A stretch of DNA of 64,000 nt, taken from NCBI GenBank assembly GCA_035221665.1, contig CM069145.1, forward strand, positions 14,942,001 to 15,006,000, written 5' to 3'. Numbering within the stretch: position 1 is the stretch's first letter; each line of letters begins with the position of its first letter. The stretch comes from Okamejei kenojei. Its lineage: Eukaryota. This document shows positions 1 to 64,000 of this stretch, in pieces. The notes under the pieces were generated by a model. The model made no database searches, was not told where the DNA came from, and was given only the letters and a program-made list of their open reading frames with translations. The position numbers were made by a program, and so were the translations under genes.

Positions 1-2094
1 ACTAAACTGAGTGTAATTATTAATAGTACAGAATATGGTACGCAAAATCAAAACTGACGCATGGAATTTACTCCACACAAAAAAAAAAGTTAAATTATTG
101 AGCATTTATCTAATTGGGGACAGCTTTTATTGGACTGGAACATCACCATCTAGGTCCAGCAATGAGATGAAAAGACATGTGGTCCTGGAGTGACTATCAA
201 TCATGGTTCTGGAACGAAGTGGAACACTAGATTTGAAACACTGCTCCAAAGTCAATAACACATTGGAAAATGCACCATCCTTGCTGCTTTGGATATCGCA
301 TCAGGGCATGGGTGACTCATTCCCATAAGCATTTATTTGAATTTCTGGAGTGATGCCGCACAACTTGGAAATTGTCATTACTGTATTGTTATTTCATAAT
401 AAACAAAGATTGAGATTCAATGACCTAATGGTTAAAAAAAAACAGCACATAGCGCTCACCTTTGCCTCTGTGCTTCTTACCAAAACAATGCCTGTCCTGT
501 ATTCTTAACAATAAACAAAAATGTGGTTTTAGCAATGCCTTTGTGTGGTTTCGCATTTAATCTCCTTGTTCTACAACATTTCCTGCTGGGCAATTATCCA
601 CAATATTACATATATTGTAATAACAATGTTTTTTTTTCCAATCTGGTACACAAACGTGGATGAAAATTTAGCTTTGATTTTTTAGGAGCTATGCAACTCA
701 GAGCACAGAGTAAGATTCAGTGGGTAGCAACTGAATCTCTTCATACTGCTGGGATCAATAAAAAATATATTTCTGTAAGTGTTATTTTCTGTAGCACTGG
801 TGGTTTAAACTCTAGTTCTATACTACAAAAGCTCCTCATCCATGCCTTTGACTAAGGTTATTTTTAGCCTGATCCGAAAATGTCCGGAAAATAAAATGAT
901 TGTGAGTGGGAATAGAATACATTATTCCAGCTTTTTGTGTCTATCTATAGAATACATTCAAATGAAAACAGACTACCACACATCTCTAGCTGTGTTTTTA
1001 AAGCAATCAATTTCTTCAAATTGTTAGTTAGAAATAGATCGCAAAAGATTACAGGATGTAGGGTATATGCTCGTTTCCAAAGACACTGATCCTCTCCGTC
1101 TACTGCTCTCAGGCAATGAATAATTTCAATGGTATTAAAGATAATTTTAGTATGGAGATTAACTTTACAAGAGCAAGTTGTGCACAAGCTAATAAATGTT
1201 ACACAAATGGGAACCAATGTTCGTTCATTTCTAATTAGCCATTTATTTATCCAAATTCAACATCTGAAATCACAACAGAGGCTTTACTACAATGCATAGG
1301 TTCAAATGATATGCATAAGTAAAGGATTCAATACCAGTTAACTCAAAATAATAGTTCCCAGTAGGGTTTCTCAAATTTCAGGATTAGATTGATTGCCTAC
1401 ATGGCTTGCACAGAATGAACTGCAAGGACTCCCTATTGAAATGCTGTATACTGTATCGACGATTATGTGAAAAGGGTACTTCAGATGATGTCTACTTCTC
1501 TGGTGGTAGTTGCATTGTGATTTTGAAGCCATTCATTACTTGCAATTAATTAAAAGTTGAGAGGAGACCATGTACAATCTCTGAAGTCTTGGCTGCATCA
1601 TAGAAATGAAAGACATATTTTTAAAGCACCATTTTTTTAAAAGCACCTTTGGGCACTTTGAAGCAAATTAATTATTTTTGCCCTGTTGTACAGACAAATG
1701 TAGCTGCCAACTTACACTCAGCTAGGCTCCATTAATGATATTGAGACAGATGATCTCTTTCAAAATGTTGATTGATGGTGATGGCACAGGGTCTTTTGAG
1801 TCCAATTGTAGAGGAAGATGGAACCATACTTTAATATCGCCAGTCAAAAGATTGTTGCCCTGAATCCTGTGGGCTGCCTCGGTATTGTGTTAAATGATGT
1901 ATTCCGCATATTTCCAAGTCCTTCAAGTCCAGAGCTAGAATGCACGATTTTTGGTCCCGGAGATAAGTGTGGCAAACGCACAATTAATTGCTTGTCTTTG
2001 GGGTGTCTTTAATCAGATATCACAGACTTATATCACAGACTCCAGGACTTTCTTTCGCTCAAGGTTCCATCATCTGCAGTCTCTTGTGGCAGTG

Positions 2095-2382
2095 TATAAA
2101 ATTACGAGTGGAATAGATCGGGTAGATGCACAGTCTCTTACCCAGACTTGGCGAATCGAGGACCTAGGTTTAAGGTGAATGGGAAATATTTAACAGGAAT
2201 TTGAGGGGTAACCTTTTCACACAAAGCGTGGTGGGTGTATGGAACCAGCTGCCAGAGGAGGGAGTCGAGGCAGGTACTATCCCAATCGCAGTTTTATCAG
2301 GTACATAAATAGGACAGGTTTGGAGGGATTTGGGCCAAACACGGGCAAGTGGGACATGTGTAGCTGGGACACGTTGGTTGGT
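2095..2382 (+). mobile_element. CR1/HER1 LINE 3' fragment
   Basis: Encodes CR1 RT C-terminal-like text (VYKITSGIDRVDAQSL, NLRGNLFTQSVVG, EGFGPNTGKWD) followed by 3' UTR. Confidence 0.8.
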
Positions 2383-2484
2383 GCCGACTCCTCTTCTCAA
2401 CCTAGCCCCGTCACCCTATTCCTTTCTCCTCCATGTTCTGCTCATGTCTCACCCCTCCCATCTCCAAGTGCCCCATTTATAAAG

Positions 2485-2645
2485 TCATGTCATAAGGAAT
2501 AGGACTAGAATTAGGCCATTCAGCCCATCATGTCTACTCCGCTATTCAATCATGGCCGATCTATCTCTCCCTCCTAGCACCATTCTCAAGCCTTCTTCCC
2601 ATAATCTGTGATACCTCTACTAATCAAGAATCTATCTTTATCAAC
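2485..2645 (-). mobile_element. CR1/HER1 LINE 3' tail
   Basis: ggccattcagcccatc...attcaatcatggc...atctatc, the same tail as at 17515, 41538 and 51400. Confidence 0.75.
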
Positions 2646-2659
2646 CTTAATTTCTATTA

Positions 2660-3042
2660 TATTCCCTGTCTTTTCCCTCCCACCTGTCCTCCACTACCTG
2701 TCCGCTTCCACCCCCAGTCCTCTTTCTGGGTTTTCATTTTGCTCCTCCTCTTGCTTCCTCATCGGGCACCCATTTGGCTCCATTTTTAACCTTTGTTACT
2801 ATCTCCACCAATCTCACAATTACCCATCCTCAACTGTATCCAACGATCACGCCATTTTTTACTCTACTTCTTCCCCATACCTCACTTTATCACCTTTCTC
2901 CCCTCTATGCCATCAGTCTAAAGAAAGCTCCTGACCCAAAACATAATCTATCCATTTCCCCCCACAGATGCTGCTTGACCCAATGACTTACTTAAAACAC
3001 TTTATTTTGCGCAAGATTCCATCATCTGCAGTCTCTTGTGTC
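2660..3042 (+). mobile_element. Penelope-like element 3' region (decayed)
   Basis: Pyrimidine-rich tract, degenerate ctgaagaa...gacccgaaac core and catctgcagt end, as in the endonuclease-linked copy at 31845-32360. Confidence 0.6.
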
Positions 3043-3048
3043 GACTAA

Positions 3049-3627
3049 TGCCCCTGTTCCAGACTAATGCCCCTGAACGGAAACCTCTGGAGACTTTGCG
3101 CCCCACCCAAGGTTTCCGTGCGGTTCTCGGAGGTTTTTGTCAGTCTCCCTAATGGTTGAAAGTGGTTTCCACTTCTTCTATGTTCCAGCGATTATTTCAA
3201 AAAATTCAAAACCGGCCGCGACTAAAATAGGCTGCCGTTTAAAAAATCGGTAATTTTTTAGTCAAAGCCGTTTGCGATGCTTGTTGAAGGCGGTTGTAGG
3301 TAGTGGAAGGTAAGACCTTTTTTTCACCCAGTTTTATTCCACCAGGGAGGTCTTACCTTCCACTACCTGCAACCTCAGGCAACCACCTTCAACTAGCATC
3401 GCAAGTGGCTTTGTCTAAAAAATTACCGATTTTTTAAACAGCAACATATTTTTAGTCGCGGTCGGTTTTGAATTTTTTGAAATAAATGCCGGAACATAGA
3501 AGAAGCGGAAACCGCTTTCGACCATTTGGGAGACTTACAAAAACCTCCGGGAACCACACAGAAACGTTGGGTGGGGCACAAAGTCTCTAGAGGTTTCCGT
3601 TCAGGTTTCCTAAGTGGGACAGGGGTA
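3049..3627. mobile_element. PIF/Harbinger-type fold-back MITE
   Basis: TIR TGCCCCTGT(T)CC...GGGACAGGGGTA, TAA/TTA flanks, about 230-bp inverted arms; left end carries a 20-bp duplication. Confidence 0.8.
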
Positions 3628-3729
3628 TTACACAGCTGCACAAACATCTTTGCCAGTTCAGACAACTAATTAGCAGAGCTCAGAAATGGCACATAACAAT
3701 GTAAAATAAGAAATTGATTCCCTTCTGTC

Positions 3730-4400
3730 TTCTCCACCATTCAAAAAGTTTATGTCTGATCTTTTATCTGAATGTCACTTACCTGTAGTATTCCCATATC
3801 CCTCACTTGCTTTTAATATATAAAGATCTACAGAACCCCAATTCAAGGACTGCGTCTCCACAAGCCTCTTGGGATAGAATTCCAAAGATTATTAATTAAT
3901 GAAGACATTTCTTCTTACATCAGTCCAGTATGGCTGACCCCCTGTTTTGATATGGTGATCCCTGATTCTAGACACTTCAACCAAGAGAATACATGGGAAA
4001 CATTATCCTTGAAAAAAATCCTCTGCCAAAGATCTTTATGTTTGAATTAGATCAATTATTCTCCTGAACTCTACAGCCAAGTCTGCTTAATTACCCTTAA
4101 AGGATACCAACCTCCTCGTAGCTCAGAAATCCATCTGGGGAACCTTTGTGACTCTCCTTTTATTTCACATATAACCTTCCTTTGTAAAAGAGATCAGACC
4201 TGCAGGCATCAGTGCTATATTATTGTAATAAAACATCTTTACTCTTGTATTCAAAACCTCTTGCTATAATGGCCAATAGTGAAAAAGAAAACAGTATTAA
4301 TTTTTATTTGAATGACCTGTCATAAGACCATCACACATATTGTTTGCCTTTCTGTTTGCTTATTTAACCCACACTTTAACTTGCTGTGGTTTTCTATCCA
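3730..4400 (-). mobile_element. Old CR1 fragment
   Basis: Degenerate CR1 3' motifs (gaattccaaagatt, ttctagacactt, cttgctataatggccaa). Confidence 0.5.
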
Positions 4401-4764
4401 TATTATTCTCAAAATATTGGCAGCCTTTGCTTTGCCTGACTACACCAAATCCCTCCTACACCTCTCTACCATCTAGATGGGATCACATGCACCTAGGTCA
4501 AGCCTAATCCAAACAGACAAGAATCATCTGCATTTATATCCCTACATTAATCTCATACCACCACCTCTGGTATATTCTAAGGAGTTCTCAGATCAACAAG
4601 TACTTCTCAGCAATTTCATCAGCGTCAAAATACAATGTGATTTTATGCACGTGCATCAAAATCTACTTCTCCAGGATCTCTGGACATCTGCACTGAATTG
4701 TTAGACTGCTTGTCCAGTGCCCACTGGGTGGGTGGTAATTTCCACCAACTAAATATTGCAGGTA

Positions 4765-4982
4765 GACACAAAACGCTGGAGGTACTCAGCAGGTCAGAGA
4801 GCATCTCTAGAGAAAAGGAATAGGTTACGCTTCAGGTCGAAGAAGTGTCTGAAGAAAGGTCTCGACCCAAAACATAAACTGTTCCTTCTCTTGAGAGATG
4901 CTGCCTGAACCCGTTGAGTTACTCCAGCTTTGTGTGTCCATCTTTCGATTAAATCAGCATCTGCAGTTCCTTGCTGCATATC
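4765..4982. mobile_element. Fold-back Penelope-derived mini-element
   Basis: Inverted dimer of the Penelope terminal repeat; perfect 16-bp TSD ctaaatattgcaggta at 4749-4764 and 4983-4998. Confidence 0.8.
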
Positions 4983-5051
4983 CTAAATATTGCAGGTATT
5001 GAGTTTGTAGTGAGCCTGTTCCTTTGGTGGTTCTGGGTCGCTAAACCATAG

Positions 5052-5463
5052 CAGTGCTGGATTTAGATGAAGAGAGGCCGTAGGCTATTCCACTTGTGAG
5101 GCCCCTCCAAATCCCCCACCCCCATGACTAGAGGAAGATGGAAGAGTCCACCAGATTGACACTGATGTGCAGCCGATCGTGGCCAATGAGATAAGAGGCT
5201 GGAAAGCCGCGCTTTAAAAAAAAAAAAATATTTCCTGTGCTAGTGTCGAGTTATCGGCTTAAAACACTATTATTCTGAAATGGTGGGCAAGGAGAATTAC
5301 TGAAGGGTTGTTTAGAGACTACAGTGCGTTGTGACGGCATATGTAAGAAAGGCCTATGACAGTGTCAAAAATATTATACACCTTGGCCAGAAGCCCCCTA
5401 GATTTTGAGGCCCAAGGTGTTAGCCTACCAAGCCATCAAAATGGCTTGGTAAATCCGGCACTG
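5052..5463. mobile_element. hAT-type MITE
   Basis: 14-bp TIR CAGTGCYGGATTTA; 8-bp TSD aaccatag/gaccatcg (6/8 match). Confidence 0.75.
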
Positions 5464-5977
5464 GACCATCGGGAGGCTTGGGAAGCGTTGTTGAAGAAGC
5501 CTCGATGCGTAATTACTTTTAAAATGTGTGAATAGGGAAGAATGCTCTGTGCATGTTAAAGATGCTCTTTCTGCATGACAAAATATGTGGAACCAGGAGT
5601 CGGCTATGTAACCTCATACCTGCTCTGTTATTGATCAGATCATGGATGCTCTCACAAAGGTTTTTTTTTGCCATTTTCTAGCACTATTCCACAATCCCCT
5701 GATTGTCTTAATGCCCAATAGCCCAATGATCTGTTTTTAATAAACCTAAAGATTGATCTTCCCAAGCAATCTGGAAAGAAAATTCTCCTCACTTCAATCT
5801 TTTTGGGGCATCACATTTTTTTTTTCAACCTTTGTCCTCTGATCTTGGATTCTTCACTTTGTAAATTGGGTTCCCTGTAACCTGCTCATTAACTCTTTAA
5901 ATATGTTGAAAAGAGATCTCCTCTCATCCTGTAAACTCTGAAGTATACAAGCCTTGTCCCCTCAGTTTTTCTTCTCA

Positions 5978-6290
5978 TTTTAGTTTTTAGTTTAGTTTAG
6001 AGATACAACGCAAAAACTGGCCCTTCGACCTACCGAGTCTGCATCAACCAGCTATCCCCGCACATTAACACTATCCTACTATTCGGGACAATGTACACAT
6101 ACACCAAGCCAATTAACCTACATTACATCTTTGGAGTGTGGGAGGAAACCGAAGATCTCAGAGAAAACCCACACGGTCTCAAGGAGAACGTACAAACTCC
6201 ATACAGACAGCACCCATTGTCGGGATCGAACCCGGGTCTCTGGTGCTGCAAGCTCTGTAAGGCAGCAACTCTACAGCTGTGCCACTGTAT
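5978..6290 (-). mobile_element. HE1-like tRNA-derived V-SINE
   Basis: A/B-box head (gtggcacagctgtagagttgc, gggttcgatccc), central domain and (taaac)n tail; interrupts an old CR1 spanning about 5580-6920. Confidence 0.85.
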
Positions 6291-6919
6291 CACCCATGTG
6301 GCATACTTGTTGTCCCCGAAACTAGTCTAGTGAATCTTCACTGCACTTTCACTATGTCAAGTATATCCTTTCTAAGGTAGGGTAACCTAAGGTATACACA
6401 ACACCCCATTCATATTCTCAAAAAGGCCATACACAAGTGCAACCACATGTCCTTACACCTGCTATCAAAACTTCTAATAATAAAGACTGACATACAACTT
6501 GCCCTTTTCTCTGCTTCCTGCATCTACAATTTGGCATGCTGTATTTTGTATACAATCATATCGAGGTTATTTTGAACATCAACACTTACTACACAGTCTC
6601 TCAACATTATATAATTATTCTGCCCTGCATTTATGTGCAGCCAGGTAGCTAGCCTCATCATTTTTCACAATATATCCCATCTGCAATTTGGTCAGGTTGT
6701 CCATGTTCCTTTAGTATTCCCTGAAGGATCTTTTATTCCCCCTCTCTGCTTGCTGTCCAATTTTCTCTGTTTCTATGTTTCTATATCTATTTCTCAATCC
6801 ATGGTTGTAGGTTACTCTAGAGTGCATGAGCTCCAACCTTGTTAAGCAACTTTTTTTGGGTAGGGCCTTATCAAACACAATTGATATCTAAATATACCAT
6901 GCCAACTAGTTCTGCTGTT

Positions 6920-7275
6920 ATAGAGTCATAGAGTGATACAGTGATATAGCGTGGAAACAGGCCTTTCGGCCCTACCTGCCCACACCGGCCAACATGTCCT
7001 AGCTACACTAGTCCCAACTGCCTGCGTTTGGGCCATATCCCTCCATACCTGTCCTATTCATGTACCTGTCTAACTGTTTCTTAAAGGTTGGGATAGTCCC
7101 TATCTCACCTACCTCCTCTGACAGCTTGCTCCATACACCCAAGACCAATTGTGTGAAAAAGTTACCCCTCAAATTCCTATTAAAACTTTCCCCCTTCATC
7201 TTAAACCTATGCCTGGTCCTTGATTCACCTACTCTGGGCAAGAGAATCTGTGCATCTTCCCGATCTGTTCCACTG
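6920..7275 (-). mobile_element. CR1/HER1 3' fragment
   Basis: ORF 7008-7241 MPRVGESRTRHRFKMKGESFNRNLRGNFFTQ, then 3' UTR. Confidence 0.85.
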
Positions 7276-7579
7276 TAAAGAGCTCAAACGGTTTAGCACT
7301 TGGGTGACCCTCAGACTCTTCTATAACAGGCTGCAGCGGCGCATTGGGGCTGTAAAAATATCAGATCCATAATAGAGTTGAGATTTAATCAGTTCTTTCC
7401 AGCTGCATTGACCTAACTTTACCTGAAAGCCCATATAATTTTCAGTAGAACATTGAACAGTGCAGCACAGGAACAGGCACCTTTGGCTCACAATGTCTGT
7501 ACTGAACAAGATGCCAAATCAAACCAATCTCCTCTGCCTGCTCATAATCCATATCCCTCCATTCCTTGCATATCCATGT

Positions 7580-7883
7580 TCTAGTTTTAGTTTTAGAGTT
7601 ACAACGTGGAAACAGACTCTTCAGCCCACTGAGTCTGTGCCGACCAATGATAACCTGTATATTAGTTCTATCCTACACAGTGGGGGGGCAATTTACAGAT
7701 GCCAATTAACCTACAAACCTGTATGTCTTTGGGATGAGGGAGGAAACCGGAGCACCCAGACAAAACCCCACCCAGTCACAGGGAGAACATACAAACTCTG
7801 GACAAACTGCACCTATATTCAGAATCAAACCTGCGTCTTTGGTGTTGTTAGGCAGCAACTCTATCGCTGCGCCACTGTGCCAC
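7580..7883 (-). mobile_element. HE1-like SINE
   Basis: ggcagcaactctatcgctgcgccactgtgc head, central domain and tail. Confidence 0.85.
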
Positions 7884-8057
7884 CCAAAAAACTCTCAATG
7901 CCCCTAATGGATCTGCCTCGCAGCATGTGTGAAAGGCTTAGCCCGCACATTTCCTTTCAATTTTGCCACCTCACCTTAAAGCTATGCCCTCTCGTCTTCG
8001 GCATTAACAACTGGGAAAAAGGTTCTGACTGTCTACCCTATCTATGATCTAAAAATG

Positions 8058-8298
8058 TCTGTACGGAGTTTGTACGTTCTTATCTCCGAGATCTTCGGAG
8101 GTGGGTTTTCTCCGAGATCTTTGGCTTCCTCCCACACTCCAAAGACGTAGAGGTTTGTAGGTTAATTGGCTTGGTAAATGTAAATATTGTCCCTAGTGGG
8201 TATAGGATAGTTAATATGCGGGGATTGCTGGTCAGCGCAGACCCAGTGGGCCGAAGGTCCTGTTTCCGCGCTGTATTTCTAAACTAAATTAAACTAAA
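8058..8298 (+). mobile_element. HE1-like SINE, 5' truncated
   Basis: gtctgtacggagtttgtacgttct...cctgtttccgcgctgtat(taaac)n. Confidence 0.85.
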
Positions 8299-8688
8299 AT
8301 GTTAAATATTCTAGTCTCTCCTCATCCTCTGACACTTATATTTTGTCCAATCTCTTCTTGCTGTTAATACCCTGTAATCAAAACAGCATTCTGGTAAACC
8401 TCATCTGCACCCTGTCCAAAGCATCCACATCCTTCATGTAGTGGAGCGACAAGACCTGCACAAAATACTCCAAATGTAGTCTAACTAAGATCCTATAAAG
8501 CTGCAACAATAACTTCCTGACTCATACCCTGACCTATGGAGGCGAGCATATCAATTGCATTCTTTACTATTCGATCTACTTGTGTTGTCACTGTGAACCT
8601 GTGCCCCCAGATAATCCTTGCACATCAATGCTGGTGAGGGTCTTGCCATCAATTGTATATTTCCCCCCCCCCAAAGTGCAACACCTTA

Positions 8689-8902
8689 AGGGCCTGTTCC
8701 ACTTGGCCGTCATTTGCGCGTCACGCAGATAGCGCGTGAAGATTTTCTGAATCCCAAAATCCTGGAACGCCGCCCGCGACCACGCATCACTGCCTACGTC
8801 ATCATGCACCATGCACGCGTAATGCACACCACGCGAGCGTCGTGATGCGTAAATGATGTTGAGTAAATGACACGCAAATGACACCCAAGTGGGACAGGCC
8901 CC
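8689..8902. mobile_element. PIF/Harbinger-type MITE
   Basis: TIR AGGGCCTGTTCCACTTGG/CCAAGTGGGACAGGCCCC, TTA TSD; removing it restores the CR1 text acaccttacacttg. Confidence 0.85.
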
Positions 8903-10014
8903 TTACACTTGCTCAGATTAAACTTCTTCCGCCATTTCTCCACCCATTTCTGTAGCTGATTTATTTTCCGCTGTATACTTTGACAACCTGCCTCACTAAT
9001 TACCCTTACGGAGAGTTCTCAGTAATGGTGATTTACCAGCCTTGAAGAGATTATTAAACTTGGGCAGTGAGTCCAGTATCCCTGCTTCATGTTTTCGATA
9101 TTGATATAAACTTTCTGACAACTTTATTTTATTCCTCTTTTGCGAACCAGTCAAGAGAGGAAGAAAGCAACTGTTTCTGTTTTTGCTGTCTTTTTCTAAG
9201 TGCCTCAGGCACCAAAATAGAACTGATCCCTTAGTCTGGTACAAATTTTCTCAGGTGCACTAGCACACAATTTCCCATCGTCCACAGGCAAGCCCAAAAT
9301 GTGAAACATTTATCACTCCTGCTGCTTACCCAAATTAATTATATGCAGAAACACATTATGAATCAGCAACATAGCATTTGAGCAAAGTGCACAGCACCGA
9401 ACTAGTGTTGAGATAACTCATGGAGAGAAGATTAAGCACTGATGGAAAAAAACAAGAAAATGTGTTTGGCATGACTTCAAAATGAAAAACAGCTCTGTTC
9501 ATAATCTGTGTTTTATTCAATTTATCAATGCATCTCTGTGACCTCCTCTTTATGCCTTGGAAATTCTCCAAAATTAGAATGCATTATAAATGAAAATTAT
9601 TGTAGTTCTTAATTTCTCTATTTGCATTTACCATAATTCATTTCTGTGCTATTCAGCATAGATGTTTTAACTGGTGCTGAAGAGTACATTGTTAATCCAT
9701 ATACAGTAGGTTAATAATTAATATTAATTTTCTTCCTGCCATAATATGTCCAGTGGCATTTAAGGTATCCTCCAGAATATAGCTTTTCAATATTTTATAT
9801 TTGAGATTCTGTTGGGCTACATGGTGTCTGAGAGTAACAGTTTTTGAGGCACATTTTCACACTTTCTTTATTACATCTGAAAATGTCAGAGTCACTTTAA
9901 AAGGTATTTAAAACAGAAAAACTGTAACGGGAGGGTTTTAAAGAAACTTCAACAATAGCAGAAAACAATCTTAATGGCCTCAAGCTGTGCCAATTAAAAG
10001 CAATCAATATTTAT

Positions 10015-10197
10015 AGACACAAAATGCTGGAGTAATTCAGTGGGACCGGCAGCATCTCTGGAGAGATGGAATGGGTGACGTTTTGCATTGAGATGCCTTC
10101 TTCAGACTCAGACATCCAGAGATACCGCCTGTCCCGCCGACTCCATTATTTTGAGTCTATCTTCAGTTTAAACCAGCATCTGTGGTTCCCTCCTACA
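10015..10197. mobile_element. Fold-back Penelope-derived mini-element
   Basis: Inverted halves; 14-bp TSD caatcaatRtttat at 10001-10014 and 10198-10211. Confidence 0.75.
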
Positions 10198-10789
10198 CAA
10201 TCAATGTTTATGTCTTTAAAAAGACAAACCAAATCCCACGGCAATAGTATAATGTAATGTGTATCACAAACTATAATTCTTCGGTTCTCATTAACAGAGG
10301 GAATGTCCATGCCAGCAGACTCTGAGCATCCAGGGCCAGAGATTTTCCAATACACTTACCCATATGAAGGAAATAAATTGCTTAATGTTTTGTCATAGGA
10401 AACAATATCAATATGTCATCGACATTTTACCCGCCTTTTATTGAAACAAATAACTTTCTGAAGGTTCAAACACTCACTTTATGAGTTTATCTTTCTTTCC
10501 ATTCATATCTAAGTAGAAAGAGTCTTTACAGTGAAGCAAATGTGCTTAAATATAACAATCAATGGGGAGGAAAGCAGAGGAAATGTTGGTACATACTCAC
10601 TGGGCCTTTTATAGGCTGGATCATGAAAACAGACATAGGGGATCCGAATGCAAGAATAATCTATTCCAAATCAGGTAATATAGGCTGCACAACAGATCTG
10701 TGTGAGCAGTTTTTTAAATCATGATTTCTACATGCATCAAACTGCCTAGGCTGCAAGCATCAGCAAAGGGGCCTAGAATTGTTCATGAG

Positions 10790-10917
10790 GAGTCAAGAGT
10801 GTTTTATTGTCATATGTCCCAGATAGAACAATGAAATTCTTACTTGCTGCAGAATATGTAATAATAATAAATAATATAACAAAAACTCAGAAAAAAAGAA
10901 CAAACAATAACAGTGCA

Positions 10918-10964
<47 letters not shown>

Positions 10965-11310
10965 CTATTGTATTTCATAGTTTATGAGGTTGTACTGTTT
11001 AATAGTCTGATGGCTGTAGGGAAGAAGCTGTTCCTGAACCTGGACGTTACAGTTCTCAGGCTCCTGTATTTTCTTCCCAATGGCAGTGGTGAGATCTGTG
11101 TGTGGCCAGGATGGTGTGGGTCTTTGATGCTGCAGGCTTCCTTTTTGAGTCAGCGGCTACGATAGATCCCTTTGATGGTGGGGAGGTCAGAGCCGATGAT
11201 GGCCTGGGCAATGTTTACAACTTTTTGCAGTCTTTTTCGCTCCTGGACGTTCAAGTTGCCGAACTAGGCCACGATGCAACCAGTCAATATGCTCTCCACT
11301 ATGCATCTGG
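10790..11310 (-). mobile_element. Rex1/Babar LINE 3' fragment with internal (AAT)n
   Basis: agaatttcattg...atgacaataaa tail and RT C-terminal motifs (DPHHPGH on the - strand); (AAT)n at 10920-10963. Confidence 0.7.
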
Positions 11311-12107
11311 GTCCAGGAAAGATCGTCAGAAATATGCATGCACAGGAATCGGAAGTTTTCTCTCAAATGAATGTACCTAGAATTGACCCCAAGTGCTAAA
11401 AGTGTTTTTCACCCTTACTCAGAAAAATGTGCTGCCTGAGACGAAGGCCTGGGTCAGGAAATGGTGGAAGGTAGTTGTAAGTTGAGGTTTTATTTTATTG
11501 AGGAAAGTAAGTATTCAGGTGAATGATTGCGGGAAATTATCTTCGAGGACTGGAGCTGAGGAAATAAAACTTTGGTTCAGGTTTAGCTGGGGATCTTTAT
11601 AAATGATCAGAGGGCTAGCATATGTGTGCGCATTGAGTTGAAATTAAACATAAAGTGATTGAATTTCTGGGATGTGCTGTATGCTGGTTTTAGGAATTAG
11701 AGAAAAGTTTGACAGTTGGATAGTGGGTGGGACCAAATATTTTGGCATGCTGGATGAAGCTCCTGCTTGGAGAGGCGGAGGAAAGGTATAGCCTTATGTG
11801 TCAACAAGGGATGGAAAATAAAGGCCCTGTAACCACAATTTCAAAAGGGACCTGGTTAAATAGTGAAGGAAAGGAAAAGACTCAATGTGAATGAAGGAGC
11901 CAGACATAATGTTTTTTGAAGAGCTTGTTTAATGTGGAACATGAGAAGATTTTAGATATTGGTGGGAGGAATTAGTAGAATTCATCAGCATAGTACCTTA
12001 CAACATTATATACATTTTTAAGAAAGAAACAATAATTGATGCAAACTTCTTAGATTTCTGTGCAGAGCATAATTTCACAAAATCTCAAAGAGCTCACATT
12101 AAATTAA

Positions 12108-12820
12108 TGAGTGAATGAATGAATGAATGCATAAATTTATTGGCCAAATATATTCACATACAAGGAATTTGCCTTGGTGCTCCGCCCGCAAGTAACAACA
12201 TGACATACAGTGACAGTTAGGAATGACACATAAGACATTAAACATTAATAATAAAACATTATCGATTAAACATGTGAATTAAATAAAATATCAGAGCAAA
12301 AGGAGACTACAGATTTTTGGTTATTGAGTAGAGCTACTACTCGTGGAAAAATGCTGTTTTTATGTCTGGCTGTGGCAGTCCGGAGTCGCCTTCCAGAGGG
12401 AAGTGATTCAAAGAGTTTGTGGCCAGGGTGAGAGGGGTCAGACATGATCTTATGCGTTCGCTTCCTGGCCCTTACAGTTCGTCAATGGAGGGAAGGTTGC
12501 AGCCAATAAACTTCTCAGCTGATCGGACGATTTTACTGCAGCCTTTGGATGACGTGCTTGGTGGCTGAGCCAAACCAGACCATGATGGAGAACGTAAGGA
12601 CAGACTTTACGATGGCCGTATAGAATTGGACCATCATTGCCTGTCCAGTGGTGGACAGGCAATGATGATTGTGCTTCCTCAGCTGCCGCAGGAAGTACAT
12701 CGTCTGTTGTGCCTTTTTGACTGTGGAGTAGATGGTGCCCCCCCTCATTTAAGGTCTTTGGAGATTATGGTTCCTAGGAACTTAAGAGACTCCACAGATG
12801 TGACTGTGGTGTTGTTGTAA
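12108..12820 (-). mobile_element. Rex1/Babar LINE 3' fragment
   Basis: TVKKAQQTMYFLRQLRK...FYTAIVKSVLTFSIMVWFGS; (ttca)n tail. Confidence 0.85.
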
Positions 12821-13869
12821 ATTTACAATCTTATTCACTACATCTTTCCTTCGTGTCTTTCATATAAAAGCTTTGCATGCGGCATTCAACTGAAATTAAT
12901 GGGAGCGCAAGTCAGCAAGTCAGCAAGTTAAACAAGGAACTTACTTTGCATGGAATGAATGCAGGTAGAGTTGTATTTTTTTTTAAACTGGTGAACATTA
13001 TGGAATGCAGGAATTAGGTGCTCAAGCAATAATTGCTTCATTCACAGAAAGATATTCTCAGCCAAGGAATTGTCTCTGGAGTTTGAACATTCTCATTATA
13101 TTAATTATTAAGAGCGCAACTAAGTGTGAGGATAAAGGAACAAGGAACATCACCTACTTCTGCATGCTGGAATGCAGATGCTGTCTCCTACTGAAATAAG
13201 CCAGTAAATAAGCCACAAAAAGCTGGAGTAACTCAGCGGGGCAGGCAGCATCTCTGGAGAGAAGGAATGGGTGACGTTTCAGGTCAAGATCCTTTTTGAA
13301 CTGTAACATGAACTTGAAGATTACCGTTTCAAAAAGATCTTCTTTGATGGAAGTTTACATATCCAGCAAATATATTCCATCAATTCAAAAACCTAAATCT
13401 GTCTATGCAGGGAAGTGTATCCAGTGTGCTTGAAATGCCAGACAAGATCAGAGGTTTTTTTTTGAAGCTTAAATTCTGGAGTTAGGGGGAACGAACCAGA
13501 TAAACAATTGTTTTGACACAGTCTTATCTTTTGCTGACAACAAAAGTGTCAACGCCATTCTCCAGAGTGAATAATATTATCCCATCCAAAATCAACTCGA
13601 TCACCAAAGATTCAAAGAGCACTTCTGCCTGACTGACTCATGGAAAGGAAATCAATGAATTCATGACCCATTGATTCATGAATGAGTAAAGAGGGCCTGA
13701 TGTTACAATTCCAAACTTTACCTGGTTTTTCTATTAAAGTCAATAGAGAATATCTAGAACTAACTGAACTTTTAGTGAACATTTTATTGCCACTGGATTT
13801 CAATTAACTTTGTAAAAGTGGATTTTGAGCAATGACTGCAATTATAACCATGTTCCAAAACTGAAAGAC

Positions 13870-15935
13870 AACACGGAACGAAGCAATGGTGGACGATCTG
13901 CATACATTTTCTGCATCAATCTTCACAGTGGGAGACACCAGCACCATGCCAGAAATTCATGAGCGTCAGTGGGCAGAATGAGTGCAGTTGCGATTACTGA
14001 TGAGAAGGTGCTTGGGAAGTTAAAAGGTCTGAAGGTGGATAAGTCACTTGGACCATATAGACTACACCTCAATTTTCTGAAAGAGGTGGCCTTAGGGATT
14101 GTGGAGGCATTGTGGAGGAATGGTTCCAGAGGATTGGAAGGCCACATATGTAACTCCACTGTTTAAGAAGGGACCAAAGCAAAATAAAGGAAATTATAGG
14201 CCAGCTAGTCTGAATTCAGTGGTTGGTAAAACCAACCAACCAACTAATAATCCTCATCCATTATTAAGGATGAGGTTTGGTGATACTTCAAAGAATAGGC
14301 CAAAGTCAGCATGGTTTTTGTTAAGGGGAGATCTTTCCTGACAACTCTGTTGGAATTCTTTGAACAAGTAACAAGCAAAATAGAGAAATAAGTCAGTGGA
14401 TGTTGTTTACTTGGATTTTGAGAAGGTTTTTGATAAGGTTTAAGGCTGCTAAACAGGATAGGAGCCCATGGTATTAGCGGCAAAGTACAAGCATGGGTAG
14501 AAGATAGGTTGAATGGCAGAGGCAAAAAGTTGGAATAAAGGACTTTTTTGTGGTTGGCTGCCAGTAACTAGGGATTGGTCCATTACTTTTCACTTTACAT
14601 GCTAATGATCTGGATGATGGAATTGATGGCTTTGTGGACAATTATGTGGATGATTAGATTAGATTAGATTAGATTTTATTACTTGTCATTCGAACCTCAG
14701 TGAGGCTCAAACAAAACTCCGTTTCTACAGCCAAATAAACAAAACAATGCCTACACGACACACAAACAATTCAATTTACAGAAAACATCCATCACAGTGA
14801 ATCTCCTCCTCACTGTAATGGAAGGCAAATTCTTCTCTCTCCCCCGCACCATTTCTCTCCCGATGTTGAAGGCCCAGGCGGGCGGTGTTAAGTCCCACGG
14901 CCGTTGAGGCCGCGCCGGGTGATGTACGTCCCCGCTCCAGGCCCAAAAGTCACAAGTTGGAGCCCCCGGTGGGCGCTGGAATGTCCCGCGACCATTAAAG
15001 CCGCGCCGGGCGATGTACAGCCCCGCTCCGGGTCGTTCCAACCCCACGACACGGATGGGAGAAGTTGCGTTGCGGGAGCTCCAGAAAGTGGTCTCTCACC
15101 CGGACCCGCGAGCTCCCGATATCCCGACAGTCCACCGGTCTGCAGCTGCAGCTGGAGTCGGGCCGCAGCAGCGAGCCGGCACCGCTCCCCATGCTCCGAG
15201 GCCGGCCAGCCCCACGATGGTGAGTAGCATGCAGCTCCGCAGGCTCCATGACTCGAGCCCCCAGGTCATTCCGGTTGTAAGGCTGCTCCACGGTGCTAGG
15301 CCCCAACGACAACGGAGACCCGACAGGGAAAAAGTCGGGTCTCCCGTGCAAGGAAGAGATTTTAAAAGTTTCCCCCTTCCTCCCCCACCCCCCACATATA
15401 ACAGTTAGTAACAGTACAAAAAAAACACGAACAACTACATTTAACTAGATAGGTGGTGGGGCAGGTAGAGTTGAGGAAGCAGGGAGGCTGCATCCTGGAC
15501 CAGCACAGGTTGGGAGAGTGGGCAATCAAATAGCAAATGGAATACAGCGTAGCAAAGTGTACGGTCATGTGCTTTTATAGAAGGAAAAAAAGGCATAGAC
15601 TATTTTCTAAATGGGGAGATGAATCAGAAATTTGAGATGCAAAGGAACTTTGGAGTGCTGATGCAGGATTCCCAAAAGGTTAATTTACAGGTTGAGTAAG
15701 AAAGGGAAATGTTAGTATTCATTTCAAGAGGGCTAAAATCTAAAAACAAAGATGCAATGCTGAGGCTTCATTTAATTGCTGGTCAAACCACATTTGGAGT
15801 ATAGTGAGCAGTTTTGCGCCCATATGTGAGGAAGTATGTGCTGCCATTGGAGAGTGTCCAGAGAATAATCAAGGAGATGAGGGTTAACGTAAAGCGATGA
15901 CCCTGGGTCTGTACTCACTGGAGTTTAGAAAGATG
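13870..15935 (+). mobile_element. CR1/HER1 LINE fragment (interrupted)
   Basis: VPEDWKATYVTPLFKKG...GNYRPASLNSVVGK and later RT motifs; split by the insertion at 14655-15447. Confidence 0.85.
14655..15447 (-). mobile_element. GC-rich non-autonomous retroelement with Rex1/Babar-like tail
   Basis: (atcta)n tail after atgacaagtaataaaa; CpG-rich body; related layout at 27199 and 45596. Confidence 0.6.
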
Positions 15936-16029
15936 ATGTCACACTTTTCCGCACTGAACTCCATTTGCCTTAATATGAGCGGGTAAAGCCATGTCCATTT
16001 GACACAGCAGTCTTGATGGGCCAAATCAC

Positions 16030-16195
16030 TTAATTCTGATCATGATCTTATGGTAAGGTTACTTGGAACATCTTGTCCAAAATTCATCCCCAGATCAATC
16101 AAACAGTTGATTGATACACCTAATTCTGGTCATGATCTTATGGTAAGGTTATTTGGAACATCTTGTCCAAAATTCAAACATTTGATTGATACAGC
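16030..16195. repeat. Tandem duplication of about 90 bp
   Basis: taattctgRtcatgatcttatggtaaggttaYttggaacatcttgtccaaaattca at 16031 and 16120. Confidence 0.85.
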
Positions 16196-17514
16196 AGGCT
16201 CAGAATTCTTATTAGGATAGGGTAACAATTTATTTCGCTAAATTATCTGTCATTTGCAAGTTGCAAAATAACAAGGGATTGAATTTGCTATTAAATTTTC
16301 TGTTTTGTTGGTGATGAACTGGAATCTGTAATTCACTTCGCAAATGAAATGTGTATAAAAGCATGCTCTCTCCCAACTATATTAAGGAATTACTATGCTC
16401 ATTTCACATCAATGTTTCTCCTATCATATATGAATTTCACAAAATAAACTTTTTTTTATTAACTGCATTAAATAGGTTAAGTTTCAAATGATTCAATTTA
16501 ACTAAACCTCATTTAATTTCAAGCCTGCATGCACAATAAAAAAATAGACAATAAACGCAGTGACCTTAAAAGTGGTCCAAGTCAGTTTGGTAATATAGTT
16601 CATTTGTCTTTGGCATCAAGAAGGCTGGGTATCATTAGCCTTTGGACGAAGGGCATAATGCCATGGTTGTACAAGAAATCATGTTGTCGGAGTTTATTGT
16701 ACAATGGTAATTGTTTCTGAATTTTTGGTATGCGAGTACTTGTATTTGGAAAACATGCTCAAGCTTGAACTGCGAAGAACCATTTCATTAAGGTGAAAGA
16801 GAATTATTTACGTATATGCATGCATGACGTGAATTCTCTTTGGTAGAAGGCGGTTAAGGTGAGGTCAGCAGGAAGCAGTGTGTATACCTTCAATAGTAAT
16901 GCAATTTGAGAAAGCCTGCAATTCTTTCAAACAGACAAAATTACCCTTGCCCTGTTGTGAGACTGAGTTATGGCAGCAAGGTGGCAAAGACTACCTTCTT
17001 GATGAAATGCAAATACCTGATGCTAGATCTGGATAAACAAGTGTTTGCTATACACCCATTTTTGGATATTACTACCCATTTAGGATATTTTTCCTTTTCT
17101 TCTCCTTTCCTTGTCATGCTGTGAGTGGCCTCTTCACATCGTTCCTGTCATAAATGATCACCTGAGCAAGATTCATGCCAGTGACATTTGAAAGCTGTGT
17201 AGAAACCTTTGAGTCAGTATAATAAAACCCCATATGAACATCTTTGTACATGACTGAAATATCAATCAATTATAAATCAGTGTGCAAAACTGAAGCAAGT
17301 TCCGGAAGAGGTAAAACAGCAACTGAATTGAAGGAAGCTGATGATCTCTTTAAATATTACTGCTTCGCAATGCACCATTTTGTGTCATGTCAGTTCCATT
17401 GTGTCTGGACAAAGATGGCTGGACTTGAAAACTAGCATTGCTGGCATCCCATCAATTTTGCCCATTGGTTTAGATCACGGTCTACTATGCTGAGAGAAAA
17501 TGCTGGCTGTTCAT

Positions 17515-18420
17515 AAAATTATAAATTGATAAGGAGAGTTAGACCATTCAGCCCATCAAGTCTACTCCGCCATTCAATCATAGCTGATCTATCTCTCCCT
17601 CCTAACCCCATTTTCCTGCCTTCTCCCCATAACCTCTGACACCCGTACTAATCAAGAATCTATCTATCTCTGACAAATATATCCACTGACTTGGCCTTCT
17701 GTGGCAAATAATTCCACAGATTCACCACCCTCTGACTAAAGAGATTCTTCCTCATCTCCTTCGTAAAAATGTCCTTTAATTCTGAGGCTATGACCTCTAG
17801 TCCTAGACTTTACCACTAGTGGAAACATCCTCTCCACATCCACTCTATCAAAGCCTTTCATTCCTGGGATAATTCTTGTAAACCTCCTCTGGACCCTCTC
17901 CAGAGCCAGCACATCCTTCCTCAGATATGGTGCCCATAATTGCTCACAATATTCCAAATGCGGCCTTTCCAGCCCCTAGTAGAGCCTCAGCATTACATCC
18001 CTGTTTTTGTATATAAGCCCTCTCAAAATAAATGCTTGCATTGCATTTGCTTTCTTTACTAACAATTCGACTTGCAGATTAACATTGTGATAATCCTGCA
18101 CCAGCATTCCCATGTCCCTTTGCACTTTCCAATTTCTGTATTCTCTCCCCATTTAGAAAATAATCTATGCATTTATTCCTACTACCAAAATGCATGACTC
18201 CACATTTTGCCTCACTATATTCCATCTGCCACTTCTCTGCCCACTCTCCCAACCTATCCAAGTCCTTCTGCAGAGTCCCTGCTTTCTCTATACTACCTGC
18301 TCCTCCACCTATTTTCATATCATCCACCAATTTGGCCACAAAGCCTTCCAAATCAGTAAGATACAACATGAAGAGCAGCGGCCCCAGCACCGAGCCCGGC
18401 AGAATTCCACTAGTTACTGT
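17515..18420 (-). mobile_element. CR1/HER1 LINE 3' fragment
   Basis: MLGPLLFMLY...DDMKIGG...LQKDLDRLGEWAEKWQM; EYCEQLWAPYLRKDVLALERVQRRFTR. Confidence 0.9.
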
Positions 18421-19404
18421 TCTATCGCATCAGCACTGCTTCTTTTCAATATAGGATACAATGTAATTATGGTTGTTTGTGCGTTTACATATGGCAGATT
18501 CTAGTTTGGATGCCAAGGAACTACTCAGCAGCCAACAATTAAGTGCTTTATTTCACATGGCCCAGCTTTATTTTCCTGTCATATATCTTCCTTCAACATC
18601 AGGTGTTTTTTCCCGCTGAGGAAAGGTCTTATGTAAACTTCTTGTTGCCTTCAGTAATTTGATCCATTCAAATAAGGTGTAAGGAAGGACCCAACTATTA
18701 ATTTTGTTACAGTGAACTCTCACAGTGAACTGGAATGGAGAGGACCAAGAAAAATTCTCCTTTGTCTAATGGGTGCCAAATCACTGGCATCATTCACCAG
18801 CACTAACAGTTGAATGTTCTATGAAGGCCAATGTGAGCAATCAAAATAGTAAGATTAAACGAGAACTTACCAGTTTGAAGTTTGATCTTTATTTTATGAG
18901 GAGTTACGATGAAGGATTACGTGAAGAACCCCATCCAGCCACACGTGCATCAATCTTCAAAGCAGTGGTGTGAAATCATAGGTAATAGTGACTGAAGTAT
19001 AATAGTAAGAAAACAGAAGGCTGGAACTACCAGATTATATTTATGAGGGTTGGGAGCAGAGGGCACGTAATCCCTCATCGTAACTCCTCATAAAATAAAG
19101 ATCAAACTTCAAACTGGTAAGTTCTCATTTAATCTTACAATTTTACTTCGGAGTCACGCGAGTGACTACGTGAAGATTTCAAAGCTCTGTGATTTCATGC
19201 TGTGTGAAACTAGTATACACAACCACAACTGCTTCATTGATAAATGAATGAAAAACATGCATAATGCATACAGTCATGACATAGCTTTAAAACATGCTGA
19301 TGCTGTTTAAATGAAGTCACAATATTTCCATCTCTCACCCAGATGAAAAGTATAACTAGAACATAAATAGAGTTGACAAATACCCCATGTTCAGCAATGG
19401 GTTA

Positions 19405-20140
19405 TTATAATTTTTTTGGAGATTGGTTCGTTGGACCATGCTGCAGCCGTAAGGATGTGGCCCAGCGGAACGTATATACCCTTGCTGCTGATGTTGTAGC
19501 AGCCCTGGTGGAATGAGATCTGGAATCAGAATCCATTCCTACATAACGCAAACTCCGTTTTATCATCTGGAGTGGCCTGAACAGATACGTTCTTCTAAGT
19601 TTTTTGTGACTAACAACATTGCTATAGCAGAACCTCAAAGGCTCTTGGTGACCCTGACATATTGTTGTATAAATGTGTGCTTACATTGCCAAAGGTCACC
19701 TGGCTTGCCTCTGACTATTTTGAGACCTGACACCCCTTCTGGTCTGCTCAAGTATTTATAACATAAAATATTATATATTTTTATTTACAGATGTAATCAT
19801 CGTGTACCGTTGCAATTATGTAGCTACTGAACCTGCTGCGCTAAACCAGCGCCAGAAGGACAACTACCTAATGTTCTCCAGCCAAATTTAAGGATGTAGC
19901 TGGAGCCTCCTGGTGAAATAGTGTTCACAATGTCAACATCCCATATGGCATTCTACTGGTCCTGGGAGACCTTGTGTTGAAGATATCCTTACAACTTGAT
20001 GTCTGGTGTGAACCTGACAGAACGAGTCTTGTTTGCTACAGCTAACTCAATGAGAAAGCACGTTGACACAGTTAATGGACGTACAACTCAATAATTAACA
20101 AAAGATCATTTAACATGAACTCCAAACGTCAGCAATTTAT
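19405..20140 (-). pseudogene. DIRS tyrosine recombinase remnant
   Basis: HSTR catalytic motif in ORF 19405-19638; frameshifted. Confidence 0.75.
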
Positions 20141-20416
20141 ACCGTTTTCAATGTAACATGAGCATGAAACAAACTCTTTCATCTCCTGGAAAAGAAAAGT
20201 CCTGCTTTTTGGTGCTGAACACATAGAAGGATAGATGTAACAACCCAAGCCTTGGGGCAGTTTATTAAATCTGCAGAACATAATTTGAGTAATCATACAA
20301 CGGCTGATTTCCCAGGCCTCAGGCTGAACCAGCAAAGTTACGTTTAAAATAACCATGTAAGGTTTGTGTACCCTTGATTCTCCAGCATCTGCAGTTCCTT
20401 CTTTAACACATATAAG

Positions 20417-21542
20417 GTTGATTGATTGATTAAGGTTTATTTAAATAGGGACAGATACAAAAACATAGATACACTTGAAACAGTCATCTGATGTATGCAT
20501 CATAGCCAATGCTAATTCGCAACACTTGTCCCTAGTAGGGCTTTTGGTTAAACATGATAATACAGATTAACATTATTAAAAATAGGAAAATGGAAATGGA
20601 AATGAGAATAAAAAATGGAAAAGAGAAAAAGACATACAGAGAGAGCACAGTGTAAAAACTAAATATGAGAACAAGATTGTTGTTGAATTAGCCACAATTT
20701 TGTGTTTCTTTTGATGTGACATATGTAGGGATACTTTCAAGCGGTCCTGGCAGTGAGTTCCATAATTTTGTCCCTTTTTACTGAAAAGGCAGTTTGAGCA
20801 AAAGATGTTCTTCGGAAGGGGATACTACAATTGCCTTTTGACGCTGCTCGGGTGTGTGGATCTGTACCACTTTGCAGTCTTGTTATTGTTTGCACAGCAG
20901 CTGGGGAGCAGCGCCATTTAGGCACCTGAAGACCAATGTAACTAAATGTAAGGAAATAAAGTTAGCAAAACTTAGGATCTTATATTTGCTTAGAATTTGA
21001 CAGTGATGATACCTTATTTTTTTTTGTCCAGGACTTTCAAGGCTCGGTTATAGAGACACTCTATGGCTTTAATTGATGACTGGTGAGCCTGGGACCATGT
21101 GGTTAAGCTATAAGATATATGTGAGAGAATCATAGAATTCATGAAAAGATTCTATTATTATTATTATACTATATTATTCTATATTATTATTCCCGACAAA
21201 TCGGGAATCAAGTTGCATAAGACAATCACACAATAGGAATGTAAAGCGGCCTCTTAATGACTTTATTTGAAGCAATTGATGAAGCAAAATGGAGGAAGAC
21301 ATAAAAGACCTTCCTTCTCTTTATAGCGAGAATGTATCTTTCGCCACTGTTATGCCACATATTTTGCAACCAGTGAAAAAGCATGAAAACAACATATCTA
21401 TATTTGGTGTTCCATTTAACCAGTGTTTCATAATACAGTGTGATTCAACACCAATTCTGTGTTACCATAGACTTATACTTGATGAATCTCCTGTGGCAAA
21501 CAAGATTATGTAACCATTACAGGGGTCTTTAATTGATTGCTC
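20417..21542 (-). mobile_element. L2/Crack-group LINE fragment nested in DIRS
   Basis: TRAASKGNCSIPFRRTSFAQTAFSVK RT C-terminus; aataaa...(atca)n tail at 20417-20445. Confidence 0.65.
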
Positions 21543-23083
21543 CCACGTGACTAACATATGCCACCATCATAATGTATCAACATGAAGTTGAGCATGCAGA
21601 TATGCATATTTGCTCAATCACTCTTTAACCCATACAATGCCCGTAGGGTCTATAGATGGTTGATACCAATAAGAGAAGAATTGGTAAGTCATGCAAATGT
21701 GCTCCACCTCCAAACTCGAGATGATATTCGCAATTTGTAAACGGCAACTGTCTGTCGTAAACGGCAACTGTGGCCCGATTTCCAAGCCACTCTTGCAAGA
21801 CAATCCTGGCCCTTATACTGAACCTGCCCAATTCTAACGTGCTTGGAATGCTGGTATTGTCCATTTTTACATGGTTAGACCCCTCGAAGTAGATGATAAT
21901 GTCTCAATCATTTGTATTGTATAACCAAGTGTACATCTTACCAAGTTGTAAGTGGTCCCTTAGTTGTAGAGTTGCACAGGTAGAGTGCGTGGAACCTCTG
22001 GCCAGCTTTCATGCTGCCACCAGCTTCAGTGAACCGCTTACTGCTGATGAAGACGTGGGGTGCGTTGTCGCCGCAACTATGAAACCTTACTCGTTCCAAT
22101 AGCTTGTGCTTCGTCCTCCAGGTTTCGCCTATGGAAAGGTCTTATCTGAATAGAAGATTCGGCAGCCAGCTCTAATGTCCCCCTGATAGTGGTGTTCACT
22201 GCATATGTGTTGGGACGGCAACCTTGCTGCCAGGCATAGACCTCTGGCGTGTGCTTTGCATCCCTTGGGCATGCTCTACGGCTATACCCTCAGACTCGGC
22301 GTTAGACTATACTGATCCCGCATGCTCTCCTCTTACATGAGGGAGATATTAAGCAGCCCTGATACAAGGTGCTGCTGGCACGGCTTCATCAATATGCCGA
22401 CTTTGTCATGGACTCGGCGTCAGACTAATACTGACGCGGCATGCTCTCCTCTTATATGAAGGAGACATTAAGCAGGCCTGCTACAAGGCACTGCTGATGC
22501 AATTTTCTATTTAGGGCCATTAGCATCATTTTGCAATAATGAAATACTTACCTAACAACTACTGAAGCAGTAATGAATACTGTTTGTCCATCATTATGAC
22601 TTTAGTAGCTTTGGCTGGTAATAACAAGTTGTGTTAACAATGACCTGTATGACACTTTACAGTTTACCATTTAACAGGATGATAGTTCTCCTACTTGCAC
22701 AGCTGAATCACATCTATATATTTCCAATTAGTCTTAATGAATAGAAGGCTGCTTTATAACAACAAGGATATTACAGGTGTGTATTGCCTGCAATCTGTTG
22801 CCCCGGCCGGCGTCAATGGCCAATTGAGTAGCTAAAGGTAATCCCAAAGTCCAACAAGTCTATTTGATAACAACTTAATCTTAACTGGATAGAGGAACCC
22901 AATTTCTCAAATATAGTTTGAGACTTAAACAGTGGATTTTAGCACATACATAACCAGTGTTTTTGAACTGTGAATAGTCCTCATTGAATGCTTTTTGTCA
23001 TCATTCTGTTATATTGCCTTATCCTAGCAATGCCTCCTCATCCCTCATGATCACTGTAAATGGAATACCCTACCAAGCAGCCT

Positions 23084-23420
23084 ATTCCCATGAAGCAGCC
23101 CTGAACAAGGTACTGTTGGCGCCCATGAAACAGCCCTGAGCAAAGGTGCTGCTGGCACGACCTTTCCCATAGGCCAGTATTTGCCATAGATTTGGCATTC
23201 TCATGAAGCAGCCCTGAGCAAAGGTGCTGCTGGCACAGCCTCTTCAATAGGCTAGCCTGCCTTAACTTGGCATCCCCCTGGAGCAGTCCTGAGCAAAGGT
23301 ACCGCCGGCACAACCTCTCCAATAGGCTGGCACTGCCATAACTTGGCATCCCCATGAAGCAGCCCTATGCAAAGGTGCTGCTGGCAAAGCCTCTCCAATA
23401 GGCTGACACTGTCATAAATT
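23084..23420. repeat. About 75-bp tandem repeat (4-5 copies) inside DIRS
   Basis: Unit core catgaagcagccctgagcaaaggtgctgctggcac; related 119-bp pair at 22290-22500. Confidence 0.85.
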
Positions 23421-23544
23421 TTACTGCTGCCACGGACTCTCACATTAACCCGCGCTGACCCAACTCCTGCTGTAGGAGTGTCTCTAGATTCACATTCCCG
23501 GAGGGAACCCTCCCAACATCTTTCTTTATCGGACTGACCATTTT

Positions 23545-23950
23545 TGTCAGTCGTCCCCATATCCTGGGGATGACTGCGGTTTGGGAACCGCATTGCTGGA
23601 TTTCCCCTTCCCGGGGATCCATATATATATATTGTATATATACCCGCGGTAACCCTCCCGGCACCCGGGCTGACCGTTCAGGTCAGTTTAAACCCATATC
23701 CTGGGGATTACTGCGGTATGAGAATAGCATATGCTTGGATTTCCCCTCCCCGGGGAACCCAGCCTAACCATTTAGGTCAGTTTTAACCTCATCTCCTGTG
23801 GACTACTGTGGTCTGGAAACCGCATATTCTTGGATTTCCCCTACCCGGGAACCCAGGCTGACCGTTCATGTCAGTTCAACGCCATATCCTGGGGACTACT
23901 GAGGTTTTGAACCGCATATTATTGAGTTTCCCCTCCCCGGAAACCCAACG
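23545..23950. repeat. About 94-bp tandem repeat (4 copies) in the DIRS 5' region
   Basis: Unit core ccatatcctgggga...gaaccgcata...ggatttcccct.cccggg. Confidence 0.8.
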
Positions 23951-25563
23951 TCTAGAGTCACTGACCGTGTTATCAGTGACTCCGATCGCGAACCCGACAT
24001 TCGCCAGCTCCCCGCTTCCGCGGTCGGACCAGGGTTTCCCCAAAGCCCTTAGCGGGTTCCCTCGTCGGACGTCGCGAACATCCTGCAAAAACCTCTGAGG
24101 TTCCTGCAGGAGACCTAAAACAGGTAAGGAATAGCACTTACCTGAAGTTTAGACTTACCGCTGGAGGAGCTCCGCTGTTTCACCGGTCGCCTGCATGAAT
24201 GCATCTGATGTAATGACGCACGTGCGGCTTGACGTGGTTCTTCACGTGGTCACTCACTTGACTCCGAAGTAAAATGAAAGATGTTTCTCTTCATATTGTA
24301 AAATTCTAAGAATTGGCAATGTTTGTTTTCTGGCCATTTTTGAATACCCTTTCGTGGGCTCGGTCAAGAGTGTTGGTTTAGTAGTTTGATATGGTAAATT
24401 ATGTCTTCAATAGGAAGGAAATGGAAGTCTAAATCTGAAAGAAATGGAAAAGAGGCCTGAGGACTCTGAGGACCTTTACAATGGACTTGGACAATTTAAC
24501 AGTGCTTCATACGAATACAGTATGTCATTGCCCTCTGCACTGCCAATCTGGATTTTGTTACGTTATTACAGGCCCATAAAATTGATATAATTTTCAATCC
24601 TTTCTTCACATTTCAGTGTCAAGGATTGTCCTTGTAGATGGCGCAAGATTATATGATTCAGATTTTGCTGGAACAAGCCATTTATTAGTTTGACTCATTC
24701 ATGCATTATTTAGTTCCAGGAACTTTCATCCACAAAATTGTTAGAAATGCGAGTGAAGGGAAAAGATTTAATTGGGAGATAAAAGTTGATAGCAAAATTT
24801 TAAAAAGATCTTGACACTTTGAAATCCTCTGATTATTTACAAAGACATAAAACTTTAATTATTGAATTTTTGGATTAAGAGATTTGATTGGAATTAATTA
24901 ACGGTTATATTCTTAGAAGAGTCATAATGTGGTTAATTATGTTCTATATCATTACTTCAGTAAAGGTTTAATACACCAATAAATCTTTTGTTTAATGAAT
25001 TCAAATCATATTGGTTTTGATATTGGTTTATTCTTGTTGTTTATGCCATGATTGAGTGAAAAACATTGAGTTTAAATTATTGAGTGAAAAACTGTTCTGT
25101 GTGCTATCCAGGCAAATTATACCATGCATAAGCACGTCAGGTTTGAATTCAGACCCATGACATTTTCAAGAGAATGTTGGCATGGTTGTCCTTGTACTTT
25201 TTCTCAGCAGGTTCAACATGTTTAATATCTGAGGACATATCCAGATCATCTTGATACTAGCTTGAACTCTTGCAAAATGGAGCTAAGAAATAAAGACTCT
25301 TGAAAGAATCAACTGCCATTCCTCACTTGCCTTCTGCAATGTTTCGTGCGGAGAATATGGTTAATGGCAGGATTTCCCGACTGTGATCATTGTCGCTAAT
25401 TTTGCTGAATGGAAAATGTTAGTCAAGGATTTGTCTACATTAATTTTGTCTACACTAATTCAGGAGTTTCAATAAATGTTTAATGCACTAATACATCACT
25501 GATTGATGAAAAATACGAGTTTACCAACTTTTAATCAATTTCACTGGGCCCCAAGTGAAAACG

Positions 25564-25700
25564 TCTTCTTCTTTTGTGTGGCGTGCACAGCCTAAAGTTG
25601 CTGGACAACTTGTTCTATTTGATCTTCCATTTGTGCACGTCGAGTTGATTGCATTAGTCGAAACAGGGCGGACCACGTGAAGGTTGCAATCTTCCACCCC
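25564..25700 (-). mobile_element. Vingi/Ingi-like short non-autonomous retroposon
   Basis: 3' end gtgcacgccacacaaaa(gaa)n; TSD aagtRaaaac at 25553-25562 and 25701-25710; 5' end resembles the Ingi/L1Tc Pr77 core ACC-N7-GGT. Confidence 0.7.
25647..25700 (-). ncRNA. HDV-like self-cleaving ribozyme (predicted)
   Basis: P1 GGGGUGG/CCGCCCU with G1-U wobble, P2 GAUUGCA/UGCAAUC, P3 ACC/GGU, L3 UUCACGU, UUCG-capped minimal P4, J4/2 CUAA. Confidence 0.75.
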
Positions 25701-25714
25701 AAGTAAAAACCAAG

Positions 25715-26150
25715 GTGCAGGTTAATCATAAAATTCTGTCCAACAAATTGGAACTGTGTCCAGCTACACAGTTGTGGGTATTGAATGAGGAGAGCAGGGA
25801 GGCGAGCACACAGCCTTGAAATGCCCCAGTGCTGATGGTTATTGTGGCAGAGGTTGTGTGGCCAACTTGTCCCGATTGTGTTCTGTTCTTGAGGAAGTTG
25901 AGGATCCAGTTGCAAAGGAATGCATGGATACCCAGTTCCCTGAGCTTGATAGCAGGTTTGGGGAACTATTTTAATTTTCCAAATGGTCCAGTGCAGGTTG
26001 GAGAACTAGAAGATGATCTATTGTGGCAGTAGGCAAATTGTAGTGGGTGCAGGCTCTTGCTGAGGTATGAGTTAATAAGCTCCATAACCAATATGCACCA
26101 TTACCAATCCTTCAAAGCACTTCATCACCACGGACATTATTGCCCCCGGT
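25715..26150 (-). mobile_element. Old Rex1/Babar RT fragment
   Basis: tttgcctactgccacaatagatca (FAY..NRS) and ggcatttcaaggctgtgtgctc (QGCVL) on the - strand. Confidence 0.6.
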
Positions 26151-26199
26151 GATGGGAAGATCAGCGCATCACTATTGTTTCAGTTTCAACACTTCAACA

Positions 26200-26490
26200 T
26201 GGTAGGACAGCGGTAGAGTTGCTGCCTTACAGCGCCAGGGACCCGGCTTCGATCCAGACGATGGCCGCTGTCTGTACAGTGTTTGTACAGTTGTGCGTTC
26301 TCCCCGTGACCTGCAGTGGTTTTCTCCGAGATCTTCCTCCCACACTCTAAAGACGTCCAGATTTGTAGGTTAATTGGCTTGGCATAAATATAAATTGTCC
26401 CTATCGTTAATATGAGGGGATCGCTGGTCTGTGCGGACTCGGTGTGCCAAAAGACCTGTTTTAGCACTGTATCTCTAAAGTAAACTAAAC
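26200..26490 (+). mobile_element. HE1-like SINE
   Basis: cagcggtagagttgctgccttacagcgccagggacccggcttcgatcc head; full body. Confidence 0.85.
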
Positions 26491-27065
26491 GAAATTTGCC
26501 AAAATGATTGAATATGTAAAATCAGCAATGGTTGAATGTGAAAAGTGCTTCATCGTTATTCATGTACCTTTGAAATCGTGAAATGCATTATTTTGCAAGA
26601 GATAAAAACCGCAATTCATTGTCAAATATATTGAAATAAAACCAAAAGACATGTTATGAGGAGTACATATTTCAATGAGTTGCCACTTGCACTTTCAAAA
26701 TGAGATTAAAAGTTTAGGTTTCATGTAGGGTGGATCTTAATTCAGCCTGAGGAGGTACTGTACCAGCACACCATGATGTACAGCATGGAACTCTTGCAGA
26801 AGCTTCAAAGAACACTCAGATTTGCATCTCTGATGTTGGCTTTTAAGAAGATCACACAAGAAAATTTCAGTCCAGTGGGTCAGTCCTGTGTGAAAAAAAT
26901 GGAAATTAATGCTACAGTTTGAATTCCTAACTGTTCAGGAAAGATCAGCATCCATCCTCCATGCTCATTTAAAATAGTTCATAGTGTATGCTTCATGTTT
27001 ATTGGATTTCCTCAACATAACATCTTTTTAAGTACATTTTTTAAATATTAGTTTTGAGGGAGACG

Positions 27066-28056
27066 TATGAATGAATGAATGTGTTTATTGGCCAAATATT
27101 CACATACAAGGAATTTGCCTTGGTGCTTCGCCCGCAAGTGGCAACATGGCATACAGTGACATTTAAGAATGATAGGTAAAACAATAAGCATACAATCTGG
27201 TTTTACATCCGGGTGGTGCTGTTGATAGCTGCCTCTGCCTTCAGTCTGTTTTTTTTGTTATGTTTGAAGATGTTTTTTGTGTTTTTTTTAATCTTTATGT
27301 TTTTTTGTTATGTTTGAAGACGTTTTTTGTGTTTTTTTTAATGTTGTCATTTGAGGGGAAGAGGGTACGGTAAGGGGGATTCCGTCCTCCAGTCGCTTCC
27401 TGGAGAGGATGCGACTATTATTCGAGTCGCGTCCTCGCCCCTCCCCCGGCCTACCTACTGGATTGGCACGGCCTTTCCTGCCGGGACCGACCAGAGCTCC
27501 AGCAGCAGCGGCGCAGCGTTAGAAACATCGAGGGGCAGGTGATGCCTCACCGGGGATCGCCGTTTGGAGCGGGTGGCGCTGACTCCGCCCGGCTCGGCCT
27601 GTGGACTTTGGGAGCCGCGGACTCCGGTGGGAGGTGGCTGATCTGGAGGTCCGGGCCTGATGTTCTCCGTCAGGGTTCCATCGTTCCCAGCGAGAGGGCC
27701 TGAGCATCGTTCCCGGCGAGAGGGCCTGCGGGTGCTCAGGAGGCCCCAACCACGGGTGAACATCTGGGAAGATCGGCAGGGAGGCTGGCTGGACTGTGGT
27801 ACCTTCCTTAACTCTGATGCTGCTGTGGGGTTATGTTGTGTGTGGACTTCTGTGTTTGTGCTTTTTTTAAAAATATGTTTATTTATTTATTATTTACTTT
27901 TATGTTACTGGCTGTAAGGAAAATCCATTTTGTTGTCTTTAAAATGAGATAATGACAATAAATTGAATACAATACAATACAATACAATTAATAATAAAAC
28001 ATTATTGATTAAACATGTGAATTAAATAAAATACCAGAGCAAACGGAGACTACAGA
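27066..28056 (-). mobile_element. Rex1/Babar 3' UTR split by a nested element
   Basis: Matches 12115-12310; the two halves flank 27199-27988. Confidence 0.75.
27199..27988 (+). mobile_element. GC-rich non-autonomous retroelement with Rex1/Babar-like tail
   Basis: T-rich leader, CpG-rich body, atgacaataaa and (aatac)n tail. Confidence 0.6.
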
Positions 28057-28365
28057 CCATATCTTTTTGAATGTCTTCCTTTTTTGCAAATTCAACAACA
28101 AAACGTTCCAAATTGGAAAACTTGCAGAATTGTCTAGCATACTAGTTAGAAAGTCGCGCAACTAATCCTATATTAACGCAAGGATCTTCAAGGGAGATTA
28201 TTGCTGCTGAATTTGTTTGAAAACAATTTTATTGGATCGTTATTTTTGCTCTCTGTTTTAACCCTTTTATCCCCCTTTGCATCTCAGAGAGATCCTGAGG
28301 TTTGACAATGAGCTGTTTCCACTGGGCGGCACAATGGCACAGTTAATGGATCTGCTGCTGCGTAA

Positions 28366-29181
28366 AGGGGCTGTCCCACTTGGGCGACCTAATTGGCGAG
28401 ATTAGAAAAGTTTGAAAAAATGACATGTTGAAGGCCTCCTTTGACTATGTAGAAGACCTCCTTCGACCTCCTTCGACTATGTTGAAGACTAACTTCGACT
28501 AGCTATGTCTAGTTACAACTAACTTCGGGAAAATTGGACACGAAATAGTGGAGAGTGAAGATGATCTCCTTCGATCTCCTTCAACCTCCCTTCGACCCCC
28601 TTCGACTATGATGAAGACTATCTACGACTACCTTTGACTACCCTCGATAACCTACGACTGACATGCCTACTACAACCTACTATGACTAATCCCTGTCCCA
28701 CTTTCATGACCTTTTTTACTCGTGGACATTTTTCATCATGCTAGAAAAAACGCCCTGACCTACCTGATGCCACAAGTACCTACGCCCCATCTACCACCTA
28801 CCTACGACCTACCTACAACCTCCTACACCCTACCTACGACCTCCTACGACCTCATGACGGCCTTGTGACGGCCATGCTGCGAGTATGAATCAAGGGCAAA
28901 CTCGGCAGATGTCGTGAATTAGGCTGTGAAAGTGAGACAAGGGCTTAAACCTGCGAGTAAAAAAAGTTTCGATTTTTTCCATGGTGACCTTTTTTTACTC
29001 GCGGGCATTTTTTAACATATTGAAAAAAACGCCGCGACCTAGCTGAGGCCTCGAGTCTGCGGAGACCACTCTCAAGCATGAAGGAGAGTTACGAAGACAT
29101 CCTACGACTTGTGTCGACCATGTTGCGAGTGTGGGTCGAGGGCAACCTCGCGGATTAGGTCGCACAAGTGGGACAGGCTCT
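28366..29181. mobile_element. PIF/Harbinger-type MITE
   Basis: TIR AGGGGCTGTCCCACTTG/CAAGTGGGACAGGCTCT, TAA TSD. Confidence 0.85.
28690..28945. mobile_element. Harbinger-type MITE nested in a MITE
   Basis: ccctgtcccactttca/tgaaagtgagacaaggg with TAA on both sides. Confidence 0.75.
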
Positions 29182-29681
29182 TAACTTTAGAGCAACAGTT
29201 TTCAATCCTCTCCTTGACTGATGTCTATGTGGCGTTTGCATGTTCTCCCTGTGACTGCAGGGGGTTCGCGGGTGCTCCGGTTTTCCCCCACTTCCAAATG
29301 ATGTACTGATGAGCAGGTTAATTAGCCACAGTAAATTGCTGCTAGTGTGAAGGTCAATGGTAGAATCTGGGGGGGGGGGGGGGGGGGGGGGGGGGGGTAA
29401 GGTTGAGAGGAAACTGAAATAGTATTAATATAGAATTAGTATGAATGGGTGACAGACAGTCGGCATGGACAAAGACCTGTTTTTGTGCTGACTCCATAAC
29501 ATTGTATTTCTGTGGATCAAAAGTGGGTGATCGGGCCAACACAGGATCTGCAGATTTTGCCACACTTGGTGCTGGAGATTTTTTGGGTGGGCGGATGGCT
29601 TGTTCGAGAGGTACTGATCTCCTGCCCTCATTTATTTGGTCTCAGTGTGATGCATTAGTTGAAGTGCTTGCTGCATTCTAA

Positions 29682-30413
29682 AGGGCCTTTCCCACTAATG
29701 CGACTTTTCAGCGATTGTCTTCGACCTTCAAGCTCGAGGGCACTCGACTGAAAAACCTCGAGCTGGATCGACCGTCAGCGATGAAACTGCGAGCTGGATC
29801 AACTGACCGCACACACAAACACATCGCAAAGGCGGGGGCCAGGGAAAGCGGGGGAGCGCTGTCTGAATTCACACCTGCAATGAACAGGAAGGTAAAAGAT
29901 GGCTGGCACAGTTAAGGTAAGTCCTTTAGAGAGCGCGGGGGGGGTGGGGGGGGGGAGAGAGATGACAAGGGGAGGGGGAGTGAGGGGGAGTGAAGGGGAG
30001 TGAAGGGAGTGAAAGGGAGTCAAGGGGGAGACACTTTTAAGAAGCTAAACAACTTTTAATAAAGTTTAGCAGGCATTTAATATTCCCGGTCGGATTTTCC
30101 TTGGTTCTGAAAACTCCAATGAGCCAATTAAAATACCCGGTCAGCAAAGGAGATTGCCTACAGCTACCTCGACTGCCTATAACTACATAGTGATCCCACT
30201 CCACTGCATTACGAGTTCAAAAGAACCATGCCGACCAATTTTACTCAACCAAACTGAGGCCGCGAGTATGCCGGAACTTCCCTCGAGCATGAAGGAGATT
30301 TACAATGACCTCCCAGGACCTCCTAGGACCACGTGTCGACCATGTTGCAAGTTGGAGTTGAGTGCAAACTCATCTAAACTCACAAATTAGGTCGCCGCAG
30401 TGGGACAGGCCCT
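29682..30413. mobile_element. PIF/Harbinger-type MITE
   Basis: TIR AGGGCCT(T)TCCCACT, TAA TSD; same family as 50536-51377 in the opposite orientation. Confidence 0.85.
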
Positions 30414-30634
30414 TAATGCTCTCCATTTTGAGCGGCAATGGGTCAAAGATTTTCATGAATCAATTAAGATATTACATATTTTCAAGTGGCTTTTTGAGAA
30501 TATCCTTGCAGCATTTTCTTTGATCTCCTTGAAATCATTTAATATGATGCTCAGAGTTGCAATGCTTCCCTTGTCAGGTGTCCGGCATACAGACAATATT
30601 GTCTGCTCATTTTGCGATAAAAGAACACAATTCA

Positions 30635-31583
30635 TACTCTCCCCTCTCCTCTACTTTCTCTACACCAACGACTGCACCTCCACAGACACCTCTGTCAAGC
30701 TTCTCAAGTTTGCAGACGACACAACCCTGATTGGACTGATACAGGATGAGGAGGAATCTGCCTACAGACAGGAAGTGACACCACTGGCATCCTGGTGCCA
30801 TCGCAACAACCTGGAGCTCAATGCTCTTAATACAGTGGAATTGATTGTAGACTTTAGGAGAGCTCCCCCTCCCCTCACCCCACTCACCATCAAAAACATC
30901 ACAGTCACATCTGTGGAGTCTTTTAAGTTTCTGGGAACTATTATCTCTAAGGACCTTAAATGGGGGCCACCATCGACTACACAGTCAAAAAGGCGCAACA
31001 GAGGATGTACTTCCTGTGGCAGCTGAGGAAACACAATCTGTCACAGGCAATGATGGTCCAATTCTATACGGCCATCATAGAGTCTGTCCTCACCTTCTCC
31101 ATCATGGTCTGGTTTGGCTCAGCCACCAAGCACGACACCTGGAGGCTGCAGTGAATCGTCCGATCAGCTGAGAAGATTGTTGGCTGCAACCTTCCCTCCA
31201 TTGAAAAACTGTACGCTGCAAGGGCCAGGAAGCGAGCGGGTAAGATCATCTCTGACCCCTATCACCCTGGCCACAAACTCTTTGAATAACTTCCCTCTGG
31301 AAGGCGACTCCGGAATGTCAAAGCTGCCACAGCCAGACATAAAAACAGTTTTTATCCACAAGTAATAGCTCTACTCAATAACCAAAAATCGGTAGTGTCC
31401 GTTTGCTCTGGTATTTTATTTAATTCACATGTTTAATTGGTAATGTTTTATTATTAATGTTTAATGTTTTATGTGTCATTCTTAATTGTCACTGTATGTC
31501 ATGTTGTCACTTGTGAGTGGAGCACCAAGGCAAATTCCTTCTTTGTGAACATATTTGGCCAATAAACTAATTTATTCATTCAT
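30635..31583 (+). mobile_element. Rex1/Babar LINE 3' fragment
   Basis: LSPLLYFLYTNDC...LLKFADDTTLIGLI...LELNALNTVELIVDFRR; (ttca)n tail. Confidence 0.9.
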
Positions 31584-31844
31584 TAGAATCTGAAGAAAGG
31601 TCTCAACCCGAAGCATCACCCATTCCTTCTATCCAGAAATGCTGCTTGTCCCAGTGAGTTACTCCAGTATTTTGTGTCTATCTTAAGAATTAAATGATAG
31701 CTTGGTGAGGGCACTGGTTTACTAATGTTGCTCCTCATTTTTGTGAATTTGACAGAAATAGTATTGTCGGTGCCCCTCCATTGCTTTGAAGTACCTAATG
31801 GACACATAGACCACCTAAGACAGGCACTCCATGGCGACGCTTTC

Positions 31845-32360
31845 GCCGAACACCTCGCTCGGTCCGCAATAACCAACCCGACCTAGACCTCTCGGTCCTG
31901 GGCCTCCTCCCACGGCCAGAGTGAGCAACACCGCAAGCTGAGGAACCAGCACCTCATATCCGCGCTTGGGAGTCTGCATCCTTTGGGCTTGAATAATTGA
32001 ATTTTCTCAATTCTGTTAAACCTTGCTGTCTCCTCCCATTGCCCTCGGGCCCTGGCATTCACTCTCTCTCTATCTCCCTCCCCCACCCCTAGTCGCACCA
32101 GCTTCTCATTTTCACACCACAAACAGCTTACAATGGCTTGTTCCCTTATCAACCGATACTTTTTTGCATATCTTTCACTCATTGTTCCTTATCTCTCCAC
32201 ATTCACCGTCTATATCTCTCGTTTCCCTGATCCCTGACCAGTTCTGAAGAAGGGTCTCGATCGCCTATCTCCTTCGCTCCTTAGATGCTGCTGCACCCGC
32301 TGAGTTTCTCCAACTTTTTGTGTACCCTCGATTCTCCAGCATCTGCAGTTCCTTCTTTAA
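31845..32360 (+). mobile_element. Penelope-like element: GIY-YIG endonuclease C-terminus plus terminal repeat
   Basis: Frameshifted FAEHL..VRNNQPDL, LSVLGLL, QSEQHRKL..QHLI..LGSLHP.GLN, then the ctgaagaagggtctcga repeat. Confidence 0.8.
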
Positions 32361-32669
32361 AACTCCAAAGTGCCCATTTGACAGTGAGATTATTACTATG
32401 TTTGAAGTCTTGATCTTTTGAACGATTCAGATGTCCAAAGGCTATATTGGGGCATTGAGGGCACGAATGACTTTCATGACTGAGATCTGTCTTTACAATA
32501 AATAACTCCCAAGGCACATTTGGAAAGTCATCCACATTTTCCATGGTGCAATCAAGGATGTTTATTGTCAGGGGGCAATGTCATGTTGCGGGAGCAGTTT
32601 AGATGTTCAGTGTAAAGCCCATTGTTTCTTATGGTTTGGTGTGAAGAAACAATGACTTCTCCACTAGTC

Positions 32670-32990
32670 TATGTGCAGCACAGTGGTACAGATAGTAGAG
32701 CTGTTTCAGGTTGCAATGATCTGGATTTCATTTTCAATCCCCTGCAGTGTGGTTGCTATGGTGAGATTCACTGCCTATATCATGTGGGTTTCCCCTGGAT
32801 ACCCTGGTTTTCTTTCCACCCCCCCCCCCCCCCTATCCCCCATATACTGGTTTGGTAGGCCGGTTGACTGGGTCTTGTTTGAATCACGGAGATCCCCAGT
32901 GTGTGGGTGTATACGGAGAAATCTTGAGGAGGAGGCTGGATGGTTGTAAATGGGATGGGGGGTAGAAGGGCTTATAAAGAACATTAGTCA
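32670..32990 (+). mobile_element. Degenerate HE1-like SINE
   Basis: gcagcacagtggtacagatagtagagctg head; gtgggtttcccc. Confidence 0.45.
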
Positions 32991-33019
32991 GGACTGAAAT
33001 GAACTTATTCTTTGAAATA

Positions 33020-34620
33020 CATAGGCAAACATCTTCTGCACACTGCAGCCTTTACCTGCTCGTTGTGGACTGGGTTCTGGAGCAGAGGTGATGAAGGTGG
33101 AACGATCTCCACATTATCCACATCGAATCTTTCAGTAAATTAGCTTTCTTCCAATGTGACGCACCACATTATGCCGGGGAGTTTTGGGAAGAGCATTGCA
33201 ACAAAGAAACAGGCCTGCAGATCCATTGCCTGTACTTGGATTGAATCTGCAGTGTGACAGAGACATTGGGCAGAATCGCAGTGTGCATGCCCTCATGTGG
33301 TGGAGTTCCACTCTTGGATGATGACCAGTTTTTTCCACACTCCCTTCAGTTTGCCAGGGCTTCAAGGCTTCAGTTTGAGGTTGAGGAACGATAAAGGAAA
33401 GGACCATTGGTGTAATGGTTGATGCTCCTTCCTGTGTTTGTCTTAGCATTGGTGTCTGATGATGATCGTGTCCATTGAATTCCTTGATGGATAGAGAGTC
33501 CTTGCAGTGTGATTCATAGTGCAACTTTTATTATTCAGTCTCTTTCTTCTTTGCCTTTTCCATAAAGTTTGTAGGAGGGGAAAGGTGTGTGAATGGTTTG
33601 TCATCAGATATTATGAGTGCTTGGCAAGCTGACTGGAGGCAGTTGAGGGGAAACTCCTCAATGATCTCATCTGTAACAGATAGGAGGGAGTCCCTTTTGC
33701 AGACACAATAGTCAGATTTGTTTCCTTTCCATACAGCGGCAGAGACCCCAGTTCAATCCTAACTACAGGTGCTGTCTGTACGCTTGTAACGTTCTCCCCT
33801 GACCAAGATCTTCCGCTTGCCTCCCACACTCAAAGACAACAGATAGCTGCGGCGCGGGTAGGAGAGAGTTAATTGGCTTGGTGTATGTGCAATTTGTCCC
33901 TCATGTGTGCAGATAGAGAGGTAATGTGCAGGATCGCGGCCATGCAGACTCGGTGACCCGAAGGGCTGTTTTCCATGCTATATCTCTAAACTCAAACTAC
34001 ATACTGAAAGTACACTGTGTCTCAAGGATACCCTGGCATACTCTTCACACGGCTGAAGAAACAGATTGGATAGCACATTTGTGCCAGAGGTTCACTTGCA
34101 AGAACTTCAGAGGAATCATATCTGCTCCAGGCACCTTGTTGTCTGGAGCTTGGTATTTCAGCCTTCTGTCAGGCTACAATAGACTTTATTGAGAGAAGGA
34201 TTCAAGGATATTGACATTGAGGACCAGGTTTCAGTTGAGAAGCTCCTGGAAGTATTCTGCCCAGTGGACAGACTGTTTCTCACTGATAAGCTCTCCTCCA
34301 CACCATTCTTGGCTACCCATAGTATAGGTCTTTGGTTGTTTATGCCATGGATATGTTAACAGTGTTGAAAATGCATTCGCAGTGTGCTTATCAGCGAGCT
34401 GCTGGATCACCTGCTGTTTTTCCAACTTCCATCTGTTATTTAGCTCTAATGTTTCTGTTGGACTTCAGCTTGCACTTGTCTGCTTTTATTATCCTTGAGA
34501 TGTGATGGAGTTTCCATTCCATGCTGGTTAACTAACGCTGCACCGAAACAGTGTGGTGCAAATTATCATGGCCTTCAGGACACATTGTGAATACTCTGCG
34601 GCTTCACTTGTATAAAGTCA
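33020..34620 (-). mobile_element. Old RTE LINE fragment (interrupted by a SINE)
   Basis: WAEYFQELLN and decayed RT motifs on the - strand. Confidence 0.55.
33730..33998 (+). mobile_element. HE1-like SINE
   Basis: B box cagttcaatcc, body, tctctaaac tail. Confidence 0.75.
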
Positions 34621-34644
34621 CTGAGTTGATGAGAGAACTAGACT

Positions 34645-35697
34645 AGTTTGGAGACAGAGACACGGCGTGGAAACAGACCCTTTGGTCCACCGAGTCCGCG
34701 ATGACCAGTGTTCCCAGCATATTATCACTATCCTATGCACACTAGGGGCAATTTACATTTACCCAAGCCAATTAACCTACATCCCTGTACATCTTTGGAG
34801 TGTGGGAGGAAACCGAAGATCTTGGAGAAAACCCTCGCTGTCACAGGGAGAACATACAATCTCCGTACAGACAGCATTGGCCCGGGTCTCCAGCGCTGCA
34901 AACGCTGTTGAGGGCCTGTCCCACTTAGGCAATTTTTTTGGCGACTGCCGGCGACTGTCACCTTCGTAGCATGTTGCCGAAAAAGCGGTGACTGGACCAT
35001 CCCAAGACAATGTCTATGACAAGCTACAACAACCTACCTCCTAGTCGACGGCAAGCTACCAATAACCGGCAACATATTAGGATGTCCACCTACAACCACA
35101 CCTACAACAACCTACAACCACACAGGCGACAAACGGGTCTTTCAGATCATCTTTGAGAGCTTCTTGACATTTTCACCATTGATCTTACCATCGCAACATA
35201 ACCATCGCAACATAACTGTTGCTGTTTTTGTTTAGGGGCTAGGCTAATGCAGATAAATGACAACCAAAGTCAACCTACGTCCACCCGTGACAAGCTACAA
35301 CAAGCATCGACCCTGTCGGCGACAACTGAGACAACTGAACACAATTCAGTCACCGGTACCTGTCATCGGTTGACGTAGGTTGACATAGGTAGTCGCCAAT
35401 GGAATTCACCAAAATCAGCACCTGGCGACGACCAGCGTCACCCTGGCGACAACCTACGACAGCACCTACGACAGGAGAAGACAAGCTACGTCAAGCCCAC
35501 AGTCGCCGAAAAGATTTGAACATTTCAAAATCCAGCTGCGGCCAGAAAAACGTTACGACTCTTTAGGCGATTTGAGGAGACTATTCACGACTGTACAGGC
35601 GTCACCCCGCGACCATGTGGCGACAGCGTAGTCGCCGAAAAAATCGCCTACGCGGGACAGGGGCTTAAGGCAGCAACTCTACCGCTGCGCCACTTGC
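34645..35697 (-). mobile_element. HE1-like SINE interrupted by a MITE
   Basis: Body at 34645-34910, head taaggcagcaactctaccgctgcgccac at 35666-35695. Confidence 0.8.
34911..35665. mobile_element. PIF/Harbinger-type MITE with captured flank
   Basis: TIR AGGGCCTGTCCCACTTAGG/cctacgcgggacaggggct; right flank TAA. Confidence 0.85.
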
Positions 35698-36189
35698 CGC
35701 CACAGTATAGACTGTGTACAACTCTTCTCGCATCATAGTGTGGCACGGCACAGCACAGAAACGGGTCTTTCAGATCATCTTTGAGGGCTTCTTGACATTT
35801 TCACCATTGATCTTACCATCGCAGCATAACTGTTGCTGTTTTTGTTTAGGGGCTAGGCTAATCCAGATAAATGAAGCAACAAGGTACATCTTCCCTTCCA
35901 TTCATACTTTGAAACATTCTTCATAGTTATTATAAAAAGCAGTGGATGAATGGAGTGGGGAAGATGTGATTATAACACTCCCACACTGATTGTCACAGGG
36001 AGAATTTGTAAACTCCAAAAGATGGCTCATGAGGAGAAAATCGAACTGGGGTCTGGCTATACTGCCAAGAGTATAAAAGTAACGAGTTTATAAAGAGGAA
36101 ATTAAGATGAACTGTATTTATAAGTTTATAGGTTCAAGGTGAATGACAAAAGTAACAGAGGTGACATTAGGAAATCTCTTTAAAAATTC

Positions 36190-36552
36190 AGTTTAGTTTA
36201 GTTAGGTTTAGTTTAATTTAGTTTAATTTAGTTTAGATTTGTTTAGTTTCGTTTAGGCTAGTAAAGTTTTGAGATACAGTGTGGAAACAGGCCCTTCAGC
36301 CCACTGAGTCCTAGCCGACCAACGATCACCTATACACAAGTTTTATACTACACATTAGTGACAATTTACAGAAGCCAATTAACCTACAAACCAGCACATC
36401 TTCAAAATGTGGGAGGAGACTGGAGCATCCAGAGAAAACCCACATGGTCACAGGGAGAACATACAATTTCTGCACAGACAGCACCCAAGTCAGTATCGAA
36501 CCTGGGTCTCTGCCGCTGTTAGGGACCAACTCTACCGCTGTACCACTGTGCA
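36190..36552 (-). mobile_element. HE1-like SINE
   Basis: Full body with long (taaac)n tail. Confidence 0.85.
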
Positions 36553-36679
36553 TTAAACTTAAGATGCTCTATCTGATCAGGTTAAAGAAACAGGTTTAAT
36601 GCAATTTGCAAAAGAAATTGGAAAAGGGATGAGAAATTGAAATCATATGATGAAAGAATGCAGTTGTGGTATAAAGGCG

Positions 36680-37325
36680 GTCCAAGCTACTGCGGCTTAA
36701 ACCCCCTGCGCTCAAAGGACGGGCAAGAACTGCTGAAGGACAATGAGTCCCTTAGTGCCCGATGGACGGAGCACTTCCAGGAACTCCTCAACAGTGACAG
36801 CACAACTGAACCAGACATTACCCACCACATCCCCCAGAGTCCCATCAGAGAAGACATGGAAGAACCTCCCACTATGACAGAGGTTCAAGATGCCATCAAA
36901 AGCCTTAAGAACAACAACGCCACCAGTCCAGATGGGATCCCATCTGAGATATTAAAGGAAGGTAGACCGGGGCTCCTGTACCACATCCCCACCCTACTTC
37001 TCAAGGTCTGGGAAAAAGAAGAACTTCCCTCAGAACTCAGGGATGATCTAATAGTGACCATTTTCAAGAAGGGGAACAAGGCGGAATGTGGAAACTACAG
37101 AGGCATCTCTCTCCTGTCAACAACAGACAAAGTCCTTGCTCGTGTCCTCTCAAACCGACTTCTGCCAACCGGCATCAGTCTCCACTGCCCACGTTGCAGC
37201 AAGGTGTGTGGATCGTGGATCGGCTTCTACAGACATCTGCAGACCCACAAGTAGATGACCCTATGGAGAGGAGGGGGCAGTCATACTCGTTTCAAGTGAC
37301 TGCCGATGATGACAATGATGATGGT
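36680..37325 (+). mobile_element. RTE LINE, 5' truncated and internally deleted
   Basis: PLRSKDG..RWTEHFQELLN..CGNYRGISLLS joined to CPRCSKVCGSWIGFYRHLQTHK; (gat)n tail. Confidence 0.9.
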
Positions 37326-38096
37326 ACATGATCTGCGTTGCTTTCTGACAGATCTGGCAGCGACCATATTGTCCCCATCTGTGCTGTGCTGCTCTGTTCC
37401 TTGATTCCAAGCCGTAAGATGATGTCTGCTACATTAGCAAGAGCCACTCGATTTGCCTGAATGTTCCTTCAGCACAGCTGACTCTATCCTAATCATTGCA
37501 CAGAATCCTGCTTCATTGTACTGCTCTGCTATCCAGGTAGCATGAGTCATTGTAGTAATACAGTTAATAGAATTGAAAATCAGATGGGTTTTAATGTGGT
37601 TGAATTATCTCTTTTTCCATCTTACTGCCTGGACAGTAAAGATAACAATCCGGTATGAATGTAACTTGGACCATGTGGTGAAAAGTCTTAATGATGAAAC
37701 TTTAGTTTTATAAAGCACTGACAATCTATAAATAGAAAGTGCATTACTCATTTTCATAACTAGTAAATAACCATAGAGGCAGGTGAAAATTTTGTAGCTA
37801 ATGTAGATAAGCTTTTAAATATATTGAACCTTGAGGCAAAAAGTGGGACATTGGCAGAATATTAACAGAAGTCATAAGCTATGTGCAACTATCTCATTAA
37901 CAGTGGCAATTGCTTTAATTGGTTTTACAATTCAGCTTAGATAGCACTAATGTCGGCTGGCTTGTTTACATGTAAAATACACTGTGTAACTCACATTTTA
38001 GTTTCTGCTTTTTTTTTAAGGAAAACTATTACAAAACTATTGAATTGTAGGCGAAACACATCTCCCGCGACACATTCCCAGAAATCAACGGAGTTA

Positions 38097-38285
38097 AGGG
38101 CCTGTCCCACTTAGGCAATTTTTTGGGCGACTACAGGCGACTCCCGCAAAATGTTCAACACTGTTGTTCAGCAACAGTGGCGGCAATTTTTGCTGTCGTA
38201 GGTTGTCGCCAGGTATCGCAGGTGGATTCCATTAAAACTAGTCCCTGGCAGTCACCAAAAGAGTCGCCTAAGTGGGACAGGCCCA
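38097..38285. mobile_element. Short Harbinger-type MITE
   Basis: TIR GGGCCTGTCCCACTTAGGC, TTA/TAA flanks. Confidence 0.85.
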
Positions 38286-39299
38286 TAATGCTTATTTATT
38301 AACAATAGGCTATCTTAGTAGTCTCAAATTGCAGAATATTTCTGATGTATTCCAATAACAAATTCATTTTTATTTGAAATGCACATTACTAATGTATGTG
38401 TAATTATATAATTCCTTCCCAAACCATGTATAGAATCAAAAGTAAATTTATAAAAAAGAATACTCTGGAAGATTACATTAAAATATAAAAGGTAGGAAAA
38501 CCACACTGAAGACAGATCATTATTTGTAATAAAAACTCCCATTGCTCCCAAGAATGCAAACTACATACATTCAATCCTTCTGATACATCCTTCCTAATTA
38601 TATTTCACCTGAAGTATTTACATCATAAATATTAATTTTAATCTTGATTGATTAAGATAAACAGTTTTGAACGTTATGGAGGCTTACTTTAAACAGATCT
38701 CAATGATTATATTTGATTTTTTCAATAGTTTGGCTTAAAATACCTGAAATATTAGGTGATTAGATCAAAATTTATGTTTGTGTATTAGCATTGTTGCCTG
38801 GTGGAAACACATCAACTGATTTATTGTCGTTTTAATGATAAATCCTTTGATTTTTGTCTTTACAAAGATCTCGTTTCTATCCACCTTAACTACTTATCTA
38901 CAACCCTGCCCAAATCATCACACAATTAATGGTTTCCTGACCAACCAATCCCTACCCTTCCTTTCTCCACCTGCCTGCTGTTTAATTCCTCTATTGGGAA
39001 GTAGCGACCAGATGGAAAAGGGAAATCTGGTGAAATTCAAGCACTTAATGTTCGACAGATTGAGTGCTGGTGTCAGAACAATTAACTACAGTGCTTCAAA
39101 ACCAAAAGTGATCCAAAAGAATGATGAGCTGAGGTTGTGACAAAAAAGTGGGGAAATTAATAACCAAATGTTCGAATTTTCAAAACAAAATGTGGAGGAG
39201 GAAAAACTCTACAGGAATATGTAAAAACTTTTCTGTTACGACAAAGGGTGGAGGAGTAAATCCACAAACAGCTTAAACTAATTTACCGTCCCCTCAACG

Positions 39300-39955
39300 T
39301 GCGGTTGTGGGGGAGGGGAAGAGGGGACGGTGAGGGGGAGGGGGAGAGAGGGGGAGGGTAGAGGGGGGGGAGGGGAAGGGGAAGGGGGAGGGGAGAGGGG
39401 GAAAGAGAGGGGGAGAAGGGGAAGGGGAGGGAGGAGGAGAGAGGGGAATGGGGAGAGAGGATTGGGAGGGGGGGAGTGCAGGAGAGAGAGAAGAGGAGAG
39501 TATTGGGAGGGAGGATGAGTGCGGGGAGAGGGGGGAGTTGGGGTAAGTCCAGAGAGGGTGGGGAGGAGGTGGTGGTTGAGCAGGAGGAGTGGTGGGGGGG
39601 GGCAGAGGGGGAAGGGAGAAAGAGGGAAGAGAGAGGGGGATAGGAGAGAGAGGAGGGAGAGATGGGGAAAGGGATAAAGGCATGGGGAGAAGGGGACGGC
39701 GAGGGGCGAGGGGAGGGGGAGTGTGAGTGAGGAGGGAAGTTGGAGGGGTGGTTGGGGGGAGAAGATAGGAGGAGGGGGAGAGAGGAGTAGGTGTTAGAGG
39801 AGAGGAGGGGAAATGGTGAATGGATGGTAGTGAGTTCGGAGAGAGAGTAGAGGGGGGGGGGAGAGGGGGGAGAGAGGAAGGAGGTAGAGAGGAGGGGAGC
39901 CGGGCGAGCGAGGGTGCTGCAAAAAGAAGAGAGAGCCCAGGGAGAGAGAGAGAGC
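39300..39955 (+). repeat. Polypurine (G/A) low-complexity tract
   Basis: About 650 bp almost entirely G and A on the + strand. Confidence 0.9.
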
Positions 39956-40599
39956 TGTAGTACAGGGCCCGACTAGTACAAAGCTCTCATGCTCTCAGAA
40001 GCTCTCTGGAAAGCCAAGCCGAGGCGTGAGAGTAATGTGTGTCGCTCTTTGCGACGTCATCACTCGGGTGCTCCTCAGCATCTCTCGGGTTCTCAATCCA
40101 GAGCCCTGGGGAGGGCTGCTGGGCGGCTGGGCTGTTGGAGGGACGGGGCGGGTCGGGGCGCTACCGCCAGCCACACTCGGGCACTCATTGGCATCTCTCG
40201 GGTTGGCCATCGGAGTGTGAGTTATGGTGGGGGCTGGCACGTAACTTGAAGCTCGTGGAAAACAGTGGCCAGAAGGCTGCGCCTTGAAAAATCTGCGCAG
40301 TTTGCCGTGAGGAGCAGAAGCATTGTGACATCATCAGCCCATTAGCTTCAGCTTCAGGTTGCTTTAGCGTCAGATTGGTGAAGAATTTTAAGAAATAACA
40401 GAAGAAATAATGAACAGATTTTCAGATGAGGCGATTTTCGACATCTACTGGAATGTAAAAATTTCACCATTAGACGTCTGGTTTTTGAGAAGATGTGATT
40501 CACAAGCAAGCAAATATAATAACGATCAGAGTTTTATAAGTAAATCTATATAACTAAAAGTCTCATCTTGACCACTTCCTGTTTGCACTGTATATTGAA

Positions 40600-42920
40600 A
40601 TTAAATGAAAATTAAGTGGATATTAAATGAAAATGCAATGAACTGTTGGAAATGAAAATGGAAATGAAAATGCAATGAACTGTTTCGTCTGCCCAGTGCT
40701 TGAAACTGTCATGGAAATGGAAATGAAATGAAAATGCAATGAGCTGTTCGGCCTACCCTGTGCTTTAAACTGCAAAGGAAATGGAAATTAAATGAAAATG
40801 CAATGAGCTTTTTGGCCTGCCCCGTGTTTGAAACTGCAATGGAAATTGAAATTAAATGAAAATGCAATGAGCTGTTTGGCCTGCCCTGTGCTTGAAACTA
40901 CAATGGAAATGGAAATGAAATGAAAATGCAATGAGCTGTTTTGCCTGCCCTATGCTTGAAACTGCAATGGAAATGGAAATGAAATGAAATTGCAATGAGC
41001 TCTTTGGCGTGCCCTAAGCATGAAACTGCAATGGAAATGAAAACGCAATGAGCTTTTTGGCCTGCCCCAAGCTTGAAACTGCAATGGAAATGAAATTAAA
41101 ATGCTATGAGCTCTTTGGCCTGCACTAAGCTTGAAACTGCAATGGAACTGGAAATTAAATGACAATGCAATGAGCTGTTTGGCCTACCCTGTGCTTGAAA
41201 CTGCAATGGAAATGGAAATGAAACAAAAATGCAATGAGCTGTTTGGCCTGCCCTGTGCTTGAAACTGCAATGGAAATGGAAATAAAATGAAATTGCAATG
41301 AGCTGTTTGGCCTACCCTTTGCTTGAAACTGCAATGGAAATGGAAATGAAATGAAAATGCAACGAGCCCTTTGGCCTGCCCTATGCTTGAAACTGCAGTG
41401 GAAATGGAAATGAAATGAAATGAAAATGCAATGAGCTGTTCAGCCTGCCCTGTGCTTGAAACTGCCATAGAAATGGAAATGAAATGATATGAAAATGCAA
41501 TGAACTGTTTGGCCTGCCCTGTGCTTGAAATTGCAATCATAGTATCATAGAAAGCAGGTGCAGGAGTAGGCCATTCAGCCCTACAAGCCTGCACCGCCAT
41601 TCAATATGATCATGGCTGATCATCCAACTCAGTATCCTGTACCTGCCTTCTCTCCATACCCCCTGATCCCTTTAGCCACAAGGGCCACATCTAGCTCCCT
41701 CTTAAATATAGCCAATGAACTGGCCTCAATTACCTTATGTGGTAGAGAATTCCACAGACTCACCACTCTCTGTGTGAAAAAGGATCTTCTCATCTCGGTC
41801 CTAAAAGACTTCTCCCTTATCCTTAAACTGGGACCCCTTGTTCTGGAGTTCCCCACATCGGGAACAATCTTCCTGCATCTAGCCTGTCCAACCCCTTTAG
41901 AATTTTGTAAGCCTCTATAAGATCCCCCCTCAATCTCCTAAATTCCAGCGAATACAAGATGAGTCTATCCAGTCTTTCTTCATATGGAAGTCCTGCCATC
42001 CCAGGAATCAGTCTGGTGAACCTTCTCTGTACTCCCTTTATGGCAAGAATGTCTTTCCTCAGATTAGGAGACCAAAACTGTACGCACTACTCCAGGTGTG
42101 GCCTCACTAAGACCCTGTACAACTTTAGTAGAACCTCCCTGCTCTTGTACTCAAATCCTTTTGCTATGAATGCCAACATACCATTTGCTTTCTTCACACC
42201 CTGCTGCACCTGAATGCCTACTTTCAATGACTGGTGTACCATGACACCCAGGTCTCATTGCATCTCCCCTTTTCCTAATCGGCTACCATTCAGATAATAA
42301 TCTACACTCCTGTTTTGCCGCCAAAGTGGATAACCTCACATTTATTCCACATTATACTGAATCTGCCATGCATTTGCCCACTCGCCCAACCTATCCAAGT
42401 CACCTTGCAGCCTCCTAGCATCCTCCTCACAGCTAACACTGCCCCCCAGCTTCGTGTCATCCACAAACTTGAAGATGTTGCATTCAATTCCCTCATCCAG
42501 ATCATTAATATATATTGTAAATAGCTGGGGTCCCAGCACTGAGCCTTGCGGTACCCCACTAGTCGCTGCCTGCCATTCTGAAAATGACCCGTTTACTCCT
42601 ACTCTTTGCAGTAATGGAAATGGAAATGAAATGAAATGAAAATGCAATGAGCTGTTCAGCCTGCCCTGTGCTTGAAACTGCAATTGAAATGGAAATGAAA
42701 TGAAATGAAAATGCAATGTGCTGTTTGGCCTGCCCTATGTTTGAAACTGCAATGGAAATGGAAATGAAATGAAATGAAAATGAAATGAGCTGTTTGGCCT
42801 GCTGTGTGCTTGAAATTGAAATGGAAAACGAAATGAAATTAAATGAAAATGAAATTAGTTGTTTGGCCTGCCCTGTGCTTGAAATTGAAATGGAAATGAA
42901 ATGGTTTGTTTGGCCTGCCT
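40600..42920. repeat. About 64-bp minisatellite (roughly 19 units) built on GAAAT pentamers
   Basis: Unit tgaaactgcaatggaaatggaaatgaaatgaaaatgcaatgagctgtttggcctgccctgtgct; split by a CR1. Confidence 0.9.
41538..42608 (-). mobile_element. CR1/HER1 LINE 3' fragment
   Basis: [40 protein letters not shown] through to the 3' tail. Confidence 0.95.
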
Positions 42921-43269
42921 GAAACCACTAATTTCGGTCCACAAGACCACTTTTAGTCGAGAAACCAGTCCCTTTTGCCCAAAATGTCCGTATTAGCCCA
43001 GGAGGAGCATTTTGGCCCAAAAGGTCTGTGCCAGGCCAGGAAAAGTCCAGAAAAGGTGCCTTTCACTGAGATCTCACTCAGATTTTTCTTAAGAGCCCCC
43101 TTCAGCCCATCAGGTTCATACTAGCCTAGGAGGAGCCCCTTCGGCCCATCAGAAAGACTTTCCTCCTTCATCGCTGTGATCTACAGAAAAAGATGAAAAA
43201 TGCCTAAAATTGATTCTCCACCTTCTCTCTCACAGAGTCTCTCACCTGTTTTGGGCAGAATTTCTGGCA

Positions 43270-43500
43270 GTTTCTGAGCTGCCAGCCCAGCAGGCATGAG
43301 TGGCTGAGCTGCCAGCCCACCAGGCCTGAGTAACTGAGCTGCCAGCCCACCAGGCTTGAGTGACTGAGCTACCAGCCCACCAGGCCTGAGTGACTGAGCT
43401 GCCAGCCCACCAGGCCTGAGTGACTGAGCTGCCAGCCCACCAGGCCTGAGTTACTGAGCTGCCAACCCACCAGGCCGGAGTGACTGAGATGCCAGCCCAA
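43270..43500. repeat. 30-bp minisatellite (about 8 units) in Helitron B
   Basis: Unit gactgagctgccagcccaccaggcctgagt. Confidence 0.9.
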
Positions 43501-43886
43501 GAATCCATTCGGCCCACAATGTTCATACTAGCCCTCTGGAAACCAGTCCCTCTGGCCCACAACACCCATACTAGCACTTCAGAAAGCCCCTCGCATATTG
43601 GAATTAGTGGAGAGGTGGAATATTGCATTGGGGTCCAGCCCTCCCATGTGAACATGGGAGTCAACGGGTTCCACTTAGTCCAGTAGATGATAAAGAGCAA
43701 ACAATGGAGACTACAAGGAAGAGATCTAGTTCTGTCAATAATCCAGATCTCAGTAAAGGAGTTGACAGTGATGTCATTCTAGAATTATCAGCAATCAAAT
43801 CAATGACTGATGCTGATAATCCTTTATTGAGTATGTTGATTGTGCTGATACCATAGCCTCACCTTCCAGTTTCTCTTGCTGAGGAT

Positions 43887-44114
43887 TGACACAAAAAGCT
43901 TCAGTAACTCAGCAGGTCAGACAGCATCTCTTGAGGAAAGGAACAGTGACATTTCGGGTTGAGAACCCTTCTTCAGATCCAGTCTGATGAATGGTCTAGA
44001 CCCAAAATGTCATGTATTCCTTTGCTCATGATATGTTGTCTGTCCCACTGAGTTACTCCAGCTTTTTGTGTCGATCTTTGGTTTAAACCAGAATCAGCAG
44101 TCCCTTCCTACACA
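43887..44114. mobile_element. Fold-back Penelope-derived mini-element
   Basis: Head-to-head terminal repeats centred near 43980. Confidence 0.75.
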
Positions 44115-44404
44115 TCCCCTTGCTATGACATCCATGAAATCAAATTGAGGAACTACACAACCTTACACTTCCTGCCATCCATCTTAACAGTTTTCCTAAA
44201 ATCCTCATGTGTGCAAATGATGTGAAAGTCTCACTTATGCAGAAATAAAATAAATCAAGTTAGTACAACAAAGTGCCACTGAGGTTAAAAGATCAGCCAT
44301 GATCTCATTGAATGGCAGGTCAGGCTAAGAGAGCCAATTAGTCTTCTCCTGTTTCTTCTTTGTCTTTTACATCTTAGTTTCAAATCTAGCAACTCTTGTG
44401 CTCA

Positions 44405-44830
44405 CAGGTGGCGCAGTGGTAGAGTTGCTGCCTCACAGAGCTTGCAGCGCCGAAAACCTTGGTTTGATCCTGAATACGGGTACTGTCAGTGCGGAGTTTG
44501 TACGTTCTCCCCGTGACCACGGGGATTTTCTCTGAGGTCTTCGGTTTCCTCCCACATAGGTACTCGAAAGTTTTCAACGTGTTGAAAATCCAGCGGCGAC
44601 CAGAACAAATTACGACTCTTTGGGCGACTACTCACGACCATACAGGCTTCACCCCGTGACATGTCACCAGGGTGTTGCCTGTATGGTCGTGGTCGTCTCC
44701 TCAGTCGCCCAAAGAGTGGTAGCATCTTTCTGGTCGCCGCTGAATTTTCAACATGTTAAAAAGTTTTGCCGACCTGCAATGACCTATGGCTGGTGCCGGC
44801 ATTATTATGCCCATTATTATCAGGCCCATT
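44405..44830 (+). mobile_element. HE1-like SINE 5' half fused to a Harbinger MITE remnant
   Basis: SINE runs to cctcccac (about 44557), then MITE-internal sequence like 35520-35600 ending caggccca-tta. Confidence 0.65.
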
Positions 44831-45595
44831 AATATGAGCTTTTGATAACAAAACTAGCTTTCAGCAATACATTGTAAAAGGTCAGGTCAGGTGGTTAGGA
44901 ATGCATCCAATTTATATGGGTGGGATGAATGTTGTAGGTAGACTCCACATAAAAATTGTTTGACCTAATTAATATTATAATATGTTTGGCACTCATCACA
45001 AACTCCCATTTGTCAGCCATTTATCTTCATCTCAAAATGTGACACACTGTAAATCATGTGGTGAATCTGAGTACAGGCTCCCACTGAGGTCCTACGAGCA
45101 AAATATGTTTTTAATAAATCATATCAAGCACAAAGGATAAAATCTACTGTTAAATTTGCATGTATTCGTCTTATGAAATGACTGGAGGGTGTCCAAGCGC
45201 ACTTTCAATTAGAAATCTATGTAAATTGTGTTGCTAATGAGGAATGTTTAATTTAATATGTAATACAAGGTGTCCTTTTTCCACCTGATAATATGTGTCT
45301 TTAAACATGTTACATTTAAGCACATCAACTTCCAGAACAGGCCTAAAAATAAATGTGATCTTACCCTCTTCTAAATTATGTTTGCCATAAAATGTCCAGA
45401 GAATGTACTTATGCTCAAGTTAATGGAATTCACAACATATGCACAATGAATCTGAACTCAAAATTATTACTGAATGAATTCACAATAATGCAACTCTCTT
45501 TTCAAAATACATCTCAAGCTAAATTTGATAATTCAGATATTAAATTGAATTGAATTGAATACAGTGATGTTCTTTGCTTGCATACTCAAGGTATG

Positions 45596-46467
45596 GGGGG
45601 GCGTGGCCATGAGGGGAGATGGTAGTCTGTTTGTCTTTCCATTCTTTTTGCTATTTTTAGTTTGTTAGAAGTTTGTTTTAATGTTCTTTGGTGTGTTTTA
45701 TGTGGGGGAGAGGGGATTGGGGGAAACCTTTTTTCAAATCCTTACCTTCCCGGAGATGTGATCATTTTTCGGATCACATTCTCCGGTCTCTGAAGCCTAC
45801 CATCGCCGGAGCTGGAAGCCTCCTCGGACTGTCGTGAGCCCCACCACAGGGCATGGACTTAACATCAGAACGGATCCCTTGCCTGGGATCGCTCCCACCA
45901 CGAACACTGCGGACTTTAACATCTAGGGCTCACAGTCTCAGGTGAGCCCTGAACCGGGAGCTCCAACGCCGTGGAAGGCTCGACCAGCCCCGACATGAGG
46001 TACGAACACCCGGCGCGGGGAAGCTGACATCCCCCCGATGCAGGAGTGGAGCGCCTCAACACCGGGGGCCCAAACGCCGGCTATGGGAGTCAAGATCGTC
46101 TCGTCAACGGGGGCTCAAGGCCAACACCGAGGAAGAGCTAGGGGAAGGACTTGAACTTTATTTTGCCTTCCACCACCGTGAGGAGTGTGTAGGAGTCACT
46201 GTGGTGGATGTTCAATGTTAAAATGTGTTTTGATTGTTCCGTTTCCGAGATGGATGCCGGAAGGCAGAGTGAACGCTGGCGCGATTAGCTGCAGCGTGTA
46301 TTGTGTATTGTTCATATCCTTACTATTTTTCTTTGTTTTGTTTCATTCCGCTTATATGTTTTGTAATCTGCTTACTAACTTTTGAAAGGCGTACTTGAGA
46401 GTCCTTTGAAAGGCGCCCCCCCCCCCCCCCCGTAAGTAGTAATGTAATAATAATAATAATAATAATA
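45596..46467 (+). mobile_element. Composite GC-rich retroelement with L2-like (aat)n tail
   Basis: Body related to 14655-15447; gtatg TSD; interrupts a repeat seen intact near 47940-48010. Confidence 0.55.
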
Positions 46468-46849
46468 GTATGCAAATAGTCACCATGTAAAGGCCGCTGA
46501 AAAATAGTTACAAAGTGCATTGTCGCATTACAATTAATTGGATTGTCAAGGTTTAACCTAGGTAAAACTTTCTCCCTTTTGATTTTCAATAAAGGTTGAG
46601 ATCATTTGCTTAAAGTTTACATGTCCTGAAGCTTAATTACTTTCTTCAAGGGTCAGGAGTATGGAAATTATTGGCAGCTTTCCCTATGTGTCACTGGTAT
46701 TTTAACAGAATTTTGAACACATTTGTAAGATTCGTGAAATTGATAACAGCCTGCATTCCCAAACTGTTATAAATTGTGTGCTGATACAGGTCCACCAGCA
46801 ATTTTATGTCACCTTATTCAGACTTCCACAGATTTTCTGGATTATTCGT

Positions 46850-47152
46850 TTTGCCAGACCGATAGGTCGGGGGGGAGATCCCCCCGTCACGGATACCATG
46901 TAATCCTGTGCTATGTGCCTCATGGTCGGATTGTTGGCAACTAAACTGTCTTCCCCACCTGGTTTGCCAGGTGAGGAGGGGCCTGTGGACCTCCAGCAGG
47001 ATCAAAAACTAGACCTGTCAAAGGGCGGATGAGCTCCTAGCGAGCCAATGGGCATCCACACTTCAGTAGAAGTCGCGATCACTTTCGTACATCGCATTGT
47101 AAGGCACCGTGCCCGTTGATGTTTTCAACGACGATGATGATAATGATGATGA
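46850..47152 (+). mobile_element. Short RTE-derived non-autonomous element
   Basis: Hairpin-rich, RTE 5' UTR-like sequence ending in (gat)n like the RTE at 37310. Confidence 0.45.
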
Positions 47153-48482
47153 ACAGAAGCAAGGTCCCCAAGAAGAGTCGAATGGTATCAGAATGGACTG
47201 CCTAGGCTGCCGGGGAGCGGGGATACCGGCCTGCAAAATCGGCCTCGGAAGTTGGCTATGGTAACAGATCTGCTGGCTCTGGCTGGGCCGGGGTTCCAGA
47301 GCCCCTACCGCAGGGGGGCAAATTTGACCCACCGATCAACCGCGGAAGAATCGATGAGGTTGAGATGGACCACCTCACACGGCCTAGGTGCCACATTTTC
47401 GGGGGGACTTCCGGGGAAGGATTTTGTGCGCTCTGTACTTAAGTTCGGATTAAAGGAGATGCTGGACCACTAGTTGTCGGAAAGTGAATGGTGGACCTGT
47501 ATTGCAAACAGGAAATGCTAGATTCTAGTTTTGGGTAAATTTCAACTTTGTTAGCCTTGAAGTCTCACTACATTATCGAGTGACATACATTTGTTGTGTG
47601 GACTTACTTTTTGCATTTCCAGTTGCAAGCTATTTGCAGAGTTCGTCTAGAATTTGCATTAATTATTTCTGGGGACTTTTGCACTTAAAATCTCAATGGA
47701 TTGTAAAATTAAGTTATAATCACAGTTTCAACCTGCTTATGGACTTTTAGCTGTTCTAATGCAGGCATAAGGTAAACAAAAACAAATATATGTTTCTGCA
47801 TCTAGTCTTTAAAATACATATTAATTTTCTTCGTATTAGACAACCTCTGAGTCCTTGATTTATATCAATGACATTGGGAAATTTACAGAATCTTTTAAAT
47901 TGAATTGAAAACTGTATTGTCACATGTGTCAAGTCACAGTGAAATTCTTTGCTTGCAAACCCAAATTATGCAAATAATCGTCATGTAAAGGCCGCAGACA
48001 AAGTTACAATGTAAACCACACCTGGTCCGCGTTTGCTCCCCCCCCCCCCTCACTCCCAGTCGTACCCCACGCCGGGTCCTCCTTTGGCCCCCCCACCCAC
48101 CCACCCACCCAAATTAGGAATATACTAATCTTTAAAGTGTAGGAATGGGGCAGAGGAGAGGAGCAGTGAGAACAACAGGATAGTCTAGGTCGGGAATGAG
48201 ATGAAAACAAATGCTGGAAATGTCAAGAGCTAAGAGTGTCAAGAGCTTTTAATGGTCAAATGCACCAGAATGGAACAACACAATCCTTACTTGCTACTGC
48301 TTTACAGGCACATTAACACAAAAACATAACAAATAAATATAAAATAAACAATAATACAACAAAATATCAATCAAATATCAAGGTAACTGGACCACAGTAG
48401 TACAAGCCAAAGTAGGAAGAATCTCGACCCGAAACGTCACCTATTCCTCTTCCCCAGAGATGCTGCCTGACCCGCTGAGTTG

Positions 48483-49132
48483 AGGGCCTGTCCCACTTAC
48501 GTGTCCTTAGCACACAAATTACGCAACCTCATGGTCGCGTTGAGCCACACCGATCCCGCGAAGGTAACGCGCGACTTCATTCGACCGCACAGCCGTCTGG
48601 AGTGAATGACGTCATTTGAAGATGGACACAACGCTGGAGTAACTCAGCGTGAGCGGCAGCATCTCTGGAGAGAAGCAATGAGTGATGTTTCATGTCGAGA
48701 CTCTTCTTCAGTCTGAAAAGAAGGATCTTGGCCCGAAGTGTCACCCATTGCTTCTCTCCTGATATGCTGCCGGTCCCGCTGAGTTACTCCTGCATTTTGT
48801 GTATACCTTCAATTTTCTTGGCCCCGCTCTGGAAGTAGAAGTGCGGGCGGATCCGGACCGCAATGGCCGTGAGCCCCAGGCCGAGTTCGGTGATCGTTTG
48901 CCTGCTTCTGCTGCTTTTGGAGGTGAGACATTGTGTCGCGCCAGGGTCTTGGGCCTGTCCCACTTTGGCTGTCAGTTCTGCGACAGGCCATTGGCGCGCA
49001 AAGATTTTGTTCGCCCTCCGCGAGTTTCTCAGTTGGACTGGCCCCGCGCGGCCATACGATGCCTGTGCGCCTCAATGAGACCACAAGGTCACGTAATTTG
49101 CGTGCCAAGGACACGTAAGTGGGACAGTCCCT
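48483..49132. mobile_element. Composite Harbinger MITE with Penelope fold-back cargo
   Basis: TIRs, TTG/TTA flanks, internal TIR at 48951, cargo at 48618-48810. Confidence 0.85.
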
Positions 49133-49748
49133 TTACTCATGCCTTTTGTGTATGTTTTCGATGTGAACTAACATCTGCAGTTCGTCCCTACACATAATGG
49201 AACCTATACAGTCCATAGTGGATTGTTCCTAAGGTATGGTTGTGCTTACGATTTTGCAGAGTGGTTCACGAGCCCAATGGTTGAATTGAAGAATCTGTTC
49301 TTGAATGTGAAGGTGACAACTCCCAGGATCCTGTAATTTCTTCTCAATGGTAGCAGCAAGTTGAGAGAAAAATACTGGGGTGATGTTAACACCCTTCTTC
49401 ATATAGCACTTCTTGATGATCCATTTGACGGTGGGAATGTCAATACTCATGAGAGACAAGGTAGGATGCAATGTCTTACAGGCCCTGCCAAAATGTCCAT
49501 GCGATCCTCTAGTTTAGATAGGAAGTGTCTCTTTGTTTGCTCAATTCCTTCCCGTGGTCATACCTGGAATTCTTATATGGACACATCAGACTTGAATGCC
49601 GAGATCTGGTCCTCAGTAGAATACAATACGATACGATGCAATACGATATGATATGACTTAATTTTTCCCAGGAGGGAAATCCCCAGGACTGTTGTTTCTA
49701 ATAAGACAGGGAACTCCAAAAGCTGTGTCTCTGTGAAGTACAGTAAGG

Positions 49749-49873
49749 TGTAGGAAGGAACTGCAGATGTTAGTTTAAAACGAAGACAAGCAGCAACTCT
49801 GGAGAGAAGGAATGGGCCTTTCACTCCAGAAATGTTGCCTGTCCTGCTGAGCTACTCCAGCTTTTTGTGTGTT
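49749..49873. mobile_element. Fold-back Penelope-derived mini-element
   Basis: 12-bp TSD agtacagtaagg at 49737-49748 and 49874-49885. Confidence 0.7.
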
Positions 49874-50535
49874 AGTACAGTAAGGAATCAGCTGGTGGCA
49901 AAGCAATTGAACTCCTGCAGCTTTCATCCTGGATAGCTGTATTCAAAAGTCATCAAGCACCCTAAATATATAAGGAAGCTTGTTTTTCAGCAGTGTATTC
50001 TGTGTAAAAATTCTGTGTGAATATCCAGTGTCTTTCTTCTCTAGTCATGTTCAGTCTTCTGTCTTTTAGTTACAGTTCCGTAGGTTCTTTGTTTTGTTAG
50101 TTATGAAATGTTCAATTTTTAGTTGAGGTCTGCCGATATTTTAATGCTTTGCTCTGATGCCGTATAACCGTTGTGCTTGAATAAAAGTGCTTGAAAAATG
50201 GTATTACTGGACTCGGCAAATCACTCAGAATGTAATGATTTAACACTAGTCCTGTTGAAGTCCTGGCCATGATGGAGTAGGCATCGGGGCACGCCATTGG
50301 CACAGTGTGCAACTCCGCCAATGCTAACTGGATATCAGCCTCGAGCGGCACAGCTCAGCCTGAGATCAGCATGGCTGATTCTAATAAAAGGCTACCTTTT
50401 AATCCCTAAAAATCATTAATGCTGCTTCTCAACACACAATTCCTGACCAGTGTATTCTGTTTTACTTCAGGCCTCCAGTGCCGGCAGCATAGTGCTTCTG
50501 GGAGGGAAATTATCAATTGAACAAACAGCCCATTA

Positions 50536-51377
50536 AGGGGCTGTCCCACTGTGGCGACCTAATCTGCAAGTTTAGAAGAGTTTGCCCTCGCTTCAAACTC
50601 GCAGCATGGTCGACACGTGGTCCTAGGAAGTCCTATGAGGTCACTGTAACTCTCCTTCATGCTCAAGGGAAGTTCCCGTATACTCGCGACCTCAGCTAGG
50701 TCTCGGAAAAATGTTTACCTTGTTGAAAGATTTTCTGCAAGTAAAAATTTGTTGGCATGGTTCTTTTTAACTCATTGTGCAGTGGTGTGGGGTCACTATT
50801 TAGTTACAGGCAATCAAGGGCAGTCGTAGGCAATCTCCTTCGCTGACCTGACCAGGCATTTTAATTGGCTCATTGGAGTTTTCAGGACCAAGGAAAACCG
50901 ACCGGTAATGTTAAATGCCCACTAAACTTGATTGAACGTGGTCTGACCTCTTAAAAGTGTCTCCACTCCTTCTCCACCCGTTCTCTCCCCGTTCTCTCCC
51001 CCTTCTCGCCCCTTCTCTCCCCGTCTCTCCCCTTCTCCCCACTTCTCCCCCCTCTCTCCCCTTCTCTCCCCTTCTCTCCCCCCCCTCCCCCTCCTCCGCC
51101 CCTCCACGCCATCTAAAGGACTTACTGTACACTGTACACTTTTACCTTCCTCTTCATCACAGATGTGAATTCCAGACAGCGCTCCCCCTGCTTTCCCTGG
51201 CCCCCGCCTTTGCGATGTGCTTGTGTGTGTGTGTGCGCGGTCGGTCGATCCGGCTCGCGGTTTCATCACTGACGGGTCGATCCAGCTCGAGGTTTTCCAA
51301 GCGAGTGCCCTCGAGCTTGAAGGTCAAAGACACTCTTCTGCACTCACGGATTAGGTCGCCATAGTGGGACAGCCCCT
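50536..51377. mobile_element. PIF/Harbinger-type MITE
   Basis: TIR AGGGGCTGTCCCACT, TTA TSD. Confidence 0.85.
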
Positions 51378-51399
51378 TTAAGTGTTTAAGTATTTCATA

Positions 51400-51625
51400 A
51401 AGTCATAAGGTCATAAGTGATAGGATGAGAATTAGGCCATTCAGCCCATCAAGGCTACTCCACCAATCAATCATCGCTGATCTATCTCTTCCTCCTGTCC
51501 TCATTCTCCTGCCTTCTCCCCATAACCCCTCACACCTGTACTAATCAAATAATATCTATCTCTGCCTTTAAAATAACTTGGCCTCTACTGCTTTCTGTGG
51601 CAATGAATTCCACAGATCTCCATCT
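51400..51625 (-). mobile_element. CR1/HER1 3' tail
   Basis: Same tail as at 17515. Confidence 0.8.
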
Positions 51626-52084
51626 TTCAAGCTATGTTTTTGGATTATACGTTGGCTCATTAACTCTAGTGTTAATGCCAGGTGTATTATGTATACCAAA
51701 AACTAGCTGTACATATTTCACCGGATTGGAAGTTATCAGTTTGATAATTTCAGTTCCATTTACATCATCATATTAACATTTTTAGTAATCTGCAAGAGCA
51801 AGGTCCTTTGCAGACTAAAGCAATTGTGTAATTTGTTAAGCTTGACCAGAGCATATTGTTAAATCTCATGTTGTTCAAAGAGCAACTGGGATGAAACAGA
51901 CCTTATTCTATCGATCTTACTCCCACTGTTCTTCTTATACTTGGAATTCCTATTACATCATTAATTCTGATTAATACCATAGAAGGTTAATTGCATAATC
52001 ACATTATATCACTTACAGATATACTATTTAGTTTGTTGTTCTCTCACTAAATGTATACCTAAATGACCTTAAAAATCTGGATTT

Positions 52085-53328
52085 TTTTTAAGACATAACT
52101 AGGAAAATGAACAAGGGTGAGCCAGTGGACATAGTGTACCTGGACTTTCAGAAAGCATTTGATAAGGTCCCACATCAGAGATTAGTAGGCAAAATTATGG
52201 CATATGGTATTGGGGGTAGAGTGCTGACATGGATAGAGAAGTGGTTGGCAGACAGGAAACAAAAAGTAGGGATTAACGGGTCTCTTCCAGAATGGCAGGC
52301 AGTGACCAGTGGGGTACCGCAAGGCTCGGTGCTGGGATCACAGCTATTTACAATATGCATCAATGATTTGGATGAAGGGATTCAAAGTAACATTAGCAAA
52401 TTTGCAGATGACACAAAGCTGGGTGGCAGTGTGAACTGAGGAAGGATGCTATGAGAATGCAGGGTGACTTGGACAGGTTGGGGGAGTGGGCAGATGCATG
52501 GCAGATGAAATTTAATGCGGATAAATGTGAGGTTATCCACTTTGGTAGCAAAAACAGGAAGGCAGATTACTATCTAAATGGCATCAAGTTGGGAAAAGGG
52601 GAAGTACGATGGGTCTGGGGGTCCTTGTTAATCAGTCTATGAAAGTAAGCATGCAGGTACAGCAGGCAGTGAAGAAAGCGAATGGCATGTTGGCCTTTAT
52701 AACAAGAGGAATCAAATATAGGAGCAAAGAGGTCCTTCTGCAGTTGTACAGAGCCCTAGTGAGACCACACCTGGAGTATTGCGTGCAGTTTTGGTCACCT
52801 AATTTGAGAAGGACATTCTTGCTATCGAGGGAGTGCAGCCTAGGTTTACAAAGTTAATCCCCGGGATGGCGGGACTGTCATATGCTGAGAGAATGGAGCA
52901 GCTGGGCCTGAACACTCTGGGGTTTAGAAGGATGAGAGGGGATCTCATTGAAACATATGTTTATTAAGGGTTTGGACACGCTAGAGGCAGGAAACATGTT
53001 CCCGATGTTGGGGGAGTTCAGAACCAGGGGCCACAGTTTAAGAATAAGGAGTAAGCCATTTAGAACGGAGACGAGGAAACACTTTTTCTCACAGAGTGGT
53101 GAGTCTGTGGAATTCTCTGCCTCAGAGGGTGGTGGAGGCAGGTTCTCTGGATGCTCTCAAGAGAGTGCTAGATAGGGCTCTTAAAAATAGCAGAGTCAGG
53201 GGATATGGGGAGAAGGCAGGAATGGGGTACTGATTGGGGATGATCAGCCATGATCACATTGAATGGCGGTGCTGGCTTGAAGGGCCGAATGGCCTACTCC
53301 TGAACCTATTGTCCATTGTCTATTGTCT
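52085..53328 (+). mobile_element. CR1/HER1 LINE 3' part (RT pseudogene)
   Basis: [14 protein letters not shown]...GVPQGSVLG...[10 protein letters not shown] through to the (attgtct)n tail. Confidence 0.95.
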
Positions 53329-53919
53329 AAAAATTTAAGTTGCAATTAAAATATTTTTAATGTCATTGCTAATTTTCAGTAAAACATTGTGCTATTGTTC
53401 CTGTGAACATGTTGGACTATTAACGAAATAACAGAATGTAGTCGTTAGAATATAACATAATCACATTATGCAATGTGATCATGCGATCAACAGTCGGAAT
53501 TGAAATTATTAATTGTCATTTTTGCAGTCATTCGTTTCATTCTTGCTCTGCTTATGAGCGGAAAAGAAAGTAATTAGTTAAGTATGTTAAATTCACTCAG
53601 CTGCGGAAGAAAAGATACATTCTCTCAAATGCAAAGTGAAAGGTGGTTAATTATGGAAATAAATTGGAAGCATGTGCCTCTTAAACACCACTATCGTAAC
53701 TTCCTCCATGACCTCACTGACAGCGCATTCCAGCTACTCACCGCCCCCCGTATAAACAAGTTTCCTGCACATCTTCCAGCAAGCAAATGGAACTTTATAG
53801 AACTATTGGCATCATTGAGATTAGATCGGTGGTCCGGTTTTCCCAACTCATGTTGCCTGTGTTTCTGTCCTTCAGTTACTTTGTGTTAATTCCTTGAACT
53901 GGCATATAATCTTTGTCAA

Positions 53920-54420
53920 AGATAGACTCAAAAAGCTGGGGTAAGATTTGGACGCATCTGCGGAGGAAAGCAATAGGTGACGTTTCGGGTCGAGACCCTT
54001 CTTCAGACTGAGAGCCAGCGGAGAAGGAACCAAGAGACATGAACAGGTGGATGGAAGAAATTAATGAAAGATTTGCAAAGAGACAGATCAAAGCCAGCAA
54101 TGATTATCAAGGAAAGGTGGAGCCCACAATGTTGGCTGTGGGGGAAGGTGAATACAAGTGATAAAAACAGTGAAACTCAGCGGGACGACAGTGAAACCAG
54201 TATGATGGTTAGGGTGGGGGAGGGACGAAGAGAGAGGGAATGCAAGGGTTACTTGAAGTTAGAAAAATCAAGATTCACACCGCTGTGGTGTAAGCTGCCC
54301 AAACAAAATATGCTGTTTTTTTGTTGTGAAGGAAGGTGCTGTTCCTGCAAGGTGCATTTGGCCTCACTCTGACAATGGATGAGGCCCAGGACAGAAAGGT
54401 CAGAATGGAAATGGGAGGTG
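53920..54420 (-). mobile_element. Penelope-like fragment (endonuclease C-terminus plus terminal repeat)
   Basis: - strand DLSVLGLIHCQSEAK and LGSLH..GVNLDFSNFK*, then the terminal repeat. Confidence 0.75.
53975..54010 (-). ncRNA. Minimal hammerhead-ribozyme-like core in a Penelope terminus
   Basis: CUGAAGA-A-GGGUC/GACCC-GAAA-CGUC; stem I only about 2 bp. Confidence 0.45.
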
Positions 54421-54586
54421 GCCTGTTACAAAAGCCAGCAAAACTAACGATGAAGGACAATTTTCTCAATTCTATTGATACTTTGCAAAAACAAATTAAC
54501 CCTTCCGAAGAAGTGTGAAGAAGGGTCTCGACCCAAAATGTCAACTATTCCTTTTCTCCAGAGATGCAGTCTGACCCGCTGAGTTA

Positions 54587-55233
54587 AGGGCCTGTCCCAT
54601 TTGGCTGTCTTTCGCGCGGCATTTACACGACCTGCTAGCGTGTGAGTAGCGTGTGGGTAGCGCGGGATGGGCGCACGGAGTGGTGTGGAGGAGTGTGGAG
54701 TGGCATGGAGTAGGGAGGACTTCGTCCTGCACAAAATCTTCGCGTGCCACCGGCCTGTCGCGTAACTGACGGCCAAAGTGGGACAGGCCCAAGACCCTGG
54801 CGCGACGCATCGTCTCGCCTCCAACAGCAGCAGAAGCAGGCAAACGATCGCTGAGCTCGGCCTGGGGCTATGGCCGTTGCGGATCCGGATCTGCCCCCAC
54901 TCCTACTCCCAGAGCAGGGCCAAGATTATTGGAGATAGACACAAAATGCAGGAGTAACTCAACAGGACTGGCAGCATCTCTGGAGAGAAGCAATAGGTGA
55001 TGTTTCGGGTCAAGATCCTTCTTTCAGACTGAAAAAGAGTCTCGCCCCGAAACATCATCCATTCCTTCTCTTCAGAGATGCTGCCGGTCCCGCTGAGTTA
55101 CTCCTGCATTTTGTGTCTATCTTCAAATGACGTCACGCGCTCCAGATGGCTGTGCGGGCGCATGATGACGCGCGCGACTCTCGCGCGACTACCGGCCTGT
55201 CGCGTAAGTGACAGCCTAAGTGGGACAGACCCT
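54587..55233. mobile_element. Composite Harbinger MITE with Penelope fold-back cargo
   Basis: TIRs, TTA TSD, internal TIR ending at 54790, cargo at 54931-55124. Confidence 0.85.
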
Positions 55234-55345
55234 TTACTCCAGCCTTTCAACCCATCAGGTCCATGCCGATCTTTTTGTCCATCTACACTGATTTCTACTG
55301 CCACATGATCATATCCTTTTCTACATTGCGACTTTAAACTTTAAT

Positions 55346-55489
55346 GGGTACACAAAAGGCTGGAGAAACCCAGCGGGTGCGGCAGCATCTAAGGAGCGAA
55401 GGAGATAGGCGACGTTTTGGGTCGAGACCCTTCTTCAGTCTTTTGTGTACCCTCGATTCTCCAGCATCTGCAGTTCCTTCTTTTTTACT
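55346..55489. mobile_element. Penelope-derived mini-element
   Basis: 13-bp TSD tttaaactttaat at 55333-55345 and 55490-55502. Confidence 0.7.
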
Positions 55490-55502
55490 TTTAAACTTTA
55501 AT

Positions 55503-55742
55503 AACACAGCTTGGGAAACAGGCCCTTCAGGCCACCGATTCCACGCCGAACAGCGATCACCCCTTATACGGACACTATCATACAACCTAGCGACAATTTC
55601 CAGAGGTCAATTAGCTTACACACCTGTACTTCTTTGGAGTGTGGGAGAAAACTGTAGAAAACAGACAGCACCCATTGTCAGGATTGAACCCGGGTCTCTG
55701 GCACTGTAAGGCAGCAACTCTACTGCCACACCACTGTGCCGC
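55503..55742 (-). mobile_element. HE1-like SINE
   Basis: Head and body with an internal deletion. Confidence 0.8.
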
Positions 55743-55949
55743 CCCTTGCCTATTTGTGTCTGTGTACATACCTCTTAAACGTAATAATTGTATCTGATTC
55801 CACCACCTCCTCTGGCAGTACACTCAGATATCAATCATTATGTGATGCAGATAACACTATGATTATGCAGATATCAATCACTGTCTGTGTGACCATTGAG
55901 GCCAATGTGGGATCTGCTACAGATGGGGCAGGAGGTAAACATTTTTTTA

Positions 55950-56250
55950 GCATAGTGATACAACACGGAAACAGGACCTTCGTCTCATCGGGTCCGCACC
56001 GACCAGCGATCCCCGCACATTAACACTACCCTACCCACAGTCGGGACAATTTTACATTTATACCAAGCCAATCAACCTACAAACTTGTACGTCTTTAGAT
56101 TGTGGGATAAAACCGTAGATCTCGGAGAAAACCCGCGCAGGTCACGGGGAGAAGGTACAAACTATGTATGGACAAGCACCTGTAGTCAGGAACGAACCCT
56201 GGTCTCGGCGCTGTAAAGCTGTAGTTCTACCACTGCGCCACTGTGCCGCT
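55950..56250 (-). mobile_element. HE1-like SINE
   Basis: Full body. Confidence 0.85.
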
Positions 56251-56803
56251 GTTTGATGGGACAGCAGGTCGGAAGTTTTGGAGATGGTCTGCTCTTATCA
56301 TTGGTTTTATTCTGGCAAGAGTGCACCACGGTTCTCAGTGTCAGGCCAATGCACCTGCTCCTTTGTGAGCAGACATGAGCCAAAGATTCCAGAAGTCATT
56401 GGGAATGTTACAATTTTTCAAAGAACTGCAAAAATAAGCCCCGTGATAACAATTCAACAGGAAATGGGAAAAGACATGCAAACTGACACGGATGGCAACA
56501 TTGTTCCGTAGAAAAAAGAGATGAGTTTATTTGGTCACCTTGAAGCAATGGTCATTAGCACAACAGTTTTTATTCAAGCCTGCTTTCATTTCTAAATGGC
56601 AGATTTTTGAAGCTGATTGCCAGCTTTTCAATCTTTCATAGTTTGGCATTAATATCTCCATCTTGTGTGGGTGGGAATTTGTTGTTTCTTTTTCCTCTGT
56701 ATTAAAACCCATTTCTTTGCCATCTGCTTAACTGGTTTTGGATTCTTCTCAGTAGGTTTTATTTCCATTTTATTTTCCCCTGGGCACCACGTTTGGTACT
56801 CAC

Positions 56804-56859
56804 GGCAAATTCTGTTTGGTAGGCATTCCTTTCCCTGTCAGGAAACACAGGAGCAGCAT
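56804..56859 (-). other. Candidate 56-nt host exon (unassigned)
   Basis: Acceptor cttctctttttattctgcag and donor GCC|GTGAGT in non-repetitive DNA; two open frames. Confidence 0.3.
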
Positions 56860-57287
56860 CTGCAGAATAAAAAGAGAAGCTAATCACATTTTACTGTTCA
56901 CAAAGTTAAAGAGGAATGAAAGCAAGCATTAATTTAGTGTCCATTTGTTATGTGTAAACAAGGTTGACAAAATCGAAGCCTGCAGGCAATTACAAAAGCG
57001 CCAACCAATATAATGTCATTTGTTTCCATACTTTGCTTTGAACAGGTAAAGTTTTATTTGCCAGCTTTACGTGACTGGAGATGGGATGATTATTGACCTC
57101 TGATTGACCAACTGTTTCACACTGATCTTAATTAACCGAACAGCTAATTTTATTTCAACCAAGTAATAAAATAGGATGGCTAACTCTTAACCACAATTCA
57201 TGTTATTCAATAGAAATGCAAACTTAGTTTCTTTGCACATGTGAAATGTGGGAAAAACCCCTTCCATCCTCCAGTCCTGATCACTAC

Positions 57288-57289
<2 letters not shown>

Positions 57290-57350
<61 letters not shown>

Positions 57351-58810
57351 TTTATTATGGACTCAAGATCCAGACAAGGGGCAACATTACATTACAAAAT
57401 GCATTGCATATCAAATATCATAAATATATATAAAATCATGGTAAATCACATTAAAACATCATAATTTATATATTTTTAAAAAAACCCACAATACTTAAGT
57501 TAAAAATCCAGAGTAAAAAAATGATCAATGTCGTACAACGAGACAACGATACCAGTGTCTTCACAACTGGGATTCGTAGCGTGTAGTGCTAACCCTTATG
57601 TTTGTCAAGGCCACAATAAGCACATTTTTAGAGTCATTAATCCTGCAAATGAATTTATACATGTGGTATCTTAGAATAGCTTCTAAAGTACTGACTCCTG
57701 CAGCCACAAACATATTACTGACACTACACCATCTTGGTTGCCTTAGCAGTGTTCTCATGGCATCATTATATGCAATCTTTAGTCTCTGCATACTTGTCTT
57801 TAAATAGTTCGACCACAGGTGCGCAGTGTAGAGGGGTGTGCAGTATGCTCTAAATAGCGACATCTTCACCACATCTGCACACGCACCAAATTTACGCGTG
57901 GATATTCGCCTGTACATACAGCATGCGTCGTTGCCTATAAATATCCTCATCATCTGTCATTTGTTCTGTAATAATATGCCCTAGATATTTTATCTTATTA
58001 CAGACACTAAGATCGTTGTCAGACAATTTAAAATCAGGATATTTTAGGCTTTTATCCTCTTTGGTTCTACAGACCAATACAGCACTCTTACTAGCATTAT
58101 ATTTAATGTCATGTTCCAAACCATACATGGAACATGCAGTAAGGAGCTGCTGGAGACCAGCGCTAGATGGACTAAAGACCACAAGATCATCTGCATACAT
58201 AATATGGTTCACTAAAATATTACCAATCACGCACCCAGTGTTACAGGCTTTCAATTGTTTAGACAGATCATCAATATATAGATTAAAAAGGACTGGGAAC
58301 AAAATTCCCCCTTGTCTAACACCATTGCTAACCCCAAATGGGGCTGAGACCCTATTGCCCCATTTTATTTGCATAGTCTGATGGGCATACCAGTAGGCCA
58401 GTATTCTCACAATGTATTTAGGCACCCCTCTTTGACGCATTTTACCAAACAGCTTTCTGTGATTAACACGGTCAAAGGCTTTGGAAGTATCAATAAAGCA
58501 CATAAGGATTGAAGAGTTTTTGCCTCTATATTTGTTTACAATCTCCTTTAGGGCATATATGCATAAGTCAGTGCCATGTTTAGCTTTAAAGCCAAACTGG
58601 TTATCTGTGGAGTTAACAAACTCATGTATTCTATCCAGCAGAACTCTTTCTAAGTCTTTTGACAATATGCTGGCTAAAGCTATAGGCCTGTAATTATTTA
58701 GACTGCCTACTTTATCCACTTTGTCCTTAATAACCGGCACTAACAGGACAGACAACATTGAGTCTGGTAACATGCCATGAATCATAAAGCCAGTAAAACA
58801 AATAGCTAGG
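57290..58810 (-). mobile_element. Young 5'-truncated LINE (RTE-X/Proto2-like, clade uncertain)
   Basis: RT ORFs 57892-58785 and 57561-57953; (att)n tail at 57290-57349. Confidence 0.85.
57561..58785 (-). pseudogene. Non-LTR reverse transcriptase with one frameshift
   Basis: NYRPIAL, QFGFK, SKAFDRVNH, GVRQGGIL, YADDL, KYLG; frame change near 57900. Confidence 0.85.
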
Positions 58811-60084
58811 ACAAACTACTAACACACTACTCTTCACCAAATCCTATATATTGTATATTGTATCTATTAGCTGGTTGATTCAAGAACCTGATGGTTGTAG
58901 GAAAGTAGCTGTTCAGGTGGTTTGAGACTTCAAGCTTCTACGCGTTCTGCCCGATGGTAGCAGTGGGAAGGGGTCATGACAAAGGAAAGCACTTGAATAT
59001 GGAAATATACAATGTGGAGGAGTTAAAGTAAAAGTCATTGATACATTGAGAGATTCGGGGAAGAAAAGGAAGATATTATGCTGCGATTAGACAGGATGAG
59101 ATGAAGAAGGGCAGACTAATATTCATGAATCACAGACATGGGCATTGGCCAAATGGCTAGTTTCCCTGCTGAATTTACAATTCTATTCTCTGACTTAATT
59201 AATGTTGGTATGTTTCTGCTCATCAAGACATTGATGGATGCACCTTTCATGAATAGCTGGAATGAGCACAATACATCTGAAAGGTCAAAACAATCCATGT
59301 GTAATGACTGCTGACACCTTTCAGCCACAGTATCACTGCTGATGGACCTCCACCTGGATGTGTCCAAGAAGCCTTTGTGTTCATTTTCTTTCCTTTGCAT
59401 GACTGTTCTGCAGAAGTGCTGCCATCTGTTGCCCAGTGATGGCCCCTTCGTCTGGATTTTCCAATCAAACCTTGTATTAATGGCAGTGAAAACATGATGT
59501 TGAATTAATATTATAAATCGATAGGGATTTTTTTCCATTACCGTTTAGTGGTAAATGCCTGGTATTATTCACATAAGAATTGAACATGGCTTAAAAATAA
59601 TTTCCTTGCTATGCCATTATCAGAATATCTCAATTGACTCTGCATATCGAGATTCTTTTCAAGGTGACCTTGCCCTCGATTTCATGTTACTTGCTTCAGG
59701 TGGCTGCAGTTAGTGGCAAGATTGTATATTAATCTTGTGGGGCTGAGGGATTTAATTTAAAATGCATAACCTAACCTCTGCAGGGAGTTGACAAAAGGCA
59801 GGTGTTGCTCTGTGCATTGAGGGGCATCTTCATCACCACTGATGCTGGACTGCATTATTAATTTTACATATCGAAAATCTATAGGGTGCAATTGATTGTG
59901 TTATTATAGGTGTAGGCAAGAGAATAGGCGTGAATAAAAGCAATGCAGTTTGTCTTCACAGTTTTGGAGCTCCTTGAGACGCAATTACTTTCAGAGGCTC
60001 ACCACAACATAGGCAATAAATTCAGAAAATGGAAGGCTAAATTCCTGTGTTTGTGAACTTGTGAAAGATCATCCCTTATAGAGT

Positions 60085-60470
60085 GATAGTCATACAGCAC
60101 GGAAACAGGCCGTGCAGCCCACCAGGTCCATGCCAACCAAGATGCCCCACCTACACTAGTCATTACACTTGCGTTAGGCCCATATCCCTCTAAACTTTTC
60201 CTATACCTGACCACCCTATCTACCTGTGACACCACATTCATAGAACTATGTACCTGCATTCATAGATCCCTCTGCTCTACAACACTTCTCAGGACCCAAC
60301 CATTCACTGTGAAGGTGCGACCCTAGTTCGACTTCCCAAAATACAACACCTAGCAGTTATCTGCTTTCAATTCCATTAATCATTCCTGATAACTTGCCCA
60401 ACCGATCAAGATTCTGCTTTAATTTTGCATAACCATCCTCACTATCGACAATACCACTCACTTCAGTGCC
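60085..60470 (-). mobile_element. CR1/HER1 fragment
   Basis: ORF 59999-60259 VSQVDRVV..LEGYGPNA and 3' UTR. Confidence 0.7.
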
Positions 60471-60554
60471 ATATTGTGAGAGTTTTGGGCCCCGTATCTG
60501 CGGAAGGTTGTGTTGGCTTTGGAGAGGGTCTAGAGGTGGTTTACAAAATGAGAT

Positions 60555-60868
60555 TTAGTTTAGTTTAGAGACCCTAGAGCGCGGAAACAGGCCCTTCAGC
60601 CCACTGGGTCCACGCCGACAAGCAATTTCCGCATATTAACATAATCCTACACATACTAGGGACAATTTTTACATTTACCAAACCAATTTACCTGCATAAC
60701 TATACATCTTTGGAGTGTGGGAGGAAACCGAAGATCTTTGAGAAAACCCACACAAGTCACGGGGAGAACTTACAAACTCCGTACAAACAGCATCCATAGT
60801 TGGGATCGAACCCGAGTCTCTAGCACTGCAAGAGCTGTAAGGCAGCAACTCTACGCTGTGCCACCATG
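60555..60868 (-). mobile_element. HE1-like SINE
   Basis: Full body. Confidence 0.85.
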
Positions 60869-61215
60869 GCAACCTGATTAACCCGATTATTTGGTTAATG
60901 TATGAGGAGCATTTGAAGGCTCTGGGCCTGTCCTCGCTGCAGTTCAGGGGGATGAGGGGGAATCTAATTGAAACCTAGGTTAATGAAAGGTCTGGATAGA
61001 GTGGACGTGGAAAGGATGTTTTCAGTAATGGGAGAGTCAAGACCCAGGGGGCTAGCCACAGAATAAAAGTACGTATCTTAAGAATGGAGATGAGGAGGTA
61101 TTTATTTCGTCAGAGGGTGGTGAATCTGTAGAATTATTTGCCACAGATGCTTGTGGAGGCCAAGGCATAAGGCATTTTTAAAGCAGATTCTTGATTAGGA
61201 AAGGTGCCAAAGGTT

Positions 61216-61551
61216 TTTCGTGGAAAATCACCCAATAAAGCTACGGAAAGGAGAAAGAGGTGCAGCGCACAGGGCTTGAACCTGGTGAGACGCAGGAGGA
61301 GCCAGGCCAGGACTTGCCCCACAGAGCCCAGTCCCTCCACGCACTAGAATCTCCCAACCCCTGCAGAGTAGTTATTAAAATGGCTGGCCCATGGGTGGTT
61401 GCTGCTGGGACGCAAGTCGGGGCCTGATCAACCCCGGCTGGGTCGCCTGGGTGAGGGTGTCTTCTGTTGTGAGACCCGAAACACCTGATGATCCCAGATC
61501 ACATCACTGAGGATGCATCCCAGCGCATCTAGAAGATGTATATTTTTCACA
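61216..61551 (+). mobile_element. Internally deleted Hero-like (R2 superfamily) retroelement
   Basis: QRTGLEPGETQEEPGQDLPHRAQSLH-coding 5' piece joined to the 3' end ctgatcaaccccggctgggtcgcctgggtgagggtgtc...gaaacacc; family recalled from memory, not searched. Confidence 0.6.
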
Positions 61552-62194
61552 ATGAGGAGGTATTTATTTAGCCATAGGGTGGTGAATCTGTGGAATTATT
61601 TGGCACAGATGCTTGTGGAGGCCAAGGCATTAGGCATTTTTAAAGCAGATTCTTGATTAGGAAAGGTGCCAAAGGTTACAGAAAGAAGTCAGGGGTTGAG
61701 AGGGACAAGAACAGTCATGATTGAATGGCAGAGTAGAATCGATGGGCTGAATGGATTTATTCTGCTCCTATGTCTTCTGGTTTTATGTTCTTATGTGCAA
61801 GTTTACTAATCATGCCTTCTACATTTTCATCCAATTTGTTGATATTCCCTATTGTGAAATTATTGAAATATCTTAGAAGGTTAACTACTCTATATTTTTA
61901 TGACTTGGCCAAAGTAACAGTAAGCCTCTTGAATAACTAACAATAAATCCTATCTATTTGGTGCAAAACAAACCTGAGTAACTGAAAAGCTCTATAAATT
62001 AAAAATAATTAGAGATGTCACTTTTAATGGTTCCAAATGCTTTACATTTATTAAGGATATGCCTCCAGAAATAATTGAGCACAGCTCAATTATTGCTCAA
62101 ATAAATGTTACTGCTACAAAATGGAACTTGCGTGTACACTAAGGGATTAGTAAAGCGGGGGATGAAAGGTAACGGAGGATTTCATCAAGTTATA

Positions 62195-62345
62195 GAGTGA
62201 TAGAATGATACAGCTTGGAAACAGGCCCTTCAGCCCAACTTGCCCATGTTGGCCGACATGCCCAATCTACACTATCCCCACCTGCCTGCATTTGGCCCAT
62301 ATCCTTCTCAACCTATCCTATCCATGTACCTGTCCAAATGTTTTA
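62195..62345 (-). mobile_element. CR1/HER1 3' tail
   Basis: Matches 6940-7080. Confidence 0.75.
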
Positions 62346-62770
62346 TTTGAAACCATACAAAACCATGCTGACTATCACCTCTTGTCCATCCAAACACATA
62401 TTTTCCCAGAATACTCTCTAAGTTATTAAAAATTAGGAAGGAATTTGATAGAAAATAAGTTTTTTCCAGGGTCAAGATCAGTAAGCAGATTGAACAGACT
62501 TAGCGTGTAGGCAGAAGAACCGGTAAGATTTTGATTGTTTTCTTTATATACTGTATGCTTTGATCTAGAAAGTCCTACTTGAAAGGACAGAAATTGAAGA
62601 TTCTAAAGAAAATATGTCTAAATATACAGTATGGAAAGAAAATTGCAAGGATAAAAGAGTACTGTTATTGTTTTATTATTGTTATGTGTACTGAGACATA
62701 GTGAAAACCTTTTTTGTCTTGTTCTATGGGGTCACATCATACGATACATAAGTACATCAATGTTGTGAAA

Positions 62771-63227
62771 AGGGCCTGTCCCACTAGGCGACTGCCGGCG
62801 ACTGACATAGTTGTAGCACGTCGCCGAAAAACTGGCGACTGGACTAATGGGCCTGTCCCACTTAGGTGATATTTTTAGGCGACTGTCGGCGACTACGACA
62901 ATGGAATACACCAAAGTCAGCACTGGTGACAACCTACGTCACCTGCCGACAACCTACATCATCCTGGCAACAACCTACGCCATCCTGGCGACAACCTAGG
63001 GCAACCTACGATAGCATCTCCATCAGGAGAAGGCACGCTACGGCAAGCCCACGGTCGCTGACTGTCACCATAACGTTTTGAACATTTCAAAATCCAGTGG
63101 CGACCAGAAAAACGCTACGAGTCTTTGGGCGACTGAGGAGACTACTCACGACCATACAGGCGACACCCTGGCGACTGTGTGGCAACAGCCTAGTCGCCTA
63201 AAAAATCGCCTAAGTGGGACAGGCCCA
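62771..63227. mobile_element. Harbinger MITE (62848-63227) abutting an orphan left end (62771-62844)
   Basis: Inner TIR TGGGCCTGTCCCACTTAGG with TAA TSD; outer end resembles the start of 34911. Confidence 0.8.
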
Positions 63228-63229
63228 TA

Positions 63230-63975
63230 AGAGAGAAAGGCAAATGGAATATAGAAGATACTGTTATCACTACAAAGAAAACGCAAAGATAAAAAAGTGC
63301 AAGGGCTTCAATGAGATAGATTGGGAGATCAGGAATTCAACCCTAGTATAAGGAGGATGATAATAGTAGGAAATAAACTATTCTTTCTTTTTAAGCTTTT
63401 GTATTTTCTGCTTGATGGGAGAATGGAGGAGAGAGAATGACCGGGGTGTGAGTGGTCAATTATGTTGACCTCTTTCCCGATGCTGCGTGAAGCATGGAGC
63501 GAGACAATGATGGGAGTCTTGTTTACGTTATGGACTGGGCTGGTCTCACATCACCCTGCAGTTCCCAGCAGCCTTGGGCAAAAGAGTTATTGGGCAGAAC
63601 TATTTGTATACCTTGAGTATGCAAGCAAAGAATGTCACTGTGCCTTGTCACATGTGACAATAAAGTATTCCATTCCATTCCAACAATTTGTAATACCAAG
63701 CTGTCATGCATCCCAATAGTATACTTTCTATGGTGCATCTGAAGAAATTAGTGACAATCATTGGAAACATGGTGAATTTCCTAAGTCCTTCTGAGAGTAT
63801 TGTGCGCTTTCTTGGCTACTATGTCAATTCATTGCTCCAGGATAAATAGTTGGTGATATTTACACCTAGGATTTGAAGCCCCAGCACTGTTGATCTGACA
63901 GGGTTGTGCATCCACACCGCCTCTTGCTGTCAATGACCAAATCTTTGGTTTTGCTGATGTTGAGGGAGAGATTGG
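63230..63975 (-). mobile_element. Old Rex1/Babar fragment
   Basis: Degenerate Rex RT motifs (aatctctccctcaacatcagcaaaacc, gaccactcacacccc on the - strand). Confidence 0.55.
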
Positions 63976-64000
63976 TTAGGAGGCCAATTGCAGATGCTGG

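Follow-up and report, generated by a model that had tools for sequence, protein, structure and literature searches.

A short bipartite Vingi-type retroposon headed by a predicted minimal HDV-like ribozyme in the genome of Okamejei kenojei

Short retroposons that keep both ends of a LINE and open with an HDV-like ribozyme are already a known kind of element. NARTc, RIME and SIDER are two-ended derivatives of the trypanosomatid L1Tc/ingi LINEs and carry the LINE's 5' HDV-like ribozyme, with a one-pair P1.1; the L1Tc/ingi clade is described as the sister clade of Vingi (PMC3185411, PMC4035085). The R2 SIDEs of Drosophila are internal-deletion derivatives that retain the 5' ribozyme and the 3' end (PMC3414825), and the non-autonomous derivatives of Vingi LINEs, such as those of Vingi-1_EE (cited in PMC5786205), are bipartite internal deletions. 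HDV-like ribozymes have also been noted in RTEs and some SINEs (reviewed in PMC6765202). Minimal HDV-like and theta ribozymes are P4-less nested double pseudoknots in which the catalytic C is the first base of J4/2, and nearly 99% of the minimal HDV-like ribozymes come from Caudoviricetes phages, where they often lie beside tRNA genes (PMC10879173).

The element described here resembles each of these systems in part. It shares the two-ended build with the trypanosomatid elements, the R2 SIDEs and the Vingi derivatives, the one-pair P1.1 with NARTc, RIME and SIDER, and the predicted P4-less fold, with C first in J4/2, with the minimal ribozymes. Unlike NARTc, RIME and SIDER, it resides in an animal genome, has a Vingi-type parent and a (GAA)n tail, and begins with a predicted P4-less ribozyme of 54 nt, as against the 77-nt Pr77. 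R2 is specific to rDNA and uses a restriction-like endonuclease, whereas our element occupies dispersed sites with target-site duplications (TSDs) of 9-14 nt. Unlike the minimal ribozymes of phages, the predicted ribozyme here heads a multi-copy retroposon of an animal. The CPEB3 ribozyme is single-copy and intronic, with a full P4 and a one-pair P1.1. The element likewise has one pair in P1.1 and resembles CPEB3 in L3 and J4/2, but it has no full P4, and no Rfam match of the CPEB3 model to it was found.

The element lies on the minus strand at positions 25564-25700 of the window, the 64,000-nt stretch of O. kenojei DNA that was analysed and to which all positions refer. A sequence-only reading of the window had described a 137-bp element there, and its letters, coordinates and minus-strand start are as that reading gave them. 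It is a young retroposon. The two TSD copies, at 25701-25710 on its 5' side and 25553-25562 on its 3' side, match at 9/10 positions, and sequencing runs from two other organisms (X1 and X7) contain the empty site, in a contig that joins 25548 to 25697. The 148 nt skipped there equal the 137-nt element plus an 11-nt duplication. A genome search found 2,553 candidate copies, of which the 40 scored are 98-100% identical, and a single exact 23-nt seed with a restricting condition gave 1,280 genome matches; the element is also present in sequencing runs carrying seven organism labels. It belongs to subfamily A, whose copies diverge by 1.4% from the column majority outside CpG in a sample biased to top matches.

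We found no Pol III boxes in the element, in agreement with the sequence-only reading: the best A-box matches carry 2-3 mismatches, a B box at tRNA spacing is absent, and there is no tRNA gene within 24000-27000. Classical SINEs have a small-RNA-derived head with A and B boxes. Here the head is a LINE 5' UTR, and the dispersed copies with TSDs and the parent's tail are those of a SIDE-type, non-autonomous bipartite element. Lineage D, a rare deletion form (L146, L385, L393), retains a TTTT run of the LINE UTR that the abundant subfamilies lack, a feature that could be accidental or could hint at Pol III read-through. A 12-codon frame within the element was dismissed; its start ATG differs among copies (T/C at nt 72).

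The same genome holds a LINE of ~3 kb, family VA, that shares the element's first 71 nt and last ~40 nt. The 5' end of VA consists of the element's nt 1-71, then 35 nt, and then an ATG (nt 107) whose frame runs into the endonuclease. In the window the 5'-UTR-derived part (nt 1-71; 25630-25700, minus strand) is identical to the VA copy L396 at 67/71 positions. It is followed by a deletion junction with a short duplicated stretch (25609-25629, minus strand), and then by the LINE 3'-end-derived part (25564-25608, minus strand), which holds the last ORF codons, the TAG at 25592-25594 that is the stop codon of the VA ORF, the 3' UTR and the (GAA)n tail. Judged by these shared ends, the element is an internally deleted LINE of the SIDE/NARTc type and not a classical SINE, and its predicted ribozyme is a legacy of the LINE 5' UTR, not a SINE head in its own right. 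It had been taken for a minimal ribozyme-headed SINE, of which the retroposon and the HDV-like head stand, and the SINE gives way to a bipartite LINE deletion derivative. Different junctions mark subfamilies C, D and E/B/A, a pattern suggestive of three or more independent deletion events. Three of the short-element copies (L345, L323, L370) sit within or directly beside Vingi-type LINE copies.

The copies of VA are themselves worn. L394, of ~3.04 kb, has both ends between 8-nt duplications and broken frames, and no VA copy with an intact ORF was seen among those retrieved. A Vingi-type LINE with both ends in common, for which the sequence-only reading had proposed a search, is present. VA looks older than subfamily A (88% mean pairwise identity versus 1.4% non-CpG divergence). 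Family VB, at 98.2% the youngest family seen, has only the last bases in common with the element. The 5' ends of VA are often clipped, 6/29 starting at nt 1, and 17 of the 30 that we retrieved (L364-L391) sit in inverted orientation alongside a 3' piece, and in many of them the interior is largely gone; this proportion comes from a query selected for 5' ends and is not a genome-wide rate. It is as if a second primer had landed close to the RNA's 5' end.

The VA protein matches endonuclease and RT domains and not RNase H, and its nearest intact homolog is a protein of 1,019 aa with 69% identity. The RNase H family PF00075 is absent among the 120 matches listed, and two long fused gene models there carry other RNase H families. 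Vingi is defined as a compact single ORF with APE endonuclease and RT and without RNase H (PMC13708176), and VA has this domain arrangement. An RT tree, whose rows include no named Vingi or Ingi sequence, groups VA with three other families of the genome and ten outside rows in one clade (100/99), separate from the RTE, CR1 and Nimb rows. The clade names of the remaining rows are based on motifs and Pfam matches. VA was found with a degenerate RT motif that we take to be typical of Vingi; this motif has 392 matches in the genome across several families, VA being one of them. Together with the shared ends, these comparisons support a Vingi-type LINE of the same genome as the parent.

About eight Vingi-type families of different ages occur in the genome (L314-L343, L400-L419), and most of their visible 3' ends have (GAA)n, as do the tails of RTE and Nimb-like families of the same genome. 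An RTE family (found via DUF6451) and a Nimb-like family (found via PF14529) were both considered as the parent and rejected, since their (GAA)n tails are joined to other 3' ends. The Nimb-like LINE at L241 (G000:C2:28223500-28232000) combines an open ORF2 of 1,276 aa with a (GAA)n tail. Of the 21 matches to an RTE-shaped 3' pattern, most were, by inspection, deletion variants of our element. Deletion variants likewise dominated the returns of four exclusion patterns placed on the ends of the element; the parent escaped these, since VA either agrees with the element where letters were excluded or has a different seed. Within the window, decayed LINE fragments lie at 25760-26060 and 57895-58815, the second with an open RT frame of 307 aa (Pfam RVT_1). 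A Pfam search of 73 of the 115 window ORFs gave just four RT matches and no host gene.

Copies of the element begin at a precise position. Of 173 distinct 3' ends at the retrieved loci, 138 carry a head, and 127 of these copies begin at nt 1-2; when copies were chosen on the 3' end alone, 26/31 did. Such sharp ends indicate that upstream sequence is not routinely carried along, and copies extending 5' of G1, which the sequence-only reading had named as evidence against its model, are not the routine. In the 97 copies with a clear TSD, the duplication stops no more than 3 nt from G1 in 93 and at 0 or +1 in 68, and its length is 9-14 nt in 91, so that the predicted cleavage site does fall at the TSD boundary. 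HDV-like ribozymes cut 5' of the first P1 base, usually with a G1.U pair, and the G1.U36 pair and, indirectly, the TSD distances agree with this. Capped LINE RNA often leaves an extra G. G-only letters between the TSD and G1 occur in just 4/97 copies, so there is no clear cap signature. In contigs of two runs that we guessed to be RNA, the element is joined to varied upstream flanks, with 26 and 8 loose ends at 25701. These element-plus-flank contigs are uncleaved RNA or DNA, and we count them against release by a ribozyme.

For the first 54 nt (25647-25700, minus strand) we predict the fold of a minimal HDV-like ribozyme, with its cut between 25701 and 25700. P1 (GGGGUGG/CCGCCCU) has 7 bp, with wobbles at G1.U and U5.G, its 5' strand at 25694-25700 pairing with 25665-25671. 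After the AA of J1/2 comes the 5' strand of P2 (GAUUGCA/UGCAAUC), at 25685-25691, which forms 7 Watson-Crick pairs with 25647-25653. P3 (ACC/GGU) and L3 (UUCACGU) span 25672-25684, and C22 (25679) in this stretch pairs with G37 (25664) to give a P1.1 of one pair. Since G37 is used in P1.1, P4 can have at most one pair (U38-A43), and the ribozyme is essentially P4-less. The CUAA of J4/2 (25654-25657) opens with the predicted catalytic C44 at 25657, and its second position is U, G, A or C depending on the subfamily. Thus the nested double pseudoknot of P1, P2, P3 and P1.1 has all helices complete, the catalytic C opens J4/2 and is followed by N-A-A (C44-U-A-A), and L3 follows the consensus, as in HDV-like ribozymes. 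The P4 helix of these ribozymes is absent, which fits the minimal subtype (PMC10879173). The HDV-like fold proposed from the letters stands in P1, P2, P3, L3 and CUAA, while its UUCG-capped P4 shrinks to one pair or none.

A strict HDV descriptor matched this site alone in the 64-kb window, and none in 60 Markov-1 simulated windows. Rfam at gathering scores gave no matches, HDV-like models included. When E values up to 10 were allowed, HDV-F-prausnitzii (RF02682) spanned exactly 25647-25700 on the minus strand, scoring 16 bits where gathering requires 44 (E = 1.1), which is a weak independent hint at an HDV-like fold. The z-scores of the nested fold are unremarkable (0.73 and -0.04), as expected of a folding tool that cannot model pseudoknots. 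The C44xAA motif is intact in 30/30 top copies and in 27/31 copies chosen on the 3' end, and all six ribozyme features tested are intact in 24/30 and 11/31, respectively. A pattern of the head had no exact match in metagenome and viral contigs. Against cleavage we count the J1/2 of just 2 nt, the single-pair P1.1 and the competing pairings: the predicted nested fold lengthens P1 by A8-U29 and loses P3, and by inspection a pairing of G37-U38 with A43-C44 could hide the catalytic C. In constructs of drz-Agam-2-1, a J1/2 of 0 nt is inactive and one of 1 nt nearly inactive (PMC4908430).

The fold covaries across families. We aligned five heads without gaps (the element, VA, VB, the metagenome locus L490 and an RTE family), which are few rows, picked by us for sharing one register; 54/55 cells pair, and 8/11 pairs, P1.1 among them, change on both sides. 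None of 500 shuffles reaches the observed pairing, and slid partners pair at 42-53%. Both-sided changes affect 7/7 pairs of P1, all 7 pairs of P2 form in each of the five heads, and in the RTE head the C-G of P1.1 becomes G-C (G22-C37). L443 and L425, with different loop lengths, were left out. Within the element's own family no pair is changed on both sides, so that the covariation sought as a check on the fold is present between families and absent inside this one. Head differences among subfamilies fall at nt 8 in J1/2, at nt 45 in J4/2, where all four bases occur, and at nt 32, where a U-A pair of P1 becomes U.G and so stays paired, while the body of the element is reshuffled between them.

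Similar heads occur on other LINEs. VB, a young full-length family of the same genome, opens with a textbook HDV-like head in the element's register; the family, represented by L358 and L359 (G000:C1, ~44.014-44.017 Mb and 131.400-131.404 Mb), is 98.2% identical pairwise and has a two-pair P1.1 and a short P4. Among 17 Vingi-type loci examined in metagenomes, L443 and L490 have such heads perfectly and L425 nearly so. Thirteen of the 17 gave no descriptor match (several have <250 nt upstream), and the descriptor had no match on the reverse strands or inside the ORFs of these loci. A weak match at L440, 511 nt away, was rejected. The metagenome loci L424 and L431 escaped the descriptor but show HDV-like heads by eye; in one of them a long insert lies near L3, and the other has a P1 of 6 pairs. 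Among 20 further Vingi-type loci (L400-L419), most of them 5'-truncated, there was no ribozyme head and one unrelated opposite-strand match. The RTE family is full-length (L263-L292), and 28/30 of its copies start with C at nt 1. Its HDV-like head (e.g. L261:2120-2270) is in the element's register and identical to it at 17/19 nt over nt 10-28, with a long P4, an A.A mismatch in P3 and a less canonical P2/P3 junction. A lone copy with inserts in L3 and after P1 was seen at L097:1485-1641, and no family was found for it. Family VD (5' ends L363, L404) has a different head with a long insert, and the bases at its 3' terminus complement the putative 3' strand of its P2.

Beyond the ribozyme, the body of the element had been described as a hairpin followed by (GAA)n. 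The stem is there, and its two arms come from opposite ends of the LINE: the 5' arm, CGUGCACA (25632-25639, minus strand), from the 5' UTR and the 3' arm, UGUGCACG (25582-25589, minus strand), from the 3' UTR, so that in a full LINE the pairing would span 3 kb. The 5' arm is exact in 15/29 VA heads, and subfamily B extends the stem to 10 pairs. With the geometry of VA, in which the arm begins 2-8 nt after P2 and its partner ends just before a terminal ATACG, VB forms 7 pairs (shuffle p 0.00035) and L490 forms 13 (p 5e-5), with differing letters. L425 did not pass this test (p 0.2), and neither did L396, the only VA copy put to it, whose arm bears a substitution. By eye alone, VD, L444 and L445 show no clear stem. 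Based on these comparisons, the outer hairpin is probably an inherited pairing of the 5' and 3' ends of the LINE that is also found in VB and L490. The stem and the inverted 5' ends of VA would fit an RNA whose ends are held together.

We think it likely that the element, an internally deleted copy of a Vingi-type LINE, is cut out of read-through host transcripts by the predicted HDV-like ribozyme of nt 1-54 and is then copied by Vingi protein. The element would be transcribed as part of a host RNA, and Mg-dependent cleavage 5' of G1, presumably by C44, would leave a compact uncapped RNA with its 5' and 3' UTR arms paired. The Vingi reverse transcriptase would recognise the 3' end and the (GAA)n tail, and target-primed reverse transcription would insert a copy of the RNA between TSDs of 9-14 nt. 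Alternatively, the head could be an internal promoter as well as a ribozyme, like Pr77/L1TcRz, so that transcription would start at G1 or slightly upstream of it, and the ribozyme would merely trim the product. Such a head has been demonstrated for L1Tc and NARTc in the sister clade (PMC3185411), and thousands of candidate copies imply efficient germline transcription, but the element has no Pol III boxes and the extra G's are too rare (4/97) for a clear signature; we consider this reading unlikely.

Less probable still is that the double pseudoknot is mainly a protective, protein-binding 5' structure that cleaves slowly or never, the 5' end being set by an exonuclease or an RT stop. Its short J1/2, one-pair P1.1 and competing folds, as well as the clipped 5' ends of the parent (6/29 starting at nt 1), would suit such a role, and the authors of work on R2 propose that structure, not necessarily activity, stabilises templates (PMC11331408). 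However, the catalytic C, the AA of J4/2 and G1.U are kept across distant families in which the helices have changed, and structure alone would not need C44, whose retention counts against a purely structural role. That the element derives from or is driven by an RTE, or that the fold is a chance pattern, we regard as very improbable. The RTE family does end in (GAA)n, and its head keeps the element's register, with the identity over nt 10-28 given above, but its 3' end is unrelated (30 RTE loci), its P1 differs at 6/7 5'-strand positions, and a Vingi-type LINE matches both ends of the element, so the RTE origin is largely refuted; chance is opposed by the lack of any descriptor match in the 60 simulated windows.

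In the literature that we searched, patents and Repbase being outside its scope, so that an earlier record is possible, we found no link between Vingi and HDV-like or other ribozymes, and in PMC13708176 all mentions of ribozymes concern R2 or HDV constructs. Neither a P4-less ribozyme in an animal genome nor such an end-to-end stem was found in the papers searched, and a search of the cartilaginous-fish literature gave no relevant match. With the heads predicted here, Vingi would join the LINE clades that carry 5' HDV-like ribozymes, and the P4-less form, reported almost only from phages, would be placed in thousands of candidate copies in an animal genome.

The cleavage that we favour could be part of something more general. 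A 5' HDV-like ribozyme may free Vingi RNAs as a class, and a stem between the bases just after the ribozyme and those just before a terminal A(U/C)ACG may close them. Natural selection would then have favoured the 137-nt element as a minimal template for Vingi, and the copies, in their thousands, would be dispersed phage-style minimal ribozymes able to cut host pre-mRNA. We put this forward tentatively, as a possibility that we rather doubt. The finding bears on a question raised in PMC5786205, namely why bipartite elements are made by RTE, Ingi, Vingi and R2 alone. If the wider reading is true, ends held together would explain both the two-ended short derivatives of Vingi and the 17/30 inverted 5' ends of the parent.

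What the first reader, a model, noticed from the sequence alone, without database searches (positions are those of the whole stretch)
48420..55245. Two composite Harbinger MITEs carry the repeat they insert into, at the identical target base
Seen: elements 48483-49132 and 54587-55233 both interrupt a Penelope terminal repeat at gacccgctgag|TTA|ctc, in opposite orientations and with different outer flanks and sub-terminal sequences, so they look independent. Each carries a ~193-bp fold-back dimer of that same repeat (48618-48810; 54931-55124) containing two GAGTTACTC target motifs. Known: Harbinger makes 3-bp TWA TSDs and can have strong palindromic target preference; GAG-TTA-CTC is palindromic around the TSD. 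Inference: either plain sequence preference in an abundant repeat, or homology-associated targeting in which the cargo matches the landing site. Two events is a very small sample.
Basis: partly seen in the sequence, partly recalled or inferred. Interest (0 to 1): 0.75.

Follow-up and report, generated by a model that had tools for sequence, protein, structure and literature searches.

The report
Harbinger MITEs hit a common repeat
Both small jumping elements do sit at the same base of a repeat they also carry, but a related family that carries nothing lands there about as often, so this is likely ordinary sequence preference in a very common repeat, not guidance by the cargo.

Summary
Both ~650-bp elements belong to high-copy Harbinger MITE families (roughly 2,700 and 900 copies, estimated) that share one core holding a fold-back piece of a Penelope-like terminal repeat. 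Homology targeting is not supported. Whole-genome exact counts of ends at this site: cargo family E1 26/1204 (2.2%), cargo family E2 3/204 (1.5%), a cargo-less family 42/2286 (1.8%), all ends 631/43,389 (1.5%). E1 versus cargo-less OR 1.18 (0.69-1.98). A mismatch-tolerant sample gave 7/140 versus 6/85. The site is about 9-fold over-used, and a target matrix trained on other sites (W-G-A/C-S|TWA) predicts most of this (1.1% versus 1.5%). Against this reading, E1 versus all other ends gives OR 1.5, p=0.049. About 0.4-0.8 such same-window pairs are expected genome-wide by chance. Side result: a Tx1-like LINE sits at one fixed base of this MITE core in 5 copies from both families, likely by site-specific insertion, as reported for alligator Tx1-9_AMi.

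The parts
48410..48479 (+). Left piece of the interrupted Penelope-like 3' terminal repeat (host of E1), ending ...CCCGCTGAG
   Evidence: repeat tied to an RT + GIY-YIG element in L217
48480..48482 (+). Left target-site duplication of E1 (TTG; one mismatch to TTA)
48483..49132 (+). E1: non-autonomous Harbinger MITE, E1-type ends with ~75-bp inverted termini; family estimated at ~2,700 copies
48618..48810 (.). E1 cargo: fold-back dimer of the Penelope-like terminal repeat, two target motifs at 48637 and 48781
48819..48829 (+). Empty site (TGGCCCCGCTC) that is duplicated around a Tx1-like LINE in other copies of this MITE; no LINE here
48950..48965 (+). Internal TIR-like motif of the shared core (no TWA beside it)
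49133..49135 (+). Right target-site duplication of E1 (TTA)
49136..49193 (+). Right piece of the interrupted repeat (host of E1)
54511..54583 (+). Left piece of the interrupted Penelope-like terminal repeat (host of E2)
54584..54586 (+). Left target-site duplication of E2 (TTA)
54587..55233 (-). E2: non-autonomous Harbinger MITE, same core as E1 in opposite orientation, different ends; family estimated at ~900 copies
54776..54791 (-). Internal TIR-like motif of E2
54912..54922 (-). Empty LINE target site in E2 (one mismatch to the E1 version)
54931..55124 (.). E2 cargo: fold-back dimer, target motifs at 54952 and 55095
55234..55243 (+). Right target-site duplication of E2 (TTA) and short right piece of the host repeat (CTCCAGC)

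Best explanation
E1 and E2 are two non-autonomous Harbinger MITE families, likely moved by a Harbinger transposase in trans, that land on this repeat because its GAG-TTA-CTC matches the extended palindromic target that cargo-bearing and cargo-less families with these ends share; the cargo is likely a passenger. Shown: the target preference (S at -4 77%, G at -6 35%, A at -7 48% outside this site); similar site use with and without cargo; the abundance of the site (0.8% of TWAs sampled); the shared core; transposase-coding elements with the same 13-bp terminus. Inferred: the fold-back was picked up once into a deleted Harbinger and amplified under two sets of ends; the partner is one of the DDE_Tnp_4 families found; the pair in this window is a chance neighbour pair among roughly 200 site-inserted cargo copies.
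For: Whole-genome exact counts: all ends 631/43,389; E1 26/1204; E2 right ends 3/204; cargo-less GTAC family 42/2286 (0 of 30 such site copies held cargo). E1 vs GTAC OR 1.18, CI 0.69-1.98, p=0.52; E1+E2 vs GTAC OR 1.12, CI 0.67-1.86. 25 of the first 30 site insertions have non-E1 ends. Mismatch-tolerant, both flanks: E1 5/89, E2 2/51, GTAC 6/85; p=0.56. A matrix from 344 non-site half-sites predicts 3.4-4.8% of insertions at this site (observed 13/225 = 5.8%) and 1.14% for the exact flank (observed 1.45%). Non-E1/E2 ends show the same logo. Extended 9-15 bp Harbinger preference is established (PMC2836001; PMC3016246).
Against: E1 vs all other ends pooled: OR 1.52, CI 0.98-2.26, p=0.049. GTAC also lies above the remaining pool (OR 1.31, p=0.10), so family differences could explain this, but only one cargo-less family was counted genome-wide. 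GTAC is not younger than E1, so age does not obviously explain it. The confidence interval allows up to about 2-fold. Exact counts used only one of the two flanks. The E2 count is 3. The matrix leaves about a fifth to two fifths of site use unexplained, and its background came from DNA near elements, not random DNA. In the BLAST-ranked samples 4 of 29 E1 and 2 of 29 E2 copies were at the site; these samples may favour such copies.
Confidence: 0.92

Rival explanations
1. Weak homology-assisted targeting: the cargo (as DNA or hairpin RNA) tethers the transpososome near homologous repeat copies and adds up to about 2-fold on top of sequence preference.
For: E1 2.16% vs 1.43% for all other ends, p=0.049; upper CI vs GTAC 1.98; cargo is a very stable fold-back.
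Against: E2 1.47% equals the genome average; GTAC 1.84% without cargo; mismatch-tolerant sample 7/140 vs 6/85; insertions elsewhere in the repeat are not raised (in-repeat at any position: E1 6/89, E2 4/51, GTAC 7/85). No such mechanism turned up in searches.
Confidence: 0.04
2. The two loci derive from one duplication or inversion.
For: Shared 85% core in inverted orientation 6 kb apart.
Against: Different ends belonging to two genome-wide families; each has its own TSD; the flanks share only short repeat matches; host repeats face the same way while the elements are opposite.
Confidence: 0.01
3. A TIR-like word in the repeat just upstream of the site (CCTGTCCC.CT) recruits the transposition proteins and makes the site hot for all families.
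For: The word resembles the TIR (seen); the matrix leaves a small residual.
Against: The TIR-like variant is not enriched in occupied versus free sites: 24:17 vs 45:38, OR 1.19, p=0.70.
Confidence: 0.03

Closest known systems
PIF/Harbinger Tourist-like MITEs (mPing, mPIF; Harbinger3N_DR)
   Same: Short non-coding elements with TIRs, 3-bp TSD and an extended palindromic target preference (9 bp in plants, 15 bp in vertebrates; PMC2836001 passages; AAACACCWGGTCTTT for Harbinger3_DR, PMC3016246 passage).
   Different: Here the preference is W-G-(A/C)-S|TWA|S and is looser than that of Harbinger3_DR; the elements are ~650 bp and carry a Penelope-derived fold-back.
Penelope-like elements with pLTR minimal hammerheads (Cervera and De la Pena 2014, PMC4209133)
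   Same: The repeat follows an RT + GIY-YIG frame in L217 and follows GIY-YIG-like fragments in several other loci, with a CTGAAGA...GAAAC core and an inverted partner; the paper notes opposite-strand pairs 100-700 bp apart.
   Different: The cargo is a tight fold-back of the terminal repeat only, inside a DNA transposon. Rfam gave no hammerhead hit and cleavage was not tested.
Tx1-9_AMi (alligator), Tx1L/Tx1D (Xenopus), Tx1-Mar (Kojima 2015, PMC4494074), for the side finding
   Same: A Tx1-type LINE inserting at a fixed place in a non-autonomous DNA transposon; Tx1-9_AMi inserts ~300 bp from the 5' end of three Harbinger families, and this LINE 346 bp from the E1 left end.
   Different: Different host lineage. 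The target sequence could not be compared (supplement unavailable), and the clade was not tested by an RT tree.

Membership tests
PIF/Harbinger MITE | 3-bp TWA target-site duplication | tested here: met
   E2 TTA/TTA, E1 TTG/TTA; TWA on both sides of most family copies
PIF/Harbinger MITE | Terminal inverted repeats, no coding capacity | tested here: met
   TIRs shown; the 650-bp interior is core plus cargo. No ORF scan was run on E1 or E2 themselves.
PIF/Harbinger MITE | Related Harbinger transposase (DDE_Tnp_4) element with shared ends | tested here: met
   6 of 20 fetched transposase loci form a ~2.4-kb family ending ...TGGGACAGGCCCT|TWA, with a sub-terminal region alignable to E1's right end; Pfam PF13359 E 4e-31 and 6e-35. 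L215 has an E2-like left end and 29 bp at 93% to the core just before a transposase frame.
PIF/Harbinger MITE | Myb/SANT second ORF in the autonomous partner | not tested
   No Myb/SANT search was run; the 2.4-kb elements showed one long ORF within their bounds
PIF/Harbinger MITE | Extended palindromic target preference | tested here: met
Penelope-like element terminal repeat (host and cargo) | Repeat lies 3' of an RT + GIY-YIG ORF | tested here: met
   L217: RT region (tblastn 4e-51 to the L434 RT/GIY-YIG protein), GIY-YIG region (1e-18), repeat ~260 bp downstream. Pfam hits on L217 are below curated cut-offs (RVT_1 0.007, GIY-YIG 3e-4).
Penelope-like element terminal repeat (host and cargo) | Minimal hammerhead ribozyme in the repeat | tested here: inconclusive
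   Core-like CTGAAGA-stem-GAAAC visible in L217 (motif recalled); no Rfam hammerhead hit
Homology-guided transposition (cargo picks target) | Cargo-bearing elements enriched at cargo-homologous sites over cargo-less kin | tested here: not met
   OR 1.12 (0.67-1.86) exact; 7/140 vs 6/85 mismatch-tolerant
Tx1-clade site-specific LINE (side finding) | ORF1 with CCHC knuckle; ORF2 APE-RT-zinc finger; poly(A) tail; TSD | tested here: met
   Pfam zf-CCHC (weak, 0.002), Exo_endo_phos 4e-15, RVT_1 1e-24, zf-RVT 9e-5; AATAAA plus poly(A), and ~11-bp TSD seen where both junctions are held
Tx1-clade site-specific LINE (side finding) | Repeated independent insertion at one target | tested here: inconclusive
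   5 of 6 held copies at the same base; carriers do not group together and carry E1- or E2-diagnostic bases.
Tx1-clade site-specific LINE (side finding) | Placement in the Tx1 clade by RT phylogeny | not tested
   Homologs are fish and shark APE-RT proteins with no clade name given

The most novel reading that the evidence does not exclude
A eukaryotic cut-and-paste MITE whose captured fold-back cargo biases insertion toward homologous genomic repeats, adding up to about 2-fold on top of the transposase's sequence preference. The E1 excess over pooled ends (OR 1.5) would be its trace.
Probability: 0.04. Interest if true: 0.75.

Novelty: new member of a known kind. Interest (0 to 1): 0.2.

Why it matters
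As found, it is an ordinary case: an abundant retrotransposon remnant happens to contain a near-ideal Harbinger target and takes about 6% of insertions from the families sampled, with or without cargo. It is a worked caution against reading homology into nested repeats. Cargo-guided targeting by a eukaryotic DDE transposon would be new and useful, but the counts argue against it. The side result, a LINE that appears to target one base of these MITEs, adds a likely second Harbinger-targeting Tx1-type family besides alligator Tx1-9_AMi and gives a testable endonuclease-target pair.

Tried and rejected
Homology targeting: rejected by family counts. Duplication of one locus: rejected. TIR-like word in the repeat as recruiter: no enrichment. 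Rfam scan of 48300-56300: only sub-threshold miRNA hairpin matches. The top GIY-YIG hits belong to another, tandem Penelope-like family; only 3 of those 30 loci held the repeat nearby, so the link was made through L217 instead. Search for a cargo-less progenitor with the two core halves joined: none among 165 left-core and 160 right-core hits in 1.59 Mb held. The apparently cargo-less copies were mostly LINE-bearing, truncated or interrupted. The long 5-7 kb copies were first taken for autonomous Harbingers but hold a LINE and no transposase. One search had an offset in two reference flanks; reran it corrected, with the same counts. Earlier-findings look-ups returned nothing. The supplement of PMC4494074 could not be read; it bears on whether the LINE target resembles that of Tx1-9_AMi.
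Full report
OBSERVATION. E1 (48483-49132) and E2 (54587-55233) have AGGG(C/T)CTGTCCCA(C/T)TT termini and interrupt the same repeat at GCTGAG|TWA|CTC; E1's duplication reads TTG/TTA and E2's TTA/TTA. They share a core (85% over 294 bp, inverted) with a ~193-bp fold-back, two target motifs each and an internal TIR-like motif, but have different ends. The E2 cargo folds at -139.5 kcal/mol, z -19.9. One-kb flanks share only four short matches of 48-75 bp, so these are two insertions, not one duplication.

WHAT THE PARTS ARE. The window lies in a 2.76-Gb genome. The core is high-copy: 8,193 first-look candidates for the E1 core and 10,518 for whole E2. E1 and E2 each represent a dispersed family. 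From exact end counts and the share of elements with both ends exact (11 pairs in 100 listed ends), I estimate about 2,700 E1 and 900 E2 copies. Among 20 fetched transposase loci (of 155 PF13359 matches), six form a 2.4-kb family with the same 13-bp terminus, TWA flanks and a sub-terminal region alignable to E1's right end. Another, L215, has an E2-like left end and a 29-bp match to the core just before its transposase frame. The repeat is the 3' terminal repeat of a Penelope-like element: in L217 an RT region and a GIY-YIG region precede it by ~260 bp, followed by an inverted copy, and GIY-YIG-like fragments lie within 500 bp of it in six more loci. The Pfam scores on L217 are below cut-off. 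A hammerhead-like core is visible (motif recalled; PMC4209133, first quarter of text and passages read), but Rfam gave no hit. A pattern for the fold-back centre also matched 18 places outside the MITE core among 56 in held DNA, some of them true free fold-backs. In 161 of 165 left-core hits the cargo follows directly and no empty progenitor was found, so one capture, later amplified under two sets of ends, is the simplest inference.

THE TEST. Whole-genome exact counts of TIR ends preceded by TWA, and of those preceded by GCTGAGTTA: all families 631/43,389 = 1.45%; E1-type ends 26/1204 = 2.16% (78 of 89 sampled E1 ends showed cargo within reach); E2 right ends 3/204 = 1.47%; cargo-less GTAC family 42/2286 = 1.84% (none of 30 checked held cargo). 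E1 vs GTAC OR 1.18 (0.69-1.98, p 0.52); E1+E2 vs GTAC OR 1.12 (0.67-1.86). Against my reading, E1 vs all other ends gives OR 1.52 (0.98-2.26, p 0.049). GTAC vs the remainder is 1.31 (p 0.10), and GTAC is not younger than E1. Of the first 30 site insertions, 25 had non-E1 ends.

For a mismatch-tolerant check of both flanks I took consecutive rows of the listings: 89 E1 ends of the first 100 rows (12 left out: paired ends and the last row; two elements remain counted twice), 85 GTAC elements up to C1:127.9 Mb (four later rows, one at the site, left out; two share duplicated flanks) and the first 51 E2 rows. At the site: 5/89, 2/51 and 6/85; cargo 7/140 vs 6/85, p 0.56. One borderline E2 (L226) scored just under threshold and one counted E2 (L399) is offset by 4 bp. 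The BLAST-ranked samples gave 4/29 and 2/29 but may be biased toward copies with matching flanks.

WHY THE SITE IS HOT. From 344 half-sites outside the repeat the preference is C/G at -4 (77%), A/C at -5, G at -6 (35%) and A at -7 (48%); non-E1/E2 families show the same pattern. GAG-TTA-CTC fits it on both sides. The site makes up 0.79% of 15,202 TWAs in 444 kb of background. The matrix predicts 3.4-4.8% of insertions there against 5.8% seen (13/225), and 1.14% against 1.45% for the exact flank, whose raw enrichment is 9-fold. The background is DNA near elements, so these figures are approximate. A TIR-like word beside the site adds nothing detectable. With about 180-260 cargo copies on the site genome-wide, 0.4-0.8 same-window pairs and 0.08-0.15 pairs within 6.2 kb are expected under uniform spacing; the finding was picked after the fact from many windows.

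COMPARISON WITH WHAT IS KNOWN. Extended 9-15 bp preference encoded by the element proteins is a described Harbinger trait (PMC2836001 and PMC3016246, passages read). Four searches of the held library (listings only, apart from the papers named) showed no report of cargo-guided Harbinger targeting or of these families; the library lacks Repbase and most subscription papers.

SIDE FINDING. Five sampled copies are several kb long because a LINE sits at one base of the core, 346 bp from E1's left end, with an ~11-bp duplication where both junctions are held. All 6 close copies of this LINE in the DNA held are inside these MITEs, 5 at that base; the held DNA is enriched for MITEs. Carriers are closer to LINE-less copies than to each other. 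Right of the site, three carry 14 of 15 E1-diagnostic bases and one carries 13 of 15 E2-diagnostic bases, which favours repeated site-specific insertion over spread of one composite. The closest named protein is from a shark, 63% identical. Kojima 2015 (PMC4494074, passages and section 15 read; supplement not available) reports Tx1-9_AMi inserting ~300 bp inside three Harbinger families, so this would be a new member of a known kind. Clade and genome-wide specificity were not tested.

VERDICT. A real feature with an ordinary cause: sequence preference plus an abundant, well-matching repeat (0.92). A small cargo effect is not excluded (0.04). Interest 0.2.

Noticed in passing
L444 (G000:C1:42674103-42681345), L445, L446 (C1:99619768-99624946), L451, L448 (C2, E2-ended); empty site at window 48819-48829: A ~6.5-kb LINE (CCHC ORF1; APE-RT-zf ORF2; poly(A); ~11-bp TSD) sits at the same base of the MITE core in 5 copies, antisense to E1's + strand. 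Both junctions are held for L444, L446 and L448, the 3' junction only for L451, the 5' only for L445. Carriers are nearer to LINE-less copies than to each other, and L448 has E2-diagnostic bases, so the insertions look independent. A sixth, 591-bp 3' fragment (L389) is in the core with its 3' junction about 85 bp away. Likely a site-specific Tx1-type LINE, like Tx1-9_AMi.
   Followed up: partly
G000:C43:10193, 16520, 22868, 29304; also near the ends of C11, C17, C21, C111: A different RT + GIY-YIG (Penelope-like) element with long open frames (up to 759 aa) lies in ~6.3-kb tandem arrays at contig ends, possibly subtelomeric arrays.
   Followed up: no
L204:4035-6474 and L202, L210, L218, L219, L220: A ~2.4-kb Harbinger family (94-96% identical copies) with a 409-470 aa transposase frame, imperfect left TIR and no second long ORF inside; possibly a transposase-only element needing a Myb partner in trans.
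   Followed up: partly
L253:1509-2089: An E2 copy at the repeat site whose cargo target motif is itself joined to a second E2 left end: likely a nested insertion into the cargo followed by deletion.
   Followed up: partly
L174; L210:7254-7708: A chimera with one E1 end and one E2 end, and a 455-bp E2-like element with only one cargo arm and another linker: ends and core have been shuffled.
   Followed up: no
L447 (G000:C1:48501677-48504644): An unrelated RT-coding insertion begins within 2 bp of the LINE site in an E1 copy.
   Followed up: no
window 8689-8902, 28366-29181, 29682-30413, 38097-38285, 50536-51377, 62771-63227: Six cargo-less Harbinger MITEs with the same TIR, none at the repeat site. 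A further left TIR at 34911 had no right end found.
   Followed up: yes
window about 52090-53310: By eye, a decayed LINE RT fragment of CR1/L2 type between E1 and E2 (label recalled, not tested).
   Followed up: no
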